In this document: positions 1 through 64,000 of the stretch, piece after piece
Layout of the letters: each line of letters starts with the position of its first letter
How positions within the stretch are numbered: the first letter of the stretch is position 1
DNA from: an uncultured Holophagales bacterium
GTDB taxonomy: Bacteria > Acidobacteriota > Thermoanaerobaculia > UBA2201
Assembly (NCBI GenBank): GCA_964603505.1
Contig: CAZRVT010000002.1
Location: forward strand, 10,312-74,311
Direction of reading: 5' to 3'
Length of the DNA: 64,000 bases
The notes under the pieces: generated by a model
Told to the model about the DNA's origin: nothing
The model's database searches: none
Seen by the model: only the letters and a program-made list of their open reading frames with translations
Program-made: the position numbers and the translations under genes

Positions 1-56
1 TCACTCTGGATGATTCTTACACGTGGGGCTACGCTCCCTGCCTTCATGCGGGGCAA

Positions 57-779
57 ATGGCGTGGCCCCATTCGGAGGACGAATCTGTGCAGATCTTCTT
101 CTACGACGGAGCCGCCGTCCAGGCCCTGACCCCGATGGGGGAGGTCCACTTCAACCCCCATCTTCATCAGGGACAGGTGGTGTGGGAGCATCAAGTGGGC
201 GAGGCCCTGCATGATATCCACCTGTGGGACGGGCAGACGGTCCACAACCTGACGAGCGCCCCCGGGGGCAATTACGAACCGAGGATCAACAGGGGGCAGG
301 TGGTATGGGCGAATGACGGCGCCGTCCTGCGGTGGGAGAACGGCCGCACCCTTCAGGTCAACGCCCCCTACCAGACGGCAATCTATGCCGGCGTGCGCGA
401 CGGGGAGATCATCTGGCAGACGGTCGAATACGGCTTCGACGACATTGATCTCTGGGAACCCCGGCCGTGCGAGGTCCGGGACCTTCGCGTGGACAAGAGC
501 GGCACCCTGACCTGGTCTCCCCTGGCCTGCGGCAGCGCCGGCTACGATGTCATCCGCGGTAATTTGGGTGACCTGCAGGAGGGCGTGGACGAGATCGACC
601 TGGGAACGGTGACCTGCATCGAATCCAATTCCGCCAACACCACGGCGACCGACCCCGATCCCGGCAACCCGCCGCCGGGAACGGTCTGGTTCTATCTGGT
701 CCGCGGCATGCCCTACGGCGGCTACGGACAGGGCACGGAGAGGAAGCCCCTTGTGCCCTCTGGAGGCGGGTGTTCGTAA
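57..779 (+). CDS. hypothetical protein with three internal ~40-aa Trp-containing repeats (GQVVW...W..G); possibly secreted; start uncertain (GTG 24 or ATG 57)
   Basis: Open frame with a repeated motif (HQGQVVWEHQ / NRGQVVWAND / RDGEIIWQTV); no recognisable family; no clear RBS. Confidence 0.4.
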   Translation: MAWPHSEDESVQIFFYDGAAVQALTPMGEVHFNPHLHQGQVVWEHQVGEALHDIHLWDGQTVHNLTSAPGGNYEPRINRGQVVWANDGAVLRWENGRTLQVNAPYQTAIYAGVRDGEIIWQTVEYGFDDIDLWEPRPCEVRDLRVDKSGTLTWSPLACGSAGYDVIRGNLGDLQEGVDEIDLGTVTCIESNSANTTATDPDPGNPPPGTVWFYLVRGMPYGGYGQGTERKPLVPSGGGCS

Positions 780-884
780 TTCATTTTCGCCCGGCTTTTG
801 AATGACTCTTGAACTGGAAGGCCCGCCCCGTCCGTTCTTAAGATTGCCGATTCGGTCACCCTCGCGTAGAGCAAGGCCCTCAGG

Positions 885-890
885 TATAAT
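885..890 (+). promoter_or_regulatory. -10 box TATAAT 6 nt upstream of the ATG of the HD-domain gene (leaderless-mRNA configuration)
   Basis: Consensus TATAAT at 885-890, ATG at 897; no room for a Shine-Dalgarno; weak -35. Confidence 0.3.
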
Positions 891-896
891 TGGTGC

Positions 897-1430
897 ATGC
901 GAAACGACCTCATTCAACTGATCCCCGAGTTCGACCTGATCCAGGACCGGGAGCTGCGGGAGAAGACCCTCCAATGCTGGGAAGAGGGAATGCGGCTGGG
1001 GGGCTGGAAGCCCGAGGATCTGCGGCGCATGCCCTTCACCCTCCTTTACGACCCCTGTCCGGCCTCCATGCTGGAGCACACCCGGGGCAACGTCCTCGTC
1101 TGCGTGGCCGCCCACGACGCGCTGAAGAAGGTGTACGCCGGCGACCTGAAGATCGACCGCGACATCCTCGTCGCCGGGGCGCTCCTGCACGACGTGGGGA
1201 AGCTGCTCGAGATGGAAGAGAAGGACGGAAAGTTCGTCAAGAGCCGCTCCGGGAAACTCCTGCGGCACCCCGTTTCCGGCGCCTGCCTGGCCGCCCGCTT
1301 CGGCCTCCCCGAGCCCATCCTCCACATCATCGCCAACCACTCCAAGGAGGGCGACGGGATGCGGCGGACCAACGAGGGCGTGCTCCTCCACCACGCCGAC
1401 TTCACCAACTTCGAGATCTTTCAGAAATGA
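897..1430 (+). CDS. HD-domain phosphohydrolase
   Basis: His...HD...LLHDVGK...D motifs typical of HD superfamily metal-dependent phosphohydrolases. Confidence 0.75.
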   Translation: MRNDLIQLIPEFDLIQDRELREKTLQCWEEGMRLGGWKPEDLRRMPFTLLYDPCPASMLEHTRGNVLVCVAAHDALKKVYAGDLKIDRDILVAGALLHDVGKLLEMEEKDGKFVKSRSGKLLRHPVSGACLAARFGLPEPILHIIANHSKEGDGMRRTNEGVLLHHADFTNFEIFQK

Positions 1431-1464
1431 CCCGGCAACATATCCAGAAGCCGATATTGTGCCA

Positions 1465-1511
1465 GGCGGGAGAGGGCTTTCCCTCTCCCGCCAAGCGGAG
1501 TAAATCCGCTT
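1465..1511 (+). terminator. Very stable 12-bp GC hairpin (GGCGGGAGAGGG-cttt-CCCTCTCCCGCC) followed by a second 7-bp hairpin; possible terminator or leader structure between the HD gene and leuC; no U-tract
   Basis: Perfect inverted repeat 1465-1476/1481-1492, then AAGCGGA-gtaaa-TCCGCTT at 1493-1511. Confidence 0.3.
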
Positions 1512-1600
1512 GGTTCCACCCTCACCCCAACCCGGCGCTTCACCGCGCTCGGCTTGTCGCCGAACCTCCTGCGAGGTCCGGCCGCCAAAGGGATTAGCCC

Positions 1601-2848
1601 ATGGGCCAGACCTTCGTCCAAAAAGTGCTGGCGAGATACGCCGGCAAGAAAAGCGTGGAAGTGGGGGAGATCGTCACCGTCGCCCCCGACCACGTCCTCT
1701 CCCACGACAACTCCGCCGCCATCGCCAAGACCTTCGCCAAGATCGGCAAGCCGCAGGTGAAGGACCCCGCCCAGCCGGTGATCGTCCTCGACCACTGCGT
1801 CCCGGCGGCCGACAGCAAGTACGCCACCAACCACAAGGAGATCCGCGCGTTCGTCGCCGCGCAGGGGATCCGGCACTTCTTCGACATCAACTCCGGTGTC
1901 TGCCACCAGGTGTTCATGGAGCAGGGGTTCGCCGCCCCGGGGCGCCTCCTCCTGGGCTCCGACTCCCACACCACCACCTACGGGGCCGTGGGGGCCTTCG
2001 CCGCCGGCATCGGGCGGAGCGAGGCCGCCGCCCTCTGGGCCACCGGCCAGATGTGGCTGATGGTCCCGGAGACGATGCGGCTGGTGCTCAAGGGTAAACT
2101 GCCGGCCGACTGCTCCGCCAAGGATGTGGTCCTGTTCATCCTCGGCAAGATCGGAGCCGACGGCGCCCTCTACAAATCGGTCGAGTTCGCCGGACCGGTG
2201 GTGGAGGCGATGGAGGTGGACGACCGCATGGTCCTGACGAACATGGCCGCCGAGATGGGGGCCAAGAACGGCTATGTCCTTCCGGACGAGAAAACGAGGG
2301 CCTGGCTGAAGGGGCGGGTGCGCGGCCGGTACCAGGAAGTCCTTTCCGACCCCGACGCCGCCTATGCCGAAACGCTGGAATGGGACCTTTCCGATCTCCG
2401 GCCGCAGATCGCCTGCCCCCACTTCGTGGACAACGTCAAGGACGCCGCCGAGCTGCGCGGGACGCCGGTCCAGCAGGTGGTGGTGGGGACCTGCACCAAC
2501 GGCCGCCTGCGCGACCTTCACGAGGCCGCCGCGGTGCTGAAGGGGCGGAAAGTGGCCCGCGGCACGCGCCTGCTTGTTTTCCCGGCCTCCATGGCCATCA
2601 CCAAGCAGGCCCTGGCCGACGGCACGCTGGGGACGCTCCTCGATGCCGGCGCCGTCGTGATGAACCCCAACTGCGGGCCGTGCCTGGGGGCTCACGAGGG
2701 GGCGCTGGCGCCGGGGGAGACCTGCGTCTCCACCTCCAACCGCAATTTCAAGGGGCGGATGGGGTGCAACGAGAGCGCCATTTACCTGGCCAGCCCGCGG
2801 ACGGCCGCCATCACGGCGCTGAAAGGAGTCCTCGATGACACGCTATAA
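1601..2848 (+). CDS. leuC: 3-isopropylmalate dehydratase / homoaconitase large subunit (short archaeal-type LeuC/HACN aconitase-family)
   Basis: Aconitase-family motifs ([39 protein letters not shown]); ~415 aa small-type LeuC; followed by an overlapping LeuD. Confidence 0.85.
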
Positions 2849-3320
2849 GGGGCGCGTCTTCAAATACGGCGACAACGTCAACACCGACGTCATCTTCCCC
2901 GGCAAGTACACCTACACGGTGACCGACCGCAGGGAGATGGCCAAGCACGCCCTAGAGGACCTGGACCCCGAGTTCATCCAGACGGTGAAGCCCGGGGACA
3001 TCATCGTCGCGGGGAAGAATTTCGGCTGCGGCTCCTCCCGCGAGCAGGCCGTCACTTGCGTCAAGGAGGCCGGGGTGGCGGTGGTGATCGCCGTTTCGTT
3101 CGCCCGCATCTACTTCCGCAACTGCATCAACGAGGGGCTCCCCGCCCTGGTGTGCCCCGCGGCGGTGGAAGCGATCCAAAACGGGGAAAGCGTGGAGGTG
3201 GACCTGGCCGCGGGAACGATCGCCACCGCCAAGGGCACCTTCGCCTTCCCGCCGTTCCCGCCCGCCGTGCAGGCCATCCTGTCGGCGGGGGGATTGATTC
3301 CATACCTTAAATCGATATGA
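2835..3320 (+). CDS. leuD: 3-isopropylmalate dehydratase small subunit
   Basis: Aconitase C-terminal swivel-domain pattern ([27 protein letters not shown]); 14-nt overlap with leuC. Confidence 0.85.
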
Positions 3321-3475
3321 CAACAGCGGCTGGCTGCTGGCCGTTTACAGGGGCTCGGCATGCTGTGCCCTTGAGGGCTTCATCCGATCCGGAAAATGGT
3401 CGGATTGCCGCAGCAATCATATGGGCGGGGGAAGCGTCGCAGCGTCTTTGCGTCCCAGCATGAGAAAGGAAGCGA

Positions 3476-4825
3476 ATGACTAATCGATTTCTACGATTCA
3501 TCCTGGCTGCCCTGTTGCTGACGGGTCTGGCCTGCGGGCCCAAGGCGACCAGCACGGAGGAGTCGAAAAAGGCCCTCGACGCCGCCTACGAGAAGGCCAA
3601 CGCCGCCGTGGACGCCGCCAAGACGCCCCGGGAGAAAGCGGCCGCCTGCGCCGACTTCCTGAAGGCGCACCCCGAGTCCGAGCACACGATGGACATGCTC
3701 GAGACCCTCCTCTATTACCAGCTGGAGGAAGCCCGGGACGCCGCCGGGGCTCAACCCATCGTAGAGGGCCTCCTGGCCGGGGTCAAGGATCCGGAGCTGC
3801 TCCGCAAGATCAAGGTCGCCGGTCTCGCCATGTGGGCCAAGCTGGGGGACCAGGACATGGTGGCCGCGCGCGTGCGCGAGGTCTCCGTGGGGCCGCTCTC
3901 CTTCGACCAGCGGATGGCCATCGCCAACGCGGGAATGGAGACGGGGTTGTGGCCGATGGCCGAAGAGTATGCCGCCGGCGCGCTGATGGTGGCCACCCCC
4001 GAGGCCTTCAAGGCCGACCACCCGGGGCGGGAGTTCGCCCCCGACCGGATCGAACGCTACGTCAACCTCCGCAAGGCGGAGTGCCTGGCCGCCGCCGCGT
4101 GGGCCAGGGCCAACCTGGGCCGCTTCGAGCAGGCCTTCGCCACCTTCGAGCAAGCGCGCCCCTACACGAATTTCTCCTATCTGGGTTCCTCGGAGACCCC
4201 CTTCAACCTCTGGCTGGGCCGCACCCTGCTGATGCAGAAGGAATACGACAAGGCCTTCGAGACCCTCACCCCCGACGCCGTATTCGGCGGCACGCCGGAG
4301 GCGCTGGCGGCTTTGAAGGAGGTCTTCGTCGCCCAGACCGGCTCGGAGTTCGGGTTCGAGTCCAAGCTCGAGGAACTGCGCAACAAGCTGGCCAAAGCGG
4401 TGGTGGATTTCACCCTCCCCGACTACGCCGGCCGGGAAGTCACTTACGGCAAACAGAAGGAAGGCAAGGTGATGCTCCTGGCCTTCTGGTTCCCCACCTG
4501 AGGGGGATGCCGCGTGGAGTTGCCACGCCTCCAGCCGCTGTACGAGCAGTACAAGGACAAGGGGTTCGACATCATCGCCATCGAAGCGCGCCGCGACACC
4601 GACAACGCCAAGAAGCTGATCGCCGACCACAAGCTCACCTACACCTTCCTGGAAAACGGGGAGAACGACAAGGAAGTGGTCAGAAAGCTCTTTTCGGTCC
4701 GCGTCTTCCCCACCTCCTTCGTAATCGGGAAGGACAACAAGGTCTACTACTACCACCTGGGGTTCGAGGACGGGCAGGAAAAGGTCCTGGAAGAGGAGAT
4801 CAAGGTCCTGCTGGCGAAATCGTAG
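3476..4825 (+). CDS. Lipoprotein thiol:disulfide oxidoreductase (TlpA/ResA-like thioredoxin domain) with selenocysteine: in-frame TGA at 4499-4501 read as Sec, redox motif T-U-G-G-C; N-terminal ~300-aa helical lipoprotein domain
   Basis: Signal peptide plus lipobox LTGLAC. The sequence around the TGA, ...GKVMLLAFWFPT-TGA-GGCRVELPRLQPLYEQYKDKGF..., aligns residue for residue with the canonical TlpA FW-x-x-W-C-G-P-C-R-x-E-x-P-x-L-x-x-LY-x-x-YKDKGF. The frame continues uninterrupted (the track splits it into 3476..4501 and 4514..4825); a SECIS-like hairpin lies just downstream of the UGA. Confidence 0.7.
4512..4528 (+). promoter_or_regulatory. Candidate bacterial SECIS hairpin (GCGUGG-AGUUG-CCACGC) starting 11 nt after the UGA
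   Basis: 6-bp perfect stem with a 5-nt apical loop containing GUU, at the distance from the UGA expected for SelB-dependent recoding. Confidence 0.45.
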
Positions 4826-4853
4826 CCGGCAGTCGGTAGCCAGAAAAGCATTC

Positions 4854-4880
4854 GGGCGGGCCGTGGCGGCCCGCCCGTTT
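4854..4880 (+). terminator. Rho-independent terminator after the selenoprotein gene (GGGCGGGCC-gtggc-GGCCCGCCC then GUUUGCU)
   Basis: 9-bp GC stem directly downstream of the stop at 4825, followed by a T-rich run. Confidence 0.55.
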
Positions 4881-4895
4881 GCTATAATACAAGTA

Positions 4896-5324
4896 ATGGC
4901 CGCGCATCGCTCTATGTTGTTCTTGTTATGGCTGGTGCTTATTGCATCCAATGTTCACCCTTGCTCTTGTATCCCTACATCGGGGGGATTAGCAGGGATG
5001 ATTGAAGACGTAGATTCTGTCTTTCTTGGTCGAGTGATCTCAACAAATGTGGCGAGTGAAGAAGGATCCTCCTACATTGCGCATTTCCAAGTAATCAGAG
5101 TTTGGAAAGGTGCGAAGCAAGAAGAGAATTCTGTAATGACAGCCAATATTGGATCTTTATGTGGTGTTGATTTCATCCCTGGCCGCACATATCTTGTATT
5201 TTCAAGGAAGGGCGGGACCAACTGGTGCTTAGGGACAAAATCAGCCGATACAGCAAATAAGGAATTGAAACTGTTGGGTGATCCAATTTGGCAAAATCCC
5301 AAGGTTCGCGATTGGCATCCTTAA
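4896..5324 (+). CDS. Small secreted Cys-Ser-Cys protein resembling the TIMP / netrin-like (NTR) N-terminal domain; encoded in a low-GC islet
   Basis: Hydrophobic signal sequence, then the mature-like N-terminus CSCIP. Four Cys at relative positions ~1, 3, ~70 and ~98, consistent with TIMP N-domain disulfides C1-C70 and C3-C99. Conserved-looking blocks YIAHFQVIRVWKG and SLCGVDF...YLVF. TATAAT at 4883-4888 lies 7 nt upstream of ATG 4896; composition is clearly AT-richer than the flanks. Confidence 0.5.
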   Translation: MAAHRSMLFLLWLVLIASNVHPCSCIPTSGGLAGMIEDVDSVFLGRVISTNVASEEGSSYIAHFQVIRVWKGAKQEENSVMTANIGSLCGVDFIPGRTYLVFSRKGGTNWCLGTKSADTANKELKLLGDPIWQNPKVRDWHP

Positions 5325-5409
5325 AAGAATTAGTGAGCCAAACGAGTTGACCTGCCGGGCTCAGGCTTCGACCTTCCCCCTCCCCGCAGGCTAAAGCCTG
5401 CGGATACAT

Positions 5410-6309
5410 TCAAGCTTCCTGCTGCGCCTCATCTTTCGCTCCCTTCAGCGACGCCACGATGATCGCGGTGAAGATGAGCCCCATGCCGATGAACTGCGGC
5501 ACGCTTAAAGATTCCCTCAAAATGAAGAACGCCAGGATGGAGGCGCCGATGGGCTCGCCCAGAATGGTCACGGCCACCATGCCGGTCTTGAGGTGCTTGA
5601 GGGCCCAGTTGATGGTGGTGTGGCCGATGGCCTGGGGAAGGACGGCCATGGCGACAAGCGAAAGGTACGAGCTCCCCTTGAATCCCGAGACGGGGAGCCT
5701 TATCGCCAGGACCATGATCCACAGCCACACGGCGGAGAAGCCGTAGACGAGCGTGGCGTAGGCGAGGAGGTCCATCCGCTCGCGCATCCGGCTCCCGGTC
5801 ATCAGGTAGCCGCTGGCCATCACCGCCCCCAGCAGGGCCAGGGCGTCGCCCAGCACCGCGCTGGAGCCACCGGCGAGGAGCTGGTCCAGGCCGCCGTCGC
5901 CGAGGGCCAGGACCACGCTCCCGGCGAACGAGAGGGCGATCCCGGCGAGGAGGGCGAGCGGCTGGCGCTCCCTGAAGAGAATCCAGGAGAAGACGCCGAC
6001 GAAGATGGGGTTGGTGGTCACCAGGACGACGCTGGAGGCCACCGAGGTGTATTTCAGCGAGGTGACCCAGAAGGCGAAGTGGAGGGCCAAAAAGACGCTC
6101 CCCAGGAGGGCGCCCAGCCACGCCCGCCGCCCGAGGCCGCGGAAGGAGACCTGCTTCCACGCCGCGAGCAGGGCCATGATGACGGTGGCCATGGCCATCC
6201 GGTAGGCGGCGATGGTGATCGCCGGGACGTCGTCGCAGAACTTGATGAGGACCGAGGCGGTGGAGAGGCAGAGGATGCCGAGGGTGAGGATGATGATGGT
6301 CTTACCCAT
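5410..6309 (-). CDS. EamA/DMT-family transporter
   Basis: 10-TM duplicated EamA pattern; start MGKTIIILT chosen inside a longer spurious ORF. Confidence 0.8.
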   Translation of the reverse strand: MGKTIIILTLGILCLSTASVLIKFCDDVPAITIAAYRMAMATVIMALLAAWKQVSFRGLGRRAWLGALLGSVFLALHFAFWVTSLKYTSVASSVVLVTTNPIFVGVFSWILFRERQPLALLAGIALSFAGSVVLALGDGGLDQLLAGGSSAVLGDALALLGAVMASGYLMTGSRMRERMDLLAYATLVYGFSAVWLWIMVLAIRLPVSGFKGSSYLSLVAMAVLPQAIGHTTINWALKHLKTGMVAVTILGEPIGASILAFFILRESLSVPQFIGMGLIFTAIIVASLKGAKDEAQQEA

Positions 6310-7201
6310 CCATTTCCCCCCTCTTCGACAGGCGCAGAAACCCCGCCCCCTCGGCCACGAACATGGCCGCGACGACGAATACGGCGCCGACATATTGCCG
6401 CGTCCCCAGCACCTCGCCCCCGAGCCACCAGCCGAAGAAGGCCCCGGCCACGATCTCCATGGCATAGACCAGGCAGGCCCGGGTGGGGGTGAGGTACTTC
6501 TGGAACCCCGTCATGAGGAGAAACGCCACGACCGTGGCCAGGAGCCCCGTGACGAGGAGTCCCGTCGCCAGGACGGCGGTGAACCGCGGCGGGACGACCG
6601 CCGTCTCGAGGGTGGCGGAGCAGAAGAGGGCCCATACGGCCACCGTGGCGATCTGCGTGAAGGTCAGCGGAACCGTGGCATGGCGCTTGCTGTAGGTGTC
6701 GGTCAGAAGAATGTGGACGGCGTAGACCACGGCGCACATCAGGACCAGGAACTCGCCCAGCGTCAGCTTGGGGGTCTCCTTCAGCGTCATCAGCGTCAAG
6801 CCGATCGTGGAGAGCCCCACGGCGATCCAAGTGATGGGCTTGGGGACGCGCCGGAAGACGACGCTGGAGAACAGCGGGGTGAAGACGACATAGAGCCCGG
6901 TGATGAAGACGGTGATGGAGGCGGAAACGGTAGTGAGCCCCCAGGTCTGGAGGGAGAAGGCGGCGAAGAGGAACGAGCCGAGGATGAACCCGTCGCGGAG
7001 GGTGTCGCGCCCCATGCGGAGGATGGCGCGGGGATAGAGCAGCAGGAGGAAGAGCGCGGCGAGGGTGAACCGCATGAAGAGGAACGAGAACGGCTCCGCC
7101 GCCCGGAGCGACTCCTTCACCAGGACGAAGGTGGAGCCCCAGATGACGGAGACGGCAAGGAGGCCGAGGTCGGCGGCGAGGGCCTTGCTGAGGGGTTTCA
7201 T
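6302..7201 (-). CDS. EamA/DMT-family transporter (tandem paralogue, 8-nt overlap with the downstream gene)
   Basis: EamA-like hydrophobic repeats; MKPLSKALAADLGLLAVSVIWGSTF. Confidence 0.8.
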   Translation of the reverse strand: MKPLSKALAADLGLLAVSVIWGSTFVLVKESLRAAEPFSFLFMRFTLAALFLLLLYPRAILRMGRDTLRDGFILGSFLFAAFSLQTWGLTTVSASITVFITGLYVVFTPLFSSVVFRRVPKPITWIAVGLSTIGLTLMTLKETPKLTLGEFLVLMCAVVYAVHILLTDTYSKRHATVPLTFTQIATVAVWALFCSATLETAVVPPRFTAVLATGLLVTGLLATVVAFLLMTGFQKYLTPTRACLVYAMEIVAGAFFGWWLGGEVLGTRQYVGAVFVVAAMFVAEGAGFLRLSKRGEMDG

Positions 7202-7350
7202 GAGGGCTTGATGCTACCGTATATTTGAAGGGTCATCCGAAAGGGTACGGATGAGAGCATTTAAATCAAGTTTGCCCTCAAGGACTGCAACGGCCATGGA
7301 GGCGATCTCGCCTCGTCTGGAAGGTGAGTATCGGTCCGCAGGCATGAGGG

Positions 7351-8376
7351 CTAGAGCTCCACTTCCCTCAAGCGCTTCGCCGCGTCCTCCGGCAGGGTGG
7401 GGTTGATGTAGAACCCCGTGCCCCACTCGAAGCCGGCCATGCGCGTCAAGCGCGGAATGATCTCGATGTGCCAGTGGAAGTCCCACGGCAGGGTCTGCCA
7501 GTAGCCGGGGCGCTGGGGCTGGAGGGCGATGCTGGGGGCGATATGGAAGACGAAGTTGTAGGGCGGGTCGTTCAACGCGGCGCGGAGGCGGGCGAATGCC
7601 CCCTGGAGGGTCCGGGCCAGCGCGGTGAGCATGGGGCCCTCGCAGGCGAGGAAGTCGTGGGCGTGCCGGCGGGGCGCGATGAAGAGCTCGTAGGGGAACT
7701 GGCTGGCATAGGGGGCCAAAGTGACGAAATCGGCATCCGCGGCCACCACCCGATCTCGCCGCTCCAGCTCTTCGCGGAGGATGTCGCAGACGAGGCACCG
7801 TTCCTTGGCCATATAGTGCGCGCGCATGGACTCCAGCTCGATGGCCACGGTGCGCGGAGTGACGGGGGTGGCGATGAGCTGGCTGTGGGGGTGCTCGAGG
7901 GACGCCCCCGCGGCGGCCCCGTGGTTCTTGAAGAGGAGGATGTACCGGAATCGGGGGTCGCCCGAGAGATCGCGCACCCGGGCTTGGTAGGTCCGGAGGA
8001 TCCGTTCGATGTGCTCGACGGGGTGATCGGCGAAGCCGCGGCGGTGGTCGGGCCCCTCGATGATCACCTCGTGGGCCCCGATGCCCGCCATCCGGTCGTA
8101 GACGCCCACCCCCGTGCGGTCCAGATCCCCCTCGATGCGGAGGGCGGGGAACTTGTTGGGGACGACGCGGACCGCCCAGCCGGGTTGGTTGGGCCAGGTC
8201 CCCTCGCGCAGGGCCCAGATCTCGGGCGGGGTCGTCGCCTCGTGGGTGGGGCAGAAGGGGCAAAACACTTCCTGTTTTTCCGGCGTCGGCGGCAGGAACT
8301 CCATCGGCCGGCCGCTCCGCTCCGGAGCGATGATGACCCACCGTTTCTGGATGGGGTCGTGGCGCAGGTCAGACAT
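7351..8376 (-). CDS. galT: Galactose-1-phosphate uridylyltransferase-like HIT-family nucleotidyltransferase
   Basis: CPFCP zinc motif, FKNHGAAAGASLEHPHSQL active-site His-x-His-x-Gln, duplicated HIT fold; overlaps the upstream GH57 gene by 8 nt. Confidence 0.8.
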   Translation of the reverse strand: MSDLRHDPIQKRWVIIAPERSGRPMEFLPPTPEKQEVFCPFCPTHEATTPPEIWALREGTWPNQPGWAVRVVPNKFPALRIEGDLDRTGVGVYDRMAGIGAHEVIIEGPDHRRGFADHPVEHIERILRTYQARVRDLSGDPRFRYILLFKNHGAAAGASLEHPHSQLIATPVTPRTVAIELESMRAHYMAKERCLVCDILREELERRDRVVAADADFVTLAPYASQFPYELFIAPRRHAHDFLACEGPMLTALARTLQGAFARLRAALNDPPYNFVFHIAPSIALQPQRPGYWQTLPWDFHWHIEIIPRLTRMAGFEWGTGFYINPTLPEDAAKRLREVEL

Positions 8377-10330
8377 GGGGCTCCTTCCGGCAGTCGATGA
8401 CGAGGGCGGCGGCCGGCCCGGTGAACATGGGGAGGATGACGACCCCCTGCTGGATGCGCTCGAAGCCGTCCTCGCTCAGCGAGACGGTGCGCAGGGGGAA
8501 GACGCGCAGGGGAACGGCCTTCCCCCAGGCCAGCGCCATGACCACCCCGTGCACCGTGTCGATCACCTCGACGCCGCCGGCCTCGGCGGCAAGAAGCTGG
8601 TCGAGGGGGTACTCGCGCGGCGAACCGGGGAGGCGGAGGAACCCCTCGGCGGGGCTGGCGGCCATCTCGACGGACCAGACGGAAGAGGGGGCTTCGTTCC
8701 ACGCCACTCTCGCCGTCAAGCAACGGCCGTCGAGGGTGAGGGTCTTGGTCAGCGTCCATCCGTCGCGCTCGCTCCGAGCGGTCAGGGTGTTTCCGGCCGC
8801 CTCGACGGCGGTCTCCTCCCGGACGCCCTTCCACACGTCGAGGTGGGCCGCCTCGTTGAGCGACTCGGGGACGCGGGAGAACTGATGGACGATGAGCCCC
8901 TTTCGCGGATGCGGGTCCTCCCGGACATCCTCCGTGAACTCCTCGGGGATGGCGTGGGCCATGTCGTGGATCGAGGCGTGGTCGCCGCCGCCGGCCTGCG
9001 CCGCCAGCTCGTGGTAGAGCTCGACGCGCCGGCGGCAGGTGCCGAGGAGGTTCAGCGGCGGGGTGCGGGTGTCCAGCTCCTCCAGGATGCCTCCGCAGGC
9101 CGGGCTGAAGAAGGCCTGCAACTCGGCGGTGCGGGCCCGCCAGCCGCAGGATGTGGGCTCCCATCCGGAGGGAGGCAGGGCCGCTTCGGCGGCGACGATG
9201 CGGGAAAAGATCTCCCGCTTGAGGAAGGGGAGGTAGAGGCCGCCGAAAATCCCGTGCCAGTAGGCGCAGTTGCATTGCGACTTGAGGAGGTCCTCATAGC
9301 CGGGGTCGCCGGGCGCCAGCGCGTTGGACGCCAGGACCATCCTCCGATACATCCATCGGGCCTCTTCATACTTGTCGAAGAACATCCGCCAGTAGCCGCC
9401 GCGGATAAACGGCTTCACCCGGTCGGCGTCCGGCCGGCGCTTCGCCTCCTCGATCAGGTGGTGGTAGGCCCGGCCCGCCTTCACGGGCAACGCCCACTCG
9501 CCCAGCTCCATGTAGGAAAGGGTGGGCATGTGGAGGGTGCCCCGGCTGGGGGTCTCGCGCAGCGCCTCGCTTACGGTGACGGTGCGGACCCATTCCGCGG
9601 CGGCAAGGTGCTCGAAGAAGCGCTCCAGCCACCCCTGCCCGAACACCCAGTCCCAGGTCTTGGGCCAGGTGCCGAACTTCTCCCCGTCGTCCACCATCGT
9701 CAGGAGGATGCCGGGGTGGGCCTCGGCCCGCTCCTGCAGGTGGGTGAACACCTCCTCCACGGGGGCGAAGGGGATGAGGTAGCGCAGTTTCTCGCTGATG
9801 GGGAACACCTCCACCTCGTGGTCCAGGTGGTCGGTGGTGAAGTGGCCGTGCACCTCGTCGGGCATCTTGCCGGAGGCGAAAAAGTGGCTATCGTCCACGA
9901 AGACCGCCCGGATGCCCGCGGGGGCGAGGACGGCGGGCAGTTGGGGCTCCCACACCCGCTCCGTCAGCCACAACGCGGAAGGGCGCCGGCCGAAGGTGCG
10001 CTCCAGCGTCTGGTTCATGAGGTCGAGCTGGGCCCGCTGGTCTCGCTCGGGCAGGACCGCCAGGATGGGCTCGTAGTAGCCCCCGCCCACCATCTCCACC
10101 TGTCCCCGGTCCGACAGGCGCCGGAGGAGGTCGATGAACTCGGGGTGGCGCTCGAAGATCCAGTCCAGGAGGCATCCCGAAAAGTGGGCCGAGCATTTCA
10201 CCCTGGGGTGGCGGCCCAGGAGCTCGAAGAAGGGTAGGTACGACTTCTGGTACGCCTTCTCGAAGACGAACCCGAAGTTGCCGATGGGCTGGTGGCAGTG
10301 GACTCCGAACAGGAACCTCAGACGCTCCAT
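8369..10330 (-). CDS. Glycoside hydrolase family 57 alpha-glucan enzyme (alpha-amylase / 4-alpha-glucanotransferase type)
   Basis: GH57 N-terminal pattern (FLFGVHCHQP, HFSGCLLDW, EMVGGGYYEPIL, WLTERVWEP); start moved to MERLRFLF inside the longer ORF. Confidence 0.8.
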   Translation of the reverse strand: MERLRFLFGVHCHQPIGNFGFVFEKAYQKSYLPFFELLGRHPRVKCSAHFSGCLLDWIFERHPEFIDLLRRLSDRGQVEMVGGGYYEPILAVLPERDQRAQLDLMNQTLERTFGRRPSALWLTERVWEPQLPAVLAPAGIRAVFVDDSHFFASGKMPDEVHGHFTTDHLDHEVEVFPISEKLRYLIPFAPVEEVFTHLQERAEAHPGILLTMVDDGEKFGTWPKTWDWVFGQGWLERFFEHLAAAEWVRTVTVSEALRETPSRGTLHMPTLSYMELGEWALPVKAGRAYHHLIEEAKRRPDADRVKPFIRGGYWRMFFDKYEEARWMYRRMVLASNALAPGDPGYEDLLKSQCNCAYWHGIFGGLYLPFLKREIFSRIVAAEAALPPSGWEPTSCGWRARTAELQAFFSPACGGILEELDTRTPPLNLLGTCRRRVELYHELAAQAGGGDHASIHDMAHAIPEEFTEDVREDPHPRKGLIVHQFSRVPESLNEAAHLDVWKGVREETAVEAAGNTLTARSERDGWTLTKTLTLDGRCLTARVAWNEAPSSVWSVEMAASPAEGFLRLPGSPREYPLDQLLAAEAGGVEVIDTVHGVVMALAWGKAVPLRVFPLRTVSLSEDGFERIQQGVVILPMFTGPAAALVIDCRKEPHV

Positions 10331-10548
10331 GCGTTCTCCTTGGAAATTGGGCAGGATGAAAATATACCCCAACAGATGACCGGTTGCAACAAGGGATCGA
10401 TATTCTCGCCGTCCGCGCCGGTCCCTCATCGGACTCTGTCGTGTCCCGCACGATCCGGCCCCCTCCTTCGGTTCTCAGTCCAAGGCCGTTCGCCGATTGG
10501 CCCGCCCCGGTTGCAAATCAATTAAATTGCGTGATATCATAGATTTGC

Positions 10549-11559
10549 ATGATTGAGATCCAGGTGCACCCGAGCGATATCCGCAAGAAGGTGCGCTATT
10601 ATTTTTTTTCGTCGCGCCAGCTGAAACTCCTGGGCCTCGGAGCGGTGGGGCTGATCGCGCTCTTCGTCTGGTCCATCCTGGTGGCGCCGCAGAGCTTCAG
10701 CCACCAAGTCAAGAAGGCGAAGTACCGCCAAGAGGTCAAGAAAAACCTCGCCCTCACCAACACCATCCAGGTGCTGCTGGGTTCGCTCAAACGGCATTCC
10801 GAGACCCTCGAGGCCAACCGACAACGGTTGGAGAACCTCTTTTACATCTTCGGCGTTCCCCTCACCTCGTCGGGGCAGGGCGGGATGGCCTTCACCCCCA
10901 TCCCCGCCAATCTGCCCAGTGATCAGGCCCTGCCCGCATGGTACGACCGGGTGCAGGAGAAGCTGACGCGCTCGGAGAAGTTGCTGGAGGAGCTGGAGGC
11001 CCACGAATCGTTCTTCCGGAGCATCACCACCGCCGTCCCCAGCGTCTGCCCCATCCCTGCCGGCTCCTTCGTCGTCTCCTCGGCCTTCGGCTACCGCATC
11101 AACCCGTTCACTCAAAAGCAGGACTTCCACCAGGGGCTCGACTTCGCGTGCCCCGAGGGGACGCCGGTGTGGGCCGCGGGCGACGGCACGGTGACCTACG
11201 CGGGGCGATACCCGCTCTCGACGTCGGTGGCGTGGTGGCGCTACGGCAACCTGGTCGCCGTCCAGCACGACCGGTATTTCATCACGGTCTATGCCCACCT
11301 CTCCACGGTCGGCGTGCGCGCGGGGGAGAAGGTGAAGCGGTGGCAGAAGATCGGGCGGACCGGCAACACCGGTTGGAGCACGCGCCCCCATCTGCACTAC
11401 GAGGTGCGCACCAACCTCTCGGGGGAGGACTTCGCCCCCATCGATCCTCGCATCTACATGCTCGACCTCGCCTGGCGGGACATGGACAAGATCCTGGCCC
11501 AGGCCCGTTCCACGCAGGGCTCCCAGTTCGAGCCCCTGCCATCAACCTTCAGGAGGTAG
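10549..11559 (+). CDS. M23-family peptidase (LytM/NlpD-like murein endopeptidase) with N-terminal membrane anchor
   Basis: HxxxD...GNTGWSTRPHLHYEVR M23 signature; TM helix near the N-terminus. Confidence 0.8.
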   Translation: MIEIQVHPSDIRKKVRYYFFSSRQLKLLGLGAVGLIALFVWSILVAPQSFSHQVKKAKYRQEVKKNLALTNTIQVLLGSLKRHSETLEANRQRLENLFYIFGVPLTSSGQGGMAFTPIPANLPSDQALPAWYDRVQEKLTRSEKLLEELEAHESFFRSITTAVPSVCPIPAGSFVVSSAFGYRINPFTQKQDFHQGLDFACPEGTPVWAAGDGTVTYAGRYPLSTSVAWWRYGNLVAVQHDRYFITVYAHLSTVGVRAGEKVKRWQKIGRTGNTGWSTRPHLHYEVRTNLSGEDFAPIDPRIYMLDLAWRDMDKILAQARSTQGSQFEPLPSTFRR

Positions 11560-11569
11560 CCATGAGCCA

Positions 11570-12257
11570 GCGTCCCGAGGAATTCCCCACCATGATCATC
11601 CCCAAGGGAACCGAGATCAAGGTCAACGACAAGGGCCAGCTCTCCATCCGGACCCCGGGGAACCTGGTGATCCAGAACTCGGGGAACTACTCGGTCCTCA
11701 GTTCGGAGCGGGGCTCCATCAAGGTGGAGCCCAATGTAAGCGTGGAGGCCGTGGAGGTCTCGGCCGCCGACACCTGCCTGGTGCAGGGGCACCTCACGGC
11801 CTGGCGGGTGAAGGCGCGCAAACTGCTCCTCGAAGAGAAGGCCCAGGCCTTCGTCATGCTGCAGGAGGCCCAGGACCTGGAGCTGGCCAAGAGCGCCCGC
11901 CTCGTCGGGAACTTCGCTTCGGACAAGGAGATCTTCCTGATGCTGGGCAAGTTTTCCCCCCAGCTCAAGGCCCTGCCCTCCGCCGTGGACGTGATGGACG
12001 ACCGGCCGCGGCTGGAGGAGCGCGCGGCGCCGCCCCCCGCCCAGCCCCTGCAAATGGCCCAGGTCATCCTGGAGCGCGAGTTTGGGCTCCAGACCTACGA
12101 CCCCGACAGCCTCCAGGCCCTGCGGGAGATCATCGCCTGCCTCAAGGCGGGCGACCGGGCGAAACTGCGGCAGATCTTCCCCATTTTCTCGGGGGCCGTG
12201 CGGGAGCCGTCGGCCGACACCCTCAAGGCCTTCGGCATCATCCGCGAGAACCTCTGA
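11570..12257 (+). CDS. hypothetical protein, possibly bactofilin-like (beta-helical repeat region) with C-terminal helical tail
   Basis: AGGAGG RBS 7 nt upstream of ATG 11570; N-terminal region with the alternating pattern GTEIKVNDKGQLSIRTPGNLVIQNSGNYSVLS reminiscent of bactofilin repeats; the longer track ORF from 10938 is spurious upstream. Confidence 0.4.
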
Positions 12258-12293
12258 CGCGCCGGAGCCGATCGGCCCCCGAAGGAGGAGCGG

Positions 12294-13388
12294 TTGCCCC
12301 CTACCCCTGATCCCGGCGCCTTCGACGCCCGGTGCATGGCCCGGGCCTTGGCCCTGGCCCGGAGAGGCCGCTACACGACCGCGCCCAATCCCATGGTGGG
12401 GGCGGTGGTGACTCGGGGCGGAAAGGTGGTCGCGGAGGGATGGCACCGCCGAGTGGGCGGACCCCATGCGGAGGCCGAGGCCCTGGCCCGCCTGAGGGGC
12501 AGCGGCCCTGCCACGCTGTATGTCACTCTGGAACCCTGCGTCCACCAAGGGCGCACCCCCCCCTGCGTAGACGCCATCCTCGCCTCTCCCGTCGACCGGG
12601 TGGTGGTGGCGGTCCCCGACCCCGATCCGCGGGTGGACGGGCGCGGCATCGCCGCTTTGCGGCGGGCCGGTCTTGCGGTGGAGGTGGGCCTGATGCGCAA
12701 GGAGGCGGAATTCCTGAACCGTTCTTTCCTGCATTGCAAGCGGACCGGGCTCCCCTATGTGATCGTCAAAGCGGCCATGACGCTGGACGGCCGCATCGCC
12801 GACCGGTCGGGGAGGAGCCGCTGGATCACCGTACCGGCCGCGCGCCTGGAGGGAAAGCGCCTGAGAGAAGAGGTGGACGCCATCCTGGTGGGGTCCGGGA
12901 CGGTCCTGGCCGACGACCCCCGGCTGGGACGGCTGCGGGAGCAGCCGCCGCGGCCCCCGTTGCTGAAAGTGGTCCTGGACCCCGAGGGCCGGGTCCGCCC
13001 CGGGGCGCGCCTCTTCCGCGGAGGGGCCGTGGTATGGGTGGTCGGCAGCGAGGCCGCGGTGGCGGCGATCCCGGACGGCGCGTTCCTGCTCCGCCTTCCG
13101 GCCCCGGGCGGCCGATTCCCGCTTCGGCGCCTCCTGAAGGCGCTCGCGGCGAAGGGGGTGCAGACGCTGCTGGTCGAAGGGGGAGGGGAGACGGCGGGGC
13201 GTTTCCTCGAGGCAGGCCTCGTCCAGGAGGCGGCCCTGTTCTACGGCATGAAATTGATCGGCGGCGGGGTGGATGGAATGGCGGGCTTCGCTCTTCCCCT
13301 CGGCCGCGCTTTCCGGTTCCGCCCCTTCCTCGCGCGAAGGCCCGGGGGGGATTTGTATCTCCGGGGGACCGTGTGTTCACGGGGTTGA
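12294..13388 (+). CDS. ribD: Bifunctional riboflavin biosynthesis deaminase/reductase RibD
   Basis: CMP/dCMP deaminase zinc motif (HAEAEAL...TLEPCVHQGRTPPC) plus C-terminal RibD reductase domain; strong RBS AAGGAGGA before TTG 12294 (ATG 12336 is an alternative start). Confidence 0.85.
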   Translation: MPPTPDPGAFDARCMARALALARRGRYTTAPNPMVGAVVTRGGKVVAEGWHRRVGGPHAEAEALARLRGSGPATLYVTLEPCVHQGRTPPCVDAILASPVDRVVVAVPDPDPRVDGRGIAALRRAGLAVEVGLMRKEAEFLNRSFLHCKRTGLPYVIVKAAMTLDGRIADRSGRSRWITVPAARLEGKRLREEVDAILVGSGTVLADDPRLGRLREQPPRPPLLKVVLDPEGRVRPGARLFRGGAVVWVVGSEAAVAAIPDGAFLLRLPAPGGRFPLRRLLKALAAKGVQTLLVEGGGETAGRFLEAGLVQEAALFYGMKLIGGGVDGMAGFALPLGRAFRFRPFLARRPGGDLYLRGTVCSRG

Positions 13389-13948
13389 TCGCGGACACCG
13401 GGGAGGTGGCCGCCCTCCAGGGGGAGCGCTTGTCGGTCCGGCCCAGCGCCCTGCGCGGCTTGGCTCCGGGGGCAAGCGTCGCCGTCAACGGCGTCTGCCT
13501 GACCCTCGAGGAGGAGCGCGACGGCCTCCTGCGGTTCGCGCTCTCGAAGGAGACGCTCTCCCGCTCGCATCCGTCCCTTTGGGCGCCCGGGACGCCGGTC
13601 AATTTGGAGCGGCCCCTGACATTGCAGGATCCCCTGGGGGGACATCTCGTCCAGGGCCACATCGACGGCACGGGCAAGGTCGTGCGGGGCGTGCCGGCTC
13701 ACGGGGGTGTCCTGCGGGTTTCCTATCCCCCAGCCCATCGGATGCTCCTCGTCGAAAAGGGCTCGGTGGCGGTGCACGGCGTCTCGTTGACCGTGGCCGC
13801 GCTTCTGCCCGGGGCCGTCTTCGAGGCCGCCGTCGTTCCCGAAACCGCCCGCCGGACCGTCCTGCCGCAACTGCGGCCCGGTCAGCCGGTCCATTTGGAG
13901 TTTGATATCATCGGCAAGTACATCGCCCAATGGATGAGGCGCGCATGA
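13373..13948 (+). CDS. ribE: Riboflavin synthase alpha chain
   Basis: Starts V/MFTGLI...; duplicated lumazine-binding repeat with VNGVCLT and VHGVSLTV; lies within a longer chimeric track ORF; 16-nt overlap with ribD. Confidence 0.8.
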   Translation: MFTGLIADTGEVAALQGERLSVRPSALRGLAPGASVAVNGVCLTLEEERDGLLRFALSKETLSRSHPSLWAPGTPVNLERPLTLQDPLGGHLVQGHIDGTGKVVRGVPAHGGVLRVSYPPAHRMLLVEKGSVAVHGVSLTVAALLPGAVFEAAVVPETARRTVLPQLRPGQPVHLEFDIIGKYIAQWMRRA

Positions 13949-14937
13949 GAACCTTCCAGTGGGGCGCCACCCCTGTGGTGCGGCGGTACAGTTCGTTGCA
14001 GGTGCCCTATTTCTTTCACACCCTGCTGGCCCTGCCCTATCGGCAGGTGGAGGCCGCGGGGCCGTCGGTGGTGTGGGAAAAGCGGCAGGTGGCCGCCCCC
14101 GGAGCGGTGGACCGCTGGGTGGTCGCCCAGCACTTCCGCGAGGACTGCCTGGCGGTGCGCGAGCCCCGCGAGAACGTCCTCATTCCCTACCTCCCCCGCG
14201 AGGAGGCGACCTACGGCCAGGTGGATGGAGTGCTGGCCCACTTCCGAAAGCTGGAATGCGGGGTCACCCTCCTTCTGGAGGAGCCCTTTCCCATCGAGGT
14301 CCCCGAGAGCGTGGCGGTGATGGTGTCGGGAGTCCCCTTGGTGATGGATAGCGGGCCTTTCGACCTGTGCGGCATGCCGCGGGTCCCGGCGGTGGTCTAT
14401 CCGGTGTTCCCCGGGTTCTCCGACGGGCTGGCCGATTGGGAGCGGCACTTCGCCCGCCTGCGGGAGCAGGGCGTGGAGACGGTGGTGCCCTTCGTGCCTC
14501 TGTTCGACGCCGTGACCATCAAGGGTTTTATGGAGACGGCCGCCCGGAGGGGTCGGGACCTGGCGCGCCTCCAGGAAATCTTCTTCCACCGCTCGCGCAA
14601 GGAATATGTGGCCCACATCTGGCAGCGCATCCTGCCCGCTCTTCACGCGGCGGGGCTGCGGGCGCTCCCCAAGCTTCCGCCGCAGGCGGGCGGACTCTAC
14701 CAGAATCGTTGCCTGGCCCTTCGCTGTTTCTTCCTCTGGCACTGGCTTGCCCTCTGCGGCCGAGAGATCGAAGCGTGGCGGTTCCACCGGGTCGGGTTTC
14801 TCCTCTGGCGCGCCGCCTGGGACGTCCGGCAAATCCAACGGGAGGGGAACCTGGGGCTGTTCGACCTCGACTTCCTCGACGACACGCTCCGCGGCCGGCA
14901 GCCCTTTCTCTATCCCGACGAGAAGCTCTGGCTCTGA
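13945..14937 (+). CDS. hypothetical protein, Trp-rich C-terminal half, no recognisable family
   Basis: ATGA start/stop overlap with ribE; long open frame between ribE and hemW with protein-like composition; no signal peptide. Confidence 0.5.
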   Translation: MRTFQWGATPVVRRYSSLQVPYFFHTLLALPYRQVEAAGPSVVWEKRQVAAPGAVDRWVVAQHFREDCLAVREPRENVLIPYLPREEATYGQVDGVLAHFRKLECGVTLLLEEPFPIEVPESVAVMVSGVPLVMDSGPFDLCGMPRVPAVVYPVFPGFSDGLADWERHFARLREQGVETVVPFVPLFDAVTIKGFMETAARRGRDLARLQEIFFHRSRKEYVAHIWQRILPALHAAGLRALPKLPPQAGGLYQNRCLALRCFFLWHWLALCGREIEAWRFHRVGFLLWRAAWDVRQIQREGNLGLFDLDFLDDTLRGRQPFLYPDEKLWL

Positions 14938-14959
14938 CGGGGCGCCCTCCGCCCTCCCC

Positions 14960-16012
14960 ATGCGCCTCTACTGCCACATCCCGTTCTGCCGCTCCAAGTG
15001 CGGGTACTGCGATTTTTGCTCCGGCCATCCCCCTGATCCGCAGGGACGATACATGGCCGCGCTCCGGCTGGAGCGCAATCGGCGGCTGCCGCCGGGGCCG
15101 CTCGACTCCGTCTATTGGGGCGGCGGGACGCCCTCGCTACTCGAGCCCTCCGCTCTGGCCCTCGCGATGCGCGGTCTGGAGCTGGCCGCGGAGGCCGAGG
15201 CGACCTTGGAAGCCAACCCCGAGGACATCCGCCCGGAGCGGCTGTCCGGATGGCGGAACCTCGGGATCAATCGGCTTTCGGTGGGCGTCCAATCGCTCGT
15301 GGAAAAGGAGCTGGATGCGCTGGGACGCCGCCGATCGCTTCAGGATTCCCGGCGGGCGATGGACCTCCTGGCGGCGCAATGGGACAACTGGTCGGTGGAC
15401 CTCATTGCTGGCGTGGAGGGGCAGTCCTGGCGGACCCTTTCGGCGACGCTCGACGAGGTCCTCGACCGGCGGCCCCCGCACCTTTCGCTCTACGCCATCG
15501 AGGTCAAGCCCGGTGCCCCGGTCCGGGCGCTGGGGCCGGACGCCGCCGCCGACCTGCTGACGGCGGCCTGGGAACGGCTGGCGGAGGAGGGGTACCGGCA
15601 TTACGAGATCTCCAATTTCTGCAGACCCGGCGCGGAGGCGCGCCACAACCTCGGCTACTGGCGGCGAGAGCCCTATTGCGGCCTGGGGGCCTCGGCCCAC
15701 TCATTTCTCGACGGGGTCCGCTCCTGGAACCTGGAGGACCCCAGGGAATACATGGAGGCGATGGAGGCGGGGAGGAACCCCACGGCCGGGGAGGAGGGCC
15801 TGGAGCCCCGCCAGGCGGCCTGGGAGGCGCTCCTATTGGGGCTACGCCTGGACGACGGGGTGGACCCCGGCGGGATCCCGGAGGAGCGTTGGGAGACGCT
15901 GCTGGAGGCCGGGCTGGTCCGAAGAAAGGAGGGGCGGATGGTCCTGACGGAGCGGGGGATGTTGGTCTTCAACGAGGTCGCCCTCTACCTGGAGCGGTCT
16001 TTCGGGCGATAA
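14960..16012 (+). CDS. hemW: Radical SAM HemW-like heme chaperone / oxygen-independent coproporphyrinogen-III oxidase-like protein
   Basis: CxxxCxYCxF radical-SAM motif (CRSKCGYCDFC), ~350 aa HemW-sized, HemN C-terminal domain pattern. Confidence 0.8.
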   Translation: MRLYCHIPFCRSKCGYCDFCSGHPPDPQGRYMAALRLERNRRLPPGPLDSVYWGGGTPSLLEPSALALAMRGLELAAEAEATLEANPEDIRPERLSGWRNLGINRLSVGVQSLVEKELDALGRRRSLQDSRRAMDLLAAQWDNWSVDLIAGVEGQSWRTLSATLDEVLDRRPPHLSLYAIEVKPGAPVRALGPDAAADLLTAAWERLAEEGYRHYEISNFCRPGAEARHNLGYWRREPYCGLGASAHSFLDGVRSWNLEDPREYMEAMEAGRNPTAGEEGLEPRQAAWEALLLGLRLDDGVDPGGIPEERWETLLEAGLVRRKEGRMVLTERGMLVFNEVALYLERSFGR

Positions 16013-16046
16013 AAACAAAACGCCCGCCGGATGGATCCGGCAGGCG
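16011..16046 (-). terminator. Rho-independent terminator of rpsT (hairpin 16021-16046 followed on the minus strand by UUUUGUUUUU) between convergent hemW and rpsT
   Basis: 9-bp stem with one mismatch and loop ATGGAT; the A-run 16011-16020 gives a U-tract on the minus-strand transcript. Confidence 0.5.
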
Positions 16047-16072
16047 CATCGGCGTGGGCGGGGGCGCCGCCG

Positions 16073-16366
16073 CTATTCGGCCTTCTTGATCTTGGCGACG
16101 CGTTTGGCGAGGCGGGACTTGGTCCGAGCCGCCGTCTTCCAGTGGATGACGCCCTTGCGGGCAGTGCGGTCGATCTCGGATTCGACCCCCGACAGAGCGG
16201 CCTTGGCCTCGGGCTTTTGCTCGTCAAGCAGGATCCGCAGCTTCTTCACGGAGGTGCGCATGCGGCTCCGGGTCGCCTTGTTGCGATCCCGGCGGACGGC
16301 GTTTTGCCGCTGCCGCTTCAGGACGGACTTGCTGCGTTTCTTGGGGGCCTTCTTCATCTGGGACAT
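16073..16366 (-). CDS. rpsT: 30S ribosomal protein S20
   Basis: Highly basic ~97-aa protein with the S20 pattern (KSVLKRQRQN...RSRMRT...). Confidence 0.9.
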   Translation of the reverse strand: MSQMKKAPKKRSKSVLKRQRQNAVRRDRNKATRSRMRTSVKKLRILLDEQKPEAKAALSGVESEIDRTARKGVIHWKTAARTKSRLAKRVAKIKKAE

Positions 16367-16376
16367 GGCGTTCCTC

Positions 16377-17186
16377 CTATCGTGCGGAGATCCCGAGGGC
16401 CGAGAGCTTCTCCTTGGCCATCCGGGCCTCCTCGCTGGTCGGGTACTCGTACATGCAATACTGCAGCTCGACGACGCCTTGGGTTTTGTCGCCGAGTTCG
16501 AAGTGGGCCAGCCCCTTGCGCAGGCGAGCGGCGGCGCCCTTCGCGGAGCGCGGGAACCGGGACAGGAGCTGGCCGTAGGACGCGGCGGCGTCCTTGTACA
16601 TCTTCAGGTTGAACTGCGATTCGCCCAGATAGAAGAGGGCGTCCGCGGCCTGCTCGGTCGTTCCGAACTCCCGGAGGAACTCCTTGAACCCCTCGATGGC
16701 GATCTCATAGCGGGCCTGGAGGAAGTCGCCGTAGGCCTCGGCGTACAGTTCGACCGGAGAGGCGGGTCCGTCGGCGGGGGCCGGCGCGCCGGGGAGGGGG
16801 GCGGAGGGAGAGGTGCCGGGAAGGGATGCGCCCGGGGCCGTCTGTCCGCGGAGCTGTTCGAGCGACCGCTGGTTCTGAACGAGCTGTTGGGAGATCTGCG
16901 TGAGCCGCGCGTTGGTGTCGCGGAGCTGCTCCCGCAGGGCCTCGATCTCGGTGGAGAACTCGTTCACCTTGAGGGCGAGGTCGGCGTTGGCCCGGACGAT
17001 CCGCTGGGTTTCCTTCTCCAGCCCCTGGCCCGCCTTTTGCACATCGGCGCGGGTGGCGGACTCCTCCCGGACCTTCAGGACGTCGGCGTGGAGGTCGTTG
17101 ACCTCGCGGTGGAGCCGGTCCAGATCCGAGGAGGAAACGCACCCCGCCAGGAGCAGGCCGGGGACGAGAAGAACGGCGGATCTCAT
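16377..17186 (-). CDS. cpoB: Tol-Pal system protein CpoB/YbgF-like (coiled-coil plus C-terminal TPR)
   Basis: Signal/lipobox N-terminus, long coiled-coil, C-terminal TPR block; immediately downstream of pal; the 476-aa track ORF is an over-extension. Confidence 0.7.
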   Translation of the reverse strand: MRSAVLLVPGLLLAGCVSSSDLDRLHREVNDLHADVLKVREESATRADVQKAGQGLEKETQRIVRANADLALKVNEFSTEIEALREQLRDTNARLTQISQQLVQNQRSLEQLRGQTAPGASLPGTSPSAPLPGAPAPADGPASPVELYAEAYGDFLQARYEIAIEGFKEFLREFGTTEQAADALFYLGESQFNLKMYKDAAASYGQLLSRFPRSAKGAAARLRKGLAHFELGDKTQGVVELQYCMYEYPTSEEARMAKEKLSALGISAR

Positions 17187-17740
17187 TTGGCGGTGATGAC
17201 GAAGTGCGCCCGGCGGTTCTGCGACCAGCACGACTCGTCGTGGCAGTCGGCGAAGGGCTTCTCCCTTCCATAGGAGATGGTCTGCATCCGATCGGGATCG
17301 GCGCCCAGGGCGGCCAGGTAGGCCTTCACGGCCTCGGCGCGGCGGGTGCCGAGGGCGATGTTGTACTCGCGCGTTCCACGCTCGTCGCAGTGGCCCTCGA
17401 TCACGACGCGCACCGAGGGGTTGCGGGACAGGAAGAGGGCATTCTGCTGCAGGGCGTCGCGGAACTCGCCTTTGATGTCGGACCGGTTGTAGTCGAAAAA
17501 GACGTCCTGGAGGTAGCCCTTGCGGTTGAGCTCCTCCAGGGAGTAGGTGAGCGCCTCCGCGGCGGGGGTGTCGGTGGCGGGAACGGCCACCTGGGGCTGC
17601 ACGGGGGTGGGACCGGACTCCGCCGGGGCCGGGGCCGGGGTGGGTGGGGGCGGCGTCGGGGGGGCGGCCGCCGGAGCGGGGCGCTTGTGGGCGCATGCCG
17701 CCAAGACGATCAACAGGACGAGCCATACGAGCTTTTTCAT
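17183..17740 (-). CDS. pal: Peptidoglycan-associated lipoprotein Pal (OmpA-family C-terminal domain)
   Basis: Lipobox LAAC, proline-rich linker, OmpA-like domain (NRRAEFVI-type ending HFVITAK). Confidence 0.85.
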   Translation of the reverse strand: MKKLVWLVLLIVLAACAHKRPAPAAAPPTPPPPTPAPAPAESGPTPVQPQVAVPATDTPAAEALTYSLEELNRKGYLQDVFFDYNRSDIKGEFRDALQQNALFLSRNPSVRVVIEGHCDERGTREYNIALGTRRAEAVKAYLAALGADPDRMQTISYGREKPFADCHDESCWSQNRRAHFVITAK

Positions 17741-17762
17741 CCGGGGCCTCCCGAAAAGATAA

Positions 17763-17838
<76 letters not shown>

Positions 17839-17986
17839 ACCGGCCGCGATTATACCAAACTCCCCCCGCTTCGTCAACATCACCGGCCCGTCCAAGGAAT
17901 GCCCGATCGGCGGCGTCCTGATCCGTGTGGACCGCACTCCAGGCCCGCCCCGCCCCGTGGCGGAGCCCAACGGAAAGGAGGCCGAT

Positions 17987-18727
17987 ATGTTCACCGAGAA
18001 CCTCGTGGAAAGCCGCTCCATGCGATTGGAGGCCCGGCGCGTCCTCATCCTGCCGCTGGTGGCCGGCGCCCACGCCGCGCTGCTGGGGGCGCTGGCCGTG
18101 GCGTCGGTGTGGAGCCTGCGCTATGTCGCCGGGCCGCCCGTCGTCCCCACGCCGAGCATCCCGGTCGCCCTCGTTCCGCCCCCTTCGGGCGGGGGGCAAA
18201 AGCCGCTCGCGGCGGCCGAGCGGCCGCGCCCGAGGCCGACGGCCGTCGACTTCCTGGCGGCCGTTCCCCTGGACGATCCGGTGATCTATGACGCCGAGCC
18301 GCTCCCCAGGCCGTCGGGGGACGGCGTGATCGGCGGGTTTGACGGCCTGTTCGGTGCCGGAGAGAGCGACGGCAGCCCCTTCGGTCTGCCGGACGGGTTC
18401 GACATCCCTCGGCCGCCGGAGCCCGAGACCGGCCCGATGACGGTGGGCGGGGATATCTGCGCGCCCGTCCGGACCGCCGCGCTGGCCCCCGTCTATCCGG
18501 AGGCGGCGCGCAAGGCCGGGATCCAGGGGGTGGTCCTCCTGCGCTTGACGATCGACCGAGAGGGGCGCGTGACCGATGTCCGCGTCCTGAGCGGCCTTCC
18601 CTTCGGCCTGACGCAGGCGGCGGCGGAGGCGGCGCGGCGCCTGACCTTCCGGCCGGCTCATCACTGTCCCACCGGCCGCCCGGTGGCGTGCTACTTCGAT
18701 CTGTCGGTGGCGTTCAGGATCCAGTGA
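17987..18727 (+). CDS. TonB-family energy transducer (proline-rich linker, C-terminal TonB domain)
   Basis: AGGAGG RBS before ATG 17987; N-terminal TM helix, Pro-rich region, C-terminal TonB-like fold (VYPEAARKAGIQGVVLLRLTIDREGRVTDVRVL). Confidence 0.7.
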   Translation: MFTENLVESRSMRLEARRVLILPLVAGAHAALLGALAVASVWSLRYVAGPPVVPTPSIPVALVPPPSGGGQKPLAAAERPRPRPTAVDFLAAVPLDDPVIYDAEPLPRPSGDGVIGGFDGLFGAGESDGSPFGLPDGFDIPRPPEPETGPMTVGGDICAPVRTAALAPVYPEAARKAGIQGVVLLRLTIDREGRVTDVRVLSGLPFGLTQAAAEAARRLTFRPAHHCPTGRPVACYFDLSVAFRIQ

Positions 18728-18761
18728 GCGGGGGGGAGGGGAGGACCGCTCTTAAGCGTTG

Positions 18762-18791
18762 AAAAACGAGACCCCCCGGCATCGGGGGGTC
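18762..18791 (-). terminator. Rho-independent terminator downstream of tRNA-Leu (GACCCCCCG-gcat-CGGGGGGUC then U-tract on the minus strand)
   Basis: 9-bp perfect GC stem; A-run 18762-18766 on the plus strand gives a U-tract on the minus strand. Confidence 0.5.
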
Positions 18792-18807
18792 ATGAGGTGA
18801 GGGGTTA

Positions 18808-18890
<83 letters not shown>

Positions 18891-18912
18891 ATGGAAGCGC
18901 ATGGGAACGGGG

Positions 18913-19101
18913 CTACGCCTTGGCGATGCAGTCCACAGGGCAAACGGCGACGCACTGGGGCGCGTCGAAATACCCCTGGCACTCCACACAGACGGCCGGA
19001 TCGATGGTGTAGATCGGGTCGCCCTCGGCAATGGCGCTCACGGGGCACTCGGGCTGGCACGCTCCGCAGGCGATGCAGGTATCGTTGATCTTCAGGGCCA
19101 T
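18913..19101 (-). CDS. 2x[4Fe-4S] ferredoxin
   Basis: Two CxxCxxCxxxCP motifs in 62 aa. Confidence 0.8.
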   Translation of the reverse strand: MALKINDTCIACGACQPECPVSAIAEGDPIYTIDPAVCVECQGYFDAPQCVAVCPVDCIAKA

Positions 19102-19179
19102 AGTGGCTACCCTCCTTGGGTTTTTGTCAGCAGCGAGTTATTTTACCGCCGGCCGTCGGAAATGTCAAGGCGACGGCGT

Positions 19180-21552
19180 TCAGAAACCGGTGCCGATGGT
19201 GAACTGGAAGTTGGTCCGGTCCTCCCCGGGGCGGGGGTCGATGATGACGCCGTAGATGAAGCGGAGGGGTGCAGTGAAGACCGGCATGAAAATGCGCAGC
19301 TCGAAACCGGTGGAATAGCGCAGGTCGCCGACGCTCAACCGGCTCCAGTCGGTCCGCTCGTCCCAGGCGTTGCCGGCGTCGATGAAGTAGACGATGCGAA
19401 AGGCCGACTGGATCCGGAGAATGGTGTCGATATTGAGCTGGACGTATTTGGTGCCCCCCATGGTCCCCGCGTCGGGGTTGACCGGATAGATGGAGCGCCA
19501 AGAGTACCCGCGCATGGAGTTCTCACCGCCCAGGAAGTACCGCTCGTAGGAGGGGACGGGGGAGTCGCCGGTCTGGAAGATGGCCCCCATCTCGGCATGG
19601 AACATGGTGGCGAGGTTCCGCCGCAGAGGGAGGAAGTAGGAGCCGGCGATCTCGGGCTTGAACAGTTCGATGGTCCCCCCCAGGGGGCCGCCCGCGAAAC
19701 GGGCGGAGCCGGAGAGGAAATATCCCTTGAAGGGGTCGAAGGGGTCGTCCCGCGTGTCCCAGCGGACCGAGGGGGTGATGCTCGACGAGGTGCCTCGGGT
19801 CTCCTTGAAACGGCCCCCGACGCTCGGATCGCCCAGGGGGCGCTCATGGTCTCCGTCCTCGTAGGGGAACCGGCGGCTCAGGTCCTCCTGGGCCCGGATC
19901 TTCTCGTAGTTGTAATAGACGTTCCAGTTGGAGAAGGTCGCAAGCCGGAACCCGTAGCCCAGACCGAGCCCGCGGCTGAACCGGGTGAACCCCGGGTAGT
20001 CGTACTTGCGGTTGTAAAGACTGCCGGAGACGCTGTTGCGCGTATCCATGAACCAGGGGTTGATGTAGGAGAGCTCGTACAGGGTCCGGCTCTGTCCGCC
20101 AAGGTAGGAGACGCTGAGCGTCTCGCCGCGGCCGAGGAAGTTTCGGGTGCTGAACGAGAACTGGCCGAAGAACCCGTCGAATTCGCTGTAGCCGGCCGCG
20201 AACTGGAGGTCGGTCTTGGTGGATTCCTCGCCGAAGAGGGTGAGGTTCACCCGTTTCTTCTCGGGATCGATGTCGGGATCGACCGGCTTCTCCTCGTTGA
20301 GCTTGTAGTAGCCGAGCTGGTTGAGCCGCATCAGGGTCTGGCGGAAGGAATTGGCGTTGAACACCTCCTCTTCCTGGATGCCCAGTTCCCTCCGGAGGAC
20401 CTTCTCCAGGGTCTTGGTGTTCCCGCGGAACTCCACGCGGCCCACGCGAAACTGCTCCCCCTCCTCGACCTGAAGGGTGATGTCGAGAAGATTCTCCTCG
20501 CCGCCCACGGGGTCGAATTGAGGGGTGACCCCCGCGGAAATGTAGCCGCGCCCGTTGTAGAGGGTCTGGATGGACTCGGTGACCTCCTGCAGTTTCTTAA
20601 AATTGAGGATGTCGCCGTGGTTGAGCCGGATGTCCTTCATCAGCATCTCGACGGGGAAGACCGTGGCGCCGGTGATGGTGACGTTCCGGATGAGGTACTG
20701 CTTCCCCTCTTCAATGGGGATGGTGATCCGCAGGCGCTTCTTCTTGGGCTTGTCCGGCTTGGGGGTGTAGGTCTCGATGATGGGCTCGCCCACCTTGGCG
20801 TCCTTGTAGCCCTTGGCCTTGTACAGGGTCCGCAGTTTCTCGGCGTCCTCGCGGAAGTTTTCCGCGGAATATAGGTCGTGCTTGGAGACCATCGAGATCA
20901 GCGAATGCTCCTTCGTCTTCTTCATCGCCCACCGGAGTTCGCGCTCCGAGAAGAGCGTGTTGCCGGCGAAGACAATGTCGCCGATCGGGACCTTCGTCCC
21001 CTCGTCCACCGTCAGGGTGAGGTTTTCGAGGCCCGGCCCCACGCTTTCCCGCCGGGCGGTCACCTCGGCGGCCGGGTAGCCGATCTCCCGGTAGGCCTCC
21101 TGGAGAATCACTCGGGCCTTCGCCACCAAGTCGTCCGCCAGCTCCCGCCCCTCGATGAGCCCCAGTTTTTTCTCCTTGAACTTGTCCCGGATCTGGCTGG
21201 CGGAGAGGGCCTTGTTTCCCTTGAAGGCGAGCATCTTCAGCAGGGGGCGCTCGGTGATCTCGACCACCAGTCGGACCCCATCCTCGTCCTCCTCGGCCCG
21301 CACGCGCACGTCGGCCGCGAGGTTGGCTTCGAGGAGCTTGCGGGTGCTGGCGCGGACCTTGGCCAGGTCGAGGGGCTCCCCCTCGCGGATGGCCAGATAG
21401 TAGAGGATGGTCTCCCGCGAGGTCCGCACGGCCCCCTGAATGTCGATGGCGGTGACGAGCGGGGCCTCCTGACCGGCCGCCACGGCGGCCGTGAACAGCA
21501 GGCAGATCGCAGCCAGGCGCCTCAGCACGGGCACCCGTCCGCGATTCCGCAC
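19180..21552 (-). CDS. bamA: Outer membrane protein assembly factor BamA (POTRA repeats plus C-terminal beta-barrel)
   Basis: Signal peptide, five POTRA-like repeats, Omp85 barrel ending in an aromatic C-terminus; GTG start (an alternative GTG ~20 nt downstream is possible). Confidence 0.85.
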   Translation of the reverse strand: MRNRGRVPVLRRLAAICLLFTAAVAAGQEAPLVTAIDIQGAVRTSRETILYYLAIREGEPLDLAKVRASTRKLLEANLAADVRVRAEEDEDGVRLVVEITERPLLKMLAFKGNKALSASQIRDKFKEKKLGLIEGRELADDLVAKARVILQEAYREIGYPAAEVTARRESVGPGLENLTLTVDEGTKVPIGDIVFAGNTLFSERELRWAMKKTKEHSLISMVSKHDLYSAENFREDAEKLRTLYKAKGYKDAKVGEPIIETYTPKPDKPKKKRLRITIPIEEGKQYLIRNVTITGATVFPVEMLMKDIRLNHGDILNFKKLQEVTESIQTLYNGRGYISAGVTPQFDPVGGEENLLDITLQVEEGEQFRVGRVEFRGNTKTLEKVLRRELGIQEEEVFNANSFRQTLMRLNQLGYYKLNEEKPVDPDIDPEKKRVNLTLFGEESTKTDLQFAAGYSEFDGFFGQFSFSTRNFLGRGETLSVSYLGGQSRTLYELSYINPWFMDTRNSVSGSLYNRKYDYPGFTRFSRGLGLGYGFRLATFSNWNVYYNYEKIRAQEDLSRRFPYEDGDHERPLGDPSVGGRFKETRGTSSSITPSVRWDTRDDPFDPFKGYFLSGSARFAGGPLGGTIELFKPEIAGSYFLPLRRNLATMFHAEMGAIFQTGDSPVPSYERYFLGGENSMRGYSWRSIYPVNPDAGTMGGTKYVQLNIDTILRIQSAFRIVYFIDAGNAWDERTDWSRLSVGDLRYSTGFELRIFMPVFTAPLRFIYGVIIDPRPGEDRTNFQFTIGTGF

Positions 21553-21673
21553 GGCCGGAGGGCAGCGGGACCGTTCATCGGTACTTCATACGCAGGCGCG
21601 GGGCGGAGCGTTGACCGCCCATGGCATGGTCGCAAGTGGAGTCGCTCCCTGTTCTGGGTGGTGGCGCGCCCCC

Positions 21674-22321
21674 TCAAGGGAGGCGCAACAACCGGTCGCA
21701 CCGGCAGGCCACCTTTTCGTTGTGCGTAACTATAATGGAAGTCCAGGAATTTTTCAAATGGAGATCGGCGAAGACCTCCATCACCGAACCGGCGGTGGCC
21801 GGGTCCAGGGAGCCGGTGGGTTCGTCGAGAAGCACGAGCCGCGCGGAGGCCGCCACGGCGCGGGCCAGGCATCCGCGCTGCTGCTCGCCCCCCGATAATT
21901 CCTGGGGGTGCCGGTGCCCCAGGTGGGCGATGCCGACCCGCTCCAGGGCCTCCCGGGCCGAGGCCAGGGCCTCGCGCCGGGAGCGCCCCCGGATGAGGAG
22001 GGGCAAGCCGGCGTTTTCGAGCAGGGTGAGTTCGTTGAGGAGGTGGTGGAACTGGAAGACGAAGGCCACGGTGTCGCGGCGGAAGGCGGCGCGCCGGGCA
22101 TGGGAAAGGGCCGTGATCTCGGTGCCGTCCACCACAATGGTCCCCGCGTCCGGCCGGTCCAGTCCCCCGATAAGGTTCAGAAGGGTCGATTTCCCCGACC
22201 CGGAGGGACCCACCACGCCCAACAGCTCTCCCCGCGCCACGGTGGTGGAAAACCCCGTGAACACCGGCACCGCCAGGGGCCCGCTCCCGTAGGTCTTGTG
22301 CAGCCCCTCGATTCTGACCAT
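21674..22321 (-). CDS. lolD: Lipoprotein-releasing system ATP-binding protein LolD (ABC ATPase)
   Basis: Walker A GPSGSGKST, LSGGEQQR signature, Walker B LLDEPT; start MVRIEGL; stop/start coupling with lolE. Confidence 0.8.
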   Translation of the reverse strand: MVRIEGLHKTYGSGPLAVPVFTGFSTTVARGELLGVVGPSGSGKSTLLNLIGGLDRPDAGTIVVDGTEITALSHARRAAFRRDTVAFVFQFHHLLNELTLLENAGLPLLIRGRSRREALASAREALERVGIAHLGHRHPQELSGGEQQRGCLARAVAASARLVLLDEPTGSLDPATAGSVMEVFADLHLKNSWTSIIVTHNEKVACRCDRLLRLP

Positions 22322-22325
22322 CGGA

Positions 22326-23420
22326 TCACTGGGGGGCATACAGGGTCCGCACCACGGGGGTAAGGGCCGCCCGCCGACCGGCCGGCCAAGCGGTGGCCGC
22401 GGAGAACAGCAGAAGAAGGGCCCCCAGCGTGGCGGTGGTCCAGGGGGAGAACAGGAGCGGGACGTGCCCTAAGTGGGCCATCGCCGCCGGCAGGGGGACG
22501 AGGTGGTGCCGATTCTGGAGGGTCCCCAAGCCGTAGGCGAGGAGGCCGCCCGCCAGGCCGCCGGCCGCGGCGATGGCCAGGGCCACAGCGAAGAAGATGC
22601 GGCGGATGGGACCCTCCCCCGTCCCGAGGGCCAGGAGGGTGGCCCAGGTGGCCTGGCTGTGGAGGATGAGCAGTTCGAAGCTCTGGTGGAGCTGGAGGAA
22701 GGCGACCAGCAGCACCAGGCCGGTGCCGGCGAACATCAGCCATTTCTCCAATCCCAAGGCCAGGAAAAGGGGAGCGTTCAGGTCGGCGTAGGTGAGGACG
22801 CGGCAGTCCGGGCCCGCGGCGCGCCGGGCCTCGTCCCGCAGGGCCGCCGCCCGGTTCGGATCGTCCAGGAAGACCTCGTAGGCGGTCAGCCGCCCCGCCT
22901 CTCCCAAAGCGCCGCGCAGCATGTCCAGGGGCAGGCGGACCCGCCCGGGGGAGGGGGCCTCCTCCCTCTTGACCACCGCGACGGCCTGGGGGCTGAGCCC
23001 CAGGGGGGTGACGGAGAGGACTGGGACCCAGAGGATGATGCGGTCTCCGGGCAGGCCGAACGGGACCTGCGGAGCGGCGACCGCATCGGTCCCCTCGATC
23101 TCCCCGTTCCATTCCCCGGACGCCGCCGGCAGGAGGAGCTTGGGCTCCACGCGGACCACCCCAGGCAGGGCCCGCAGGGCCGTTTCGGTCCGGGGGTTGT
23201 CCGCCAGGAATCGGCCGGCGGCGGGAAGGATGGTGAGGTGGGGGGTGGAGGCGAGATACCGGTCGCGGATGAGCTGTTGGGCCCCGGTCATGAAGGCCAT
23301 GATGAGGAGCAGGCACGCGGTCCCGAGCGCCATCCCAAGAAACGACAGGAAAGTGAAGAGCAACAGATAAGAATTGCGGCGCAGGTTGAACAGGATCCTG
23401 GCTGCAAGGAAGCCGACCAT
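22326..23420 (-). CDS. lolE: LolC/LolE-type FtsX-domain ABC permease
   Basis: N-terminal TM, periplasmic MacB-like domain, C-terminal FtsX 3-TM bundle; start [16 protein letters not shown] chosen inside the longer ORF; its ATG overlaps the lysS stop (TGATG). Confidence 0.75.
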   Translation of the reverse strand: MVGFLAARILFNLRRNSYLLLFTFLSFLGMALGTACLLLIMAFMTGAQQLIRDRYLASTPHLTILPAAGRFLADNPRTETALRALPGVVRVEPKLLLPAASGEWNGEIEGTDAVAAPQVPFGLPGDRIILWVPVLSVTPLGLSPQAVAVVKREEAPSPGRVRLPLDMLRGALGEAGRLTAYEVFLDDPNRAAALRDEARRAAGPDCRVLTYADLNAPLFLALGLEKWLMFAGTGLVLLVAFLQLHQSFELLILHSQATWATLLALGTGEGPIRRIFFAVALAIAAAGGLAGGLLAYGLGTLQNRHHLVPLPAAMAHLGHVPLLFSPWTTATLGALLLLFSAATAWPAGRRAALTPVVRTLYAPQ

Positions 23421-24916
23421 CAGTCGCGGGGCCGGAGGAGGGGAAACAGGATAACCTCGCGGATGGAGGTCTGTCCCGACAGCAGCATGACCAGGCGGTC
23501 GATGCCGATCCCCTCGCCGGCGGTGGGGGGGAGACCGAACGCCAGCGCTTCCAGGTAGTCCTCGTCCACCTGCCGCCCCTCCCGCGCCTCGGCCTGCTCG
23601 CGGAACCGCTTCGCCTGCTCCTCGGGGTCGGCCAACTCGCAATAGGCGTTGGCCAGCTCCATCCCGCCGGCAAGCAACTCGAAGCGGTGGGCGTACCCGT
23701 CGGGGCCCCCCTTGGCCAGGGGGGATATGGCGCGCGGGAAATGGGTGATGAAGGTGGGCTGGGTGTAGCGGGGCTCCGCGAAGGTCTCGAACGCCGCGAT
23801 AAGGACATGGGCGGGGGAGCGGTCCTCGGGGAGCTCCCCGGCCTCCTCCAGGAGCCGCAGGAGGGCGTCGGTGTCGGCGGGGTCCGGATGCCCCGGGGCG
23901 TGCTCCCGCACCGCCTCGGGAATGGCCACGCGGGCGAAGGGGGCCTTGAGCGAGAGGGGGCGGCCGCTGTACTCCAGCTCCGTGGTCCCGCGAAGGGCGA
24001 GGGCCAGTCCCTCGAGGAGCTCCTCGGTGAGGGTCATCAGGTCTTCGTAGTTGGCGTAGGCCTGGTAGAACTCGAGCATGGTGAACTCGGGGTTGTGGCG
24101 GGTGGAAATCCCCTCGTTGCGGAAATTACGGTTGATCTCGTAGACGCGGTCGAAGCCGCCGATGACGATGCGCTTGAGGAAGAGCTCGGGGGCGATCCGG
24201 AGGTAGAGGTCCAGGCCGAGGGCGTTGTGGTGGGTGGCGAAGGGCTGGGCGGCGGCGCCCCCCGCGATGGTCTGGAGCATCGGGGTCTCCACCTCCAGGT
24301 AACCGCGGCCGTCGAAAAAGGCGCGGAGCTCCCGGAGGAGGCGGGCGCGGAGCTCGAAGATGCCGCGCACCTCCGGGTTGCAGAGGAAGTCGAGGTGGCG
24401 CTTGCGGTGGCGCGCCTCGGGGTCCTTGAACTCGAGGAACCGCTTCCGCTGCTTCGAGGAGACCTCGTCGGCGTTATAGTGTTTTTCGGGGAGGGGACGG
24501 AAGCACTTGGCGAGGAAGACGAACCGCGCGGCCTGGAGTGTCAGCTCGCCCGTCCGCGTGCGGAAGAAGGTTCCCTCCGCCCCGATGAGGTCGCCGAGAT
24601 CGAGCAGCTTCAGGGCCTCCCAGCAGGCCTCGCCGACCAGGTCCTTCTTGAAATAGACCTGGATCCGCTCCCGCCCGTCGGAGAGGTCCAGGAAGGTGGC
24701 CTTGCCCATCTCCCGGATCGAAAGGATGCGGCCGGGGACGGAGGCCGCCGGTCGGCACTCCTCCAGGTCCGGGGCGCTGATCGGACCGAACGCGGCCACG
24801 GCCGCGTGGATGGTATGGGTGTGCCGGTATTCGTGGGGGTAAACCTCGATACCCCTGGCCTTCAGCCCCTCGAACTTCTCCCGGCGCACCACTTCCTGGT
24901 CGAGCTGCTTTTCCAT
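23420..24916 (-). CDS. lysS: Lysine--tRNA ligase (class II)
   Basis: N-terminal anticodon-binding OB domain followed by class-II motifs ([10 protein letters not shown]..., [28 protein letters not shown]). Confidence 0.9.
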
Positions 24917-24934
24917 GACGGTCTCTGCGGGGCG

Positions 24935-25592
24935 CTAACGCGCCAGCTTGAGGACCTCCTTCACCAGGCGCTCGATGCCCCCCGCCGCCTCCCGGATGGA
25001 GCCGGCCAGCATGTAAGCGGGAGTGGAGACGATGCGGTTTTTCTCGTCCACCACGCACATGTCCACCGGGCACTCCACATGCCGCGCCCCCATGGCCTCC
25101 ACCGCCCGGGCGGTGTCGGGATCGCTTCCGATCGTCACCTGGACCCGTTCGCCGAGGACCCGGGCCGCGATCACCGGGGCGATGCAGACGAAGCCCATGG
25201 GCTTTTTGCGTTGATGCATTCCGCGGATGAGGGCGGCCAGGGCGGGATGGACCGCGCAATCCTTGCCCTTGAAGGCGAAATCGCACAGGTTCTTCGCCGC
25301 GCCGAAGCCCCCGGGGACGATGAGGGCGTCCAGATCCTCCGCACGGGCGGTGGTTAGATCGCGGATGTCGCCGCGGGCGATCCGGGCCGATTCGACCAGG
25401 ACGCTTCGGGCTTCGCCGGCGGCGGGGGCTTTCGTCCGGTGGTCCACCACGTGGGCTTGGGGGATGTCGGGGGCGAAGCACAGGGCCTGGGCCCCGGCGC
25501 GGTCGAGGGCGAGCAGCGTGACGACCGCCTCGTGGATCTCTGAACCGTCGAAAACCCCGCAGCCGGACAATACCACACCGACCTTAAGCATA
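24935..25592 (-). CDS. elbB: DJ-1/PfpI-family protein, ElbB-like (glyoxalase / isoprenoid biosynthesis ElbB type)
   Basis: MLKVGVVLSGCGVFDGSEIHE N-terminus and CIAP nucleophile elbow typical of ElbB/DJ-1 class I glutamine amidotransferase-like proteins. Confidence 0.7.
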
Positions 25593-25659
25593 GGACGCTC
25601 TCCTTGGTCATAACATTCGGAGGCTATGATAGCACACGGTCCGGGGGGCGGCAAGGTTT

Positions 25660-25865
25660 GGACCGCGCCTTTCCACAAAAAGTGTGAAAAAGGTTGTGGA
25701 AAAATCTGTGGAATATTTAATAAATCAACGAAAAATCAGCGGTTTCCGCAATTTGCACACAAAAATGTGCTTAATATAAAACATTGATAAATATAGCCCT
25801 TAGATGGAAATCGCTATAATCGCAGGCAATTAGGTGCCGAACGGCGCCGTTTTCCACAACAAGCT
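25660..25865. promoter_or_regulatory. AT-rich intergenic region with four DnaA-box-like 9-mers (TTTTCCACA x2 in opposite orientation, plus CTTTCCACA and TATTCCACA); candidate DnaA-binding region or oriC-like element, or a divergent promoter region
   Basis: Motifs at 25669-25677, 25695-25703 (rc), 25707-25715 (rc) and 25850-25858; composition far more AT-rich than the flanks; rpsT/lysS (minus, left) and infC-rplT-pheST (plus, right) diverge here. Confidence 0.35.
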
Positions 25866-25993
25866 TATCTGGAGCGGCTCGAACGCCTCAACAGCGAGAG
25901 GACGGCGGAGGCGCCGAGCCAGCTGAGGGCGATGCCGAGAAGCACGCTCCCGACGACCACCAGAACGACGACGAGACTCATCAGCAGCTTCAT
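25865..25993 (-). CDS. possible 42-aa hydrophobic small membrane peptide (MKLLMSLVVVLVVVGSVLLGIALSWLGASAVLSLLRRSSRSR)
   Basis: Short ORF below the track's length cut-off; single predicted TM helix; no homology assignable. Confidence 0.25.
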   Translation of the reverse strand: MKLLMSLVVVLVVVGSVLLGIALSWLGASAVLSLLRRSSRSR

Positions 25994-26047
25994 GCTGGAT
26001 ATTCTATCAGACGCCTCCTCGAAGTGGGGTCGCCCCGTTTTGTCCTA

Positions 26048-26056
26048 TGTTAGAAT
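26048..26056 (+). promoter_or_regulatory. Extended -10 promoter element TGtTAGAAT upstream of tatA
   Basis: TGnTAGAAT ~36 nt upstream of the tatA GTG; weak -35. Confidence 0.3.
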
Positions 26057-26091
26057 GGAAGGAACGAAGATGCCTCTGAAAGGAGTTCCCC

Positions 26092-26271
26092 GTGCCCCAC
26101 ATCGGATTCCAGGAGTTGATCCTCATCCTGCTCATCGTCCTCCTTCTGTTCGGTTCCACGAAGCTTCCGGCGCTTGGTCGCGGGCTGGGCGACGCGATCC
26201 GCAATTTCAAAAAGGGCCTGAAAGAGGGCCAGGAGGAGGGGGACAAAAACGGGTCGAAGAAAGGAGAATGA
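26092..26271 (+). CDS. tatA: Twin-arginine translocase subunit TatA/E
   Basis: GTG start after an AAGGAG RBS; translation [43 protein letters not shown] matches the TatA TM helix plus amphipathic helix; the 116-aa plus-strand track ORF (25932..26282) is a spurious out-of-frame call. Confidence 0.75.
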
Positions 26272-26278
26272 CCGCACC

Positions 26279-26866
26279 GTGAACACGCTCAAGGTCTTCT
26301 TTTTGATGTTCGTCCTCACCGCCATCTTCCTGCTGGTGGGGGACTGGGTCGGCGGGCAGCGGGGGATGGTCATCGCCCTTGTATTTGGCGGCCTCTTCAA
26401 TCTGGTTAGTTATTGGTTCTCCGACCGGATCGTTCTGGCGATGTACGGCGCCCAGCAAGTGACCGAGGCCGAGGCCCCGGAGTTATATTCGATCGTCCGG
26501 GAGCTGGCGACGGCGGCGAACCTCCCCATGCCGCGGCTGGCCGTCATCCCCCAGGAGGCCCCGAACGCCTTCGCCACCGGCCGAAACCATTCGCACGCCG
26601 TGGTCGCCGTGACCGAGGGGATGATGCGGCTGGTGAACCGCGAGGAGCTGCGGGGGGTCCTGGCCCACGAGCTGGCCCATGTCCGCAACTACGACATGCT
26701 CATCGGCACCTTCGCGGCCACCTTGGCCGCCGCGATCGCCTTCCTGCCCCGGATGCTCTTCGTCTTCGGGGGCGGGGACCGGGAGGACCGGAGCCCGCTG
26801 GGGCCCCTTCCGCTTGACAGTCTTGGAGATAATGGGTATACTTTTTATGCTTATACAGGCTCGTAG
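26279..26866 (+). pseudogene. htpX: htpX-like M48 zinc metalloprotease, 3'-truncated: HEXXH (HELAH) present but the C-terminal ~90 aa, including the third zinc-ligand region, are missing; tail overlaps the tRNA-Val promoter and the tRNA 5' end
   Basis: N-terminal TM helices plus HELAHVRNYDMLIG as in HtpX, but the ORF ends at 195 aa where homologues continue (~285 aa); the last ~17 codons read through a consensus TTGACA-17-TATACT promoter and into tRNA-Val. Confidence 0.5.
26814..26842 (+). promoter_or_regulatory. Consensus sigma70-type promoter for the tRNA-Val genes (TTGACA-17 bp-TATACT)
   Basis: TTGACA 26814-26819 and TATACT 26837-26842 with a 17-bp spacer, 14 nt upstream of the mature tRNA 5' end. 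Confidence 0.55.
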
Positions 26867-26934
26867 CTCAGACTGGTTAGAGCACTACCTTGACACGGTA
26901 GGGGTCTGCGGTTCAACTCCGCACGAGCCTACCA
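26857..26934 (+). tRNA. tRNA-Val (anticodon GAC), CCA encoded
   Basis: AGGCTCGTAGCTCAGACTGGTTAGAGCACTACCTTGACACGGTAGGGGTCTGCGGTTCAACTCCGCACGAGCCTACCA cloverleaf with anticodon loop UUGACAC. Confidence 0.85.
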
Positions 26935-26957
26935 TTTCGACCGTTTACGGCTCAAAC

Positions 26958-27031
26958 AGGCGCGTAGCTCAGCTGGTTAGAGCGCTACTCTCACACAGTA
27001 GAGGTCCTCGGTTCAATTCCGAGCGCGCCTA
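26958..27031 (+). tRNA. tRNA-Val (anticodon CAC)
   Basis: AGGCGCGTAGCTCAGCTGGTTAGAGCGCTACTCTCACACAGTAGAGGTCCTCGGTTCAATTCCGAGCGCGCCTA cloverleaf with anticodon loop CUCACAC. Confidence 0.85.
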
Positions 27032-27059
27032 TTGAATTTAGGACCAGGGGGAAACACCG

Positions 27060-27665
27060 ATCAGTAACAAGGACAAGGAACTGCGCGTCAACGAGGAGAT
27101 CCTCAAGGGCACCACACAAGTTCGGCTCATCGGGGCCGACGGCACTCAGCACGGGGTCCTATCCATCCGGGAGGCCCTGGATCACGCGAGCCGAATGGGT
27201 TTGGATCTCGTGGAGGTTTCCCCCACCGCCGATCCCCCCGTTTGCAAGGTCATGGACTTCGGCAAGTTCATGTACCAGCAGAAAAAAAAGGCCCACGATT
27301 CGAAGAAGAAGCAGAAGGTGTTCCATGTGAAGGAAGTGGTCATGCGGCCGGCCATCGACACGCACGACTACGAGGTGAAAAAGAAAAACGTCATCCGCTT
27401 CTTGGAAGCGGGGGACAAGGTCAAGGTGGTCATCCGGTTTCGCGGGCGCGAATTGGCCCACACCGATTTCGGGATGAAACGGCTGAACACCCTGGTCGCG
27501 GAGGTCCGGGAGCTGGGCGAAATCGAGTCGTCCCCCCAGATGATGGGGCGGACCCTGGTGACCGTCCTGGCGCCGAAGAAGAGGGAACAGCCCGAAGCGA
27601 GGGCGTCCAAGGGGTCGAAAACCAAGGCGGAGGGCGGCGCCCCCGATGCCGGGAATCAATCCTGA
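27060..27665 (+). CDS. infC: Translation initiation factor IF-3, probable non-AUG (AUC) start
   Basis: Frame opens at 27042 after a TAG; N-terminal region ISNKDKELRVNEEILKGTTQVRLIGADGTQHGVLSIREALDHASRMGLDLVEVSP matches the IF-3 N-domain but contains no ATG/GTG/TTG before the internal Met at 27195. ATC at 27060 lies 9 nt after the GGGGGAAA purine-rich tract; IF-3 genes classically use AUU/AUC starts for autoregulation. Confidence 0.7.
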   Translation: MSNKDKELRVNEEILKGTTQVRLIGADGTQHGVLSIREALDHASRMGLDLVEVSPTADPPVCKVMDFGKFMYQQKKKAHDSKKKQKVFHVKEVVMRPAIDTHDYEVKKKNVIRFLEAGDKVKVVIRFRGRELAHTDFGMKRLNTLVAEVRELGEIESSPQMMGRTLVTVLAPKKREQPEARASKGSKTKAEGGAPDAGNQS

Positions 27666-27676
27666 CGAGGTCTGAT

Positions 27677-27874
27677 ATGCCGAAGTTGAAGACGCACAAA
27701 GGGACCCAGAAACGGGTGAAGCTCACGGCCACGGGCAAGGCGAAACGCTCGTGCGCATTCAAGAGCCACATCCTCACCAAGAAGACCAAGGCCCGCAAGC
27801 GCAAGCTGCGCCACGGCGGGTTCGTGGACGGGACCGAGCAGAGGAAGATCAACCGCCTGCTGCCCTACGCCTGA
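27677..27874 (+). CDS. rpmI: 50S ribosomal protein L35
   Basis: MPKLKTHKGTQKRVKLTATGK... 65-aa basic protein. Confidence 0.9.
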   Translation: MPKLKTHKGTQKRVKLTATGKAKRSCAFKSHILTKKTKARKRKLRHGGFVDGTEQRKINRLLPYA

Positions 27875-27889
27875 GGAACGGAGCACACC

Positions 27890-28237
27890 ATGCCGCGCGT
27901 CAAACGTGGAACCCACCGTGCCGCCCGCCGGAAGAAGGTTCTGGAGCAGGCCTCCGGCTACTACGGCTCCAAGCACCGCCTGCACCTGATCGCCCGCCGG
28001 CAGTTGGAGAAGTCCCTCCAGTACGCCTACCGCGACCGCCGCGCCCGCAAGCGGGAGTTCCGGGCCCTCTGGATCGTCCGGATCAACGCCGCCTGCCGGA
28101 TGCTCGGACTCAAATACTCGGAGTTCGTCCGGACCCTCAAGGACCGCGGGGTGGCTCTGGACCGCAAGGTCCTGGCGCACATCGCCGCGACGGACTTCCC
28201 CACCTTCAAGACCATCGTGGAGCAGGTCCGGGCCTAA
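27890..28237 (+). CDS. rplT: 50S ribosomal protein L20
   Basis: MPRVKRGTHRAARRKKVLEQASGYYG... canonical L20 N-terminus. Confidence 0.9.
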   Translation: MPRVKRGTHRAARRKKVLEQASGYYGSKHRLHLIARRQLEKSLQYAYRDRRARKREFRALWIVRINAACRMLGLKYSEFVRTLKDRGVALDRKVLAHIAATDFPTFKTIVEQVRA

Positions 28238-28242
28238 GGTCG

Positions 28243-29265
28243 ATGGCTCTTCGCCCCGACGATCTGCTCAACGCCTTTGCGGAGGACGCAAAGGCGTTGT
28301 CATCTTTGGAGGCCCTCGAGGCGCTTAGGGTCAAGTACCTCGCCCGCAAATCCGGCCTGGTGACCGAGCTCTTCAAGGCCGTTCCCGGTCTTCCGCCGGA
28401 GGAACGCAAGGCGTTCGGCGCCCGGCTCAACGAGGTCAAGGCGGCCATCGAGGGGCGCCTGGAGGAACTGGGTGCCGCCCTCCGCGCGCGCGCGGACGAG
28501 GAGCGCCTACGGCGCAACCGCATCGATGTCACCCTCCCGGGCATCCATCCCGAGACAGGCATGCTGCACCCCATCACCCGGGTGCGGCGCCAGATGGAGG
28601 GAATCTTCCGCGCCCTCGGCTACTCCGTGGAGGACGCTCCGGAGATCGAGGACGACTGGCACAACTTCACCGCCCTCAACCTCCCCGAGGACCATCCCGC
28701 GCGCGACGCCCAGGACACCTTCTACCTCCGCGCCCCCTGGCTGCTGCGAACCCACACCTCCAACGCGCAGATCCGTGCCATGAAGCGGCGCCAGCCCCCG
28801 TTGATGATTTTGGCGCCCGGACGCGTTTTCCGGCGCGACGACAGCCCCCGCCACAGTCCCATGTTCCATCAGATCGAGGGACTGGCCGTCGACCGGGGCC
28901 TCTCCTTCGCCCACTTCAAGGCCACGCTGGCCCATTTCCTGCGGCAGCTGTTCGACGAGAGCGTCGTCGTCCGCTTCCAGCCCTCCTATTATCCGTTCAC
29001 CGAGCCCTCGGCCGATGTGGTGGTCTCCTGCATCTTCTGCGCCCAGCAGGGGTGCCGCGTCTGCTCCAACACCGGCTGGGTGGAGATCATGGGCAGCGGC
29101 ATGGTTCATCCCCAAGTCCTGCGCAATGTGGGCTGGGACCCGGACCGCTGGCGGGGCTTCGCCTTTGGGATGGGGATCGACCGGGTGGCCATGATCAAGT
29201 ACGGCATGCCCAACATCCGCCTCCACTTCGAGGCCAACGCCCGGATGATGCGGGGGCTGCTGTGA
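28243..29265 (+). CDS. pheS: Phenylalanine--tRNA ligase alpha subunit
   Basis: Class-II aaRS motifs (FRALGY, PARDAQDTFY, RTHTSNAQIR, FRRD, YYPFTEPSAD, GMGIDRVAMIKYG). Confidence 0.9.
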   Translation: MALRPDDLLNAFAEDAKALSSLEALEALRVKYLARKSGLVTELFKAVPGLPPEERKAFGARLNEVKAAIEGRLEELGAALRARADEERLRRNRIDVTLPGIHPETGMLHPITRVRRQMEGIFRALGYSVEDAPEIEDDWHNFTALNLPEDHPARDAQDTFYLRAPWLLRTHTSNAQIRAMKRRQPPLMILAPGRVFRRDDSPRHSPMFHQIEGLAVDRGLSFAHFKATLAHFLRQLFDESVVVRFQPSYYPFTEPSADVVVSCIFCAQQGCRVCSNTGWVEIMGSGMVHPQVLRNVGWDPDRWRGFAFGMGIDRVAMIKYGMPNIRLHFEANARMMRGLL

Positions 29266-31274
29266 GATACCTGCTGAGCTGGATCCGCGAATACGCCGCC
29301 GTCCCCGACGACGCCAAGGCCCTTGCGTCGGCCCTGATGGACCTGGGGATGAATCTGGAGGCCTCCGAGGTCCTTCCCGACGAGACGGTCCTAGACCTGG
29401 AGATCACCGCCAACCGGCCCGATGCCCTGAGCCACCTGGGCGTGGCCCGGGAGCTGGCGGCCCGCTACGGCGTTCCCCTGCGCAAGCCCGAGGGACTGGA
29501 GTTGCCGGTGAGCGCGGAACCCTGCGGCGGCGTGAAGATCGTCATCGAGGATCCGCTTCTCTGTCCCCGCTACTGCGGCCTCGTCGTGGAAGACGCCCGC
29601 GCCGTCCCTTCGCCGGCATGGCTGGTTCGGCGGCTGGAGCGGGCCGGCATCCGCCCCATTAACGCCCTCGTGGACATCACCAATTATGTCTTGGCCGCCG
29701 TCGGGCACCCCCTGCACGCCTTCGATCTGGACCGCCTCGGCGAGCGCACCTTCATCGTCCGCCGGGCGCGCGCCGGAGAGCGGATGCGCACCCTCGACGG
29801 CATAGACCGCGCCTTTCGGGGCGACGAGTGCCTGATCTGCGATCCGGCCGGCCCGGTGGCCTTGGCCGGGGTCATGGGGGGGGCGGCCACGGAAATCCAC
29901 TCCGGAACCCGCCGCGTTCTGCTCGAATCGGCCTATTTCGACCCCGCCGCCGTGCGACGGACCTCGCGCTTCCACGCCTTAAACTCCGAAGCCGCCCAGC
30001 GCTTCTCGCGGGGGGCCGATCCCGCCATGCCTCCGCGTGCCCTCATGCTGGCCGCCCGGCTGGTCCGGGAACTCGGGTGCGGCCGGGTGGAGGGGCCCAT
30101 CCTCGACCTCCATCCGCGGCCCGTCCGGCCCCATCCTCTGACCCTGCGCACGGAGGCGCTGGAACGCTTTTTCGAATGTCCGTTCGACCGCGCCTTCATC
30201 CTTCGGACCCTGCGGGCCCTCGAGTTCGAGGTCGAGGAGCAGGGGAGCGATTACCGCGTCGTTCCGCCGCCGTTCCGGGCCGACATCCGCGAGGAGGTGG
30301 ATCTCTACGAGGAGCTGGCGCGGTTTTACGGCTACAACAATCTGCCTTCGCGCATGCCGACGATCACGACCGGCAAGGTGTGGGAGTTGCCTCACCTGGC
30401 CCTCGTGAGCGCCGCCCAGGATGCCCTGGTGGAGGCGGGATTGCAGGAGGTCTACTCCTACGCCTTCGCCACGCGCCGCGAGCTGGACGCCTACGAGGAC
30501 CAGGCCCCCGGCGAGCCCGCGGAAATCGCGAACCCCTTGAACACCGAAGAGGCCTGGATGCGCCGGTCCATGGTGCCCGGGCTGGTGCGCACCCTGGAGG
30601 CCAACCTCCGCAAGGGGGTCGAGCGCTGCGCGTTCTTCGAGGTCGGCAAGGTCTACTACCGGTCGGGCGAGGGGTACGGGGAAGACCTCCGCGCGGGCCT
30701 CCTGCTGTCGGGGCCGCGTGATTTCGGGGAAAACCGCGAGCCCCGGCCCTTCACTTTCTTCCACCTGAAGGGGATTGTGGAAGTGTTTCTCGGCCGGTTG
30801 CGAGCGGTGGACGCCGCGTTCGAGCCCGCCGCGGTTCGGGGGTTTGTCCCCAACAGCTCGGCCCGAATCTTCGCCGGGGGAGCCCCGATCGGCGTCATGG
30901 GACAGGCCGTCGTGGAAAGCGCCAGGCACCCGGTCTGGTGCGCCGATGTGGCCCTGGCCCCGTTCCTCGACACCTTCCGCAACCCGCCGGTCTTCCGACC
31001 CGTTCCGACCTTCCCGGCCGTTCGGCTGGACCTGACCGTTGGCCACGACGCCGAGTTCCCCTGGGTGGTGTTGGAGAGAGCCGTGCGGGGGGCCGGGACG
31101 CCGCTTTTAGAGGAAGTGCTCTACAAGTACCGGTTCCAGACCCCCGACGAGGTCCGCACGACCCTTACCCTGGTGTTCCAGAGCCACGAGCGCTCCCTCA
31201 CCCAGGAGGAGGTCAACGCCGCGCGCGAGCGCATCGTCAAGCATCTCACCGCACACCATCCGGTCCGCCTATAG
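29262..31274 (+). CDS. pheT: Phenylalanine--tRNA ligase beta subunit (short form, ~670 aa)
   Basis: GTG overlapping the pheS stop (GTGA); B3/B4 and B5 domain patterns; C-terminal FDxxAA anticodon-binding-like domain. Confidence 0.85.
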   Translation: MRYLLSWIREYAAVPDDAKALASALMDLGMNLEASEVLPDETVLDLEITANRPDALSHLGVARELAARYGVPLRKPEGLELPVSAEPCGGVKIVIEDPLLCPRYCGLVVEDARAVPSPAWLVRRLERAGIRPINALVDITNYVLAAVGHPLHAFDLDRLGERTFIVRRARAGERMRTLDGIDRAFRGDECLICDPAGPVALAGVMGGAATEIHSGTRRVLLESAYFDPAAVRRTSRFHALNSEAAQRFSRGADPAMPPRALMLAARLVRELGCGRVEGPILDLHPRPVRPHPLTLRTEALERFFECPFDRAFILRTLRALEFEVEEQGSDYRVVPPPFRADIREEVDLYEELARFYGYNNLPSRMPTITTGKVWELPHLALVSAAQDALVEAGLQEVYSYAFATRRELDAYEDQAPGEPAEIANPLNTEEAWMRRSMVPGLVRTLEANLRKGVERCAFFEVGKVYYRSGEGYGEDLRAGLLLSGPRDFGENREPRPFTFFHLKGIVEVFLGRLRAVDAAFEPAAVRGFVPNSSARIFAGGAPIGVMGQAVVESARHPVWCADVALAPFLDTFRNPPVFRPVPTFPAVRLDLTVGHDAEFPWVVLERAVRGAGTPLLEEVLYKYRFQTPDEVRTTLTLVFQSHERSLTQEEVNAARERIVKHLTAHHPVRL

Positions 31275-31283
31275 GAGGCCCCC

Positions 31284-31532
31284 ATGGATTTCATCCTTGC
31301 GCTGGAAGAGAAGATCGAGAAAGTGGCCGCCCGCCTGGAGGCCCAGCGGGAGGAGATCGAGGAATTGAAGGAGCAGGTGCGCGTGCTGGAGCAGGAGAAC
31401 GCGGCCCTGAAAGACCGCGAGCCCGCCACCCCACCGGCCGAGTTCCTGGAGTGGCAGGAGGAGAAGGGCCGGATCCGAGAGAGGATCGAAGCCGTCATCG
31501 CCAAGCTGGCCCCGCTGGTGGGGCAGGGATGA
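31284..31532 (+). CDS. small coiled-coil protein (ZapB-like in size and heptad pattern)
   Basis: 82-aa continuous heptad-repeat helix (LEEKIEKVAARLEAQREEIEELKEQVRVLEQENAALK); family assignment tentative. Confidence 0.45.
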   Translation: MDFILALEEKIEKVAARLEAQREEIEELKEQVRVLEQENAALKDREPATPPAEFLEWQEEKGRIRERIEAVIAKLAPLVGQG

Positions 31533-32800
31533 AGAACCTGGTCGTCCTCGGCCTCCAGTGGGGCGACGAGGGGAAGGGAAAGATCGTCGATCTCCTCGCG
31601 GACGCGTTCGATGTATTCGTCCGGTTCCAGGGCGGAGCGAACGCCGGCCACACCGTCCGTTTCGCCGACCGGCACTTTGCCCTCCACCTCATCCCCTCCG
31701 GCATCCTGCACCCCGGGAAAATCTGCGTCTTGGGCAACGGGATGGTGGTGGACCCCTTCGCCCTCCTGGCCGAAATCGAAGGACTTCAGAAGCAGGGGAT
31801 CGCCATCGACGGAAACCTGTTCCTTTCCGAGCGGGCTCAGATCGTCCTCCCGCAGTTCCAGTTGCTGGACCAAGCCCGCGAGGAGGGCGCCGGCTCCATC
31901 GGCACCACCGGTCGGGGCATTGGCCCCGCCTACGAGTTCAAAACCGCGCGCCTCGGCGTCAGAGTGTGCGACCTGGTGCACGAGAAGGCCCTCCGGGAGC
32001 GGCTCGATGCGATCCTGCCGCCCCTGAACTTCCTCCTGGAGCACCACTACCGGAAGACGCCCCTCCCCACCGACGCCGTTCTGGCCCGCCTGCTGGAGGC
32101 GGGGGCCCGCCTTAAAGGGTACATGGCCGACACCTGTGAACTGGTGCGTTCCTTCTCCTCCATGGGGAAGCGGATCCTCTTGGAAGGCGCCCAAGGGACG
32201 CTCCTGGACATCGACCACGGCACTTATCCGTATGTGACCTCCTCCACCTGCACGGTGGGCGGTGCGCTCTCCGGCAGCGGCCTGAACTTTCGGGACCTCC
32301 ATGGGTGCATGGGAGTTGTCAAGGCCTACACCACGCGCGTCGGCAAGGGCCCGTTCCCGACCGAGCTGACGGACGCGCTGGGAGACCGACTGAGGCAGCG
32401 GGGGAACGAGTTCGGGACGACCACCGGGCGGCCGCGCCGCGTGGGATGGCTCGACCTGGTGGCCCTCCGGCACGCCGTCCGGATCAATGGCGTGGAGACC
32501 ATCGCCCTCACCAAGCTGGACGTCCTCGACGAGCTGCCCGATATCCAGGTGTGCACCCGGTACCGCGAGCGCGGCACCGAGCTGACCGCCCTGCCCGCCT
32601 GCGGCGAGAGCATGGAGCGGCTGGTGGGAGAGTACACCCTCCTCCCCGGCTGGCAACAGTCGACGACCGGCGTCGCCCGATTCGACGCCCTGCCCGTCCA
32701 AGCGCAGGACTATGTCCGGTTTGTCGAGCGGTTCCTCGGCGTCAAAGTGGTCCTCATCTCCACGGGGCCGCGCCGGGAGGAGACCATCGCGGTCGGGTGA
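31529..32800 (+). CDS. purA: Adenylosuccinate synthetase
   Basis: QWGDEGKGK P-loop, GGANAGHT, TTGRGIGP and TTGRPRR signatures; ATGA overlap with the upstream ORF. Confidence 0.9.
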   Translation: MKNLVVLGLQWGDEGKGKIVDLLADAFDVFVRFQGGANAGHTVRFADRHFALHLIPSGILHPGKICVLGNGMVVDPFALLAEIEGLQKQGIAIDGNLFLSERAQIVLPQFQLLDQAREEGAGSIGTTGRGIGPAYEFKTARLGVRVCDLVHEKALRERLDAILPPLNFLLEHHYRKTPLPTDAVLARLLEAGARLKGYMADTCELVRSFSSMGKRILLEGAQGTLLDIDHGTYPYVTSSTCTVGGALSGSGLNFRDLHGCMGVVKAYTTRVGKGPFPTELTDALGDRLRQRGNEFGTTTGRPRRVGWLDLVALRHAVRINGVETIALTKLDVLDELPDIQVCTRYRERGTELTALPACGESMERLVGEYTLLPGWQQSTTGVARFDALPVQAQDYVRFVERFLGVKVVLISTGPRREETIAVG

Positions 32801-32844
32801 GCGCAACCGGCCAATTCGGGGGGTTCATTCCGCTAACCCCCGCC

Positions 32845-32873
32845 TTGACAGCGGCTTAGGAATGTTTTACAAT
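32845..32873 (+). promoter_or_regulatory. Sigma70-type promoter (TTGACA-17 bp-TACAAT) for the HU/IHF-family gene
   Basis: TTGACA 32845-32850 and TACAAT 32868-32873; gene start at 32888. Confidence 0.5.
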
Positions 32874-32887
32874 ACCGTTCCACGCCT

Positions 32888-33148
32888 ATGGTAAAGAAAG
32901 ACATGATTCAAGCCATCGCCAGCGAATGCGGCCTCCGCACGGACCAGGCCGCCAAGGCCTTTGAGACCATCCTTGCCGCCATGGAGGAGGGGTTGGTCGC
33001 GGGCGAGCGCATCGAGCTGCGCAACTTCGGCATCTTCAAGGTGGTGGAACGGAAGAAGTCCTTTGGTCGGGACATCAAGAAGGGGAAGCTCATCCCCCTC
33101 GGTCCCAAAAAGCGGATCAAATTCAAGCCGGGCAAGATCGTCGAGTGA
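32888..33148 (+). CDS. HU/IHF-family nucleoid-associated DNA-binding protein
   Basis: GERIELRNFGIFKVVERKKSFGRD...KFKPGK matches the HU/IHF beta-arm signature. Confidence 0.8.
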   Translation: MVKKDMIQAIASECGLRTDQAAKAFETILAAMEEGLVAGERIELRNFGIFKVVERKKSFGRDIKKGKLIPLGPKKRIKFKPGKIVE

Positions 33149-34047
33149 GTTTTCCCGGTCCGGCCGAGGCGGCCACCCCGGTCCGGCCGAAATTCCAGCA
33201 CAACTATCCCCTCGCCATCGGTCTCTTCTTGCTGACCCTGGCCACGACCACGCTGATGGGCGGACTATGGACGGCGGAGCCGACCCCCGTCTTCACTTGG
33301 CAACAGCTCGTCCTCCGATTCGTTTCCTGGGAATATCTGGCCGCCGGGATGCGCTTTTCCGTCCCCCTGATGTTCATTCTGCTGTGCCACGAGCTGGGCC
33401 ATTATCTCGCTTGCCGCAAGTACCGTGTGGACGCCACCCTGCCCTATTTTCTCCCCGCCCCCTTGGGCGTGGGCACCTTCGGGGCCTTTATGAAGATCAA
33501 GGACCCCATCCCCTCCAAACCCATCCTTTTCGACATTGGGGTGGCGGGGCCTTTGGCGGGCCTCCTGGCCGCGCTGCCGTTCGCCGTTTGGGGGATCCAT
33601 CATTCGACCCCGACCCTCGTTCAAGGCGGGGAGGGGATGATCACGCTCGGCGAGCCCCTGTTGTTCAAGCTGATCACCTGGTCTCTCTGGCGGATGGGGG
33701 AGGGAGCCACTCTTCTCCTCCACCCGTTCGCCCTCGCCGCCTGGATCGGCATGCTGGCCACCATGCTCAACCTTCTGCCGTTCGGCCAGCTCGACGGGGG
33801 GCACATCCTCTACGCCCTGGCGGGACGGCACCAGCGCCGGCTCGCCCTGCCCCTCTTCCTCGCCCTGCTGTTCATGGGATGGTTCTGGTGGGTGTGGCTC
33901 CTGTGGGCCGCCTTCATTCTCTTCATGGGGCCCTTCCACCCGCGCCTGTGGGACGAGCCCATCCCGCTCGACTGGAAACGGAAGCTCCTCGGCGCCGTCG
34001 CCGGGTTTGTCTTCATCCTCACCTTCATGCCGGTCCCGGTCCGGTAA
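33145..34047 (+). CDS. Site-2 protease family (M50) membrane metalloprotease
   Basis: Polytopic membrane protein with HExxH in a TM helix (LLCHELGHYLA) and a downstream LDGG motif. Confidence 0.75.
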   Translation: MSFPGPAEAATPVRPKFQHNYPLAIGLFLLTLATTTLMGGLWTAEPTPVFTWQQLVLRFVSWEYLAAGMRFSVPLMFILLCHELGHYLACRKYRVDATLPYFLPAPLGVGTFGAFMKIKDPIPSKPILFDIGVAGPLAGLLAALPFAVWGIHHSTPTLVQGGEGMITLGEPLLFKLITWSLWRMGEGATLLLHPFALAAWIGMLATMLNLLPFGQLDGGHILYALAGRHQRRLALPLFLALLFMGWFWWVWLLWAAFILFMGPFHPRLWDEPIPLDWKRKLLGAVAGFVFILTFMPVPVR

Positions 34048-34124
34048 ATCACAGTTCGAAACGACGGAACGAAACGGGCGGTCCCGAGGGGCCGCCTTGG
34101 AGTGTCAGGCGAGGACCGCGCGGC

Positions 34125-35834
34125 TTAGCCCTTCGCTTCCTCCGGGAACAGCGCCTTCAGATCCTCCGGTTTGGGAGCCGGCGTGAGGTAGGACACGACG
34201 ACGAGCATGGCGATCGAGACGAAGGCCGAGGGGTAGATGCTGGGAACGCCCCAGGGATCGCCCCCCTTGAGGACCTGCGGGAAGGCGATGGGGATGACGA
34301 GCTCGAAGACGAGGGCCATGACGGCGCCCGAGAGGATGGAGGCGAGCCCCCCCGCCTTGGTGGCGCGCCTCCAGGCCAGGGCGGCCAGCAGGGCCGGGGT
34401 GATGGCCACCCCGTACATGGTGTAGGCGAAGTAAGAGTAACGCAGGACGGAGATGCGCGCATGCAGCACCGTGGGGATGAAGATCATCAAGAAGGCGCAG
34501 GTGCCCAGGACGACGATAAACGCCTTCTGCAGGGCCACCTTGGTCTTTTCGTCGGCGTCGGGCCGGATGAACCGGCCGTAGATGTCGCGCATAATGTTGG
34601 TGGAAGGGGAGAGAAGATAGTTCATCCCGGTGGAGAGGACGACGGCGCAGGCGGCCCCCAGAAGGAGAAGGCCGACGAGGAGGGTGAAGCCGCCCCGGGC
34701 GGCCATGTCCTTGGCCGCCTGCAGGACGATGGAGGCGGGATCCATCCCCACCCTCACGGCGTCCACGGCCTCGCGGGAGGCCGCGCCCTGGAAGGCCGCC
34801 TGAAGCTGGTTCCGGAGGCGGTCGGCCTGCCCGGGCTTCGCCTGTCCGGAGGCCAGGAGGGCGTCCGCCATCGCCCGCGCGCGGTCGGCCGCCGCCGCGG
34901 GCTCGACGGTCCCCGCGGCCATCTCGGCCTTGACGCGCCCGGCGATCTCGAAGGCCTTGAGGTCGACCCAGTGGCCGGCGGCGGCGTAGACCGCGATGGC
35001 CACGACGAGCGTCTCCACCACGATGGTTCCCACGATCCACAGCGCCACGGCCTTCTTGGCCTCGGCGGGGGATTTGGCGGAGTAGAATTTTTGGTACATG
35101 GACTGGATCCCCATCAGGAGCAGGAGGGTGGCCAGGAAATAGCCCCCGGCTTTGAGGACGGGGTACTCGCCGAAATCGGCCGAAAAGACCGCGAAGTGCT
35201 GGGCTGGAAGGATGGCCGAGGCGGCGCCGAAACCTCCGGCCGCCAGGGCCGTGAACGGAAGGGCCGCGCAGCAGGCGAGGAGGATGATGATGCCGTTGGG
35301 CAGGTCGGTGTAGGCCACCGCCATCATCCCGCCGAGGGCGGTGAACAGGATGACGAACCCGGCGGTGAGGGCCTGCCCCGCCTCCACCGAGAGGGTTCCG
35401 TTCGTCGCCACGTTCAAGATATAGCCCCCGGCCCGGAACTGATAGGCGACAATGGTGGTAAAGGCGATGATGAGGGCTGAGGCCCCGAAAAGGCGCGCGA
35501 ACTTGCCGTACCGGACCTCCAGGATATCCCCCACGGTGTACTGGCCGAAGGTCCGGATCTTGGCCGCGAGGAAATAGATGATGGCGATCCCCACCCAGGC
35601 GCCGGCCGGGAGCCAGAGGGAGGACCACCCGGCGTTGGCGGCATACTCGGCGCCGGCGATGAAGGTGCCGGACCCGATCCAGGTGCAGATGAGGGTGAAG
35701 ACCATCGTGGTCAGCGAAAGGGATCGGCCGGCCACCATGAACTCCTCGGAGCTTTTGATCCTCTTGGAGCGGTAGATGTTGAACCCCATCAGGACCAGAA
35801 GATAGGCGAGGACGACATAGAGATAGATCGGCAT
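34125..35834 (-). CDS. Sodium:solute symporter family (SSS) transporter
   Basis: 13+ TM helices with an SSS pattern (MVAGRSLSL, GSGTFIAG...); start MPIYLYVVLAY chosen inside the longer ORF. Confidence 0.8.
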   Translation of the reverse strand: MPIYLYVVLAYLLVLMGFNIYRSKRIKSSEEFMVAGRSLSLTTMVFTLICTWIGSGTFIAGAEYAANAGWSSLWLPAGAWVGIAIIYFLAAKIRTFGQYTVGDILEVRYGKFARLFGASALIIAFTTIVAYQFRAGGYILNVATNGTLSVEAGQALTAGFVILFTALGGMMAVAYTDLPNGIIILLACCAALPFTALAAGGFGAASAILPAQHFAVFSADFGEYPVLKAGGYFLATLLLLMGIQSMYQKFYSAKSPAEAKKAVALWIVGTIVVETLVVAIAVYAAAGHWVDLKAFEIAGRVKAEMAAGTVEPAAAADRARAMADALLASGQAKPGQADRLRNQLQAAFQGAASREAVDAVRVGMDPASIVLQAAKDMAARGGFTLLVGLLLLGAACAVVLSTGMNYLLSPSTNIMRDIYGRFIRPDADEKTKVALQKAFIVVLGTCAFLMIFIPTVLHARISVLRYSYFAYTMYGVAITPALLAALAWRRATKAGGLASILSGAVMALVFELVIPIAFPQVLKGGDPWGVPSIYPSAFVSIAMLVVVSYLTPAPKPEDLKALFPEEAKG

Positions 35835-35938
35835 GCGCTCGGCTCCTTGAGGCGCTGGATTGGGCCATTCTACCATAGGCCCCATCGAACTCCAGGATTG
35901 ACACAGCGGCCGGTGGAGTGCTACTATTCGCTCCTACT

Positions 35939-37177
35939 ATGGTCTTCCTGAACCTTGCCACCCAGCAGATGACGGTGAAGGTCGTCTACTACGGTCCCGG
36001 GCTGTGCGGGAAGACCTCGAACCTCCAGTATATTTACCAGAAAACCAGCCCTGAAACCCGGGGCGAGATGGTCTCCCTCGAGACCGAGGCCGACCGGACC
36101 CTGTTCTTCGACCTCCTGCCGCTGGAAGTCGGGACCATCGGCGGGTACAAGACCAAGATCCAGCTCTATACCGTCCCCGGCCAGGTGTTCTACAACACGA
36201 CGCGCAAGCTGGTGCTCAAGGGGGTGGACGGCATCGTCTTCGTGGCCGACTCGCAGCGCCCCATGGAGGACGCCAACGTTGAGAGCTTGAAGAACCTTCG
36301 CGAGAATCTCAAGGAGCTGGGGCTTGTCCTCGAGGACATCCCGATGGTCCTGCAGTATAACAAGAGGGACCTTCCCAACGTGATGACCGTGGCCGAGATG
36401 AACGCCATCCTCAACAAGGACGGTCGGTATCCCTTCGTGGAGGCGGTCGCCACCACCGGCAAAGGCGTCTTCGAGACCCTCAAGGAAATCTCCAAGGGCA
36501 CCCTCAAGCACCTCCGGAAGAAACTCACGGAGGAACAGGCCCCGGCGGTCAAGCGTCCGCCCATCCCCGAGACCAAATTCACCATGCGCGAGGGGGGAAA
36601 GGCCGCCGCCCCCGCGATGACGCAGGCCATCCCCGCTCGCCCCAGTCCCGCCATACCGGCCGCGCGCCCGGGCCCCGATTGGTCCGACACCCAGGTCTCC
36701 GCCCCGAAAGGGGTGAAAGGCGCCCCGGCGCCATCCCCGGGGCCCGCCCCCGCCGCTCCGGAGGAGAAAATCGAGTTCGGCCAGGTGGCCCAGCCGACCA
36801 GCCAGACCACCATGGAGGTCAGGCATGTTCGGGTGAAATCCTCCGTGGATATTCTGGGGGAGTTGGAGAAACTGCGGCGGCAGGTTCCCCTGGACGCCGG
36901 TCCCGCCAAGCCCAAGAAGAAGAGCAGTCTGCCGGACGTGGACATGCTCCTGGCCGGCAGCGCGGACCAGCGGAAGGAGATCAACAAGTCCTTCGAGGTT
37001 CCCATGCACAAGGGGACGCTCCAGAAGGCGGGAGAGGTCTCCCTCTCGCTGGTCCTGCGGGATGAAACCAAGAAGGGGCTGGGCGAGCCGATAAGCCTCA
37101 CCGTCCCCCTCAAGGACCTCAAGTCCATCCGGGAGCTGCTCCTCAATCTCAAGATCGAAATTCGGGAGCCCCGATGA
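35939..37177 (+). CDS. mglA: MglA-family Ras-like small GTPase with a ~220-aa C-terminal extension (Pro/Ala-rich linker plus unknown ~120-aa domain)
   Basis: The N-terminal 195 aa (MVFLNLATQQMTVKVVYYGPGLCGKTSNLQYIY...TVPGQVFY...VFVADSQ...QYNKRDLP) follow the MglA sequence almost position for position, including the MglA-specific YYGPG P-loop and TVPGQ switch II; start assigned at the MxFxN Met; no roadblock/LC7 mglB gene adjacent. Confidence 0.75.
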   Translation: MVFLNLATQQMTVKVVYYGPGLCGKTSNLQYIYQKTSPETRGEMVSLETEADRTLFFDLLPLEVGTIGGYKTKIQLYTVPGQVFYNTTRKLVLKGVDGIVFVADSQRPMEDANVESLKNLRENLKELGLVLEDIPMVLQYNKRDLPNVMTVAEMNAILNKDGRYPFVEAVATTGKGVFETLKEISKGTLKHLRKKLTEEQAPAVKRPPIPETKFTMREGGKAAAPAMTQAIPARPSPAIPAARPGPDWSDTQVSAPKGVKGAPAPSPGPAPAAPEEKIEFGQVAQPTSQTTMEVRHVRVKSSVDILGELEKLRRQVPLDAGPAKPKKKSSLPDVDMLLAGSADQRKEINKSFEVPMHKGTLQKAGEVSLSLVLRDETKKGLGEPISLTVPLKDLKSIRELLLNLKIEIREPR

Positions 37178-38607
37178 AAGCGTTCCCCGCTCTGGCATTC
37201 GCCCTCGTCCTGGTCGTGCTGGCCGCCTGTCAGAGCGTCTCTCCGCCGGAGCCGGTGGCGGCCCCGATCCTGCCCCTTCCCGCTCCGACGCCCGCCCCCG
37301 AGCCCGTGCCGGCCGAACCCCTGGAATTCGAACTGGTGGTGCCCGAGGCGGCGCCGCTCGAGGAATTGGAGATCGACAGCCCGCTCATCACCCCCGAGGT
37401 GGACACCCTGCCGCCCCACCCGGCGGTGGAGATAGCCATCCAATTTTATAGCGAGCGGGTGCATGGGAAGTTCCAGGCGGCCCTGGACCGCCTGGGCCCC
37501 CTGCGGCCCATGATCCAGCGCACCTTCGAGGAGGAGGGGACGCCGCCCGACCTCCTCTACCTCACCCTCACCGAGTCCATGGCGCACCCCAAGGCCCGGT
37601 CCCGCGTGGGGGCCTATGGGATGTGGCAGTTCATGCGCGGAACGGCCCGCCTGTACGGTTTGACGATCAATTCCGTCATCGACGAGCGGGCCCACATCGA
37701 AAAGTCCACACGGGCCGCGGCACGCTACCTGCGCAACTCCCTCGACGCGCTCGACAACGACCGGCTCCTGGCCATCGCCTCCTACAACTGCGGCCTGGGC
37801 AATGTGGAGCGGGCCATCCGCAAGTGCGGCTCCACCGACTTCTGGGTCCTCCGCCCGTGCCTGCCGCGCGAGACGCGCAATTTCGTCCCCTCGGTCCTGG
37901 CGGCCATCGAGATCGCATCCAACCCCGCCAAGTACGGCTTCCACTATTCCGAGGAGCCGCGCCTCCCCACGGAGGACCTGTACATCCCCACCTCCGTGGA
38001 CCTCCAGAAACTTGCCCGAAAGGCCGACCTCCCGCTTGAGGTGCTCCTGGACCTCAACCCGGAACTGCGCGGCAAATACACGCCCCAGAGCGGCTACACC
38101 ATCAAGGTCCCCCAGGGGACGCGGGACCGCCTGATGCAGGGCATCCCCGTCCACGTGGTCCAGCCGGGCGACTCCCTCTCCGCCCTGGCGGCGAAGTACA
38201 AGGTCAAGCAGGGAACGCTGGCCAAGGTCAACAACCTCCCCGCCGACACCGCGTTGACGCCCGGCCAGCCCCTCTACATCCCCGAAGCCGTCTACGAGGG
38301 GTACCACACGGTGCAAAAAGGGGAAAGTCCGTACTCCATCGCCCGGCGCTACGGGGTCCCGTTGGAACGGCTGCTGGAGGCCAACGGGTTCACCAAGCGG
38401 ACCTTGATCCATCCGGGGCAGCAGATCAAGATCCCCGGTATGGGGGGGGAGACGACGGTGGTTTCCACCAAGATCTACAAGATCCGCCGGGGGGACACGC
38501 TGGCCAAGATCGCCCGGAAGTTCGACACCTCGGTGGACCGCCTGAAGGCCGCCAACAACCTCGACGGCGACGCACTTTTCCCCGGACAGACCCTCGTCAT
38601 CGAGTAA
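37174..38607 (+). CDS. Membrane-bound lytic murein transglycosylase (MltD-like): lipoprotein, SLT domain plus three LysM repeats
   Basis: Lipobox LAAC; SLT catalytic region (ESMAHPKARSRVGAYGMWQFM, ASYNCGLGNV); three C-terminal LysM motifs (YTIKVPQGT..., HVVQPGDSLSALAAKY, HTVQKGESPYSIARRY, YKIRRGDTLAKIARKF). Confidence 0.75.
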   Translation: MKAFPALAFALVLVVLAACQSVSPPEPVAAPILPLPAPTPAPEPVPAEPLEFELVVPEAAPLEELEIDSPLITPEVDTLPPHPAVEIAIQFYSERVHGKFQAALDRLGPLRPMIQRTFEEEGTPPDLLYLTLTESMAHPKARSRVGAYGMWQFMRGTARLYGLTINSVIDERAHIEKSTRAAARYLRNSLDALDNDRLLAIASYNCGLGNVERAIRKCGSTDFWVLRPCLPRETRNFVPSVLAAIEIASNPAKYGFHYSEEPRLPTEDLYIPTSVDLQKLARKADLPLEVLLDLNPELRGKYTPQSGYTIKVPQGTRDRLMQGIPVHVVQPGDSLSALAAKYKVKQGTLAKVNNLPADTALTPGQPLYIPEAVYEGYHTVQKGESPYSIARRYGVPLERLLEANGFTKRTLIHPGQQIKIPGMGGETTVVSTKIYKIRRGDTLAKIARKFDTSVDRLKAANNLDGDALFPGQTLVIE

Positions 38608-38614
38608 ACCGGCC

Positions 38615-40144
38615 ATGCCGTCCCGACTTCACAGTGCCACCCTCCAGGGCATCGACGCGAGGGAGGTGGAGATTGAAGCGGACCTCGGGCGCGGCCTTCG
38701 GACCTTGGTCACCATTGTCGGTCTCCCCGACGCGGCGGTCAAAGAGAGCCGAGAGCGGGTGAAGGCCGCCGTAGCCAACAGCGGCTTCCGCTTCCCGGAT
38801 GGGGTGATCACCGTCAATCTGGCCCCGGCCGACCTCCGCAAGGAGGGCTCCACCCTCGACCTGCCGATCGCGCTGGCCGTCCTGGCGGCCGACGGCCAGA
38901 TGACCCCCGTCCCCGGAGTTCGGCGCCTCCTGGCGGGGGAGTTGTCGCTGGACGGCACCGTCAAGGCCGTTCCGGGGGTCCTCTCCATGGCGCTGCTCGC
39001 CCGGGAGCGGGGATTCGGGCAGATCATCGTTCCCTCGGCCAACGCCCGCGAAGCGGCGATGGTGGAGGGACTGGAGGTGATTCCCGTCGGCTCGCTGGCC
39101 CAGGCGGCCGCGTTCCTTTCCGGCCGGGAGCCCATCCTGCCCCTGACGGCCGCCCCCCCCGACCCCCAGGGCGGTGGGTTTTCCGTCGACTATCGAGAGG
39201 TGCGGGGGCAGGCCCTTGCCAAGCGGGCCCTGGAGATCGCCGCGGCGGGGGGACACCACGTTCTGATGACCGGCCCGCCGGGGACCGGGAAGAGCCTGCT
39301 GGCCGCGCGAATGCCGACCATTCTTCCGCCGATGACCCTGGAGGAGGCCATCGAAGCCACGCGCGTCCACTCCTGCGCGGGCCTCCTCCCGGCGGGGGAG
39401 GCGCTCCTCGATCGACGCCCCTTCCGATCGCCCCACCACACCGTCTCCTACGCGGGGATGACCGGGGGGGGGCAGGACATCCAACCGGGGGAGATCTCGC
39501 TGGCCCACCAGGGCGTCCTCTTCCTCGACGAGCTCACCGAGTTCCGGCGCGATGTCCTGGAGGCGCTCCGGCAGCCCCTGGAAGAGGGTCGGGTGACCAT
39601 CACCCGGGCGGCGCAGTCGCTCACCTTCCCCTGCGATTTCCTCCTTTTGGCGGCCATGAACCCCTGCCCCTGCGGGTTCCTGGGCCATCCCGTCAAGCCG
39701 TGCCGATGCACCCCCCGGCAGGTGCAACAGTACCAGGGGCGCCTCTCCGGCCCCCTGCTGGATCGGCTGGACCTCACGGTCGAAGTCCCGGCCCTATCCT
39801 TCGACGAGATGGACGCCCCCGAGGCGGCAGAGGGCTCGGAGGCGATCCGCCGGCGGGTGGATCGGGCCCGGGCGCGGCAGGCGGAGCGATTCCGCCGTTC
39901 CGCGGTGCGCTGCAACGGCCGGATGGGCCCCTCCCAGGTCCAACGGCACTGCGCTCTCGGCGGCGCCGCCCGGGCCATGCTCAAGGCCGCGGTGGACCGA
40001 TTCTCCCTCTCCGGGCGCGGGATGCACCGCGTCCTGAAAATCGCCCGCACCATCGCCGACTTGGAGGGGGCCGACGCCATCGGCGAGCGGCATGTGGCGG
40101 AGGCCCTGCAGTTTCGCTTCTCCCCCCACTTCGAGAACGCTTAG
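38615..40144 (+). CDS. comM: YifB/ComM-family Mg-chelatase-like AAA+ ATPase
   Basis: N-terminal Lon-protease-like domain, Walker A GPPGTGKS, Walker B LFLDEL, C-terminal Mg-chelatase ChlI-like helical domain. Confidence 0.85.
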   Translation: MPSRLHSATLQGIDAREVEIEADLGRGLRTLVTIVGLPDAAVKESRERVKAAVANSGFRFPDGVITVNLAPADLRKEGSTLDLPIALAVLAADGQMTPVPGVRRLLAGELSLDGTVKAVPGVLSMALLARERGFGQIIVPSANAREAAMVEGLEVIPVGSLAQAAAFLSGREPILPLTAAPPDPQGGGFSVDYREVRGQALAKRALEIAAAGGHHVLMTGPPGTGKSLLAARMPTILPPMTLEEAIEATRVHSCAGLLPAGEALLDRRPFRSPHHTVSYAGMTGGGQDIQPGEISLAHQGVLFLDELTEFRRDVLEALRQPLEEGRVTITRAAQSLTFPCDFLLLAAMNPCPCGFLGHPVKPCRCTPRQVQQYQGRLSGPLLDRLDLTVEVPALSFDEMDAPEAAEGSEAIRRRVDRARARQAERFRRSAVRCNGRMGPSQVQRHCALGGAARAMLKAAVDRFSLSGRGMHRVLKIARTIADLEGADAIGERHVAEALQFRFSPHFENA

Positions 40145-40152
40145 GAGGCCTT

Positions 40153-40662
40153 GTGGACACCCTGCTCGCCATCCGGACCCGTCGCTCCATCCGCCAGTTC
40201 CTGTCGGATCCCGTCCCCCCCGACGCCGTAGAAACCCTGCTCCGCGCCGCCATGCAGGCCCCCTCCTCCAAGAACCTCCAGCCCTGGCATTTCGTGACGG
40301 TCACCGGGCGGGAGGCCTTGGACGCCTTCACCGCCTACCACCCCCACGCCGCCATGCTGAAGCAGGCCCCGCTGGCCATTCTGGTGTGCGGAGACCGTTC
40401 CATCCAGCCGATCGACGGGTATCTGGCGCTGGACTGTGCGGCCGCCACCCAGAATGTCCTCCTGGCCGCCCACGCGCTCGGCCTGGGGGCCGTGTGGCTG
40501 GGGGTCTATCCACGCGAGGAGAGGATCGCGGAAACCCGCCGGCTCTTCGGGCTTCCCGAACCCATTTTGCCCATTGCGATGGTGGCCGTGGGACGGCCGG
40601 GGGAGGCCAAAACGCCCGCCGACCGGTTCAACCCCGAACGGGTGCGGCGGGAACATTGGTAA
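40153..40662 (+). CDS. Nitroreductase-family protein
   Basis: AGGAGG RBS then GTG; RRSIRQF...PSSKNLQPWHFV nitroreductase N-terminal signature. Confidence 0.7.
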   Translation: MDTLLAIRTRRSIRQFLSDPVPPDAVETLLRAAMQAPSSKNLQPWHFVTVTGREALDAFTAYHPHAAMLKQAPLAILVCGDRSIQPIDGYLALDCAAATQNVLLAAHALGLGAVWLGVYPREERIAETRRLFGLPEPILPIAMVAVGRPGEAKTPADRFNPERVRREHW

Positions 40663-40686
40663 GCATGGAGGAAGAAGCGGCCGGCT

Positions 40687-40715
40687 ACAATAAAGCGGCG
40701 GGCCGGCCCGCCGCT
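40687..40715 (-). terminator. Perfect 22-nt GC palindrome (AGCGGCGGGCCGGCCCGCCGCT) with adjacent T-run on the minus strand; probable terminator downstream of fabF
   Basis: Palindrome 40694-40715; plus-strand CAATAAA gives UUUAUUG after the hairpin on the minus-strand transcript. Confidence 0.4.
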
Positions 40716-40747
40716 GAGCGTGTCGGGATAGGGGCGCCGGAGGGACG

Positions 40748-42001
40748 CTACCGTCCCTCCCATTTCCGGAGAACCAAGCTCGCGTTGGTGCCGCCGAACC
40801 CGAAGGAGTTCTTGAGGGCGACCCGCACCTCCCGTTTCACCGCGGTGTTCGGCGTGTAGTTCAAGTCGCATTCGGGGTCGGGGTTTTCGAGGTTGATGGT
40901 CGGATGGACCACCCCCCGCTGAAGGGTGAGGGCGGCCACGGCGGTCTCGACGGCGCCGGCGGCGCCGAGCAGATGGCCGATCATGCTCTTGGTGGAGTGG
41001 ATCTGCACATCGCGGGCGCGGTTGCCGAAGAGCCGTTTGACGGCCAGGGTTTCGATGCGGTCGCCCGCCGGGGTGCTGGTGCCGTGCGCGTTGAGATAAT
41101 CGACCTCCTCGGGGGCGGTGTCCGCGTCGCGGAGGGCCGCCTGCATGCAGCGGAGCGGCCCGTCGCCGTCCTCGGAGGGGGCGGAGATGTGGAACGCGTC
41201 CCCGCTCATTCCGAACCCCGCAATCTCGGCGTAAATCTTCGCCCCGCGGGCCCGCGCCCCCTCGAGGGACTCGAGGATGAAGACGCCGCCGCCCTCGCCG
41301 AGCACGAACCCGTCGCGGTCTTTGTCCCAGGGGCGGGAGGCCCGCTCGGGGGCGTCGTTGCGTGTGGACAGGGCCCGCATGGCGGCGAACCCCGCGATGG
41401 CGATGGGGCAGACCACCGCGTCGGCGCCTCCGGCGATGGCCGCGTCGGCGTCGCCGTACTGGATCATCCGGTAGGCCTGGCCGATGGAGTGGGTGGCCGT
41501 GGCGCAGGCCGTGACGACGCTGAGGTTCGGCCCCTTGGCGCCGAAGGCGATGGAGATCTGCCCGGGGGCCAGGTTGATGATGACCCCGGGGATGAAGAAG
41601 GGGGAGACCTTCTTGTGCCCCTTCTCCGCCATTTCCTTTACGGTCCGCTCGATCCAGGGAAGCCCGCCGATCCCGGAGGAGACGGCCACGGCGACGCGGT
41701 CGGCGTTCGCCGGGGTGATGGCGAAATCGGCGTCCTTGAGCGCCATGGCGGTGCAGGCCATGGCGTAGTGGATGAAGGTGTCGTTGCGGCGCACCTCCTT
41801 GGGGTCGATCCACGCCTCGGCCTGGAAGTCGTTCACCTCGGCGGCGATCTGGACCGGGAAGTCGGGCGGGAACTCGAATTTGGTGATGCGCCCCACGCCG
41901 CCCCGGCCGGCGATGAGCGCCTCCCAGACCGGCTCGACGCCGGTGCCGACAGGGCTCACCAGCCCCAGGCCGGTGATGACGACGCGGCGCTTACTTGGCA
42001 T
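40748..42001 (-). CDS. fabF: 3-oxoacyl-[acyl-carrier-protein] synthase II
   Basis: [20 protein letters not shown]-terminus; active-site Cys in ACATA..., HGTSTPAGD and [12 protein letters not shown] motifs. Confidence 0.9.
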
Positions 42002-42224
42002 GCTGCTCGATATATTTGATGGCGTCGCCGACGGAGCGGATCCCTTCGGCGTCGGAGTCGGGAATGTCGATCTTGAATTCCTCCTCGAATGCCATGACCA
42101 GTTCCACGGTGTCCAACGAATCGGCGCCCAGGTCGTCGATGAACTTGGCTTCGGGGACCACCTTGCTCTCCTCGACGCTCAACTGCTTCACCACGATCTG
42201 CTTGACCCGTTCCTGGATGTCCAT
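41991..42224 (-). CDS. acpP: Acyl carrier protein
   Basis: [15 protein letters not shown] phosphopantetheine attachment site; 77 aa; 3' end overlaps the fabF start by 11 nt. Confidence 0.9.
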
Positions 42225-42289
42225 GTCAAACCTCCTGATGGGATTTGCGACCCCGAATGTTTACCACATTTCGCCCCAAAAGGCAACCT

Positions 42290-42775
42290 TTAGGAGCCGC
42301 CGGATCGTTCCCGCGGACGGCCCGGAAACCGGCGGGCGAGGGCCTCCCGCCGGTAGGCGAAGATGGCCTCCAGGCGCGGCCGGACCAGGAGGGGATGCAC
42401 CAGGCCGCCCAGGGGGCCGAACGGGAGGGAATAGTGGACGATGTCCCGCACTACGGTTCCGCCCGAGGACGGCGCCAGGAGGTGTTCATGCTGCCAGAAG
42501 CGATAGGGGCCGGCCAGCTGCTCGTCGATGAAGCGGCGGGGCTCCTCCACGGCTCCGATCCGCGTGATCCAACGGACCGGGAGGCCGGCGATCGGCCGGA
42601 CGCGATACTCAATGAGCAGGCCCGGGCGGATCCGGTCCGGAAGCGGCGACCGGACCTCGAAACCCAGCCAAGGGGGAGTGATGGAGGGGAGGTTCCGGGG
42701 GTCGGAGAAGAACCTCCAGGCGGCCTCCAGGGGGGCCTGAAGGTCTTGGATCGTCTCGAACCGGTGCAGGATCAA
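42290..42775 (-). CDS. SRPBCC-superfamily (polyketide cyclase/START-like) small protein, probable TTG start
   Basis: ~160-aa protein with no Met in the conserved region; N-terminal part of the 305-aa track ORF overlaps the upstream gene and is rejected. Confidence 0.45.
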   Translation of the reverse strand: MILHRFETIQDLQAPLEAAWRFFSDPRNLPSITPPWLGFEVRSPLPDRIRPGLLIEYRVRPIAGLPVRWITRIGAVEEPRRFIDEQLAGPYRFWQHEHLLAPSSGGTVVRDIVHYSLPFGPLGGLVHPLLVRPRLEAIFAYRREALARRFPGRPRERSGGS

Positions 42776-42779
42776 GGCC

Positions 42780-44366
42780 TCACTCCTGGAGGGGATTCCA
42801 CTTGGCCTCGCTCCGCTCCTCCACGCGCGCGCGGCCGGTGAATTCATACAAGGAGCGGTAATTATAGGTCCAGCCCAGGATGGGCGAATCGCCGCCGGAG
42901 TGGGTGGTGATGAAGAAACGGTTGGAGAGGGATCCGAACGAGGAGGCCACCTCCATCGCGCTGGCGGGCTTGCCGCGGCTCGGGTCGGCGGGGACCCAGC
43001 CGAAGGGGGGGAGATAGACCTGTGCCCAGCGGTGGTAGACATCGTCGATCGAGCCGTCGTCCTGCCTGACCACCAACCCCGCCTCGTAGCGGGCGGGCAG
43101 CCCGGCGGCCCGGGCCAGGGCCAGGAATGCAAAGGTGAATTCGGAACACGAGCCGTTGCCGCGCTCGAGGACCGTGGGGGCGGCGTTCCAGCCTCCGGTC
43201 CGGACATAAGGCAGGTTCATATGAAGATATTGATGGATCTTGAACGCGATCCAGAACGGATTGCCCTCGGCGCCGACGATCTTCCGCGCGAGGTCCCGGA
43301 CGATCGGGTCGCCGATCTTCAGCTTGGTGCCGTCCGCCAGATACTCCTTGCGGATCTCCTCGGGGATCTCCGACAACCCGCCGACCCACTCCGGGAGAAT
43401 GAACCATTGCAGGTCGCGGGTCTCGACCTCGGCGCGGTAGGAGAGCGCGAGCTCCCCGCCCGCCGGGACCCGTCCCTCCAGGAGGAGGAACGGCTGACCC
43501 CACGGGTCCTCGACTTGGCGCGTCCCGCGGGTGAGCGGCTCGATGGGTCTGATGAGGCGTTGGTGGGGGCCATCGGAGGCCAGGCACGCATAGAGGCGGG
43601 CGTCCACCCGGTCCGGTGGCCCCCCGTTGGCGATGGCCTGCGAGAAGGTCACCGCCCGGCGGTGTGGCTCGCCGAGCGTGAAGGACCGGTCGGATCGGGC
43701 AATGTCCAGCTCGTAGATCTGCCGCTCCTGGAAGTCGAGGACCCACAGGCGGTCGCCAATGCGGGCCAGTCCGGCGGGATAGGGCCCCGGGGACGGGAGG
43801 ACGCCGAACAGCGTGCCGTCCGGGGTGGCCACGACGAGGCGATCCCCCCGCCGTTCCGCCAGCCACAAGTAGGTCCCGTCCCAAGCGATCCCCGTGGTGT
43901 CCGCGCCGGGCCCCTCGTAGGACTTGATCTCGGTCCCGTCGCTCGGATCCATCCTCAGGAATCGCTTTCCCTCGGTGGCCCAGAGGGTCGTCCCGTCGAA
44001 GGCCAACCCCTGGACCTCGGCCTCCACATCCGGCAGAACGCGGTCCACGCGGTCGGCGTTGGGGAGGAAGTGGAGCATCTTCCGGGTCTGGGGGTCGTAC
44101 ACCCACAGCGCATCGCCGTCGGCGGCGATTCCCCACGGCTTCGCGCAGGGCAGGCGCAGAGCGGGCCCGAACCGCCGGGTGAGGGGGTCCAAGGGAAGGG
44201 CCGTTCCGGTGGCCCGGTCGGCGATCAGCAGGTTCCCCTGGTAGATCGTCAGCCCGAACGGCTGCTCGAGGGGGACCGGGGTCTTGGACAGGATCCGGCC
44301 GGGCTCCGCGGCCAGGGCAGAGGCCAGGGCGACCATGGCGGACACGAGGTGGGGGAATCGGGTCAT
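42780..44366 (-). CDS. Secreted beta-propeller-repeat protein fused to a C-terminal transglutaminase-like cysteine-protease domain
   Basis: Signal peptide; repeated GxxLW/DGT(Y)LW blades; C-terminal GSCSEFTFAF...HRWAQVY...D triad region typical of the transglutaminase-like core. Confidence 0.6.
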   Translation of the reverse strand: MTRFPHLVSAMVALASALAAEPGRILSKTPVPLEQPFGLTIYQGNLLIADRATGTALPLDPLTRRFGPALRLPCAKPWGIAADGDALWVYDPQTRKMLHFLPNADRVDRVLPDVEAEVQGLAFDGTTLWATEGKRFLRMDPSDGTEIKSYEGPGADTTGIAWDGTYLWLAERRGDRLVVATPDGTLFGVLPSPGPYPAGLARIGDRLWVLDFQERQIYELDIARSDRSFTLGEPHRRAVTFSQAIANGGPPDRVDARLYACLASDGPHQRLIRPIEPLTRGTRQVEDPWGQPFLLLEGRVPAGGELALSYRAEVETRDLQWFILPEWVGGLSEIPEEIRKEYLADGTKLKIGDPIVRDLARKIVGAEGNPFWIAFKIHQYLHMNLPYVRTGGWNAAPTVLERGNGSCSEFTFAFLALARAAGLPARYEAGLVVRQDDGSIDDVYHRWAQVYLPPFGWVPADPSRGKPASAMEVASSFGSLSNRFFITTHSGGDSPILGWTYNYRSLYEFTGRARVEERSEAKWNPLQE

Positions 44367-44394
44367 TGGAAGCCTCCTTGCGATGCGATGGGGA

Positions 44395-46665
44395 TCAGCT
44401 CCGAATGGCGAGGAGCCGGTGGGTGCCCAGGGCGGTGAAGGCGATCAGGGGAGTCAGCGCGGCGGTGAGCGGATGGAGGGCGCCGAGGTCTCCGAGCTTG
44501 GCGCACACCGCGGCCGAGGCCCACAAGACGAGGCCGACGAGAATGCTGCGGCCCAGGCCGGCCCAGGGGGAGCCGCTCCGGAGGCCCGCCAGCGTGGCGA
44601 CCAGGGCGAGAAGGACGAGGAGCGCCAGAAACCATGGATAGAGGATCTTCTGCCAGAGCCGGACCTGCCACTCCACCGGATTGTAGCCCACGCCGCGCAG
44701 GGCCCGGATGTAGCCTGCCAGTTGCAGGGCGTTCATCATGCGGGGCTCGTCGAGCACTTGGCCGAAGAGCGCGGGGGTGTCCGGAATGGGGAGCACCGCG
44801 TCCTTTCGTTCATCGTATTGCACCGTGGGGCCGGGGCGGATCGTGCGGACCCATCCGTCCGGCGTCACCCAGCGGCCTGCCTGAAACTGCGCTTGGGCGC
44901 ACGACCAGTGCTGGTCCAGCTCCCCTCCGGGCGGGATGCGGAAGGCGTTTAGATTGTAAAGAAGGGCGTTCCGCTGGTCATACCCGCTGTAGCGGTAGAT
45001 CCAGCCGTCGGAGCCGCTGAGATAGAGATCGCGGGAAAAGAATCGGCCCACCTTGGCGCGGGCCGGTTTGGCGAGGATGGTCTTTCGAAGTTCGAGCATC
45101 TTGCGGTTGGACAGGGGCAGGTAGACCTCCGAAATGGCGAAGAGCAAAGCCCCGAAGGCCACCACGGTCAGCATGAAGGTGGCCGCCACCCTCTGCCAGG
45201 AGATCCCCAGGCTCTTGAGCGCCGAGAGTTCGCGGTGCCGCTCGAGGGCGGTCAGGGCCAGAGCCGTGGCGCCGAGCGCGGCGAGGGGGAGGATGTAGTC
45301 GTAGGTCACTTGGGGGAGGGAGAAGAGGTAGTAGGCCGCCACCGTGCGGAGGGGGACCTGGTGCCGCTGGACGTCGTCGGCCAGCTGCGAGAAATCGACC
45401 CCCACATAAAGGATCATGATGGTGGCGATGCCGAGGAGGAGGAAGGGGAGCCAAGTCCGGAGGAGATAGGCGTCCAGGACGAACGGGAACGCTCGGCGGA
45501 GGTCCCGCTCCTGCGGGAGGCCCCGGAGCCGGATGCGCGCCGCCCAGCCGCGCCAGGGGAGGGGAGGAAACCGGAACGACGGGATCATGGCGTAGGCGGC
45601 CGCCAGCATGCCGAACCCCAGGACGGGGGCCCACAGGGCGACCCCTGCGGCGATCTTGCCCTCGACGGCCAGATTTTCGCCCAGAGTGAGGAATATATAA
45701 TCGCTAAGAATGATCAAGAGCGAAAGCACGAAGATCGGACCGCGTCCGGCCTCCCGCGCCGAGGTCCGGCGCAGACCAAGGGCGAAGGCGAGGAAGAGGA
45801 AGACCAGCGTGGTCGCTGGGATGGCCAGCCGCTTATGGAACTCCGCCGCCGATCGTCGGCGGAGCCGATCGTCCGTGGACCCCATGCCGGAAACGAGCTC
45901 CTCCATGGTCCGCTCGCGGAAGCCCTTGGCATAGGTGGCCGTGGAATCCGTCCAGGGAGGATAAAGGAGCAGATCCTGCTCTCCGGCGAAGTTGACCTGG
46001 TACTTCTGGCCCGCGGAATACAGCAAGTTCCGGGACCCCAGCAGCTTCAGCCAGATTTGATTGCCGTCGGGGTTCAGGTAGAGTTCGCCCCGCCGCGCGC
46101 AGAGGACCTGATCCACGAGGGGCTGGCTATAGTCGAAGATGATGACATCTCGCCAGAGCCGCTTGTTCTCGGAGATTTCGCGCATGAAGAGAATCTTGCC
46201 GGGAAAGGAGTCGAGGAAGGTTTTGGCCTGGACATTTTGGGTGAGGGAGGATTGAAGCAGCTCCAGCCGGTACCGCACCAATCGACTGTTGCTCCAGGGC
46301 AGGATGTAGACCATGATGATCAGGTTCAACAATACGAACGCCATGCCGGAGGCGATAATCGGAACCATAACACGCTTCCGTGAGAAGCCGAGAGAATAGA
46401 AGGCGAGGATCTCGCGCCCTGCCTGCATCTTGCTGACTGCGAACAGGACGCCGTACAGCACGGCCATCGGAATCGTGACTCCGAGGATGGAAGGAAAGCC
46501 CAGCAGGATGATGAAGAGGGATTTGTAAAGGGGGATGCCATGCCGGAGCGAGAGCTCCGAAACTTCGAGGAATGCCCGAACGAGAAACAAACTGGTGTAG
46601 AGGAGCAGGCCAAGGAGAACGGCCGGCATGATCTCGCCGCGCAGATATCGGTTCAGAAGGCGCAT
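44395..46665 (-). CDS. Fused LptF-LptG-type (YjgP/YjgQ family) LPS export permease, two permease modules in one 756-aa polypeptide
   Basis: Two successive 6-TM YjgP/YjgQ-like halves, each with a periplasmic beta-jellyroll insert; N-terminus MRLLNRYL(R) characteristic of LptF/G. Confidence 0.7.
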   Translation of the reverse strand: MRLLNRYLRGEIMPAVLLGLLLYTSLFLVRAFLEVSELSLRHGIPLYKSLFIILLGFPSILGVTIPMAVLYGVLFAVSKMQAGREILAFYSLGFSRKRVMVPIIASGMAFVLLNLIIMVYILPWSNSRLVRYRLELLQSSLTQNVQAKTFLDSFPGKILFMREISENKRLWRDVIIFDYSQPLVDQVLCARRGELYLNPDGNQIWLKLLGSRNLLYSAGQKYQVNFAGEQDLLLYPPWTDSTATYAKGFRERTMEELVSGMGSTDDRLRRRSAAEFHKRLAIPATTLVFLFLAFALGLRRTSAREAGRGPIFVLSLLIILSDYIFLTLGENLAVEGKIAAGVALWAPVLGFGMLAAAYAMIPSFRFPPLPWRGWAARIRLRGLPQERDLRRAFPFVLDAYLLRTWLPFLLLGIATIMILYVGVDFSQLADDVQRHQVPLRTVAAYYLFSLPQVTYDYILPLAALGATALALTALERHRELSALKSLGISWQRVAATFMLTVVAFGALLFAISEVYLPLSNRKMLELRKTILAKPARAKVGRFFSRDLYLSGSDGWIYRYSGYDQRNALLYNLNAFRIPPGGELDQHWSCAQAQFQAGRWVTPDGWVRTIRPGPTVQYDERKDAVLPIPDTPALFGQVLDEPRMMNALQLAGYIRALRGVGYNPVEWQVRLWQKILYPWFLALLVLLALVATLAGLRSGSPWAGLGRSILVGLVLWASAAVCAKLGDLGALHPLTAALTPLIAFTALGTHRLLAIRS

Positions 46666-46744
46666 TCGCTTTTAATTATAGCACGAATATTACGTCCGAT
46701 AATATATATTATGTAAAATAAATGATAATAATTAAAACCCTTCC

Positions 46745-47614
46745 CTATTGGGAGGCTTTTAATTTCTTCTTTGTTTTCTGATCGTCTTGGGTGATCCCCT
46801 CTTTCTCGATTCGCTCAATTATAGAGTGAAGAAAAGAAATCAGCGATTCTTTGTCGATTCCTTCCTTTTTAAACTTTAATTTTATTTCGATTGGATGATC
46901 GGATGACTTCGCTTTAAATAAAGCAAAATCCGTCGCTCTAGAGTTCTCTTTGCGCATTCTTCTTATCACTTCCCTACCTTTGCCCTCCATAATTGCGTCG
47001 ATTAATTCGCGCATTTTCACTAAGTCGGGCGATTTTGCTATTTCAAGGAGCATCGATTTAGCGCTTATGTCGGCATGCCGACAGAGACTCTTAATCTCGT
47101 CGGGCATCGAAGCAATTGCAAGGATTTCGGTAATGGTAGATCTTTTTTTCCCGATCTTCTGAGAAATCATTTCATGCGTATAGCCGTATTTTTCTTGAAG
47201 AACTTGATATCCCTGAGCTTCCTCAAAGGGATCAAGTTCCTGGCGCTGGAGATTCTCTACAAGAGCGACTTCCAAACTTTGAGCGTCGTTTTCCACGGGT
47301 ATCTCGATGCACGGAAGATGACTCAATCCGCAGGCCAATGCAGCGTGATAGCGCCGTTCACCAGCAATGATTTTGCATTTGCCGTCTTCGAGGGGCTGAA
47401 CAAGAAGAGGCTCTAATACCCCATAATTGTGAATGGATTGAATCAATCCCTCCAGGTCGCCGAGATTCTTTCTTGGCTGATCGGGATTGACGACGATCGC
47501 TTCAATCGGGATCATCTTCCCAAGCGAATGATCGTCCCGGCTGAACAGGGTGTCGATAAAATGTGGCGAATGACGCATTTTTTTATCGTCTGGAAGTCCC
47601 CTTTTTTTAGACAC
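46745..47614 (-). CDS. parB: Chromosome/plasmid partitioning protein ParB (Spo0J-like)
   Basis: ParB/Srx N-domain (IVVNPDQPR..., GERRYHAA) and HTH region; 8-nt overlap with parA; markedly lower GC than the genome background. Confidence 0.8.
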   Translation of the reverse strand: MSKKRGLPDDKKMRHSPHFIDTLFSRDDHSLGKMIPIEAIVVNPDQPRKNLGDLEGLIQSIHNYGVLEPLLVQPLEDGKCKIIAGERRYHAALACGLSHLPCIEIPVENDAQSLEVALVENLQRQELDPFEEAQGYQVLQEKYGYTHEMISQKIGKKRSTITEILAIASMPDEIKSLCRHADISAKSMLLEIAKSPDLVKMRELIDAIMEGKGREVIRRMRKENSRATDFALFKAKSSDHPIEIKLKFKKEGIDKESLISFLHSIIERIEKEGITQDDQKTKKKLKASQ

Positions 47615-48362
47615 GGCTCAGCACCTCTTCTGTTAATTGATAATATTCAAGGGCTCCACGGGAGCTTGGCGCGAAGGAGAAGATGTCTTCTTTATAGGCC
47701 GGCGCCTCTTCGAGGCGGACATTTTTGTGGATGATTGTTTTGAACAACTTGGCCCCAAAGGTCTTGTTGATCTGCTGGTGAATGTCTCGGGAGAGAATCG
47801 TGCGGCCATCGTATATGGTTAATAGTACACCGAGGATTTGGAGGGAGGGGTTCACCCGTTTCTTGACTTTGTCGATGGTTTCCACGAGATCGTCGGTCCC
47901 TTCCAAAGCAAAATACGAGGATTGAATGGGCACTAAGACATGGGTGGAAGCGACCATGCAGTTAACGGTCAGAATTCCAAGGGTGGGAGGCGTATCGATT
48001 ACAATATATTGGTATTCACCCACGAGGGGCTGAAGAGCGTCTTTAAGGCAAAAATGGGCCTCCAATTCGCCCGCGAGTGCGTTCTCTAACTTGGCCAAAG
48101 CAATGGCGGAAGGTGCAATATCTAGATGCTCGGTGCGTGTATGCTGGATAATGTCACGGATCCTGCAACCTCCGGGCACAAGGGCGTCGTAGATGTTTCG
48201 ACTTCCGGGCTCTGGTCGAATAAAAGAAATCGTCGCATTGGCTTGAGGGTCCATGTCGACGAGCAGGGTGCGAATGCCCTTGCGGGCCAATGCGGCGGAG
48301 AGATTGATTGCTGTGGTCGTTTTCCCCACGCCCCCTTTTTGATTGGCGACCGAAATGATCAT
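47607..48362 (-). CDS. parA: ParA/Soj-family partitioning ATPase
   Basis: Deviant Walker A KGGVGKTTTAINL, MIISVANQKGG N-terminus, Walker B IVIDTPP. Confidence 0.85.
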   Translation of the reverse strand: MIISVANQKGGVGKTTTAINLSAALARKGIRTLLVDMDPQANATISFIRPEPGSRNIYDALVPGGCRIRDIIQHTRTEHLDIAPSAIALAKLENALAGELEAHFCLKDALQPLVGEYQYIVIDTPPTLGILTVNCMVASTHVLVPIQSSYFALEGTDDLVETIDKVKKRVNPSLQILGVLLTIYDGRTILSRDIHQQINKTFGAKLFKTIIHKNVRLEEAPAYKEDIFSFAPSSRGALEYYQLTEEVLSRV

Positions 48363-48373
48363 GGCGCGCTTCC

Positions 48374-48859
48374 CTACATTTTGTATTTTCCGAGCGATTC
48401 CGGATCCAGGTCTTCAAGCCATCGTCGAAGTTTCTCCGCTTCATCCCCTTCGGAGGAAATGTCAATGCTCTGGGCCCGCTCCAAGACCGTGGAGTCGGCG
48501 AAAATCGGGCACCCGCTTCGGACGGCCAGGGCGATGGCATCGGAAGGACGGCAGTCGATGAGGTGCTCCGACTCCCCCACCCGCAGGCGGATTACCGCGA
48601 AAAAGATGTTGTCCTCCAACGCGCTGATCAGGACATCCACGATGCGGGCGCCTAATTTATCGAGGACGGCATTGAACAGATCATGAGTCATGGGGCGGGG
48701 TGAGGTGACGCTGTCCAATTTCATGGCGATCGCGTTGGCCTCAAAAATGCCAATCCAGATCGGAAGATAGCGCGTAGCGCCCTCCTGTTGGAGGATAAGA
48801 ACGGGCATGTTGGACACCGGATCGAGAATGATCCCTTTAAGAACCATGGCGATTTGCAT
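48374..48859 (-). CDS. Bifunctional nuclease family protein (BFN/DUF151-like)
   Basis: LDPVSNMPVLILQ...YLPIWIG..EA.AIA......PRPMTHDL...CRPSDAIALA pattern of the bifunctional-nuclease domain. Confidence 0.65.
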   Translation of the reverse strand: MQIAMVLKGIILDPVSNMPVLILQQEGATRYLPIWIGIFEANAIAMKLDSVTSPRPMTHDLFNAVLDKLGARIVDVLISALEDNIFFAVIRLRVGESEHLIDCRPSDAIALAVRSGCPIFADSTVLERAQSIDISSEGDEAEKLRRWLEDLDPESLGKYKM

Positions 48860-48967
48860 AGAAATGGCCTTAGTGTAGGAGATGGCAACTCGTTTGTCAA
48901 GGGGCGGATCTTGAATTCAGGAGAGCGTTCGCGATACAATGCGTTATCAGACCTAAAGGAGAATCTT

Positions 48968-50638
48968 ATGCGCGCCATCATGTTCGGATTCCTCTTGTTT
49001 TCATGTCTCGCAGCGGCCCAATCCACGGCCAAACCAGATCCACGCGCCTTCGTGGCGGCGATGACCGAGCGGGTCGCACCCATGGCAAAGGCGATAGCCC
49101 TTAATTATTGGGAAGCGACCGCAACCGGGCGGCAAGAGCTTTATGCCCGGCAAGGGGAGCTCGAGCTGCAGTTGCGCAAGGTCTTCGCCGATCGGGCAGG
49201 CTTCGAAGCCCTCAAAGCGTTTCGGTCCGATAGCCGCATTACCGATCCCTTGCTCCGCCGCCAGATTGAGGTGCTGTATCTGTCGTTTTTAGAAAACCAG
49301 ATTGATCCGGAATTGATGGAGAAAATAGTCGCCCTTGGGAGCGCCATTGAGGGCAAATTCAACACCCACCGAGCGGAATTTGAAGGAAAGAAAGTAGCGG
49401 ACAACACGCTGGCAGAGGTTCTGAAGACCGACACCGACGAGGCCCGACGAAAAGCCGCCTGGGAGGCCTCCAAAACCGTTGGCGCCGTCGTTGTCTCCGA
49501 CCTGCTTCAGCTCGTCCGGTTGCGCAATGAGGCGGCGCGGCAGCTGGGGTTCCGCAATTATTACGAGATGCGGCTGGCCGTCAATGAGCAGGATCCTCGC
49601 GAGATTGGACGAATCTTTGAAGAGTTGGCCAAGGCCACCGAAGAGCCTTTCCTGAAGGTGAAAGACAAGATCGATGCCGCGATCGAGAAACGCTTCGGGA
49701 TCACCCGCGCCTCGATTCGTCCCCATCACTATCAGGATTTCTTTTTTCAAGAGATCCAAGAAGTTGGCGATGTGAACATGGACAGCCAGTTGAAGGACAA
49801 GGACGTTCGAAAAATTGCCGAGTCCTTTTACAATAGTATCGGGCTTTCGGTCACGGCCATGCTGGACCGTTCCGATCTGTATGAGCGGGAAGGCAAATAC
49901 CAGCATGCCTACTGCACCGACATCGACCGGCATGGCGACGTACGCACCATGTGCTCCCTGCGCAACAACCGGTATTGGCTGGAGACCCTGATGCACGAGC
50001 TCGGGCATGGCGTTTACTGCATGAATATCGATCGGACGCTTCCCTGGCTTTTGCGGGAGGAGGCGCACACCTTCACCACCGAGGCGATCGCGGAATTGTT
50101 CGGCACTTTGCCCACCAATCCCGTTTGGCTCAAAAAGGCGGCGGGCATTCCCGGCCCCGTGGTGGACACATGGGCCCCGACGCTCGAACTGGAACGGAAG
50201 ATGGGGCTGTTGATCTTCTGCCGCTGGAGTTTAGTCATGCTCCATTTTGAGCGCGCCCTTTATGAAAATCCGGACCAGGACCTCAACCGCCTCTGGTGGG
50301 ACCTCGTGGAGAAATACCAGAAGGTTCGTCGACCCGATGGACGCAATCTCCCCGACTGGGCGGCCAAGATTCATCTCGCCAGCTATCCTGTGTATTACCA
50401 TAATTACATGCTTGGCAACCTGCTGGCCTCGCAGTTGCTGCATTACATGGCCTCCAAGATCACCGGTCAGAAGGAGATCGCAATGCTGGACTTCACTGGA
50501 GACAAGCGCCTTGGGAAATACCTGCAGGAAGCGATCTTTGCCCCCGGAAAAACCCTGAGGTGGGACGAACTCATCCGCAAGGCCACCGGGGAGCCCCTGA
50601 CCGCAAAGTATTTTGCCATGGATGTGGCGATCAAGTGA
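48968..50638 (+). CDS. Secreted zinc metallopeptidase, ACE-like (M2-family peptidyl-dipeptidase type), HEXXH
   Basis: Signal peptide (MRAIMFGFLLFSCLAAAQS); gluzincin HELGHG motif with a downstream Glu; overall ~560-aa all-helical architecture and C-terminal YPxYYxxY-like pattern as in ACE homologues; family call tentative (M2 vs M3/M32). Confidence 0.55.
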   Translation: MRAIMFGFLLFSCLAAAQSTAKPDPRAFVAAMTERVAPMAKAIALNYWEATATGRQELYARQGELELQLRKVFADRAGFEALKAFRSDSRITDPLLRRQIEVLYLSFLENQIDPELMEKIVALGSAIEGKFNTHRAEFEGKKVADNTLAEVLKTDTDEARRKAAWEASKTVGAVVVSDLLQLVRLRNEAARQLGFRNYYEMRLAVNEQDPREIGRIFEELAKATEEPFLKVKDKIDAAIEKRFGITRASIRPHHYQDFFFQEIQEVGDVNMDSQLKDKDVRKIAESFYNSIGLSVTAMLDRSDLYEREGKYQHAYCTDIDRHGDVRTMCSLRNNRYWLETLMHELGHGVYCMNIDRTLPWLLREEAHTFTTEAIAELFGTLPTNPVWLKKAAGIPGPVVDTWAPTLELERKMGLLIFCRWSLVMLHFERALYENPDQDLNRLWWDLVEKYQKVRRPDGRNLPDWAAKIHLASYPVYYHNYMLGNLLASQLLHYMASKITGQKEIAMLDFTGDKRLGKYLQEAIFAPGKTLRWDELIRKATGEPLTAKYFAMDVAIK

Positions 50639-50660
50639 TAGTAAATAATTCTATAATTAT

Positions 50661-51293
50661 ATGATAGTATCAGAAATATTTTATAGTATTCAGGGGGAGG
50701 CCCAGGCCATGGGTCTCCCCTGCTGTTTTGTGCGCCTTTCGGGGTGTCCGTTCCGTTGCACCTACTGCGATACCGCCTATGCCGCCGAATCGGGCGGGGA
50801 ATCCCTTTCCATTCCAGACATCCTCGGGCGCCTCGCCGCCTACCCCTGCCGCCTGGCTGAGGTGACGGGTGGGGAACCGCTCGCCCAGCCCGATACCCCC
50901 GAGCTTCTCCGCGCCCTTCTCGACGCCGGATATTCCACTCTGCTGGAAACTTCCGGGCATCTCCCGCTCGGCCGGGTGCCGTCCGAAACCCGCATCGTCA
51001 TGGACATCAAGACCCCCGGGAGCGGCCGTCCGGGGTTCCATCCCCGGACGATTGAACGCCTGGGGACCGGCGACTCCATAAAGTTCGTGATCTGCGGCAG
51101 GGAAGACCATGACTGGGCCGTCGCCCGGGTTCGGGAACTAGACTTAGCCAGCCGGGTCCCGGTCTATTTTTCGCCTGCCTGGGGAAGGGTCCGGCCGGAT
51201 GACCTAGCGGCCTGGATCCTCCAGTCGGGCCTCCCCATCCGGCTCCATCTCCCGCTCCACAAGATCGTCTGGGGCGATCAACGGGGCGTCTGA
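50661..51293 (+). CDS. queE: 7-carboxy-7-deazaguanine synthase QueE (radical SAM, short form)
   Basis: MIVSEIFYSIQGEA N-terminus, CxxxCxxC (CPFRCTYCDT) cluster, ~210 aa. Confidence 0.8.
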   Translation: MIVSEIFYSIQGEAQAMGLPCCFVRLSGCPFRCTYCDTAYAAESGGESLSIPDILGRLAAYPCRLAEVTGGEPLAQPDTPELLRALLDAGYSTLLETSGHLPLGRVPSETRIVMDIKTPGSGRPGFHPRTIERLGTGDSIKFVICGREDHDWAVARVRELDLASRVPVYFSPAWGRVRPDDLAAWILQSGLPIRLHLPLHKIVWGDQRGV

Positions 51294-53203
51294 GCGGGCC
51301 GTTTCCACCGCCGCGCCGCCGCCGCGATCCTCCGGTACCCAATCCGCCATTCCCCTCCCGATCCCCATTCGGCTTCCGGACCGAAGGAGCCCCGCCGGTA
51401 GGCCTGGAAGAAGGCGGTCGTTTCCCGGTCCAGCGCCGGCTCCCGGCGGCGGAAGACGGCCTCAACCCCTTCCGGCGCCAGGGTGTCCTCCCTTAATCCT
51501 TGGCTGAGAGCGACCCGGCGGCGGAGGCGCCGGTACTTTCCCATCAATCCCGCCATCGGCCTCCGGCGTCGCAGGGCCCAGGCGAACAGCATCCCAAGGG
51601 CGGCGAGGCCGAGGAAAAGCCCGGCGATCCTCGTCGGCGCCCCGGCCCGCTCCTCAAGCGCCCGCAAAAGGTCCATCTGGTCCGGAAACGCGAACCCGAT
51701 GACATACCGGTCCCAGAAGAATGAAACGGTTTCCCACATGAACCCGACGCGCGATTGCATGGTCCCCCGCTCGAGGGGGGGGCGGAACTCCGGCGGCGTG
51801 GGGTCCAGCACGATCCACTCGCCGTCGATCCAGGCCTCGACCCAAGCGTGGGCGTTGCGGAACCGCACGACATAATAGTCCTGAAAGGGATTGTGCTCGC
51901 CCCCCATGAACCCCGCGGCCACCCGTGCCGGGATTCCCCTGGTTCGCAGGAGCAGCGCGCCGGCCGAGGCGAACATCTCGCAATGCCCCCGTTTCCGCTC
52001 CAGGAGGAACTCCGCCAACGCCCCGGGGCCCTTCTCATAATCCTCCAGGCCGTACCGGTACTCCATGGCGAACAGGCGGAGCATGGCCCCGGCCTGCTCC
52101 CGGGCGGGACGGTCTGCCGGGATGGCCCGGTCGGCCACCGTCCGCAACACCCCGGCCAGTTCCTCGGGGACCGACCCATCGGCCTCCTCGGGCGGCGCGG
52201 TGACCGCCGCCGCCGCCCGATCGATGAAGACGCGATAACTGAACTGCCGCTGGGCGAGCCAGGGCGAGAGCCTCACCGTTCCGTCGTCCCCGGCATGGGC
52301 GTAGGCGAGGGCCGCTTCAAGCCCTGCGGCCCCGTACGGCAGGGGCAGGTACTGCGGCGTGAGGTCCTTGGGGAAGGCCTCCAGCGAGGTGCGGACGGAC
52401 CCCTCTTGAGGCCCCAGCCACAGGCGCCCGTCCGGTCGGAACCGCCTCAGGCGGTAGCGGGCGCCCGGGTCGCTCCAGTTCCCCCGGCGGAACACGCTGA
52501 AGGTCCGGGCCCGGAGGCGGAGGGCCTCTTCGTCCACACTCCCCCCTTCGAATCTGACCCGCAAGGCCACCCGTTCGTCGTCGGCCGTGTCGGCCATTCC
52601 GCCGACCCCCAAGGTGTCCAGGGAGAAGGTCCTCGCCCCCTCCGGTCGGGCCCGCCCTCCCGGGACATACGGTCCCCGCAAGCGGGGCAGCATCAGGAAC
52701 AGGGGCCCCGCGAGCACGAGACAGGCAAGGACCAAGAGGGTGCCTCCCCGTCGCGCACCGCCCGGCGATGCCCCGATGCCCCGCATCATCCACGAGCAGA
52801 ACAGTCCGGCGAGGGCCAGGAGGTGGAGCGCAAGGGCGGGGTGAGTGGAGTTGGCGGCCCCCGCCACCGCCAGGAAGAACACGAGGAGGGCGAACTGCGC
52901 CTGGTCCCGGCCGGAGCGCAGGTGGAAGGCCTTCAGGGCGATCAGGCTGAGAGACAGATGGACGGCGACCTGAATGAGCCGCCGGGAAAGAAATGCCATG
53001 TCGAGGACGAAGAGGGCCAAACACGCGAGCGACAGGAGGTTCATCCACCGGGCCTTCAAGGCGGGAGGGGCCACGCCGCGCCGGCTGCGCCACCCTTGGG
53101 CGGCCAGCGGCAGGGCGTAGAGCCCCGCCGCCCACCACGGCACCAGCCCGGTCAGCGGAAGCGGGAGGGCCGCCAGAAGGGCGGCCGCGAGGAGGTCGGT
53201 CAT
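51278..53203 (-). CDS. Transglutaminase-like domain membrane protein (DUF3488-type N-terminus plus TGase core)
   Basis: Multi-TM N-terminal region then GHCEMFASAGALLLRTRGIPARV...HAWVEAW...D transglutaminase triad; start MTDLLAAA chosen (ATGA overlap with upstream DUF58 gene) inside the 846-aa track ORF. Confidence 0.7.
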   Translation of the reverse strand: MTDLLAAALLAALPLPLTGLVPWWAAGLYALPLAAQGWRSRRGVAPPALKARWMNLLSLACLALFVLDMAFLSRRLIQVAVHLSLSLIALKAFHLRSGRDQAQFALLVFFLAVAGAANSTHPALALHLLALAGLFCSWMMRGIGASPGGARRGGTLLVLACLVLAGPLFLMLPRLRGPYVPGGRARPEGARTFSLDTLGVGGMADTADDERVALRVRFEGGSVDEEALRLRARTFSVFRRGNWSDPGARYRLRRFRPDGRLWLGPQEGSVRTSLEAFPKDLTPQYLPLPYGAAGLEAALAYAHAGDDGTVRLSPWLAQRQFSYRVFIDRAAAAVTAPPEEADGSVPEELAGVLRTVADRAIPADRPAREQAGAMLRLFAMEYRYGLEDYEKGPGALAEFLLERKRGHCEMFASAGALLLRTRGIPARVAAGFMGGEHNPFQDYYVVRFRNAHAWVEAWIDGEWIVLDPTPPEFRPPLERGTMQSRVGFMWETVSFFWDRYVIGFAFPDQMDLLRALEERAGAPTRIAGLFLGLAALGMLFAWALRRRRPMAGLMGKYRRLRRRVALSQGLREDTLAPEGVEAVFRRREPALDRETTAFFQAYRRGSFGPEAEWGSGGEWRIGYRRIAAAARRWKRPAQTPR

Positions 53204-54066
53204 CCCTCGGGCTCCACCAGAGCGAGGAACCCGAGGAGCCGGCGCCGCTGCCCCTCCCCGGTCGCGGCTTCGAACCGACGGGCCGGGGTCGCCAGTCCGA
53301 CCGCCTCGCCGCGGCGGAGGAGCCGGTCGCAGGCGGCGGCGGCCGCTTCGACGTCCCGTTCGAAACGCGCCGCGTCCCGCGTCCGCGTGTCCAAGAAGAT
53401 CTCGACGCCGCCGCGGGCCCGGTGGTCGTATTCCACGGCGATCAACTGGCCCCGCTGCGCCGTTTTCTTCCAGTGGACATGGCGCGGGTCGTCCCCGTCC
53501 TGGAAGCCCCGGAGACCTCGGTGGTCGAAGACCTCCCCCCATCGGCTGGCCCGCTCCTCCTGCCCGTGTTCCCGCCGCCGGCCCCGGGGCGGATCGTGCC
53601 ACGCTTCCAGGGCGGGATAGACGAGCACCGGATCGCGCCCCCCCTCCTCGCGGCCCCAGGAAAGGAGCCCGAAGGGGAAGCGGCTCTCGATCCGGAGGGT
53701 CGGCAGAGGGTGGAGGCCGCGCCGGGCGAACACCGCCCCGAAGCGGACCTGTCGGGCGCCTCCGGCCGGCACCGGGGGGCAGGAACGGCCGTTGATCAAG
53801 ACCCCGGACTGCTCCCATCGGGCCCGGTTGCGCACCTCGATGAAGACATCGGCCGGCTTGCGCGCGAAGAGCTCCCCGGCGTTGACGCTGCCGATCTCCA
53901 ACCGCCGCAGGGAGAGGATGGAGGCGGTGCCCGAGACCACCAGCAGGCCCAGCAGGAGGGCGGCGACCATGTAGAGCGCGTTGTTCCCGGTGTTGGCCGC
54001 GGCAGCCATCACCACGGCGGAAAGGAGAATGTAGGCCGCCCCCAGGGGGAGAAGGCGGATCCGCAT
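53200..54066 (-). CDS. DUF58-domain protein (VWA-like, MoxR-associated)
   Basis: N-terminal TM pair then DUF58 pattern; lies between a MoxR ATPase and a transglutaminase-domain gene as in Bat-type operons. Confidence 0.7.
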   Translation of the reverse strand: MRIRLLPLGAAYILLSAVVMAAAANTGNNALYMVAALLLGLLVVSGTASILSLRRLEIGSVNAGELFARKPADVFIEVRNRARWEQSGVLINGRSCPPVPAGGARQVRFGAVFARRGLHPLPTLRIESRFPFGLLSWGREEGGRDPVLVYPALEAWHDPPRGRRREHGQEERASRWGEVFDHRGLRGFQDGDDPRHVHWKKTAQRGQLIAVEYDHRARGGVEIFLDTRTRDAARFERDVEAAAAACDRLLRRGEAVGLATPARRFEAATGEGQRRRLLGFLALVEPEG

Positions 54067-54070
54067 GCGG

Positions 54071-54994
54071 TCAGACGGGGACGGGGACCAACTCCGCGAT
54101 CTCCATGACGGCCTCCTCCAGCGGTAGGCCGGCGTCCCGCGCGAGCATCCGGTGCGCCAGGACGGGTCGGACGAGGGCGAGGACGTCGTCGGGGGTGACG
54201 AAGGCACGGTGTCGGATGAGGGCATGGGCGCGGGCGCAGCGAGCGAGCTGGATGCCGGCCCGCGGGCTGGGGCCCAGCAGGATCCGCCGGTCGGCCCGAA
54301 GGGCCTCCAAGATGGCCAGGAGGTAGCGAAGGACCTTATCGGCCACATGCACCGATTCGGCCTGCCGCTGCAGCTCCAGGAGCCGCTCGCGGTCGAGGGC
54401 GGGCGCCATGGCCTCGAGCGCCGGCTCGCAGTCCCCTCCCCGCAGGAGCTCCCGCTCGACCTCCGGTCCGGGATATCCCATGGACAGGCGGAGGGCGAAG
54501 CGGTCCATCTGCGACTCCGGCAGCGGGAAGGTTCCGGAGAACTCCAGGGGGTTCTGGGTCGCGAGGACGAAGAAGGGCTCCGGAAGCCGCCGCCGGCGCC
54601 GGTCGAGCGACACGGCCCCTTCCTGCATGGCCTCCAGAAGGGCCGACTGCGTCTTGGGCGTAGCCCGGTTGATCTCGTCGGCGAGCAGCACGTGCGTGAA
54701 GACCGGGCCCGGGGCGAACTCGAACTCCTGGCGCGCCTGGCTGAACACGGTGACGCCGAGGATGTCGGCCGGCATCATGTCGGCGGTGAATTGGACGCGC
54801 TGGAACTCCAGGTCCATCCCGCGGGCCAGCGCCCGCGCCAACAGGGTCTTGCCCACCCCCGGGACGTCCTCCAGCAGCACATGGCCCCGGGCCAGCAGGG
54901 CCGTGGCGGCGAGGCGCACCACTTCCTCCTTGCCGAGCACGACGCCGTTGACGGCGGCAAAGAAGGAATCGAGGCGGTCCAAGGCGGTCATCAC
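54071..54994 (-). CDS. moxR: MoxR-family AAA+ ATPase
   Basis: Walker A GVPGVGKT, Walker B LLADEINRA, sensor motifs; ~307 aa. Confidence 0.85.
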   Translation of the reverse strand: MMTALDRLDSFFAAVNGVVLGKEEVVRLAATALLARGHVLLEDVPGVGKTLLARALARGMDLEFQRVQFTADMMPADILGVTVFSQARQEFEFAPGPVFTHVLLADEINRATPKTQSALLEAMQEGAVSLDRRRRRLPEPFFVLATQNPLEFSGTFPLPESQMDRFALRLSMGYPGPEVERELLRGGDCEPALEAMAPALDRERLLELQRQAESVHVADKVLRYLLAILEALRADRRILLGPSPRAGIQLARCARAHALIRHRAFVTPDDVLALVRPVLAHRMLARDAGLPLEEAVMEIAELVPVPV

Positions 54995-55026
54995 TCTTTT
55001 TTACGGGGCGTCCGGCGGCATTATTT

Positions 55027-55071
55027 CCGGAAAAAATAAGGACGCGGAAGACCAAACGGCCTTCGCGCGTC
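55027..55071 (-). terminator. Rho-independent terminator at the end of the polysaccharide-export operon (GGACGCG...CGCGUCC hairpin then UUAUUUUUU on the minus strand)
   Basis: 7-bp stem 55039-55045/55065-55071; plus-strand A-run 55029-55038. Confidence 0.5.
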
Positions 55072-55095
55072 CGAACGGACCTGGAATGGACGGTT

Positions 55096-55548
55096 CTACT
55101 GACCCTGGGCGGGGGAAATCGGGAGGCCGCGCAGGGCACCCTCGTCCTGAATCTCGGTGGCGGTGTCGCCGCCGGTGGTGTAATGGTCGAGGTAGAACTT
55201 GCGGAAGAGGTTCGCATTGCGCTGGAGGATCAGATCGGCCGACTGTACGGTGACGAGCGCCTCCGGCGTCTCCGCGGCAACGGAGCCGCCCACGACGACA
55301 AGGAGGTCGGAAAGGGCTCGGCCGTTCAGTTGGGCGCTGATGTTCCAGCCCGCCGAGGGCTTGAGGCCGAGGTTTTCAAGGAAGGAAACGGCGTCCTGCT
55401 CGGAAACGCCCTCCGGCAGTTTGGCCTTGATGACCTTGACGATCTTCACGGCGAACTGCCCCTGGGTGATGATGGCGTTGGGATCCTGCTGGCCGAAAGC
55501 CAGCATGCCAAAACAGAATACCGCAGCGAGCACCAGAACACGCTTCAT
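55096..55548 (-). CDS. hypothetical secreted protein, last gene of the polysaccharide-export operon
   Basis: AAGGAGG RBS, signal peptide MKRVLVLAAVFCFGMLAFG; no family recognised. Confidence 0.5.
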   Translation of the reverse strand: MKRVLVLAAVFCFGMLAFGQQDPNAIITQGQFAVKIVKVIKAKLPEGVSEQDAVSFLENLGLKPSAGWNISAQLNGRALSDLLVVVGGSVAAETPEALVTVQSADLILQRNANLFRKFYLDHYTTGGDTATEIQDEGALRGLPISPAQGQ

Positions 55549-55609
55549 ACGGGCGTACCTCCTTGGGATTGGCGTATCTAATATAGCGAAAACCGATGGG
55601 CTTGTCAAG

Positions 55610-57733
55610 TCAGATGATCATCCGCTTCTTCTTGGCGGACGGCTTCCTCGAAAACCCCTTCTTTTCGAGGGTTTCCTCGTCGTAACCCTTATAATAATAG
55701 TAGTAGTGGTAATAGCTGTAGGCCGAGTCCCGCTCGAAGTCGACGTCGTTGATCACGGTGCCGATCAGGTTCGCCCCCCCCTTCACCAGCCCTTGGACGC
55801 ACTGGCGGATGATCCGCCGGTCGAGCTCGTTGTAGCGGATGACCAGGATGCTCATGTCGGCGAGCGTTGCCAGGAGGACGGGGTCGGTCACCGAGAGGAT
55901 GGGCGGCGAATCGATAATCACCCAGGTGTACTTGGCGCGCAGCGTGCGGATGAAGTCGGCGAAGCTCTTCCGGGTGATGAATTCGGGGGGATTGGGAGGA
56001 AGAGGCCCCGTCGGCACCACCCAGAGGTTCGGGATGCCGGTGTCCAGGGTGATTTCCTCCTGCGTCTTGCCGAAGAAGTAGGAGGTGATTCCCACCTGGT
56101 TGCTCAGGTTAAAGGTCTTATGGACCGACGGGCGGCGGAAGTCACAGTCCAGCAGGACGACGGAGTCCCCCGCCGAGGCGAGGATTTTCGCCAGGTTGTA
56201 GGAGGTGGTGGTCTTTCCTTCCCCCGGGCCCGACGAGGTGACCAGGATGACCTGGTGGAGCTCCTCTTTGCGGGCGAAGATAACCGCCGTGCGCAGCGAC
56301 TGGTAAAACTCCTTGAGAACCTTGATCTTCTCCGGCGAGTAGGAGGGGATGACGGAGAGGACGCTATGGCCGATGTAGCGCTCCACGTCGCTGGGCGTCT
56401 TGATGGACGAATCGAGGTAGTCGAGCGCGAAGACGAACCCCAGCCCCAGCAGCAGGCCCATCATCAGTCCGAGCACCGTGTTCTGCCGGGTCTTGGGGGA
56501 GACCGGCGAGGCCGGCTGCACGGCGGGATCGATGGTCCGGATGCGGTTGATGCCCACGGTGGAGGAGAGTTCCATTTCCTTGCTGCGCCGCAGCAGGTCC
56601 TCGTAGAAGGCCTTGTCCTGCTCCCAGTTCTCCTTGATTTTGGAGTATTGGAGCTGGCTGCGGGAGTAATTGATGGACTCCTCCTTCAAACTCTGGATGT
56701 TGCGGAAGAGCTCCTCCTCCCGGCTCCGCTTGATCTTGTATTCGGTTTCGAGCGAGCCGATGAGGCCGGCGACCTCGCGGCGGATGCGCTCACGGATGTC
56801 GTCGATCTGCTGGCGGACCGCCTTGACGTTGGGATGGTCCTCCTTGTACTGCTTCTTCAGGTCGTTGATCTTCAGCTCCAGCTGGATGCGCTGGGCGTTG
56901 AGCTGCTTGAGCGCCTCATTGGCGAAGGCCTCGGGAAAGGAATCGGACGCGTTGCGCCCCGATCGGAGCTCTTGCAGAGCCTTGATCTTCGACTCGATGT
57001 CGATCCGCTCGACCTTGGCCCTGGCGTATTCCTGATTGAGCTTCTGGATCTGCTCGGTGACGACGTTCTCGCCGGTGTTCGAGATGTAGACGCTCTGGGA
57101 GCTCTGCTGGAACTGCGTGAGGCTGCGCTCGCTCTCCTCAAGCTTTTTGGAGATGGGTTCGAGCTGCTCGTTGATGACGAGGAGGATCTTCTGGGACTTG
57201 CGGAGGTTGTCCAGGATGTTCAGCCGGGAGTATTCGTCCACCAGGGTATTGACCCAGACGGCGACCTGGCGCGGATCGGTGCCCCGCATCCTGATGTTGA
57301 GGATGTTGCTCTCCTCCATCCGATCCACCTTGATGGCGCTCTGGAAGGCGCGGGCGGGGTCGGCCGCCTGGTTGAACGGGAATCGGGGGTCCTTGGCGAA
57401 CACCGCGGCCACCTGCTGGGACAGCCGGTAGGACTGGATGACGCGGACCTGTTCCCCCATGTAATAGTTGAAGTCGAACCAATAGGTCGGCGAGTAGACC
57501 TGACTCTGCGTCAATTGGGGGGCGCTCACGTCGATGCTGATGGTGGAGATCGCCTCATAGACCGGGGTCTGCAGTTTAGACCAGACGAAGGCGCCGGCCC
57601 CAAAGAGGACCAGGAACAGCAGGACGTAATAGCGGCCCTTCCAAATGATGCGCAGATATTCCTTAAGGTGGACATGGGTGAGGAGCACATCCCCGTCCTC
57701 CGGGGGCATCGGAAACAGGGGCTCGGAAGCCAT
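55610..57733 (-). CDS. wzc: Polysaccharide co-polymerase / BY-kinase (Wzc/GumC-like chain-length determinant with C-terminal tyrosine-rich tail)
   Basis: Wzz-like N-terminal TM plus periplasmic coiled-coil, second TM, cytoplasmic P-loop ATPase (Walker A GPGEGKTT, Walker B), terminal YSYYHYYYYYKGY cluster. Confidence 0.8.
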   Translation of the reverse strand: MASEPLFPMPPEDGDVLLTHVHLKEYLRIIWKGRYYVLLFLVLFGAGAFVWSKLQTPVYEAISTISIDVSAPQLTQSQVYSPTYWFDFNYYMGEQVRVIQSYRLSQQVAAVFAKDPRFPFNQAADPARAFQSAIKVDRMEESNILNIRMRGTDPRQVAVWVNTLVDEYSRLNILDNLRKSQKILLVINEQLEPISKKLEESERSLTQFQQSSQSVYISNTGENVVTEQIQKLNQEYARAKVERIDIESKIKALQELRSGRNASDSFPEAFANEALKQLNAQRIQLELKINDLKKQYKEDHPNVKAVRQQIDDIRERIRREVAGLIGSLETEYKIKRSREEELFRNIQSLKEESINYSRSQLQYSKIKENWEQDKAFYEDLLRRSKEMELSSTVGINRIRTIDPAVQPASPVSPKTRQNTVLGLMMGLLLGLGFVFALDYLDSSIKTPSDVERYIGHSVLSVIPSYSPEKIKVLKEFYQSLRTAVIFARKEELHQVILVTSSGPGEGKTTTSYNLAKILASAGDSVVLLDCDFRRPSVHKTFNLSNQVGITSYFFGKTQEEITLDTGIPNLWVVPTGPLPPNPPEFITRKSFADFIRTLRAKYTWVIIDSPPILSVTDPVLLATLADMSILVIRYNELDRRIIRQCVQGLVKGGANLIGTVINDVDFERDSAYSYYHYYYYYKGYDEETLEKKGFSRKPSAKKKRMII

Positions 57734-57737
57734 TGGG

Positions 57738-58586
57738 TTAAAAGATCCTTTTATTGATGATGATGGTGTCGGACGGCAGCAGAACGATGTCCTCGGCCTT
57801 CTGGTTCTTGATGTCCCGATAGTTGATCTTCATGATGGCTTTCTCCCCCCCCGCCTCCCGGTGCAGCTCGATGTCCTTCTGGTCGGCGAACTTGCCGAAT
57901 CCGCCGGCGAGGGCGATGGCCTTGAGCAGCGTGGTGTCGGAGGCGATCTCGTATCTCCCGGGCTTGGCGACTTCACCCTGGATGTAAAAGAAGCTCTTGG
58001 CCGTCACGGTGAGGGTGTCGCCGGGAAGCAGGCGCATCTGGTTCCGCCCCCCCGTCCCGGCGATGAGGTCCTCGACCCGGATCGTGTAGACCCCCGTCTT
58101 GCCCATGCTCTCCGGCCGCTGCAGGGTGATGATATCCCCGGCTTCGGGGGTCAGCCCGCCGGCCTCGGTAATCACCTCCAACACGGTGAGCGGACCCTTG
58201 AGAAACTTGCGCCCGGGCTGCTTGACCTCCCCGAGCACGTTGACGGCGTAGGAGCGGAACTCCTTGACCGCGACGCTGAGCTGGGCATCCACGAAATAGT
58301 CCTTTTCGAGCAGCTTCTCCAGTTTGTCTGCCGCCGCCTGTGTGCTCAGGCCGGCCACCGCCACGTTCCCGAGCAGGGGGAATCGGATGCTGCCGCCGGC
58401 GTCGATTTCGTAATCGCCCGAAAGCTGGGGCTCCCCGTATACCGTCACGGCGACGATGTCCCGCGGCCCGAGGACATATCCTTCGGCGGGGCCGATGGAA
58501 AGCGCCTCGCCCTCCCCGGGAGAAACGGCGGGGAGGGCGGAGGGTATCACAAGGGACAGCAGTCCCGCGAGGATCAGAAGACGCAT
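57738..58586 (-). CDS. wza: Polysaccharide export protein (Wza-like, Poly_export plus SLBB domains)
   Basis: Signal peptide; PGD...V..V polysaccharide-export motif (YVLGPRDIVAVTVYG) and soluble-ligand-binding beta-grasp repeats. Confidence 0.8.
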   Translation of the reverse strand: MRLLILAGLLSLVIPSALPAVSPGEGEALSIGPAEGYVLGPRDIVAVTVYGEPQLSGDYEIDAGGSIRFPLLGNVAVAGLSTQAAADKLEKLLEKDYFVDAQLSVAVKEFRSYAVNVLGEVKQPGRKFLKGPLTVLEVITEAGGLTPEAGDIITLQRPESMGKTGVYTIRVEDLIAGTGGRNQMRLLPGDTLTVTAKSFFYIQGEVAKPGRYEIASDTTLLKAIALAGGFGKFADQKDIELHREAGGEKAIMKINYRDIKNQKAEDIVLLPSDTIIINKRIF

Positions 58587-58621
58587 CGGATGCGACCGGA
58601 CGGCCGGAGGCCTCCCGGGGA

Positions 58622-59824
58622 TCAGTACCCCACGATCAGGTTGAGCAGGACGGCGTTGACGGAGTAGTCGCAGCCCTGGGTGCAGTGTTCGCTGGAGTCA
58701 CGCTCCTCGTGCTTCAGGTTGAGGCGCGCGGAGATCCGGGGGGAGAAATGGTAGCCGAGATAGCCGATCAGGCCCCAGGTGTCGTCGGTGCGGGTGGAAT
58801 AGCTGTATTCGTTCTTGCCGAACGCGCCGCCCAGCGATCCGTAGAAGTCCTCGCTGATGGTGAAGTTGTAGGCCACCTCGAAGCCGGTGTTGGTGTAGGC
58901 GGAAACATCCTGGTAATTGGACGCGTAAGCCTGGCGGACGAGGCCGAGGGTCAGGTCGTTGGAAGCGGCGAAGTTCCACACCATCCGGATGTCGGCGTCC
59001 CAGTCGGCGTAATCGTCGTCGGTCTCCTCGAAATCGAGGTCCTCGTAGCCCACCTTGATCGAGGCATTGACCGTGGGGGTGAGGTCCCCGTAGAACTTGA
59101 CGTAGTAGTCGTAGCCGCTGTACTCGCGCCACACGAGGGTGTCCTCGGGACTGTAGTTGGTGTAGTTGACGCCGATGGCCATGCGGAGCAGCGGGTTCAT
59201 GTAGCGCTGGAAGGAGGCGCCGAAGGTCTCGGAGGACCAGTCGTACCACGCCAGGTTCGTGTAGCCGCCGGCGAATTGCACGTCCTGCATGTCGGCGTAG
59301 AGCCCGAACCCGGTGGTGTCGCTGAAGAAGTATTGCATGTCGAGGACGGCTTCGTTCTTGTCGAACGGGGCGTCGTTGAACACCAATTCGGCGCCGGGAT
59401 CGAGCTCGGAGACCTCGAGCGTGCCGTCCTTGATGTAGTAGTCGGCGACCTTCAATTCCAGGCCGCCGGAGGTCTTGAAGTTGCCTTCGGCGTCGAAGAA
59501 GTGCGTCCAGTTCTCGTTGAGATCGTAGTCGGAGTAGTCGCGGTACTGGGGCACCCACGCGAAGCGGAGGTAGCTGGTCTCGCTGGGAAGCTCGAGCAGA
59601 AGCTTCGGGCGGATCACGTAGATATCATCCGAGACCTCGTCGCTCTCGGTGAGGAAAATGTTGTCGTTGTTCTCGTAAAGGAACTCGACCGAGGGGGCGA
59701 AGAGCATCCGGCCGACGGAGATCCCCTCCTTGGTCGTCTCCGTTCCAGAGTCCTGGACGGCGGGTTCCTGCGCGAACGCGAACACGGACCCCAACGCGAC
59801 GAGACACATTAGAACCTTCTTCAT
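58622..59824 (-). CDS. Outer-membrane beta-barrel protein associated with the polysaccharide-export locus
   Basis: Signal peptide MKKVLMCLVALGSVFAFAQ, alternating amphipathic beta-strand pattern rich in Tyr/Asp, C-terminal aromatic (…VGY); the upstream part of the 482-aa track ORF runs through a tRNA gene and is rejected. Confidence 0.6.
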   Translation of the reverse strand: MKKVLMCLVALGSVFAFAQEPAVQDSGTETTKEGISVGRMLFAPSVEFLYENNDNIFLTESDEVSDDIYVIRPKLLLELPSETSYLRFAWVPQYRDYSDYDLNENWTHFFDAEGNFKTSGGLELKVADYYIKDGTLEVSELDPGAELVFNDAPFDKNEAVLDMQYFFSDTTGFGLYADMQDVQFAGGYTNLAWYDWSSETFGASFQRYMNPLLRMAIGVNYTNYSPEDTLVWREYSGYDYYVKFYGDLTPTVNASIKVGYEDLDFEETDDDYADWDADIRMVWNFAASNDLTLGLVRQAYASNYQDVSAYTNTGFEVAYNFTISEDFYGSLGGAFGKNEYSYSTRTDDTWGLIGYLGYHFSPRISARLNLKHEERDSSEHCTQGCDYSVNAVLLNLIVGY

Positions 59825-59858
59825 GCGAGCCTCCTGAGTAGGTATGATAGCGGAGTCA

Positions 59859-59886
59859 AGTATACCATAAATAACAGGATTGTCAA
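59859..59886 (-). promoter_or_regulatory. Consensus sigma70-type promoter (TTGACA-16 bp-TATACT) for the polysaccharide-export operon
   Basis: Minus-strand reading AAAATACTTGACAATCCTGTTATTTATGGTATACTTGA; predicted TSS ~28 nt upstream of the AGGAGG-preceded ATG at 59824. Confidence 0.55.
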
Positions 59887-59924
59887 GTATTTTACGGTAG
59901 CATGCCCCCTGCCGGCGACACGGC

Positions 59925-59953
59925 TTGCCGCCGTCCGGAAAATCAAGTATAAT
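59925..59953 (+). promoter_or_regulatory. Sigma70-type promoter (TTGCCG-17 bp-TATAAT) for tRNA-Arg, divergent from the export-operon promoter
   Basis: TATAAT 59948-59953 ends 8 nt upstream of the tRNA 5' end. Confidence 0.5.
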
Positions 59954-59961
59954 TAAAAACA

Positions 59962-60035
59962 GCGCCCGTAGCTCAATTGGATAGAGCACCAGACTACGGA
60001 TCTGGGTGTTAGGGGTTCGATTCCCTTCGGGCGCG
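59962..60035 (+). tRNA. tRNA-Arg (anticodon ACG)
   Basis: GCGCCCGTAGCTCAATTGGATAGAGCACCAGACTACGGATCTGGGTGTTAGGGGTTCGATTCCCTTCGGGCGCG cloverleaf with anticodon loop CUACGGA; CCA not encoded. Confidence 0.85.
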
Positions 60036-60082
60036 CTTTTTCTCCCCTCCCCCGACTGCTCCGCCCCCACCCGCCGGAGAGC

Positions 60083-61315
60083 TTATTCCCAGCGCAGGGC
60101 CTCGATGGGTTTGAGCGCGGCGGCTCGGCTGGCGGGGAAATAGCCGAACCCAACCCCCACCGCCAGCGAAACGCCCGTGGAGACACCGATGGACCAGAGC
60201 GGCACGGCGGTGGTCCAGTCGGCGAGCCACCCGACCGCGTAGGCGATACCCACTCCGAGGAGGATCCCCAGGACCCCGCCGCTTCCGGAGATCAGGCTGG
60301 CCTCGATCAGAAACTGGAGCAGAATCTCCCGGCGCCTCGCCCCCACCGCCCGCCGGATCCCGATTTCGCGGACCCGCTCCAGCACCGAGGCCAGCATGAT
60401 GTTCATGATGCCGATCCCCCCCACCAGGAGCGAGATCCCCGCGATGCACCCCATGACGATATTGAAGATCCGTTGGGTCTCCTGGCGCTGCTTCAGCAGG
60501 AGCAGGGGCACCACCACCTCGGCGTCGTCGCGGTCGCCGTGCAGGCGCCGCAGGACGCGCTCCGCCAGCGCCTTTTTCGCCGGCAGGTGGTCGAGCCCGT
60601 CGAAGCTGAGGGCGATCTCGTCGAGGGGCGATTCCCCCCGGGCGATCCCCTCCCGCAGCCGATAGGCCGGCAGGGGCAAATACACCGTCCGCTCCGCTTC
60701 CTCGACCTGAAGCCCCTTCAGCTCCCCCTTCGCCTCGAATCCCTTCCCCGTGGTGCCGACCACGCGGTACCAGGTGCGGCGGATTTTCACCAATCCTCCC
60801 AACGGGTCCCGCCCTGCGAACAGATCCATGGCGAGCCGGTTCCCGAGCACGCAGACGGGACGGGCTTCCCGGGCGTCCTCGGGCGAGAAGAAGCGGCCGC
60901 GGAGAATCCTCAGATTGAGCAGGGCCGCGTAGTCGGCCGCCACGGCGAAGACGTCCGCCTGGGCGCGGGTGCGCTCGGCCGTCACCTCGGCGCCCCGGAG
61001 GGCCTTGAGGGGACTGGCCTTGCGCACCCCCGGCAGGACCGCCCGGAGCGCCGCAAGGTCCCGCTCGGTGAGCCGGGGCACCGCCTTCGTCTCTCGGTCG
61101 GGGGAAGCCGGCTCGGCCGGCTTGACCTTTACGATGAGGTGCTTCTCCCCCATCAGGCGGATGAGGTTGAGGGCCTCGCGCTTGGCGCCCTCCCCAATGG
61201 AAAGCATGCCGATGACAGCACCGACGCCGAAGAACACCCCCAAGGCGGAAAGGAGGGTGCGGAGCTTGTGGGTGGCAAGGGCCGCGAGGCAGACGGCCAG
61301 GATCTCCCTCAACAC
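60083..61315 (-). CDS. FtsX-domain ABC transporter permease (MacB/DevC-type, no fused ATPase domain)
   Basis: N-terminal TM, large periplasmic MacB-like domain, C-terminal 3-TM FtsX bundle; GTG start. Confidence 0.75.
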   Translation of the reverse strand: MLREILAVCLAALATHKLRTLLSALGVFFGVGAVIGMLSIGEGAKREALNLIRLMGEKHLIVKVKPAEPASPDRETKAVPRLTERDLAALRAVLPGVRKASPLKALRGAEVTAERTRAQADVFAVAADYAALLNLRILRGRFFSPEDAREARPVCVLGNRLAMDLFAGRDPLGGLVKIRRTWYRVVGTTGKGFEAKGELKGLQVEEAERTVYLPLPAYRLREGIARGESPLDEIALSFDGLDHLPAKKALAERVLRRLHGDRDDAEVVVPLLLLKQRQETQRIFNIVMGCIAGISLLVGGIGIMNIMLASVLERVREIGIRRAVGARRREILLQFLIEASLISGSGGVLGILLGVGIAYAVGWLADWTTAVPLWSIGVSTGVSLAVGVGFGYFPASRAAALKPIEALRWE

Positions 61316-61319
61316 CGGC

Positions 61320-62540
61320 TCAGGGGCGGGTCGCCTTTTCCGGCGGCAGCATCAGGATCCGGTCCCCATCGGCAAGCCCGTCCTTGACGATGATATGGGT
61401 GGCGTTGCGATCGCCCAACACCACCTTGGCGGCGCGGGTCCCGAAGCGCTCCCGGACCTGGACCCAAGCGCCCCCCTCCTCCTGTCGGACGCTCTCGATG
61501 GGGACCGACAGGACGCCGGAATGAGTGGCGACGACGATGGAGGCCCGGGCGGTCATCCCGGGCTTGAGGCGCTCGTCGAGCCGGTCCAGGCCAATCACCA
61601 CCTCGAATTCCTTCTTGGCGGCGTCGTACTCCCGCTTGGTGCCGACCTGGCCGACGGAGCGCACTTTGCCGGGCAGGCTGAGATCGGGGAAGGCGTCGAG
61701 ACTGACGGTGCAGGGCTGTCCCTCCCGCAGGATGCCGGCGTCCACCTCGGAGGCCCACACCTTCACCTGGAGCGTCGCGAAGTCGGGCAGGGCAATGATC
61801 GCGAACCCCGGCCAGACCGAGTCCCCCACCTGGACCTTGCTCTCCTCGCTCCCCTTCCAAATCTCGTTGACCACCACCAATCCGGAGGAGGGGGCCCGGA
61901 TCTCCATCTTCTTCAACGAATCGACGGCGAAGTCGTACTGGCTCTGGGCGTTTTTCCGGCGGACTTCCAGGATCCGCCCCTGGGAGGCCGCGGCCTCGCG
62001 CTCGGCCTCGAGCTTGCTCTTGGTCCGCTCCAGACGCTCGCCGGCGTTCTGCAGCCGCAGGCGGGCCTGGTCCAGCTCTTTGCGGGGCACCAGCCCCTCG
62101 TCCTCCACCAGCTGAACGCGAGCGAGGTCGTAATCGAGCTGGGCCCCCATCAGCTGCATGGCATACTCGTTCTCGAGGGCGGCGAGCTGCGCCCGCTTTT
62201 GCTGGATCTCGGCCTCGAGGCTGCGGAGCTCGGCCTCCTTTTCGGAGAGCTCCTTCTGAAGCTCTCCGGGGTCGAACCGGACGAGGAGATCCCCCTCCCG
62301 AACGGTGGTCCCCTCCTTGACCAGCCAGATGACCTGCAGACGCCACCGCACGGGGGGCGCGGTGACCGAGACCGACCGCTCGGCGAATACCTCGCCGGAG
62401 GCCTCCACCGTCACATCGAGGCGGCCCCGGGAAACGGTGAAGAGGAGGTCGTCCCCCTCCCGGCCGGCGATCCGCCAGACCGTCCCCACGGCGGCCAGCA
62501 GGAACAGGCCGCCGACCAGAGCGATGCGCCGCCGTCCCAC
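61320..62540 (-). CDS. HlyD-family periplasmic adaptor subunit (MacA/DevB-like)
   Basis: N-terminal TM anchor, biotinyl/lipoyl-like hairpin with long coiled-coil, beta-barrel and MP domains. Confidence 0.75.
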   Translation of the reverse strand: MGRRRIALVGGLFLLAAVGTVWRIAGREGDDLLFTVSRGRLDVTVEASGEVFAERSVSVTAPPVRWRLQVIWLVKEGTTVREGDLLVRFDPGELQKELSEKEAELRSLEAEIQQKRAQLAALENEYAMQLMGAQLDYDLARVQLVEDEGLVPRKELDQARLRLQNAGERLERTKSKLEAEREAAASQGRILEVRRKNAQSQYDFAVDSLKKMEIRAPSSGLVVVNEIWKGSEESKVQVGDSVWPGFAIIALPDFATLQVKVWASEVDAGILREGQPCTVSLDAFPDLSLPGKVRSVGQVGTKREYDAAKKEFEVVIGLDRLDERLKPGMTARASIVVATHSGVLSVPIESVRQEEGGAWVQVRERFGTRAAKVVLGDRNATHIIVKDGLADGDRILMLPPEKATRP

Positions 62541-62548
62541 GGAGAGGA

Positions 62549-63658
62549 TCAGAACTTGAACCGACGGGGCTTGCGGGTCTTCCAGCCGCCCTTGCGGTAG
62601 CCGTAGGCCGCGAGGATGGGCATCAGGAGGGTGGCCTCCCCGTAGACCATCTGCTCGTAGGAGGTGGAGACCTTCCCCCAGCTGGAGGCCTCGCGCAGCG
62701 TGGAGCCCGAGAGCGCTCCGTCGCGCTCGTCCGCTACGGTGATCTGCACGGCGTATTTGTGCATCGGGGCGTCGTATCCCAGCACCTCAGCCGCGACGAC
62801 GATGTCCTGAGCGAAGTTCTTGGGGACGCCTCCCCCGATCATCACGAGGCCGGTCTGCTTAGAGGCCAGCTTGACCATCGTCAGTTCTCGGAAGTCGCGC
62901 ACGGAGTCGATGGTGACGTGGCGGTCGGGATGGCGCACCTGGTGGTGCACCAGCCCGAAGCCGGCGGAACAGTCGGAGAACGCCGGGGCGAACAGCGGGA
63001 CCCCGGCGCGGTAGGCCGCCGCCACGATGGAGTCCTCGGCCTTGATCCGCTTGCGCTCCAAATACTTCGCCATCTCGACGAAGAACTCCCGTGACGAGTA
63101 CGGGCGCGGCTCCAGAGCGTCCGCGATGCGCGCGATGGTCTCGTCGCAGATCCGGAGGTGGTCCTCGTCGATGTAGGTGTCGTAGATGCGGTCGATGTGC
63201 ATTTCGCGCATCTCGTTGTCGTCCACGAAGGGGGTGCCGATGTAGTGTTTGAACCCGAGGGCCTCGAAATAGTCCTGATCCACCAGGTTGGCCCCCGTCG
63301 AAACGATGACGTCGACCATGCGGAGGGCCACCATGTCGGCGATGACCTTCTTCAGGCCTGCCGAAATGAGGGACCCGGCGAGGCAGAGGATGATGGTGCA
63401 CTCCCGGTCGCGAAGCATGCGGTCGTAAATGGCGCAGGCGCGGGAAAGGTTGCGGGCCTGGATGGCCATCCCGCCCATGGCCTCGACCATCGGGACCACA
63501 TCGAGCGTTTTCATGTCGATGTGGCGGATGGGGTCCTGAAGCAGACGGCGTTTCTTGGCTTTGAGCTTGGCGTTCACGGTTCCCTTACCTCCAAGGCGAT
63601 CGGATTGGGCCCCCGTCTCAGAGGGCGATGTCGAAGATCTTCCACTTTCCCCGGCCAC
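62549..63658 (-). CDS. Deoxyhypusine synthase-like protein (DHS / homospermidine-synthase-related, NAD-binding)
   Basis: DHS family pattern (VSTGANLVDQD, GGGVPKNF, ...); the N-terminal ~45 aa may be over-called. Confidence 0.75.
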   Translation of the reverse strand: MAGESGRSSTSPSETGAQSDRLGGKGTVNAKLKAKKRRLLQDPIRHIDMKTLDVVPMVEAMGGMAIQARNLSRACAIYDRMLRDRECTIILCLAGSLISAGLKKVIADMVALRMVDVIVSTGANLVDQDYFEALGFKHYIGTPFVDDNEMREMHIDRIYDTYIDEDHLRICDETIARIADALEPRPYSSREFFVEMAKYLERKRIKAEDSIVAAAYRAGVPLFAPAFSDCSAGFGLVHHQVRHPDRHVTIDSVRDFRELTMVKLASKQTGLVMIGGGVPKNFAQDIVVAAEVLGYDAPMHKYAVQITVADERDGALSGSTLREASSWGKVSTSYEQMVYGEATLLMPILAAYGYRKGGWKTRKPRRFKF

Positions 63659-63839
63659 CCGCGACCAGCACCACCGCCGATTTCGGAACGCCGAAATGGC
63701 GGCCCAGCGCCTCCTGGATGGCCCGGTTGGCCTTTCCCTCCCTCGGCGGGGCTTTAACGCGAACGAGGAGACGGCCGTCTGCCGCCTCCTCGACGCTTTC
63801 GGTCCGGGCGCCGGCCCGGGCCTCCACGGTGACGCGCAT
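63618..63839 (-). CDS. DUF167 (YggU-like) small protein
   Basis: 73 aa; VKAPPREGKANRAIQEALGRHFGVPKSAVVLVAGGRGKWK matches the YggU/DUF167 pattern; overlaps the DHS-like gene start region. Confidence 0.6.
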   Translation of the reverse strand: MRVTVEARAGARTESVEEAADGRLLVRVKAPPREGKANRAIQEALGRHFGVPKSAVVLVAGGRGKWKIFDIAL

Positions 63840-63849
63840 GGCTCCCCGG

Positions 63850-64000
63850 GGGACTACTCGAACTCGACCAGGTCCCCCAGGTGGATCTCCCGCACGCTCT
63901 CCAGCACCCGCGCGGTGGCGGTGTTCTCCTGGACCGTCAGGATGCCCAAGCGCCCCTGCACGATGCGCTGGGCGCCCGCCTCCTCCCCGTAGCGGTAGAT
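63850..64000 (-). CDS. C-terminal fragment of an unidentified protein running off the window (…VQGRLGILTVQENTATARVLESVREIHLGDLVEFE*)
   Basis: Open minus-strand frame ending in TAG at 63850-63852, continuing beyond the window edge; not in the track because no start is present. Confidence 0.3.

Follow-up and report, generated by a model that had tools for sequence, protein, structure and literature searches.

The region 3476..4825 of the window (the whole 64-kb stretch of DNA analysed here; the parts of the gene described below lie on its + strand) is with high confidence one gene for a selenoprotein of about 449 residues, in which the UGA at 4499..4501 would be decoded as selenocysteine (Sec) via a hairpin at 4512..4528. 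Two ORFs were listed for this region, namely 3476..4501 (341 aa, start codon ATG) and 4514..4825 (103 aa, start codon GTG). As the earlier note had stated, they share one frame, their starts being 1038 nt (4514-3476) or 346 codons apart, and are divided by a lone TGA: translation of 3476-4825 revealed a single internal stop, codon 342 (TGA, 4499-4501), in the context ...GKVMLLAFWFPT*GGCRVELPRLQPLYEQYKDKGFDIIAIE..., and apart from this TGA, only four sense codons (GGG GGA TGC CGC) are located between the two ORFs. Read through the UGA, the whole gene (3476..4825) comprises 449 codons, with TAG (4823-4825) as its stop codon and a Shine-Dalgarno-like AAGGA (3466..3470) 5 nt 5' of ATG 3476. It encodes, in this order, a putative signal peptide with lipobox, a TPR-like domain, and a TlpA-like thioredoxin fold, a layout shared by 20 related loci. 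An intrinsic-terminator-like hairpin of 11 G-C pairs with a short and poor T tract (TTTGCTATAA) was found 28 nt past the stop codon (4853..4881); it can be read as a terminator in both directions. In the databases (JGI, NCBI, and Logan gene calls), the gene is split into a 'TPR repeat protein' and a 'peroxiredoxin' fragment, as had been expected of gene finders.

The UGA is situated inside a TlpA/ResA-type thioredoxin-fold domain (aa 307-439, 4394..4792), identified by Pfam, PDB, and NCBIfam comparisons. With Cys put in for the stop, Pfam revealed AhpC-TSA (aa 307-425, E 2.9e-16, across the TGA), Redoxin (aa 308-439, E 3.4e-15), and Thioredoxin_8 (aa 330-423); because a single Pfam domain spans the TGA, the stop splits one fold into two. 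Comparison with PDB sequences resulted in 34 matches, the top ones being TlpA-, ResA-, and DsbE-like chains, including 2l5o (E 3.6e-18), 3gl3 (DsbE, 1.2e-17), and 4nmu (ResA, 5.6e-14). In these three solved structures, the first Cys of CxxC (FWFPSCPGC in 2l5o) stands in the UGA column, and the active-site motif FWFPT-U-GGC corresponds to the pattern W-x-x-x-C-x-x-C with U for the first Cys. Alignment with the PDB homologues, the 20 related loci, and Cys-form members of the family thus placed residue 342 (4499..4501), read as Sec, at the N-terminal nucleophilic Cys of CxxC, just where the earlier note had put it. The resolving Cys345 of U-G-G-C (4508..4510) is invariant in 21/21 sequences, encoded by TGC or TGT, and Pro412 in V-F-P-T-S-F (4709..4711), invariant in 20/20 sequences, occupies the thioredoxin-fold cis-proline position, where 2l5o and 3gl3 have their yPTS motif; its cis conformation is predicted from the fold. 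At the subfamily level, NCBIfam scores were 67 bits for the ResA subfamily (the best match; cutoff 170), 35.8 for StoA (210), 32.9 for TlpA (230), and 30.4 for DsbE (123). Since all of them are far under the cutoffs, no specific function transfers, and membership can be assigned from the sequence at the level of the TlpA/ResA/DsbE superfamily only, orthology to a characterised member failing the curated cutoffs.

For comparison, we used 20 related loci from other assemblies, which together with the window gave 21 sequences. They belong to Acidobacteriota/Thermoanaerobaculia, Krumholzibacteriia, Gemmatimonadota, and Glassbacteria, i.e., at least four phylum-level labels, and their proteins show identities to the window protein of 76% (locus L003) or about 34-49% (all others). 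All 20 carry TGA at the position of codon 342, the 12-nt gap between the ORFs stays in frame in each of them, and wherever the contig extends to a stop codon, U is followed by an in-frame tail of 103-113 conserved amino acids, so that the flanks proved conserved on both sides. A profile of the N-terminal domain retrieved 156 cluster representatives (50% identity clusters) at E<=1e-30; among the best 150 of these, 138 end exactly before U, while 8 are full-length with Cys. Nine members aligned a Cys to the UGA (P0328, P0349, P0350, P0367, P0371, P0379, P0384, P0393, and P0010), and seven Cys-form proteins have the same two-domain architecture, e.g., P0349 (FWFPTCGPCRVELP); the Cys-form relatives are single proteins of 432-470 aa. 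Judged by these sequences, Sec would be the rule in the family, accounting for about 95% of the full-length-comparable members, whereas Cys would be exceptional. The question of whether orthologues carry Cys or TGA at this codon is answered accordingly, with TGA in 20/20 loci and a full-length Cys form in 8 of the best 150 representatives. Uniformly truncated orthologues had been named as evidence against a selenoprotein, which turned out to be misleading: all protein predictions break off there since TGA ends a gene for the callers, while the DNA continues in frame, and therefore the truncation supports selenocysteine. These data also bear on the reading of the TGA as a pseudogene mutation or as a sequencing or assembly error of TGC or TGT, from either of which it differs by one base, and metagenome assemblies do contain errors. 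However, the 20 assemblies with the same TGA are independent, coming from different projects and phyla, the family representatives end again and again at exactly the residue before U, and past the stop GC3 stays coding-type (0.90) and amino-acid conservation goes on. For practical purposes, this reading is refuted, and we assign it a vanishingly small probability.

A real stop at 4499-4501 would instead imply two genes, one encoding a TPR lipoprotein of 341 aa and another, starting at GTG 4514, encoding a 'peroxiredoxin' fragment of 103 aa. The gene calls of JGI, NCBI, and Logan treat the locus in this way, TGA is the commonest stop in the window (23/44 genes), and Sec machinery was not seen nearby. 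Neither ARAGORN nor Rfam revealed a tRNA-Sec in the 64-kb window, ARAGORN found none in the 21 loci, Pfam analysis of about 63 window ORFs, gaps between gene calls included, gave no SelA, SelB, or SelD, and selA, selB, selD, and tRNA-Sec were likewise not found in the 10 kb left of the window on the same contig; in total, this search covered about 74 kb of the genome. Sec users are present among Acidobacteria (PMC1794560, Table 2). Against two genes, a stop at this point would separate strand beta1 of the thioredoxin fold from its active-site helix, and neither piece would fold or contain a complete CxxC. In addition, no SD-like sequence was identified upstream of GTG 4514, and in L003 the position of this 'start' is occupied by GCG, the caller there beginning the second ORF 72 nt later, so that the second ORF is without a conserved start codon. 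Considering also the in-frame gap in all 20 related loci and the undivided Cys-form relatives, we regard two separate genes as highly improbable. A reassigned TGA was rejected as well, since TGA is the commonest ordinary stop of the window. A six-frame scan of the 64 kb for in-frame TGA with coding-type GC1/GC2/GC3 on both sides resulted in only two sites, which argues that the coding-type flanks of TGA 4499-4501 are not due to chance; the other site, TGA 12255, is a regular stop codon preceding ribD. The scan showed no second selenoprotein gene in the window, and scans of loci L085, L003, and L005-L022 gave nothing convincing.

The reading of the gene as a selenoprotein gained further support from a SECIS-type hairpin that follows the UGA. 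Its upper part (4512..4528) starts 16 nt after the UGA and consists of a 6-bp stem (4512-4517/4523-4528, GCGUGG/CCACGC) and the apical loop AGUUG (4518-4522), in which G is the second base, followed by U. According to the bSECIS model, loops have 3-9 nt with G in the first two loop positions, upper stems 4-16 bp, a distance of 16-37 nt from the UGA, and an MFE <= -7.5 kcal/mol (PMC13188914). With a 5-nt loop, a 6-bp stem, a spacing of 16 nt, and -9.0 kcal/mol for the 17-mer 4512-4528, the hairpin agrees with the model in all four respects. MFE structures also displayed a possible lower stem (4503..4532; 4503-4506 with 4529-4532), which is weak in the window and longer in many relatives, reaching up to 9 bp; in the register of the window, 69% of the alignment cells are paired. 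Taken alone, the 62 nt after the UGA of the window fold no better than shuffled sequences (z = -0.47), and the case for the hairpin is therefore one of comparison between sequences rather than of energy.

This comparison showed the helix to be paired in 21/21 sequences. Compensatory changes were detected at two pairs, U-A to C-G in L003 and C-G to U-A in L019-21, together with G-C to G-U; the covariation is drawn from only two lineages, and shuffle controls gave modest values, namely 10/500 when cells with changes on both sides were counted and 36/500 when the covariation score was used. Codons R346-R351 are almost frozen, with GTG for Val in 20/20, CCA for Pro in 20/21, and CGC for Arg in 18/18 sequences, while prolines outside the hairpin are mostly encoded by CCC or CCG. 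Likewise, synonymous-codon entropy was 0-0.59 bits in the hairpin versus 1.0-2.0 bits at other conserved 4- or 6-fold codons. In the Cys-form genes L087 and L088, the peptide C-R-V-E-L-P is likewise encoded, but with GTT and CTG (L087 also CCG), and the folding energies of the matching 17-mers are only -1.9 and -0.6 kcal/mol, respectively, so the hairpin is lost. Among the TlpA-like genes compared, the 45 nt past the codon folded on average at -18.7 kcal/mol in the 35 TGA genes versus -9.2 kcal/mol in the 70 Cys genes.

Hairpin-aided recoding of the UGA could also yield Cys or another amino acid, if a tRNA-Sec-like opal suppressor (a selC* tRNA-Cys or an allo-tRNA) were involved, and sequence data cannot separate Sec from Cys at residue 342. 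Mukai et al. described tRNA-Sec-like tRNAs, some of them in Acidobacteria as possible nonsense suppressors, as well as a SelB-compatible tRNA-Cys(UCA) in other anaerobes (PMC5389517). The selC* genes in that study were not reported from Acidobacteria, though, and keeping UGA and SECIS in over 90% of the members of a large family for the sake of Cys would offer no obvious advantage over a TGC codon. Moreover, the combination of UxxC, Cys-form homologues, and a SECIS is what normally marks true selenoproteins (PMC1794560, PMC2398784). We therefore consider such a suppressor very unlikely and retain selenocysteine at residue 342 as the preferred reading.

The N-terminal half of the protein begins with a putative signal peptide (3476..3535) whose last residues form the lipobox L-T-G-L-A-C, the codon of Cys20 being located at 3533-3535. 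Signal and lipobox were judged by eye and pattern; the lipobox of the window protein, LLLTG-L-A-C20, agrees with a permissive PROSITE-style pattern, although it departs from the strict L-x-x-C form. The N-termini of the relatives revealed [LAVG][ASG]C following a hydrophobic segment, in forms such as LATGC, LAGAC, AVGC, LSGC, and LTGC, and the lipobox Cys column is kept in 17/19 aligned sequences. Locus L005 apparently has a type-I signal instead of a lipobox. On these sequence features, present in the window and most relatives, the protein is predicted to be extracytoplasmic. The lipidated form suggested in the earlier note is in line with this putative lipoprotein signal and its conserved Cys, and the large N-terminal helical domain suggested along with it was recovered by AlphaFold2 and Foldseek as an all-alpha TPR-like helical-repeat domain (aa ~27-308, 3554..4399). 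The AlphaFold2 model of the N-terminal 341 aa displayed 17 helices at a mean pLDDT of 80.4. Foldseek analysis of this model against the PDB resulted in only generic TPR/solenoid matches (best E 7e-4, query-normalised TM 0.24-0.44) and no functional lead. Pfam detected neither a TPR nor any other match in the N-terminal domain of the window protein; weak matches to TPR_16 or TPR_12 were obtained for Cys-form relatives, and 'TPR repeat protein' is the label of the N-terminal product at JGI. 'TPR-like' is accordingly the most that the modelled domain supports.

With regard to its function, we propose that a SelB-type elongation factor on the hairpin 4512-4528 would bring Sec-tRNA(Sec) to the ribosome at the UGA. 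As indicated by the signal peptide with its lipobox, the product would be exported, lipidated on Cys20, and anchored in a membrane of a diderm cell, on the periplasmic side. The genes for BamA, LptF/G, TonB, OmpA, and LolCDE-like proteins in the window make it plausible that the cell has an outer membrane and sorts lipoproteins. In place of the nucleophilic Cys, the selenolate of Sec342 would attack a client disulfide or an oxidised thiol, and Cys345 would resolve the mixed selenenylsulfide, after which the oxidised U-C pair would presumably be re-reduced by a CcdA/DsbD-type membrane electron shuttle. The TPR-like domain of ~280 residues would most likely be the docking site for one or more clients. 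The neighbourhood of the gene contains no CcdA/DsbD, cytochrome c maturation, Sco, Cox, or Msr genes and hence gives no clue to client or electron donor. Synteny is kept only within sub-clades: the neighbours in the window and L003 are genes for an HD protein, a homoaconitase-like LeuCD, and EamA, those in one clade genes for an IF-2B-family protein (read as MtnA-like), a phytase-like protein, and an ArfB-like protein, and no redox partner turned up among them. The small ArfB-like (RF-1 domain) gene following the gene in that clade could point to a link with the rescue of ribosomes stalled at UGA and not to synteny alone.

UxxC selenoproteins of the Prx-like/TlpA-like kind have been catalogued since 2005-2008 (PMC1794560, PMC2398784, PMC13188914), in particular as the Prx-like thiol:disulfide oxidoreductase (UxxC, PF00578), which is 'Prx-like 1' in the GOS study (Zhang & Gladyshev; PMC13188914), with the related entries 'thiol-disulfide isomerase-like' (cd02966, UxxC) and 'Redoxin family protein' (PF08534, UxxC). 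The window protein shares with them the fold family (AhpC-TSA and Redoxin being its best Pfam matches), Sec as the first residue of UxxC, the existence of Cys-form homologues, and a SECIS within the coding region directly past the UGA. The catalogue entries, by contrast, are described under the redox domain only, with no mention of a TPR domain or lipoprotein signal in the catalogues consulted, while the window protein adds a TPR-like domain of ~280 aa, a putative lipoprotein signal, and its own motif FWFPT-U-GGC-RVELP; the example proteins of the catalogue are WP_010940744.1, HEU0032618.1, and MGB1650493.1, one of which may already belong to this family. With TlpA, ResA, CcmG (DsbE), and StoA, the protein has in common homology over the whole domain (PDB 3gl3, 4nmu, 1st9, 1jfu, and 1kng; NCBIfam models), the CxxC position, the P-T-S cis-Pro motif, and a predicted membrane-tethered extracytoplasmic location. 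It differs from them in Sec for Cys, in a putative lipid anchor instead of a transmembrane helix, in the additional TPR-like domain, and in lacking cytochrome c maturation or Sco/Cox genes nearby. The model NF041054 (ResA-like WAxxUGC, 'UGC-containing TlpA family') also combines a TlpA/ResA-like fold with Sec in the active-site region, and its length (354 positions) indicates that these proteins are multi-domain as well; however, the window protein scored only 29.9 bits against a cutoff of 300, and U-G-C (UxC) there is opposed to U-G-G-C (UxxC, WFPTUGGC) here. Etrx1 and Etrx2 of Streptococcus pneumoniae (PDB 4hqs, 4hqz, and 2yp6; among the PDB sequence matches with E 4e-6 to 1e-4), lipoproteins that reduce MsrAB2, are extracytoplasmic, lipid-anchored TlpA-like folds, but they are Cys enzymes of a monoderm, without a TPR domain and of low similarity to the window protein. 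A thioredoxin fold combined with a client-binding TPR domain is also known from the 'chaperedoxin' CnoX/YbbN, which differs in being cytoplasmic, in its order of Trx then TPR, in having no Sec, and in belonging to another thioredoxin subfamily.

Altogether, the gene very probably encodes a genuine, unannotated selenoprotein, in which the UxxC Prx-like/TlpA-like kind is known and the two-domain architecture appears to be new. Our literature searches resulted in no paper joining selenocysteine and Thermoanaerobaculia, nothing on selenocysteine in the related phyla, and only irrelevant matches for selenoprotein, TlpA, and lipoprotein together. None of these findings overturns current understanding. 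The two-domain family is large and unannotated, and at least 138 of its representatives are misfiled in the same way, so that a Sec-aware family model would repair hundreds of gene calls and would show selenium use where it is little documented, i.e., in Thermoanaerobaculia and relatives, Gemmatimonadota, and Krumholzibacteriia. A tentative and rather unlikely proposition is that the gene founds a large unannotated family, with at least 156 clusters at 50% identity, whose selenoproteins are exported and carry a lipid anchor; if true, a TlpA-type reductase would gain a dedicated client through its TPR-like domain, and little-studied phyla of soil and sediment would possess a periplasmic redox pathway that depends on selenium. 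To the bacterial selenoproteome, the family would add an extracytoplasmic, lipid-anchored member, and its minimal conserved SECIS (6-bp stem, AGUUN loop, 16 nt from the UGA) may serve as a clean test of SelB recognition outside model organisms. Since Sec strongly outnumbers Cys among its members, the family would also be a good natural system for the benefit of selenium in extracytoplasmic thiol-disulfide exchange.

Translation of window positions 3476–4825 (+) revealed 449 sense codons and a single internal stop, TGA at 4499–4501, in the context ...KVMLLAFWFPT*GGCRVELPRLQPLYEQYKDKGFDIIAIE..., while the window's ORF list places 3476..4501 and 4514..4825 in a common frame, as the earlier note had described for two ORFs split only by this TGA. 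With Cys substituted for the stop, one Pfam domain (residues 307–439) spans it, with E-values of 2.9e-16 for AhpC-TSA, 3.4e-15 for Redoxin, and 5.1e-12 for Thioredoxin_8. A six-frame scan of the 64 kb for TGA codons with coding-type GC1/GC2/GC3 on both flanks resulted in only two sites, the second of which (TGA at 12255) is an ordinary stop ahead of ribD. Since the fold spans the stop and the only other site precedes ribD, the TGA is real and unusual within the window. If it were the true end of the first of two separate genes, it would cut one fold apart; furthermore, the GTG "start" of the second ORF is GCG in L003, a related locus from another assembly, where the caller began 72 nt later. 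The gene's own stop codon is followed by a hairpin that resembles a terminator, with a poor T tract.

A sequence search against the PDB returned 34 chains, all matching the C-terminal domain only, led by a putative thioredoxin (2l5o, E 3.6e-18), a DsbE-like protein (3gl3, 1.2e-17), and ResA (4nmu, 5.6e-14), followed by B. subtilis ResA, StoA, TlpA (1jfu), CycY, and pneumococcal members of the thioredoxin family (2yp6, 4hqz, and 4hqs). In 2l5o (FWFPSCPGCVSEMP versus FWFPT-U-GGCRVELP) and other chains, U aligned with the first Cys of CxxC, which bears out the proposal that the UGA falls on the nucleophilic Cys, and the cis-proline motif P-T-S was likewise aligned. No NCBIfam model claimed the protein, which scored 67 bits for the ResA subfamily (cutoff 170), 33 for TlpA (230), and 29.9 for the WAxxUGC ResA-like selenoprotein model (300). 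With all these scores below the cutoffs, the domain is one of the TlpA/ResA superfamily, and the protein is not orthologous to any of its characterised members.

None of the relatives scoring above 50 bits in the initial protein search extended over the part past U. The nine closest relatives in a collection of 5.8 billion proteins (34–100% identity, all 333–343 residues) span only the first 71–76% of the read-through query and, as coverage stops there, end at the same codon. JGI files the halves separately, as "TPR repeat protein" and "peroxiredoxin", just the gene-finder miscall that had been predicted. The DNA of L003 (76% identity) and of a second locus, L004 (39%), stays in frame past the TGA and encodes the remainder of the thioredoxin fold; on the contig of the related protein P0008, the same gap of 12 nt leads to the next gene call, a Redoxin fragment of 100 aa. 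Uniformly truncated orthologues had been named in the earlier note as evidence against selenocysteine (Sec); the truncation is a gene-calling artefact, the DNA running on in frame past the TGA, and it therefore counts for selenocysteine.

A locus scan with one genome per GTDB species yielded 18 further loci, labelled Thermoanaerobaculia/Thermoanaerobaculales, Sulfomarinibacteraceae and other Acidobacteriota, Krumholzibacteriia, Gemmatimonadota, Glassbacteria, and one "Chondromyces" MAG. All 18 had TGA at the U codon within FWFPT-U-xxC-RVE[LF]P, and the post-U tail comprised 103–113 residues in every locus whose contig reaches the stop codon. Full-length Cys forms appeared only in a profile search, in which the N-terminal domain matched 156 proteins at E ≤ 1e-30 among 1.84 billion cluster representatives. 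Among the best 150 of these 156, 138 end exactly one residue before U, four are fragments ending earlier, and eight, of 414–470 residues, all carry Cys at the aligned position (e.g., P0349, LNFWFPTCGPCRVELPAL, and P0379, LWSPSCGPCRVELPRL). The question whether orthologues carry Cys or TGA was thus answered with TGA in 20 related loci and Cys in eight full-length proteins, a Sec/Cys pairing of the classical kind with the Sec form strongly predominant. A pseudogene mutation or a sequencing error could not recur across 20 independent assemblies and 138 cluster representatives, and reassignment of TGA is excluded, 23 of 44 window genes ending in this codon. In two loci the N-terminal domain is disturbed, being masked by an N run in L022 (CP070717.1, c. 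2773–3000) and seemingly frame-shifted or truncated in L017 (3467–3883, matched by two overlapping ORFs); TGA, SECIS, and C-terminal half are all intact in both.

The bacterial SECIS consensus asks for an apical loop of 3–9 nt on an upper stem of 4–16 bp, a G among the first two loop nucleotides, mostly with G or U next to it, 16–37 nt from UGA to loop, and an MFE ≤ −7.5 kcal/mol (PMC13188914, a 2026 review). The hairpin GCGUGG-AGUUG-CCACGC at 4512–4528 (+), 16 nt 3' of the UGA, fits all four constraints (loop 5 nt, stem 6 bp, A-G-U, −9.0 kcal/mol). As the window's 62-nt region alone was no more stable than its shuffles (z = −0.47), the case for the hairpin rests on comparison. An ungapped alignment of 21 sequences revealed helix pairing in 100% of cells, with a compensatory U-A to C-G change at one pair in L003 and C-G to U-A at another in L019–L021, beside a G-C to G-U change; the element varies so little that the covariation shuffle controls came out only moderate (10/500 and 36/500). 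This constancy carries information of its own: synonymous entropy was 0–0.59 bits at the conserved R346, V347, E348, L349, P350, and R351 codons (GTG 20/20, GAG 21/21, TTG/TTA 19/19, CCA 20/21, CGC 18/18), against 1.0–2.0 bits at the remaining conserved four- and six-fold codons of the same genes, in which prolines elsewhere mainly use CCC or CCG. The Cys-form genes L087 and L088 encode the same C-R-V-E-L-P peptide via GTT and CTG (L087 also CCG), and the 17-mers at the corresponding place have folding energies of −1.9 and −0.6 kcal/mol. In the whole set of TlpA-like genes, the mean folding energy of the 45 nt following the codon was −18.7 kcal/mol in 35 TGA genes versus −9.2 in 70 Cys genes. 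Since Cys forms with the identical peptide fold weakly and TGA genes more strongly, the hairpin goes with the UGA and not with the peptide. Hairpin-dependent insertion of Cys or another amino acid through a tRNA-Sec-like suppressor, a route that Mukai et al. (PMC5389517) put forward for some bacteria, is not separable from Sec by sequence alone; we consider it very improbable.

Two more TGA-containing TlpA-like clades, each with its own SECIS, were found mostly in Planctomycetota-type MAGs (Gemmataceae, Pirellulaceae, Phycisphaerales, and similar labels; loci L044, L053, L055, L061, L076–L078, L081, L083, L084, and L026, L027, L030). The FWG[DFH]W-U-GPC clade has CACGAGC-GGUC-GCUCGUG 24 nt 3' of the UGA, and the FWG[VY]G-U-G[AP]C clade GUA[GA]GGA-GGC-UCC[CU]UAC. 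L083 harbors two tandem copies of such a gene, and L064 (Fimbriimonadaceae) has the FWG[DFH]W-U-GPC motif with a weak fold (−5.9 kcal/mol).

The window encodes five tRNAs, none of them tRNA-Sec, and Pfam scans of the c. 63 ORFs covering it revealed no SelA, SelB, or SelD; nor was Sec machinery detected in the 10 kb adjoining it on the left within the 114-kb contig (JGI 3300037501, Ga0394875_0000199). This absence says little, as the c. 74 kb searched are a small part of a genome of probably several Mb. Acidobacteria include Sec users (PMC1794560, Table 2). The host lineage is deep-branching: its LysRS is only 49–54% identical to the nearest named relatives, from Aminicenantes and Terriglobales.

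At the N-terminus, MTNRFLRFILAALLLTGLAC-G forms a signal peptide with a probable lipobox, closer to canonical in relatives (LATGC, LAGAC, AVGC, LSGC, LTGC), and its Cys column is kept in 17 of 19 aligned sequences, in agreement with the putative lipoprotein of the earlier note. The window also encodes BamA, LptF/G, TonB, an OmpA-family protein, and LolCDE-like ABC components, thus pointing to a diderm cell able to sort lipoproteins. Residues c. 27–308 had no Pfam match; the AlphaFold2 model (pLDDT 80) comprises 17 helices, in line with the large helical domain proposed, and its best Foldseek matches in the PDB, marginal in score, were TPR proteins and further solenoids.

Directly 3' of the terminator lies a 142-aa ORF (4896–5324, +) with a GC content of 42–47% in a 65% GC window. 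The ORF may have been acquired recently; its product had no Pfam or NCBIfam match and starts with a signal peptide, after which comes C-S-C-I-P, an N-terminal CxC that may recall TIMP/NTR-type modules. In one clade of loci, the same-strand gene just downstream encodes an ArfB/YaeJ-type small RF-1-domain protein (peptidyl-tRNA hydrolase, PF00472; E c. 1e-19 for L006, L008, and L017), namely in L006 (4330–4899), L007 (4565–5032), L008 (2061–2651), L011 (1978–2472), L012 (4438–4983), L017 (4237–4794), and the P0008 contig; the window has no such gene. A ribosome-rescue factor beside a UGA-recoding gene is a notable pairing, but may be plain synteny, since upstream synteny is also kept in this clade. 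Elsewhere in the window, 46666–51277 has a weaker GC3 coding signal than the remainder and was left empty by GC-based gene calling; it holds parB (46745–47614, −), parA (47607–48362, −), an M2/M3-like metallopeptidase (48788–50638, +), and a radical SAM fragment (50661–51293, +). Two tRNA-Val genes (GAC and CAC anticodons, 24 nt apart; 26857–27031, +) lie upstream of infC-(rpmI)-rplT-pheS-pheT, an ordinary arrangement.

As the best-supported mechanism, we propose that SelB and Sec-tRNA(Sec) would decode the UGA guided by the 4512–4528 hairpin, the only step with direct sequence evidence, and that the protein would then be exported and lipidated. The U342 selenolate would attack client disulfides, C345 would resolve the resulting selenenylsulfide, a CcdA/DsbD-type shuttle would re-reduce the U-G-G-C motif, and the TPR-like domain would select the client; we infer catalytic direction, electron donor, and client from the TlpA/ResA family. 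No partner gene for the redox function was found near the gene.

UxxC selenoproteins of the AhpC-TSA/Redoxin/TlpA type are a known kind, catalogued for about twenty years as "Prx-like thiol:disulfide oxidoreductase" and "thiol:disulfide interchange protein" (PMC1794560), as "Prx-like 1/2/3", some fused to unknown domains (PMC2398784), and in 2026 as "thiol-disulfide isomerase-like protein", "Redoxin family protein", and "UGC-containing TlpA family protein" (PMC13188914). We found no literature describing the architecture of lipoprotein signal, TPR-like domain, and U-G-G-C TlpA domain, how large it is, or how widely it is spread among taxa, and no NCBIfam model covering the family; an example accession of the 2026 catalogue may already belong to it. 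To a specialist the finding would come as no surprise; its interest, a moderate one, lies in annotation repair across a large family and in an extracytoplasmic selenoprotein in understudied phyla.

Follow-up and report, generated by a model that had tools for sequence, protein, structure and literature searches.

A 17-nt hairpin behind an in-frame UGA, very probably a minimal SECIS element, in a TlpA/ResA-like oxidoreductase gene of Acidobacteriota

The stretch of DNA analyzed (the window; 64,000 nt from an uncultured Holophagales bacterium) carries on its forward strand an open reading frame at 3476–4501 that ends on an in-frame UGA, the recoding candidate at 4499–4501, and whose frame continues past this triplet until the TAG at 4823–4825. 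Shortly downstream of the UGA lies the 17-mer GCGUGGAGUUGCCACGC (4512–4528), the arms of which form six Watson–Crick pairs. The initial annotation had described this hairpin as GCGUGG-AGUUG-CCACGC, with a perfect 6-bp stem, located within the coding sequence and encoding RVELPR, and both its coordinates and its letters proved exact: codons 4511–4528 read R-V-E-L-P-R in the frame of the upstream ORF, which stays open to 4825. The hairpin was also said to start 11 nt after the UGA, and 4512 is indeed the 11th base past A4501; the spacer itself is 10 nt long and contains the UGC codon of the resolving Cys (4508–4510). The features at the locus are the following.

3476–4825, + strand: complete coding sequence of the putative selenoprotein, 449 codons including the UGA (open frame, Pfam, 97 orthologous loci)
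3533–3535, + strand: codon of Cys20 in the predicted lipoprotein signal peptide …LLLTGLAC/G… (invariant in nine orthologues)
4394–4792, + strand: thioredoxin-fold (TlpA/ResA/DsbE-like) domain with the motif FWFPT-U-GG-C (Pfam, PDB homologues)
4499–4501, + strand: in-frame UGA, candidate Sec codon (97 of 97 loci; aligned with Cys of homologues)
4502–4511, + strand: 10-nt spacer made up of the Gly-Gly-Cys codons and the first base of Arg (length invariant, alignment ungapped)
4505–4536, + strand: possible lower helix, 4505–4510 with 4531–4536 (weak; four of six pairs form in the window)
4512–4517, + strand: 5′ arm GCGUGG of the SECIS hairpin (sequence, RNAalifold, fold of the 17-mer)
4518–4522, + strand: apical loop AGUUG (AGUU fixed in all 80 distinct sequences)
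4523–4528, + strand: 3′ arm CCACGC of the SECIS hairpin (480 of 480 stem cells pair)
4514–4825, + strand: "103-aa AhpC/TSA-like ORF" from GTG 4514 (called as a separate gene in JGI, ENA, and Logan)

The predicted protein begins with a signal/lipobox N terminus, continues with a TPR-like domain of ~300 aa, and ends in a TlpA/ResA-type thioredoxin fold. Residues 307–439, which span the UGA, match Pfam AhpC-TSA (2.9e-16), Redoxin, and Thioredoxin_8 with 60.0, 56.6, and 46.4 bits, respectively, against cut-offs of 26, 26.6, and 27. In the Cys homologue P0010 (WCGPCRVELP), the UGA position corresponds to the first Cys of CxxC, and the first CxxC Cys likewise stands opposite the UGA in the nearest solved structures, 2l5o (FWFPSCPGC), 3gl3 (DsbE), and 4nmu (ResA). 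The locus thus shows the Sec/Cys pair by which selenoproteins are recognized, a UGA opposite a catalytic Cys with coding conserved on both sides, and from these alignments we infer that the UGA takes the place of the N-terminal nucleophilic Cys of CxxC and would be read as Sec. Judged by the lipobox, Cys20 is probably the lipid-attachment residue, and the product is probably a lipoprotein-anchored, extracytoplasmic TlpA/ResA-like thiol-disulfide oxidoreductase. Taken as a whole, this is one 449-codon selenoprotein gene that gene callers have split in two: the separate 103-aa ORF was rejected as an annotation artefact that arises when gene finders take the UGA as a stop, and all sources seen (JGI, ENA, and Logan) break the gene into a "TPR repeat protein" plus an AhpC/TSA piece lacking its head, an error corrected here.

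Described selenoproteins of the TlpA/AhpC-TSA type (e.g., MGB1650493.1) share with the window protein the thioredoxin fold, Sec as the first residue of UxxC, and the nature of a Cys-to-Sec variant. The window family differs in adding the TPR-like N-terminal domain of ~300 aa and a lipoprotein-type signal, in its motif FWFPT-U-GGC, and in having Sec in 97 of 97 members; it may nevertheless coincide with, or be nested within, one of the described families. The NCBIfam family NF041054 ("ResA-like WAxxUGC motif-containing protein") is similar in its ResA-like fold, active-site Sec, and long N-terminal extension, but the window protein scores 29.9 bits versus a cut-off of 300 and carries UGGC versus UGC, and membership was rejected; no NCBIfam model matched the protein at its own cut-off. 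A literature search for the motif FWFPTUGGC gave nothing relevant.

By itself, the window sequence is weak evidence for a SECIS element and not beyond chance. The region 4499–4540 (42 nt), which the initial annotation had singled out for folding, reaches −15.6 kcal/mol and does no better than dinucleotide shuffles (z = −0.22), and a 47-nt fold shows no extra stability either (z = +0.34). Single-sequence thermodynamics is informative for the 17-mer alone, which in isolation folds with −9.0 kcal/mol (z = −3.66; 0 of 200 shuffles as stable) and is unusual for its composition. Scanning the GC-rich window for perfect 6-bp hairpins with a G in loop positions 1–2 and a start 8–12 nt past a TGA, we found a comparable hairpin after 8 of 730 TGA triplets on the forward strand and 3 of 598 on the reverse strand, or ~1%.

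Conservation across orthologues is far beyond chance, and it is this comparative evidence that decides. Orthologues were gathered via peptide patterns upstream of the site, a selection independent of the hairpin, and comprise 97 loci and 80 distinct sequences from Acidobacteriota, a few Gemmatimonadota, and others, with protein identity down to ~30%. An in-frame TGA follows ...FWFPT in all 97 loci, the same reading frame is kept across it, and the hairpin and its distance from the UGA are retained without exception. RNAalifold recovered the identical 6-bp stem and 5-nt loop from the 80 distinct sequences; none of them has a bulge in the stem, and the loop AGUU is invariant, with the fifth base being G in 71, A in 7, U in 1, and C in 1. 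The initial annotation had staked its reading on the stem being conserved, and through compensatory changes, in orthologous genes. The stem is paired in all 80 distinct sequences (480 of 480 cells), and three of its six pairs have changed on both sides: 4512–4528 (pair 1) from G–C to U–A in one sequence, 4513–4527 (pair 2) from C–G to U–A in four, and 4515–4525 (pair 4) from U–A to C–G in eight. Natural variants of the 17-mer include UUGCGG…CCGCAA and GUGUGG…CCAUAC. Neither broken nor intermediate states were seen among the 80 sequences, and with two-sided changes in 13 stem cells, the values for pairing and covariation were matched by 0 of 500 shuffles. The switch at pair 4 corresponds to Val GUG → Ala GCG together with Pro CCA → CCG, and parsimony on a neighbor-joining protein tree places it at about seven independent events, e.g., in L070 versus its sister L071. 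One further sequence, L050, has three pairs altered at once and all six still paired. The 17-mer is identical in 63 of the 80 distinct sequences, across phyla and between proteins that are only ~30–35% identical.

A covariance model was trained solely on orthologues from other clades than that of the window (72 sequences; wherever their protein identity to the window was measured, it was ≤44%). It gave 62.8 bits (E = 9e-14) on 4499–4539, and the second-best match anywhere in the 64 kb reached 14.8 bits. Across the 690 kb scanned, a TGA followed by a hairpin with an AGUUN loop within a long ORF was found only at the 97 orthologous sites, and within the window a GC3/read-through scan, a regex scan, and the covariance model revealed no other selenoprotein genes or SECIS-like hairpins.

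Codon choice likewise points to selection at the RNA level. Across the 80 distinct sequences, codons +4 to +9, which form the hairpin, are frozen on rare codons, whereas flanking codons drift. Leu at +7 is UUG or UUA in 78 of 78 sequences versus 8% gene-wide, and Pro at +8 is CCA in 72 of 80 versus 6% gene-wide, the remaining eight having CCG and being exactly those with Val GUG → Ala GCG; the Val codon in the hairpin is invariably GUG (72 of 72) and the Arg codon CGC (76 of 76). Synonymous codons are used freely at positions −8 to −6, −1, +1 to +3, and +10 to +14. In the spacer, the residues Gly, Gly, and Cys are retained but encoded by varying synonymous codons (GGC/GGG/GGA/GGT; TGC 63, TGT 17), which means that the spacer is translated, in the frame of the UGA, and unconstrained as RNA. 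Part of the sequence conservation over the hairpin is protein-driven, since the TlpA family has R-x-E-[LM]-P as a protein motif, one that is also conserved in Cys-type homologues. As a single-sequence control, however, the Cys homologue that shares the peptide RVELP reads CGC GUG GAG CUG CCG AUC and forms no hairpin; among the DNA examined, L099 was the only Cys-type paralogue found in a search for further negative controls. The covariation and the frozen rare codons show that selection acting on the RNA maintains the hairpin, and the UGA occupies the catalytic Cys position at a fixed distance from it, with a translated region in between.

No structure beyond the 17-mer was accepted. The lower helix 4505–4510/4531–4536 pairs in ~81% of cells, with a few compensations in Gemmatimonadota-like variants, but one of its positions fails to pair in 43 of the 80 sequences, and codon use in the helix is unconstrained; the lower-helix register given by RNAfold for L013 was likewise not accepted as part of the element. 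The upstream helix 4488–4490/4509–4511 given by RNAalifold falls on columns fixed by Trp and Cys codons and is not evaluable.

Because it is recognized that no single model covers the diversity of bacterial SECIS elements (PMC12013277, PMC13188914), we do not count the outcome of the Rfam scans as a refutation: no Rfam 15 SECIS family matched over 4300–4750 even at E ≤ 10, the whole window contained neither a SECIS family nor tRNA-Sec at gathering score, and the only matches were the chance ones h2cR and Pxr. The bSECISearch consensus (Zhang & Gladyshev 2005, as given in Fig. 2 of PMC13188914) specifies a loop of 3–9 nt, a stem of 4–16 bp, a G in loop position 1 or 2 usually followed by G or U, a distance of 16–37 nt from the UGA to the apical loop, and a minimum free energy of ≤ −7.5 kcal/mol. 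Inside the ORF and 3′ of the UGA, the window element has a 5-nt loop with G at position 2 and then U, a 6-bp stem, and, for the 17-mer, −9.0 kcal/mol; the distance from UGA to loop is 16 nt (4502–4517), the lower bound of that figure's range, and is invariant in the 97 loci. The view of the initial annotation that spacing and loop content are those of a bacterial SECIS is thus borne out on all criteria made explicit in that figure. Compared with the consensus as drawn there, the window element differs in lacking a demonstrably required lower helix and in a primary sequence that is unusually invariant across phyla.

Another close analogue is the E. coli fdhF element, whose minimal SECIS is the 17-nt upper stem-loop GGUUGCAGGUCUGCACC (PMC10945757, PMC11431864). 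Both are 17 nt in total, have a loop G–U, are translated as part of the protein, and lie about one helical turn (10–11 nt) past the UGA. The differences concern the 5′ arm, where fdhF has a bulged U and the window stem none; the loop, AGUUG (5 nt) versus GGUC; and the long lower helix of fdhF that starts at the UGA and is absent from the window element. Work by Liu et al. from 1998 reportedly describes the minimal fdhF element with an 11-nt spacing after the UGA. With a spacer of 10 nt versus 11 nt, the loop G–U of the window lies 2 nt nearer the UGA. Membership in the fdhF type was rejected on the bulge, missing from all 80 sequences, and on the 10-nt spacer; the window element would function like the fdhF SECIS but is no sequence or structure homologue of it.

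We consider it very probable that the hairpin is a minimal 17-nt SECIS that directs Sec insertion at UGA 4499–4501 of the 449-codon TlpA/ResA-like oxidoreductase gene. SelB would then be the binding partner of the hairpin and Sec the inserted residue, and we propose G4519–U4520 as the SelB contact because they resemble the loop G/U bases of the bSECIS consensus in the cited figure of PMC13188914. With the UGA in the ribosomal A site, the 10-nt spacer would place the hairpin at the mRNA entrance, where SelB-GTP-Sec-tRNA(Sec) could bind the apical part GG-AGUU-N-CC, with G4519 and U4520 exposed, via its C-terminal winged-helix domain. SelB would deliver the Sec-tRNA in competition with RF2, the hairpin would be melted by the ribosome and then read as R-V-E-L-P-R, and the product would bear a U-G-G-C selenenylsulfide redox centre.

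That the hairpin is something more than an ordinary SECIS is unlikely. It might be a cassette of recoding signal and peptide motif, horizontally transferred with the gene and read by divergent SelB proteins; or a switch that responds to selenium and decides between the full-length oxidoreductase and a truncated TPR lipoprotein of 341 aa, which could tie to the adjacent ArfB-type gene; or it might be used with a noncanonical suppressor tRNA resembling the allo-tRNAs or selC* tRNAs described for Acidobacteria and other anaerobes.

What the comparison of orthologues demonstrates is selection on RNA structure; it does not identify the residue inserted. The hairpin could in principle promote recoding of, or pausing at, the UGA without SelB or Sec, as a generic read-through stimulator, as a SECIS for inserting cysteine via a selC* tRNA-Cys, or for an acidobacterial allo-tRNA opal suppressor. 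Suppressors resembling tRNA-Sec are described, allo-tRNAs in Acidobacteria and selC* tRNA-Cys in other anaerobes (PMC5389517). The Sec machinery did not turn up in the DNA examined: selA, selB, selD, and tRNA-Sec were found neither in the window plus 6.5 kb upstream (~70 kb of this genome) nor in ~690 kb of orthologous flanks, using ARAGORN for tRNA-Sec (window plus 50 loci) and Pfam on ~50 window ORFs, and tblastn with E. coli SelD and SelB queries gave no match in any of this DNA. A simple stability element, however, would need neither an invariant AGUU nor a spacer of exactly the same length in all 97 loci, and the geometry and loop G–U fit the SelB-type consensus as given in Fig. 2 of PMC13188914. 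Among bacterial selenoprotein sites, moreover, the commonest kind is UxxC in a thioredoxin fold (PMC1794560), and Sec use is documented for Acidobacteria (PMC1794560 Table 2; PMC12013277 Table 2). We hold recoding independent of SelB to be quite improbable.

The UGA could also be a true stop, with a 341-aa TPR-like lipoprotein followed by a 103-aa thioredoxin-fold fragment restarted at GTG 4514 and the hairpin acting as a coupling or regulatory structure. Gene callers do annotate two genes, the Shine-Dalgarno-like GAGGGGGA at 4500–4507 could serve a restart, and in the window's clade a purine-rich run of this kind stands 6 nt before GTG 4514. That run is missing from most clades (GGCGGC, CCCUCA), and in 8 of the 80 distinct sequences GTG 4514, the Val codon inside the stem, is replaced by GCG, which is not a start codon. 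The 103-aa fragment would be without the first β-strand and the catalytic residue, codons +1 to +3, upstream of any restart, keep their amino acids but vary freely at synonymous sites, and no orthologue has a frame shift or a spacer between the two parts, all of which makes a true stop very improbable. Scarcely credible, finally, is a chance hairpin in a GC-rich coding sequence, conserved merely through the peptide RVELPR and codon bias: the ~1% of TGA triplets with comparable hairpins, the wider fold no stabler than shuffles, and the R-x-E-[LM]-P motif of Cys-type homologues would suit it, but the codons that are frozen are rare (UUG 7%, CCA 6% gene-wide), the opposite of codon bias, Val → Ala always comes with the synonymous CCA → CCG, some seven separate times, L050 keeps six pairs through three changes, and the Cys homologue has the peptide without the hairpin.

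With the element very probably a SECIS, the gene documents a Sec-only, TlpA-like selenoprotein family, probably extracytoplasmic and widespread in Holophagae and Thermoanaerobaculia (including Sulfomarinibacteraceae), whose source habitats are sediments and wetlands. PMC8528874, a study of these lineages, makes no mention of selenocysteine. The hairpin represents an ordinary case of a known mechanism in a little-studied bacterial group and leaves current mechanistic understanding unchanged. It is also a clean natural example of a minimal, bulge-free 17-nt SECIS with repeated compensatory evolution. Predictors of bacterial SECIS elements and selenoproteins perform poorly in GC-rich genomes, and the family is usable as a benchmark for them; the hairpin may also serve as a compact engineering cassette. 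As a separate observation on gene order, an ArfB-type ribosome-rescue gene adjoins the selenoprotein gene in 50 of 73 loci.

The TGA at 4499-4501 closes an ORF at 3476-4501 (+), beyond which the same frame stays open for another 107 codons to a TAG at 4823-4825, giving a read-through product of 449 codons. Residues 307-439 of this product match Pfam AhpC-TSA (E = 2.9e-16), Redoxin and Thioredoxin_8, so that a single thioredoxin-fold domain extends across the TGA, which takes the position of the first Cys of a CxxC motif (...VMLLAFWFPT-U-GGC-RVELPRLQPLYEQYKDKG). Among solved structures, the closest are 2l5o, with FWFPSCPGC at its active site, 3gl3 (DsbE) and 4nmu (ResA). Established families of selenoproteins with UxxC in a thioredoxin fold include those of TlpA/cd02966 and AhpC-TSA type (PMC13188914, table; PMC1794560). 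No curated NCBIfam model was matched by the putative selenoprotein, which scored 67 bits with ResA (cut-off 170) and 29.9 bits with WAxxUGC_long, a selenoprotein model (cut-off 300). The distinctive N-terminal domain (~300 aa) is TPR-like with sub-threshold TPR matches only, and Cys20 is invariant in a lipobox-like context.

A protein search returned nine relatives at 34-100% identity, every one truncated at ...FWFPT. We recovered the DNA of these and, from reference genomes and metagenomes, that of another 88 loci, the latter collected by the peptide patterns DFTLPDY, LLAFWF and KADxPGREF; these lie upstream of the site, and the selection of loci is thus independent of the hairpin. The matches in genomes belong to Acidobacteriota, with 74% identity in Holophagales UBA2201 and ~35% in many Thermoanaerobaculia and Sulfomarinibacteraceae; a few come from Gemmatimonadota, Krumholzibacteriia and Glassbacteria. 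JGI contig Ga0394875_0000199 contains the window. The TGA follows FWFPT in 97 of 97 loci with the site and the frame runs on, free of indels, into the thioredoxin fold, and no Cys-type orthologue was found among the collected loci.

The initial annotation had placed a SECIS-like hairpin immediately 3' of the recoded UGA, and its sequence, 6-bp stem and coding of R-V-E-L-P-R were all found exactly at 4512-4528:

4512-4517 (+), 5' arm of the hairpin, GCGUGG
4518-4522 (+), loop of the hairpin, AGUUG
4523-4528 (+), 3' arm of the hairpin, CCACGC

The stem consists of six Watson–Crick pairs and is separated from the UGA by a 10-nt spacer. In this window of ~65% GC, the proposed fold of 4499-4540 did not rise above dinucleotide shuffles (z = -0.22) and that of 4499-4545 was no better (z = +0.34), while the 17-mer alone stood out (-9.0 kcal/mol, z = -3.66). 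A perfect 6-bp hairpin 8-12 nt past a TGA, with a G in the first two loop bases, was found for 11 of the 1,328 TGA triplets on both strands of the window, and the loose consensus spacing gave 53 comparable TGA hairpins. Given these shuffle-level folds and background counts, the hairpin is real yet not strong SECIS evidence when taken singly, in line with the poor specificity that pattern searches for SECIS elements are known to have in GC-rich genomes (PMC12013277).

RNAalifold on a gap-free alignment of orthologues (80 distinct 66-nt segments) gave the same 6-bp stem. Conservation through compensatory changes, proposed earlier as a check, was borne out: all 480 of 480 stem cells hold standard pairs, and three of the six pairs show two-sided changes.

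Two-sided changes among the 80 distinct sequences
4512-4528: G-C to U-A, 1 sequence
4513-4527: C-G to U-A, 4 sequences
4515-4525: U-A to C-G, 8 sequences

One further change, G-C to G-U at one stem pair, occurs in 2 sequences, and neither any of 500 shuffles nor any slid control came close to this pairing and covariation. The U-A to C-G switch turns Val (GUG) into Ala (GCG), always together with a synonymous CCA to CCG change in the opposite Pro codon. An approximate NJ tree of the proteins needs ~7 independent switches, at least four of them in clearly separate lineages (examples are the loci L070, against its sister L071, L048, L050 and L059, and several inside the window's clade). In L050, three pairs are altered together (UUGCGG/CCGCAA) and all six still pair. 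The loop begins with AGUU and varies in its fifth base (G in 71 sequences, A in 7, U and C in 1 each). These sequence comparisons show that the hairpin is under selection as an RNA structure.

Codon use at the hairpin and elsewhere in the same genes (numbering relative to the UGA)
Arg +4: CGC 76/79; gene-wide 41%
Val +5: GUG 72/72; gene-wide 37%
Glu +6: GAG 80/80; gene-wide 70%
Leu +7: UUG/UUA 78/78; gene-wide 8%
Pro +8: CCA 72/80, the remaining 8 being the CCG compensations; gene-wide 6%
Arg +9: CGC 76/76; gene-wide 41%

Synonymous variation is free at codons -8 to -6, -1, +1 to +3 and +10 to +14; together with the bias at the hairpin, this places the RNA constraint at 4511-4528, where the 17-nt hairpin lies. 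As a single control, the Cys-type homologue P0010 (WCGPCRVELP; 28% identity over the domain) encodes the same peptide as CGC GUG GAG CUG CCG AUC, and the hairpin is absent there. The Cys between UGA and hairpin is present in 80/80 sequences (TGC 63, TGT 17); Gly-Gly-Cys is conserved as protein and thus translated in this frame, which excludes a stop followed by a restart at GTG 4514, a codon that reads GCG in 8 sequences. Upstream of the UGA, the Pro codon at -2 (4493-4495) is CCC in 75 of 80 distinct orthologues versus 44% gene-wide, and the adjoining Thr codon at -1 varies freely (ACG 36, ACC 27, ACT 17); the CCC preference may reflect an influence of upstream context on how the UGA is recoded.

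Spacing and loop content had been described as those of a bacterial SECIS, and the hairpin agrees with all five requirements of the published consensus (PMC13188914, Fig. 2 legend), which include a G in one of the first two loop positions, usually with G or U after it; in the hairpin, G is the second loop base and U comes next.

Consensus ranges and the values of the hairpin
Apical loop: 3-9 nt; hairpin 5 nt
Upper stem: 4-16 bp; hairpin 6 bp
UGA to loop: 16-37 nt; hairpin 16 nt, the lower bound
MFE: <= -7.5 kcal/mol; hairpin -9.0 kcal/mol

The minimal E. coli SECIS, too, is an upper stem-loop of 17 nt (PMC11431864; its sequence is given in PMC10945757). The hairpin differs from it in lacking the bulged U, in its loop of 5 nt and in its spacer, which has 10 nt where the E. 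coli element reportedly has 11 (Liu et al. 1998). Rfam SECIS families gave no match at the hairpin region. A covariance model built only from 72 orthologues outside the window's clade (measured protein identities to the window <=44%) scored 62.8 bits (E = 9e-14) on 4499-4539, the runner-up in the 64 kb reaching 14.8 bits, a score that reflects homology and uniqueness and is not an independent family test. Across 690 kb of DNA, TGA plus an AGUUN-loop hairpin in long ORFs occurred only at the 97 orthologous sites, and no other candidate recoded gene was found in the window. Short intergenic tandem GTTTTGA repeats downstream of the orthologous gene (L015 ~7265-7300; L054 ~8690-8730) were false positives of the hairpin scan.

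A lower helix of 4505-4510 with 4531-4536 was not established: the register is ~81% paired overall in the 80 sequences, one position is unpaired in 43/80, codon use is unconstrained and the window itself forms only 4/6 pairs. Its few compensations are in Gemmatimonadota-type variants. In three loci of Gemmatimonadota/Glassbacteria type (L055, L056, L058), the spacer encodes Pro-Ser in place of Gly-Gly and the sequence 3' of the hairpin shifts partly complementarily (U-A, C-G for G-C, G-C; columns 4-12 with 33-41 of a second alignment, A3), at these same positions. These changes hint that a lower helix matters in some lineages, though not in general.

The hairpin is very probably a bacterial SECIS, and the element is well validated as a minimal one in a TlpA-like UxxC selenoprotein, a kind already known. 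We infer that it binds SelB and that the inserted residue is selenocysteine. Sec use is documented for Acidobacteria (PMC1794560, Table 2; PMC12013277, Table 2), and a Sulfomarinibacter paper does not mention selenocysteine (PMC8528874). selA, selB, selD and tRNA-Sec were not found in the window and the 6.5 kb upstream (~70 kb of this genome), nor in the flanks of related loci. There is a small chance that a suppressor tRNA resembling tRNA-Sec reads the UGA instead of the canonical route; Acidobacteria and other anaerobes are reported to have such tRNAs (PMC5389517). With the hairpin read as a SECIS, the annotation is to be corrected by joining 3476-4501 and 4514-4825 as a single CDS, 3476-4825, that contains Sec. 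JGI, ENA and Logan gene calls consistently split the selenoprotein (in the window and in related loci L001-L010, L100 and L101) into a "TPR repeat/hypothetical protein" of 341-343 aa and an AhpC/TSA fragment of 100-103 aa called from whichever GTG or TTG falls inside the hairpin.

Of the 73 loci with enough sequence, 50 have a ribosome-rescue gene of the ArfB/YaeJ type no more than 1.5 kb past the 3' end of the selenoprotein gene (among L012-L097; e.g., L024:7361-7783, L041:7466-7888, L015:7762-8184), on the same strand in 44 and the opposite in 6. Its ~140-aa product carries a GGQ motif (...SGGPGGQNVNKVETKV...) and ends in a basic tail, and the JGI listing has PF00472 RF-1 downstream of the related protein P0008. 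The adjacency may reflect a functional link or inherited synteny. The gene is absent from the window and its Holophagales clade. Immediately downstream of the window's selenoprotein gene, a 153-aa ORF (4863-5324, +) in a low-GC island (49-57% vs. ~65%) encodes a hydrophobic N-terminus followed by ...HPCSCIP... and matches nothing in Pfam at a threshold as loose as E<=1; it takes the position of arfB in other clades and so may be a recent insertion. The Holophagales clade shares an HD-domain protein and aconitase-family large and small subunits directly upstream (window 897-3320, +; L005:2496-5004; L009:1-1944; L100:7422-9845), and two EamA transporters and a GalT-like gene downstream. The window, which is ordinary chromosomal DNA, may lie near the origin: a parB-parA pair (46745-48362, -; ParB_N/HTH_ParB and a ParA-type AAA_31 ATPase) has housekeeping genes as neighbors, e.g., lptF/G, pheS/T, infC, lysS, bamA and purA.

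Follow-up and report, generated by a model that had tools for sequence, protein, structure and literature searches.

Within the window, by which we mean the whole 64,000-nucleotide stretch of DNA analysed here, a gene for a TIMP/NTR-like protein sits in an islet between two hairpins (Table 1). Its upstream neighbour, 70 bp away, encodes an exported thioredoxin-like (redoxin-type) selenoprotein with an in-frame TGA, and its downstream neighbour is an EamA gene that converges on it. The upstream hairpin is a strong terminator (-33.2 kcal/mol, z = -5.1, with none of 200 shuffled sequences folding as well), whereas the downstream one, with an 8-bp stem, a z of -2.3 for its region and no T-run, is real but weak. 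Alignment with two relatives of the locus, designated L008 and L009, showed that this downstream hairpin is conserved in neither of them; it is a weak terminator candidate for either gene. An earlier note on this DNA had placed the islet between a terminator hairpin and a second hairpin; both were found, the second in this modest form. An Rfam scan of positions 4300-5500 gave no match.

The 4896-5324 open reading frame is a real gene. The same frame was called as a gene, annotated as a hypothetical protein, on JGI contig Ga0394875_0000199, a 114-kb metagenome contig from sample 3300037501. A start at GTG 4863 was rejected because that codon is part of the terminator hairpin and L008 has kept ATG 4896; two antisense frames (5072-5302 and 5173-5409) were discarded as shadows of the TIMP-like gene.

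Table 1. Coordinates of the features of the locus and of the zinc enzymes encoded elsewhere in the window
Feature	Position	Strand	Basis
Terminator hairpin of the thioredoxin-like selenoprotein gene, GC-rich, left edge of the islet	4847-4883	+	Folding; kept in L008 and L009
Extended -10 box, TGCTATAAT	4880-4888	+	Sequence; box and spacing conserved in L008
TIMP/NTR-like gene, 142 codons plus stop (ATG at 4896, TAA at 5322-5324), product of 142 amino acids	4896-5324	+	Gene call, homologues, dN/dS
Predicted signal peptide, residues 1-22: n-region MAAHRS, h-region MLFLLWLVLIA, c-region SNVHP	4896-4961	+	Sequence; position in the family
Predicted mature NTR/OB-fold domain, 120 residues, exactly four Cys (precursor 23, 25, 89, 111)	4962-5321	+	
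Cys-Ser-Cys-Ile-Pro, predicted mature N-terminus, counterpart of TIMP-2 CSCSP	4962-4976	+	Family alignment; TIMP-2 alignment
Codon of Cys89 (mature Cys67), motif SLCG	5160-5162	+	Present in all 60 aligned sequences; opposite AVCG of TIMP-2
Codon of Cys111 (mature Cys89)	5226-5228	+	Invariant; aligned with TIMP-2 Cys101
Short hairpin CCGCAGGC/GCCTGCGG in the gap between the TIMP-like gene and the EamA gene that converges on it	5384-5403		Folding
M23 zinc peptidase	10549-11559		
HtpX-like enzyme	26279-26866		HELAH motif, not Pfam
Probable site-2 protease	near 33388		HELGH motif only
M2/M3-like enzyme	48788-50638		

The TATAAT that had been reported 7 nt upstream of the ATG was confirmed at 4883-4888, and a TG at 4880-4881 makes it an extended -10 box. 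Because this box stands 7 nt before ATG 4896 and no Shine-Dalgarno sequence was found ahead of that codon, the transcript of the TIMP-like gene is probably leaderless. The orthologue in L008 keeps both the box and the 7-nt spacing, with a different spacer sequence. The same TATAAT-then-ATG layout was seen at the window genes starting at 897, 50661 and, on the minus strand, 46665, so that leaderless expression looks native to the organism; other genes of the window carry ribosome-binding sites of the AAAGGAG type.

Composition and history of the islet

Measured over 200-nt intervals, GC content was 0.415-0.465 at positions 4900-5300 as against 0.65-0.73 in the flanks. The open reading frame had a GC of 0.45 and a GC3 of 0.42, compared to GC3 values of 0.89-0.93 in seven neighbouring genes, which confirms the earlier description of a low-GC islet in a background of about two-thirds G+C. 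The GC of the gene minus that of its surroundings was -0.205. For 198 other members of its protein family, the same difference averaged -0.004 (sd 0.035, minimum -0.092). Because the gap is this large here and about zero elsewhere in the family, a foreign, lower-GC origin of the gene is well supported.

Relatives of the locus were traced through a flanking 341-aa protein and were found in three states. One, L012, was identical to the window. The second, L008, whose flanks are 78-90% identical, contains at its positions 7446-7877 an intact orthologue that had not been called as a gene; the encoded protein is 67% identical to the window protein and shares Pro-Cys-Ser-Cys-Ile-Pro with it, and its gene has a GC3 of 0.40. 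In the third, L009 (flanks 79-87% identical), the terminator hairpin is kept and the frame is reduced to its final ~100 nt, a stump in which Cys111 has already been replaced. We considered whether L009 might be an empty site, as expected for a recent insertion, and rejected this since the 3′ stump identifies it as a deletion remnant. The islet does not have the marks of a recent one: the gene is present at the same site in L008, a remnant is present in L009, and no flanking direct repeats were found. The orthologue and the remnant indicate that the acquisition is old and predates the split from the two related lineages. The horizontal acquisition suggested by the earlier note is thus in agreement with the composition, but it is not a recent event. 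A tblastn search against plasmids and phages revealed no real mobile copies, and a viral structure library gave no match. An operon with the upstream redoxin gene was rejected on account of the intervening terminator, the break in GC3 and the independent loss of the TIMP-like gene.

Comparison of the window gene with its L008 orthologue gave a pS of 0.69, which is saturated, a dN of 0.245 and a dN/dS of about 0.13, and therefore the gene is under purifying selection; dS for the adjacent redoxin gene was 0.84. These values bear on the possibility that the islet holds a foreign gene that is silent or in decay and has no function in its host at present. Such decay would fit the extremely foreign codon usage (GC3 0.42 against 0.9), the reduction of the L009 copy to a 3′ stump and an evolution faster than that of the flanks (69% nucleotide identity versus 78-90%). 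Nevertheless, with synonymous sites saturated between them, two lineages both have an uninterrupted frame at the low dN/dS just given; all four Cys and the motifs of the family have been kept, as have the promoter box and its distance from the ATG, so we consider decay very improbable. To judge from the loss in L009, the gene is dispensable in that one lineage.

The TIMP-like family and its relation to animal TIMPs

An exhaustive phmmer search (E <= 1e-3) against 1.84 billion representatives of 50% identity clusters retrieved 2132 homologous cluster representatives, the best of them with E = 2.4e-17 and 40% identity, while a word-indexed protein search with the single sequence returned only the sequence itself. 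An alignment of 60 members (A1) showed an N-terminal hydrophobic leader, invariant Cys at precursor positions 23, 25, 89 and 111 (mature 1, 3, 67 and 89), an equally invariant G45 and nearly invariant WKG, CG..F and Y-L-V motifs. A degenerate DNA pattern back-translated from WKG-x(15-17)-CGxxFxxGxxY[LIVM]V[YF], for which ~0.03 matches would be expected by chance according to our own estimate, had matches in at least 119 species-representative genomes and at least 120 metagenome contigs, and in one IMG/VR contig. Among the genome matches listed were Paenibacillus, Bacillus, Brevibacillus, Lysinibacillus, Sporosarcina, Chloroflexota, cyanobacteria, Planctomycetia and Acidobacteriota, as well as Saprospiraceae, Rhodothermales, Longimicrobium, Myxococcales, Gammaproteobacteria and Patescibacteria, and the phyla spanned among the matches listed include Bacillota, Chloroflexota, Cyanobacteria, Planctomycetota, Acidobacteriota, Bacteroidota and Myxococcota. 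Bacterial homologues had been presumed to be rare, and this proved wrong because so many cluster representatives and, even under a strict DNA pattern, so many species were matched: the minimal prokaryotic form of a TIMP, a single domain with two predicted disulfides, is widespread. In the databases, many siblings already carry a PF00965 match, and a UniRef entry bears the name 'Tissue inhibitor of metalloproteinase'. Our search of the literature found no study of the bacterial family and no biochemical data for any member. Reviews treat the TIMP family as metazoan (PMC9409782, PMC4860685), and the authors of a study on the Listeria protein Tim found no record of bacterial TIMP-like proteins (PMC8235301).

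The window protein searched alone against Pfam did not match PF00965, and its score against NTR PF01759 (E = 0.27, 11.5 bits) fell below the cut-off of 21.9; an NCBIfam search with it gave no match either. A WD40 match, the sole result of a single-sequence search of PDB sequences, was rejected as spurious. When 60 homologues were compared with Pfam, 28 matched TIMP PF00965 (best 5e-10), 5 matched NTR and 6 matched agrin NtA. The Pfam comparison that the earlier note had suggested thus came out negative for the window protein by itself and positive for its family. Likewise, the A1 profile run against PDB sequences recovered N-TIMP-2 (6e-9), TIMP-3 (3e-6) and TIMP-1 (3e-4), with its first Cys falling on mature residue 1 of all three.

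In these alignments the four family Cys correspond to C1, C3, C72 and C101 of TIMP-2, the family segment ...VWKG lies opposite ...MFKG, and CGxxF...YLVY lies opposite CGVSL...YLIAG; the two blocks that HMMER aligns to TIMP-2 are the same ones that had been singled out before. Mature Cys67 aligns with TIMP-2 Cys72 (TIMP-1 Cys70), which in TIMPs is the disulfide partner of Cys1, and mature Cys89 aligns with TIMP-2 Cys101 (TIMP-1 Cys99), the partner of Cys3. The Cys1-x-Cys3 start with Ser at position 2 is present in the window protein (CSC, then IP), for which disulfides Cys1-Cys67 and Cys3-Cys89 are predicted by position. The two later Cys had been put at about +68 and +96; their actual mature positions are 67 and 89, and the claimed correspondence to the C1-C70 and C3-C99 pairs stood. 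The third N-domain disulfide of TIMPs (C13-C124) is absent from the mature window protein, which has only four Cys, and the TIMP C-terminal domain with its three disulfides is absent too, as the chain ends ~30 residues after mature Cys89.

A single-sequence AlphaFold model was poor (pLDDT 59.6) and was replaced by an alignment-based model, in which the predicted fold is an NTR/OB five-stranded beta-barrel with flanking helices. Identity of the window protein to TIMPs is 14-21%. The family profiles and the predicted structure support the original description of a TIMP/NTR-like protein, and we hold with near certainty that the window protein is an exported homologue with the TIMP fold. With animal TIMPs (TIMP-1 to -4; PF00965, MEROPS I35) it shares the N-domain fold, the Cys-Ser-Cys start and the four-Cys pattern; it differs from them in being bacterial, in consisting of a single domain of ~120 residues that lacks the C-terminal domain and C13-C124, and in having Pro at position -1 relative to the first Cys. 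In other modules of this fold, namely PCOLCE NTR, agrin NtA, meteorin NTR, complement C345C and hookworm AceES-2, the domain is usually internal or C-terminal, without a free N-terminal Cys. Their Cys patterns differ from that of the bacterial family, whose profiles prefer TIMPs.

The predicted mature N-terminus

In TIMPs, the CSCSP-type N-terminal segment binds the catalytic zinc and the S1′ pocket. The precursor of the window protein begins with MAAHRSMLFLLWLVLIASNVHP followed directly by CSCIPTS, so the hydrophobic leader and the CSCIP that had been noticed in the frame are both there. Among 264 members of the family, the first Cys is directly preceded by Ala in 90%, by Pro in 4% and by Ser in 4%; A, V, S, G or T stands at -3 in 92%, and -2 is usually occupied by Tyr, His, Phe, Leu, Arg or Gln. 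Ala at -1 together with a small or aliphatic residue at -3 places a predicted signal peptidase I cut directly before Cys1 throughout the family. In the same 264 members, Ser (77%) or Thr (9%) follows the first Cys, together 86%, and 45% have Pro at mature residue 5. A lipoprotein was rejected because there is no lipobox ([LVI][ASTVI][GAS]C): the window protein reads V-H-P-C, and most members of the family have Ala at -3 and one of Tyr, His, Phe, Arg and Gln at -2. In 37% of members the C-terminus is a hydrophobic tail that probably serves as a membrane anchor; the window protein has none.

Both the window protein (V-H-P before the Cys) and its L008 orthologue (V-N-P) have Pro at -1, a residue that violates the classical -3/-1 rule. 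The sole canonical alternative, a cut after L-I-A, would leave SNVHP, five residues, ahead of Cys1. Because Pro and not Ala occupies -1, exposure of Cys1 in the window protein is uncertain. Pro at this position recurs in 11 of the 264 members, always as A/V/G-x-P and in two of the five closest relatives, and the variant has therefore been tolerated in evolution. The exposed Cys-Ser-Cys end on which the earlier note had staked its proposal is thus predicted for the family, with A-x-A before the Cys in ~90%, and is in doubt for the window protein and its orthologue. In TIMPs, an N-terminal extension weakens binding, and residues left ahead of Cys1, as the alternative cut would leave them here, abolish inhibition. 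An N-terminal Ala extension is used in one report to lower the affinity of N-TIMP2 (PMC11416218).

Protease neighbours and a possible inhibitory role

A motif scan of neighbouring genes followed by Pfam showed metzincin genes adjoining family members in 4 of 224 loci. In a Leptolyngbyaceae cyanobacterium (L025), a gene for a serralysin-type M10B protease with RTX repeats lies 78 bp upstream on the same strand, and in L158 a matrixin gene (PF00413, 32 bits) lies 166 bp downstream, also on the same strand. In L224, the TIMP-like gene overlaps by 9 nt with a gene for an M12/M10-like HEXXHXXGXXH protein whose Pfam matches are below the curated cut-offs, and in L036 a Met-zincin DUF4953 gene is placed in divergent orientation. 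Among ~600 genes located more than 1.5 kb away, no Pfam-confirmed metalloprotease was noted; a few of these genes match HEXXH by motif. As a sign of function, the pairing with metzincins is suggestive, in small numbers: in about 98% of the 224 loci sampled, no metalloprotease gene adjoins the TIMP-like gene, and most genes of the family stand alone. Neighbours were not conserved, either among seven loci inspected individually or in a clustering of neighbours over 119 genomes, where the recurrent ones were generic (ABC ATPase, ECF sigma factors, kinases, SDR, GNAT). In the 64-kb window no metzincin was found, the HEXXH enzymes being only of the M48, M50 and M2/M3-like types. In a further locus, L083, an M2 (ACE-like) peptidase gene is located upstream of two tandem TIMP-like genes.

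The neighbourhood also bears on whether the protein might serve thiol, metal or redox chemistry, with its Cys-x-Cys binding copper or zinc or with the protein acting as substrate or partner of the adjacent thioredoxin-like selenoprotein. The gene does lie next downstream of that selenoprotein gene, a redoxin-CopD pair occurs 1.5-3.5 kb from the TIMP-like gene in one clade (L007, L015-L017), and in Viridibacillus a DUF305 gene and a gene for a Cys-rich protein are found upstream of it. We think a redox role improbable nonetheless, since a strong terminator and a jump in GC3 from 0.90 to 0.42 separate the two genes of the window, L009 retains an intact redoxin gene beside a destroyed TIMP-like gene, redoxin is no recurrent neighbour in the 119 genomes, and the four Cys all fall at positions of the two structural disulfides of TIMPs.

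In our preferred reading, the islet is a functional gene from a lower-GC donor, and its product is an exported protein of one domain that is homologous to the N-terminal, inhibitory part of TIMPs. We give somewhat better than an even chance to this reading as a whole, in which the window protein acts as a metalloprotease inhibitor in the manner of a TIMP; here the cleavage site of the window copy, the disulfide bonds, the inhibition of a protease and the identity of the target are all what we infer. The gene's own extended -10 promoter would drive transcription, probably giving a leaderless mRNA, and the pre-protein would be exported by Sec, after which signal peptidase I would remove residues 1-22 and leave Cys23 as the free N-terminus. 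The two predicted disulfides would pin CSCIP against the Ser-Leu-Cys-Gly connector on the five-stranded OB barrel, giving a wedge of the TIMP type. A zinc endopeptidase, most probably a metzincin, would receive this wedge in its active-site cleft, with its zinc chelated through the alpha-amino and carbonyl groups of Cys1 and with Ser2 directed into S1′. In TIMPs, for example in the MMP-3/TIMP-1 structure 1UEA, it is indeed the alpha-amino and carbonyl groups of Cys1 that chelate the catalytic zinc, and residue 2 that enters S1′. In a diderm host such as this one, the protein would work in the periplasm or be released, and the enzyme held in check may be a metalloprotease of the cell itself or a foreign one.

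The main competing explanation accepts the TIMP/NTR fold and takes the protein for an exported binding module, for instance for a ligand of the cell envelope or matrix, tethered C-terminally to the membrane in many relatives and inhibiting nothing. We judge this to be a serious though lesser possibility. The majority of domains with the NTR fold, such as complement C345C, netrin and agrin NtA, do not act as inhibitors, and the missing third disulfide, the scarcity of adjacent metalloproteases, the lack of a metzincin in the window, Pro at -1 and the loss of the gene in L009 likewise speak against the inhibitor reading. However, the features that the family conserves, a free Cys1 at the predicted cut, Ser or Thr at position 2, Pro5 and an S/A-x-C-G connector tied to Cys1, are those that matter for inhibition by TIMPs and not for the fold; furthermore, the profiles match TIMPs far better than other NTR families, and the four metzincin pairings are independent. 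A broader proposal builds on the inhibitor reading and is put forward tentatively, as we think it rather doubtful: an ancient and large bacterial family would share the free-Cys1 wedge, directed against the cells' own metzincins or those of competitors and predators, with mostly stand-alone genes for protective anti-protease factors hopping between phyla, the window copy being an AT-rich one maintained by selection or repeated allele replacement.

The serralysin inhibitors AprI/Inh of Pseudomonas, Serratia and Erwinia (MEROPS I38) are small periplasmic proteins, encoded beside a serralysin, whose N-terminal residues contact the active-site zinc. The analogy is functional only, since their fold is unrelated, they have no sequence similarity to the TIMP-like family and the window gene has no protease neighbour; in L025, the TIMP-like gene comes directly after the serralysin/RTX gene, an arrangement that mirrors aprA-aprI. 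These serralysin inhibitors are mentioned in the report on Listeria monocytogenes Tim, an exported protein with a predicted TIMP-like structure that is genetically paired with the metzincin Mtz, carries an LTAC lipobox as a lipoprotein and is cleaved by its protease (PMC8235301). Tim resembles TIMPs in structure only, whereas the family described here has sequence homology to them, a predicted A-x-A site before the Cys and no lipobox. Inhibition can be put to a direct test at the few loci where the gene has a matrixin or serralysin partner. If the members do inhibit metzincins, they would represent a new class of bacterial protease regulators and a natural library of small, stable scaffolds for inhibitors of MMP/ADAM-type enzymes, and they would bear on where the TIMP mechanism originated; were the free-Cys1 reading to hold for bacteria, inhibition of the TIMP type would not be an animal invention.

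Two minor observations concern the evolution of the islet. Both orthologues remain at a GC3 of 0.40-0.42 despite saturated synonymous divergence, in genomes whose GC3 is near 0.9, and this persistence is a separate small puzzle about the assimilation of foreign genes. In addition, over the 34-codon tail that can be compared in the three lineages, L008 and L009 resemble one another more than either of them resembles the window, whereas the flanking gene groups the window with L009, a conflict that gives a weak hint of allele exchange.

Metzincin partners and multidomain members

TIMP-like genes lie beside metzincin genes in four loci that come from different phyla, namely L025 (a Leptolyngbyaceae cyanobacterium), L158, L224 and L036 (see table), and these pairs are the best candidates for an experimental test of inhibition. 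In L224, the TIMP-like sequence forms the N-terminal domain of a 645-aa protein, and further family members are as long as 400-530 aa; thus, the TIMP-like domain is also found in multidomain proteins. The window itself encodes a predicted exported M2/M3-like zinc peptidase, whose gene lies in surroundings of rather low GC (0.49-0.50). In the Longimicrobium locus L083, two tandem TIMP-like genes are located directly downstream of an M2 peptidase gene, and peptidases of this type may be linked to the TIMP-like proteins.

Features of the window and of loci carrying TIMP-like genes
Feature	Location	Strand	Remarks
Upstream selenoprotein gene	window 3476-4825	+	in-frame TGA at 4499-4501
ParB	window 46745-47614	-	in low-GC stretch
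ParA	window 47607-48362	-	pairs with ParB; low-GC stretch
Exported M2/M3-like zinc peptidase (predicted)	window 48788-50638	+	HELGH motif; Pfam M2 E = 2e-25
Serralysin with RTX repeats + TIMP-like gene	L025 884-3132		
Matrixin + TIMP-like gene	L158 706-2139		
M12/M10-like protein + TIMP-like gene	L224 2326-5168		
645-aa multidomain protein	L224 3234-5168	-	N-terminal TIMP-like domain (PF00965), DUF4199, LVIVD repeats
DUF4953 Met-zincin + TIMP-like gene	L036 5454-7999		

Loss and synteny of the TIMP-like gene

The related lineage L009 is a clear case of loss of the TIMP-like gene through deletion: only its last ~100 nt persist (L009 4553-4660), the break point lies directly 3′ of the promoter-region GTTTGC, and the fourth Cys has become Gly in the remnant. 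Elsewhere, the gene is flanked on both sides by short-chain dehydrogenase genes in one clade (L007, L015-L017, L027, L037 and L126) that includes two Dehalococcoidia MAGs, an arrangement that is lineage-specific synteny; a redoxin-CopD pair lies 1.5-3.5 kb from the TIMP-like gene in L007 and L015-L017. Searching the IMG/VR viral contig collection with the degenerate DNA pattern of the family gave a single match, at 8560-9141 of L257 (UViG_3300049427_000004, 178 kb), a putative viral contig.

Selenoprotein gene, probable leaderless transcripts and a ParAB block

The in-frame TGA of the upstream gene is read through, and in the product a TPR-like lipoprotein continues into a thioredoxin/redoxin fold; the motif of this fold, FWFPT-U-GGC-R, carries U-x-x-C instead of C-x-x-C. 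The same split into 341 + 103 aa is present in the relatives L008 and L009. About 12 nt 3′ of the UGA, a GCGUGG/CCACGC hairpin could act as a SECIS element; an Rfam search of this region (window 4300-5500) gave no match.

Several further genes (at 897, 46665 on the minus strand, and 50661) carry TATAAT 3-10 nt 5′ of their start codons and lack a Shine-Dalgarno sequence; in this organism, leaderless mRNAs seem to be in use side by side with AAAGGAG-led genes. The GC minimum of the whole window (0.34) falls within 46451-48250, the stretch of the parA and parB genes, which is a second compositionally foreign block of the genome besides the TIMP-like islet.
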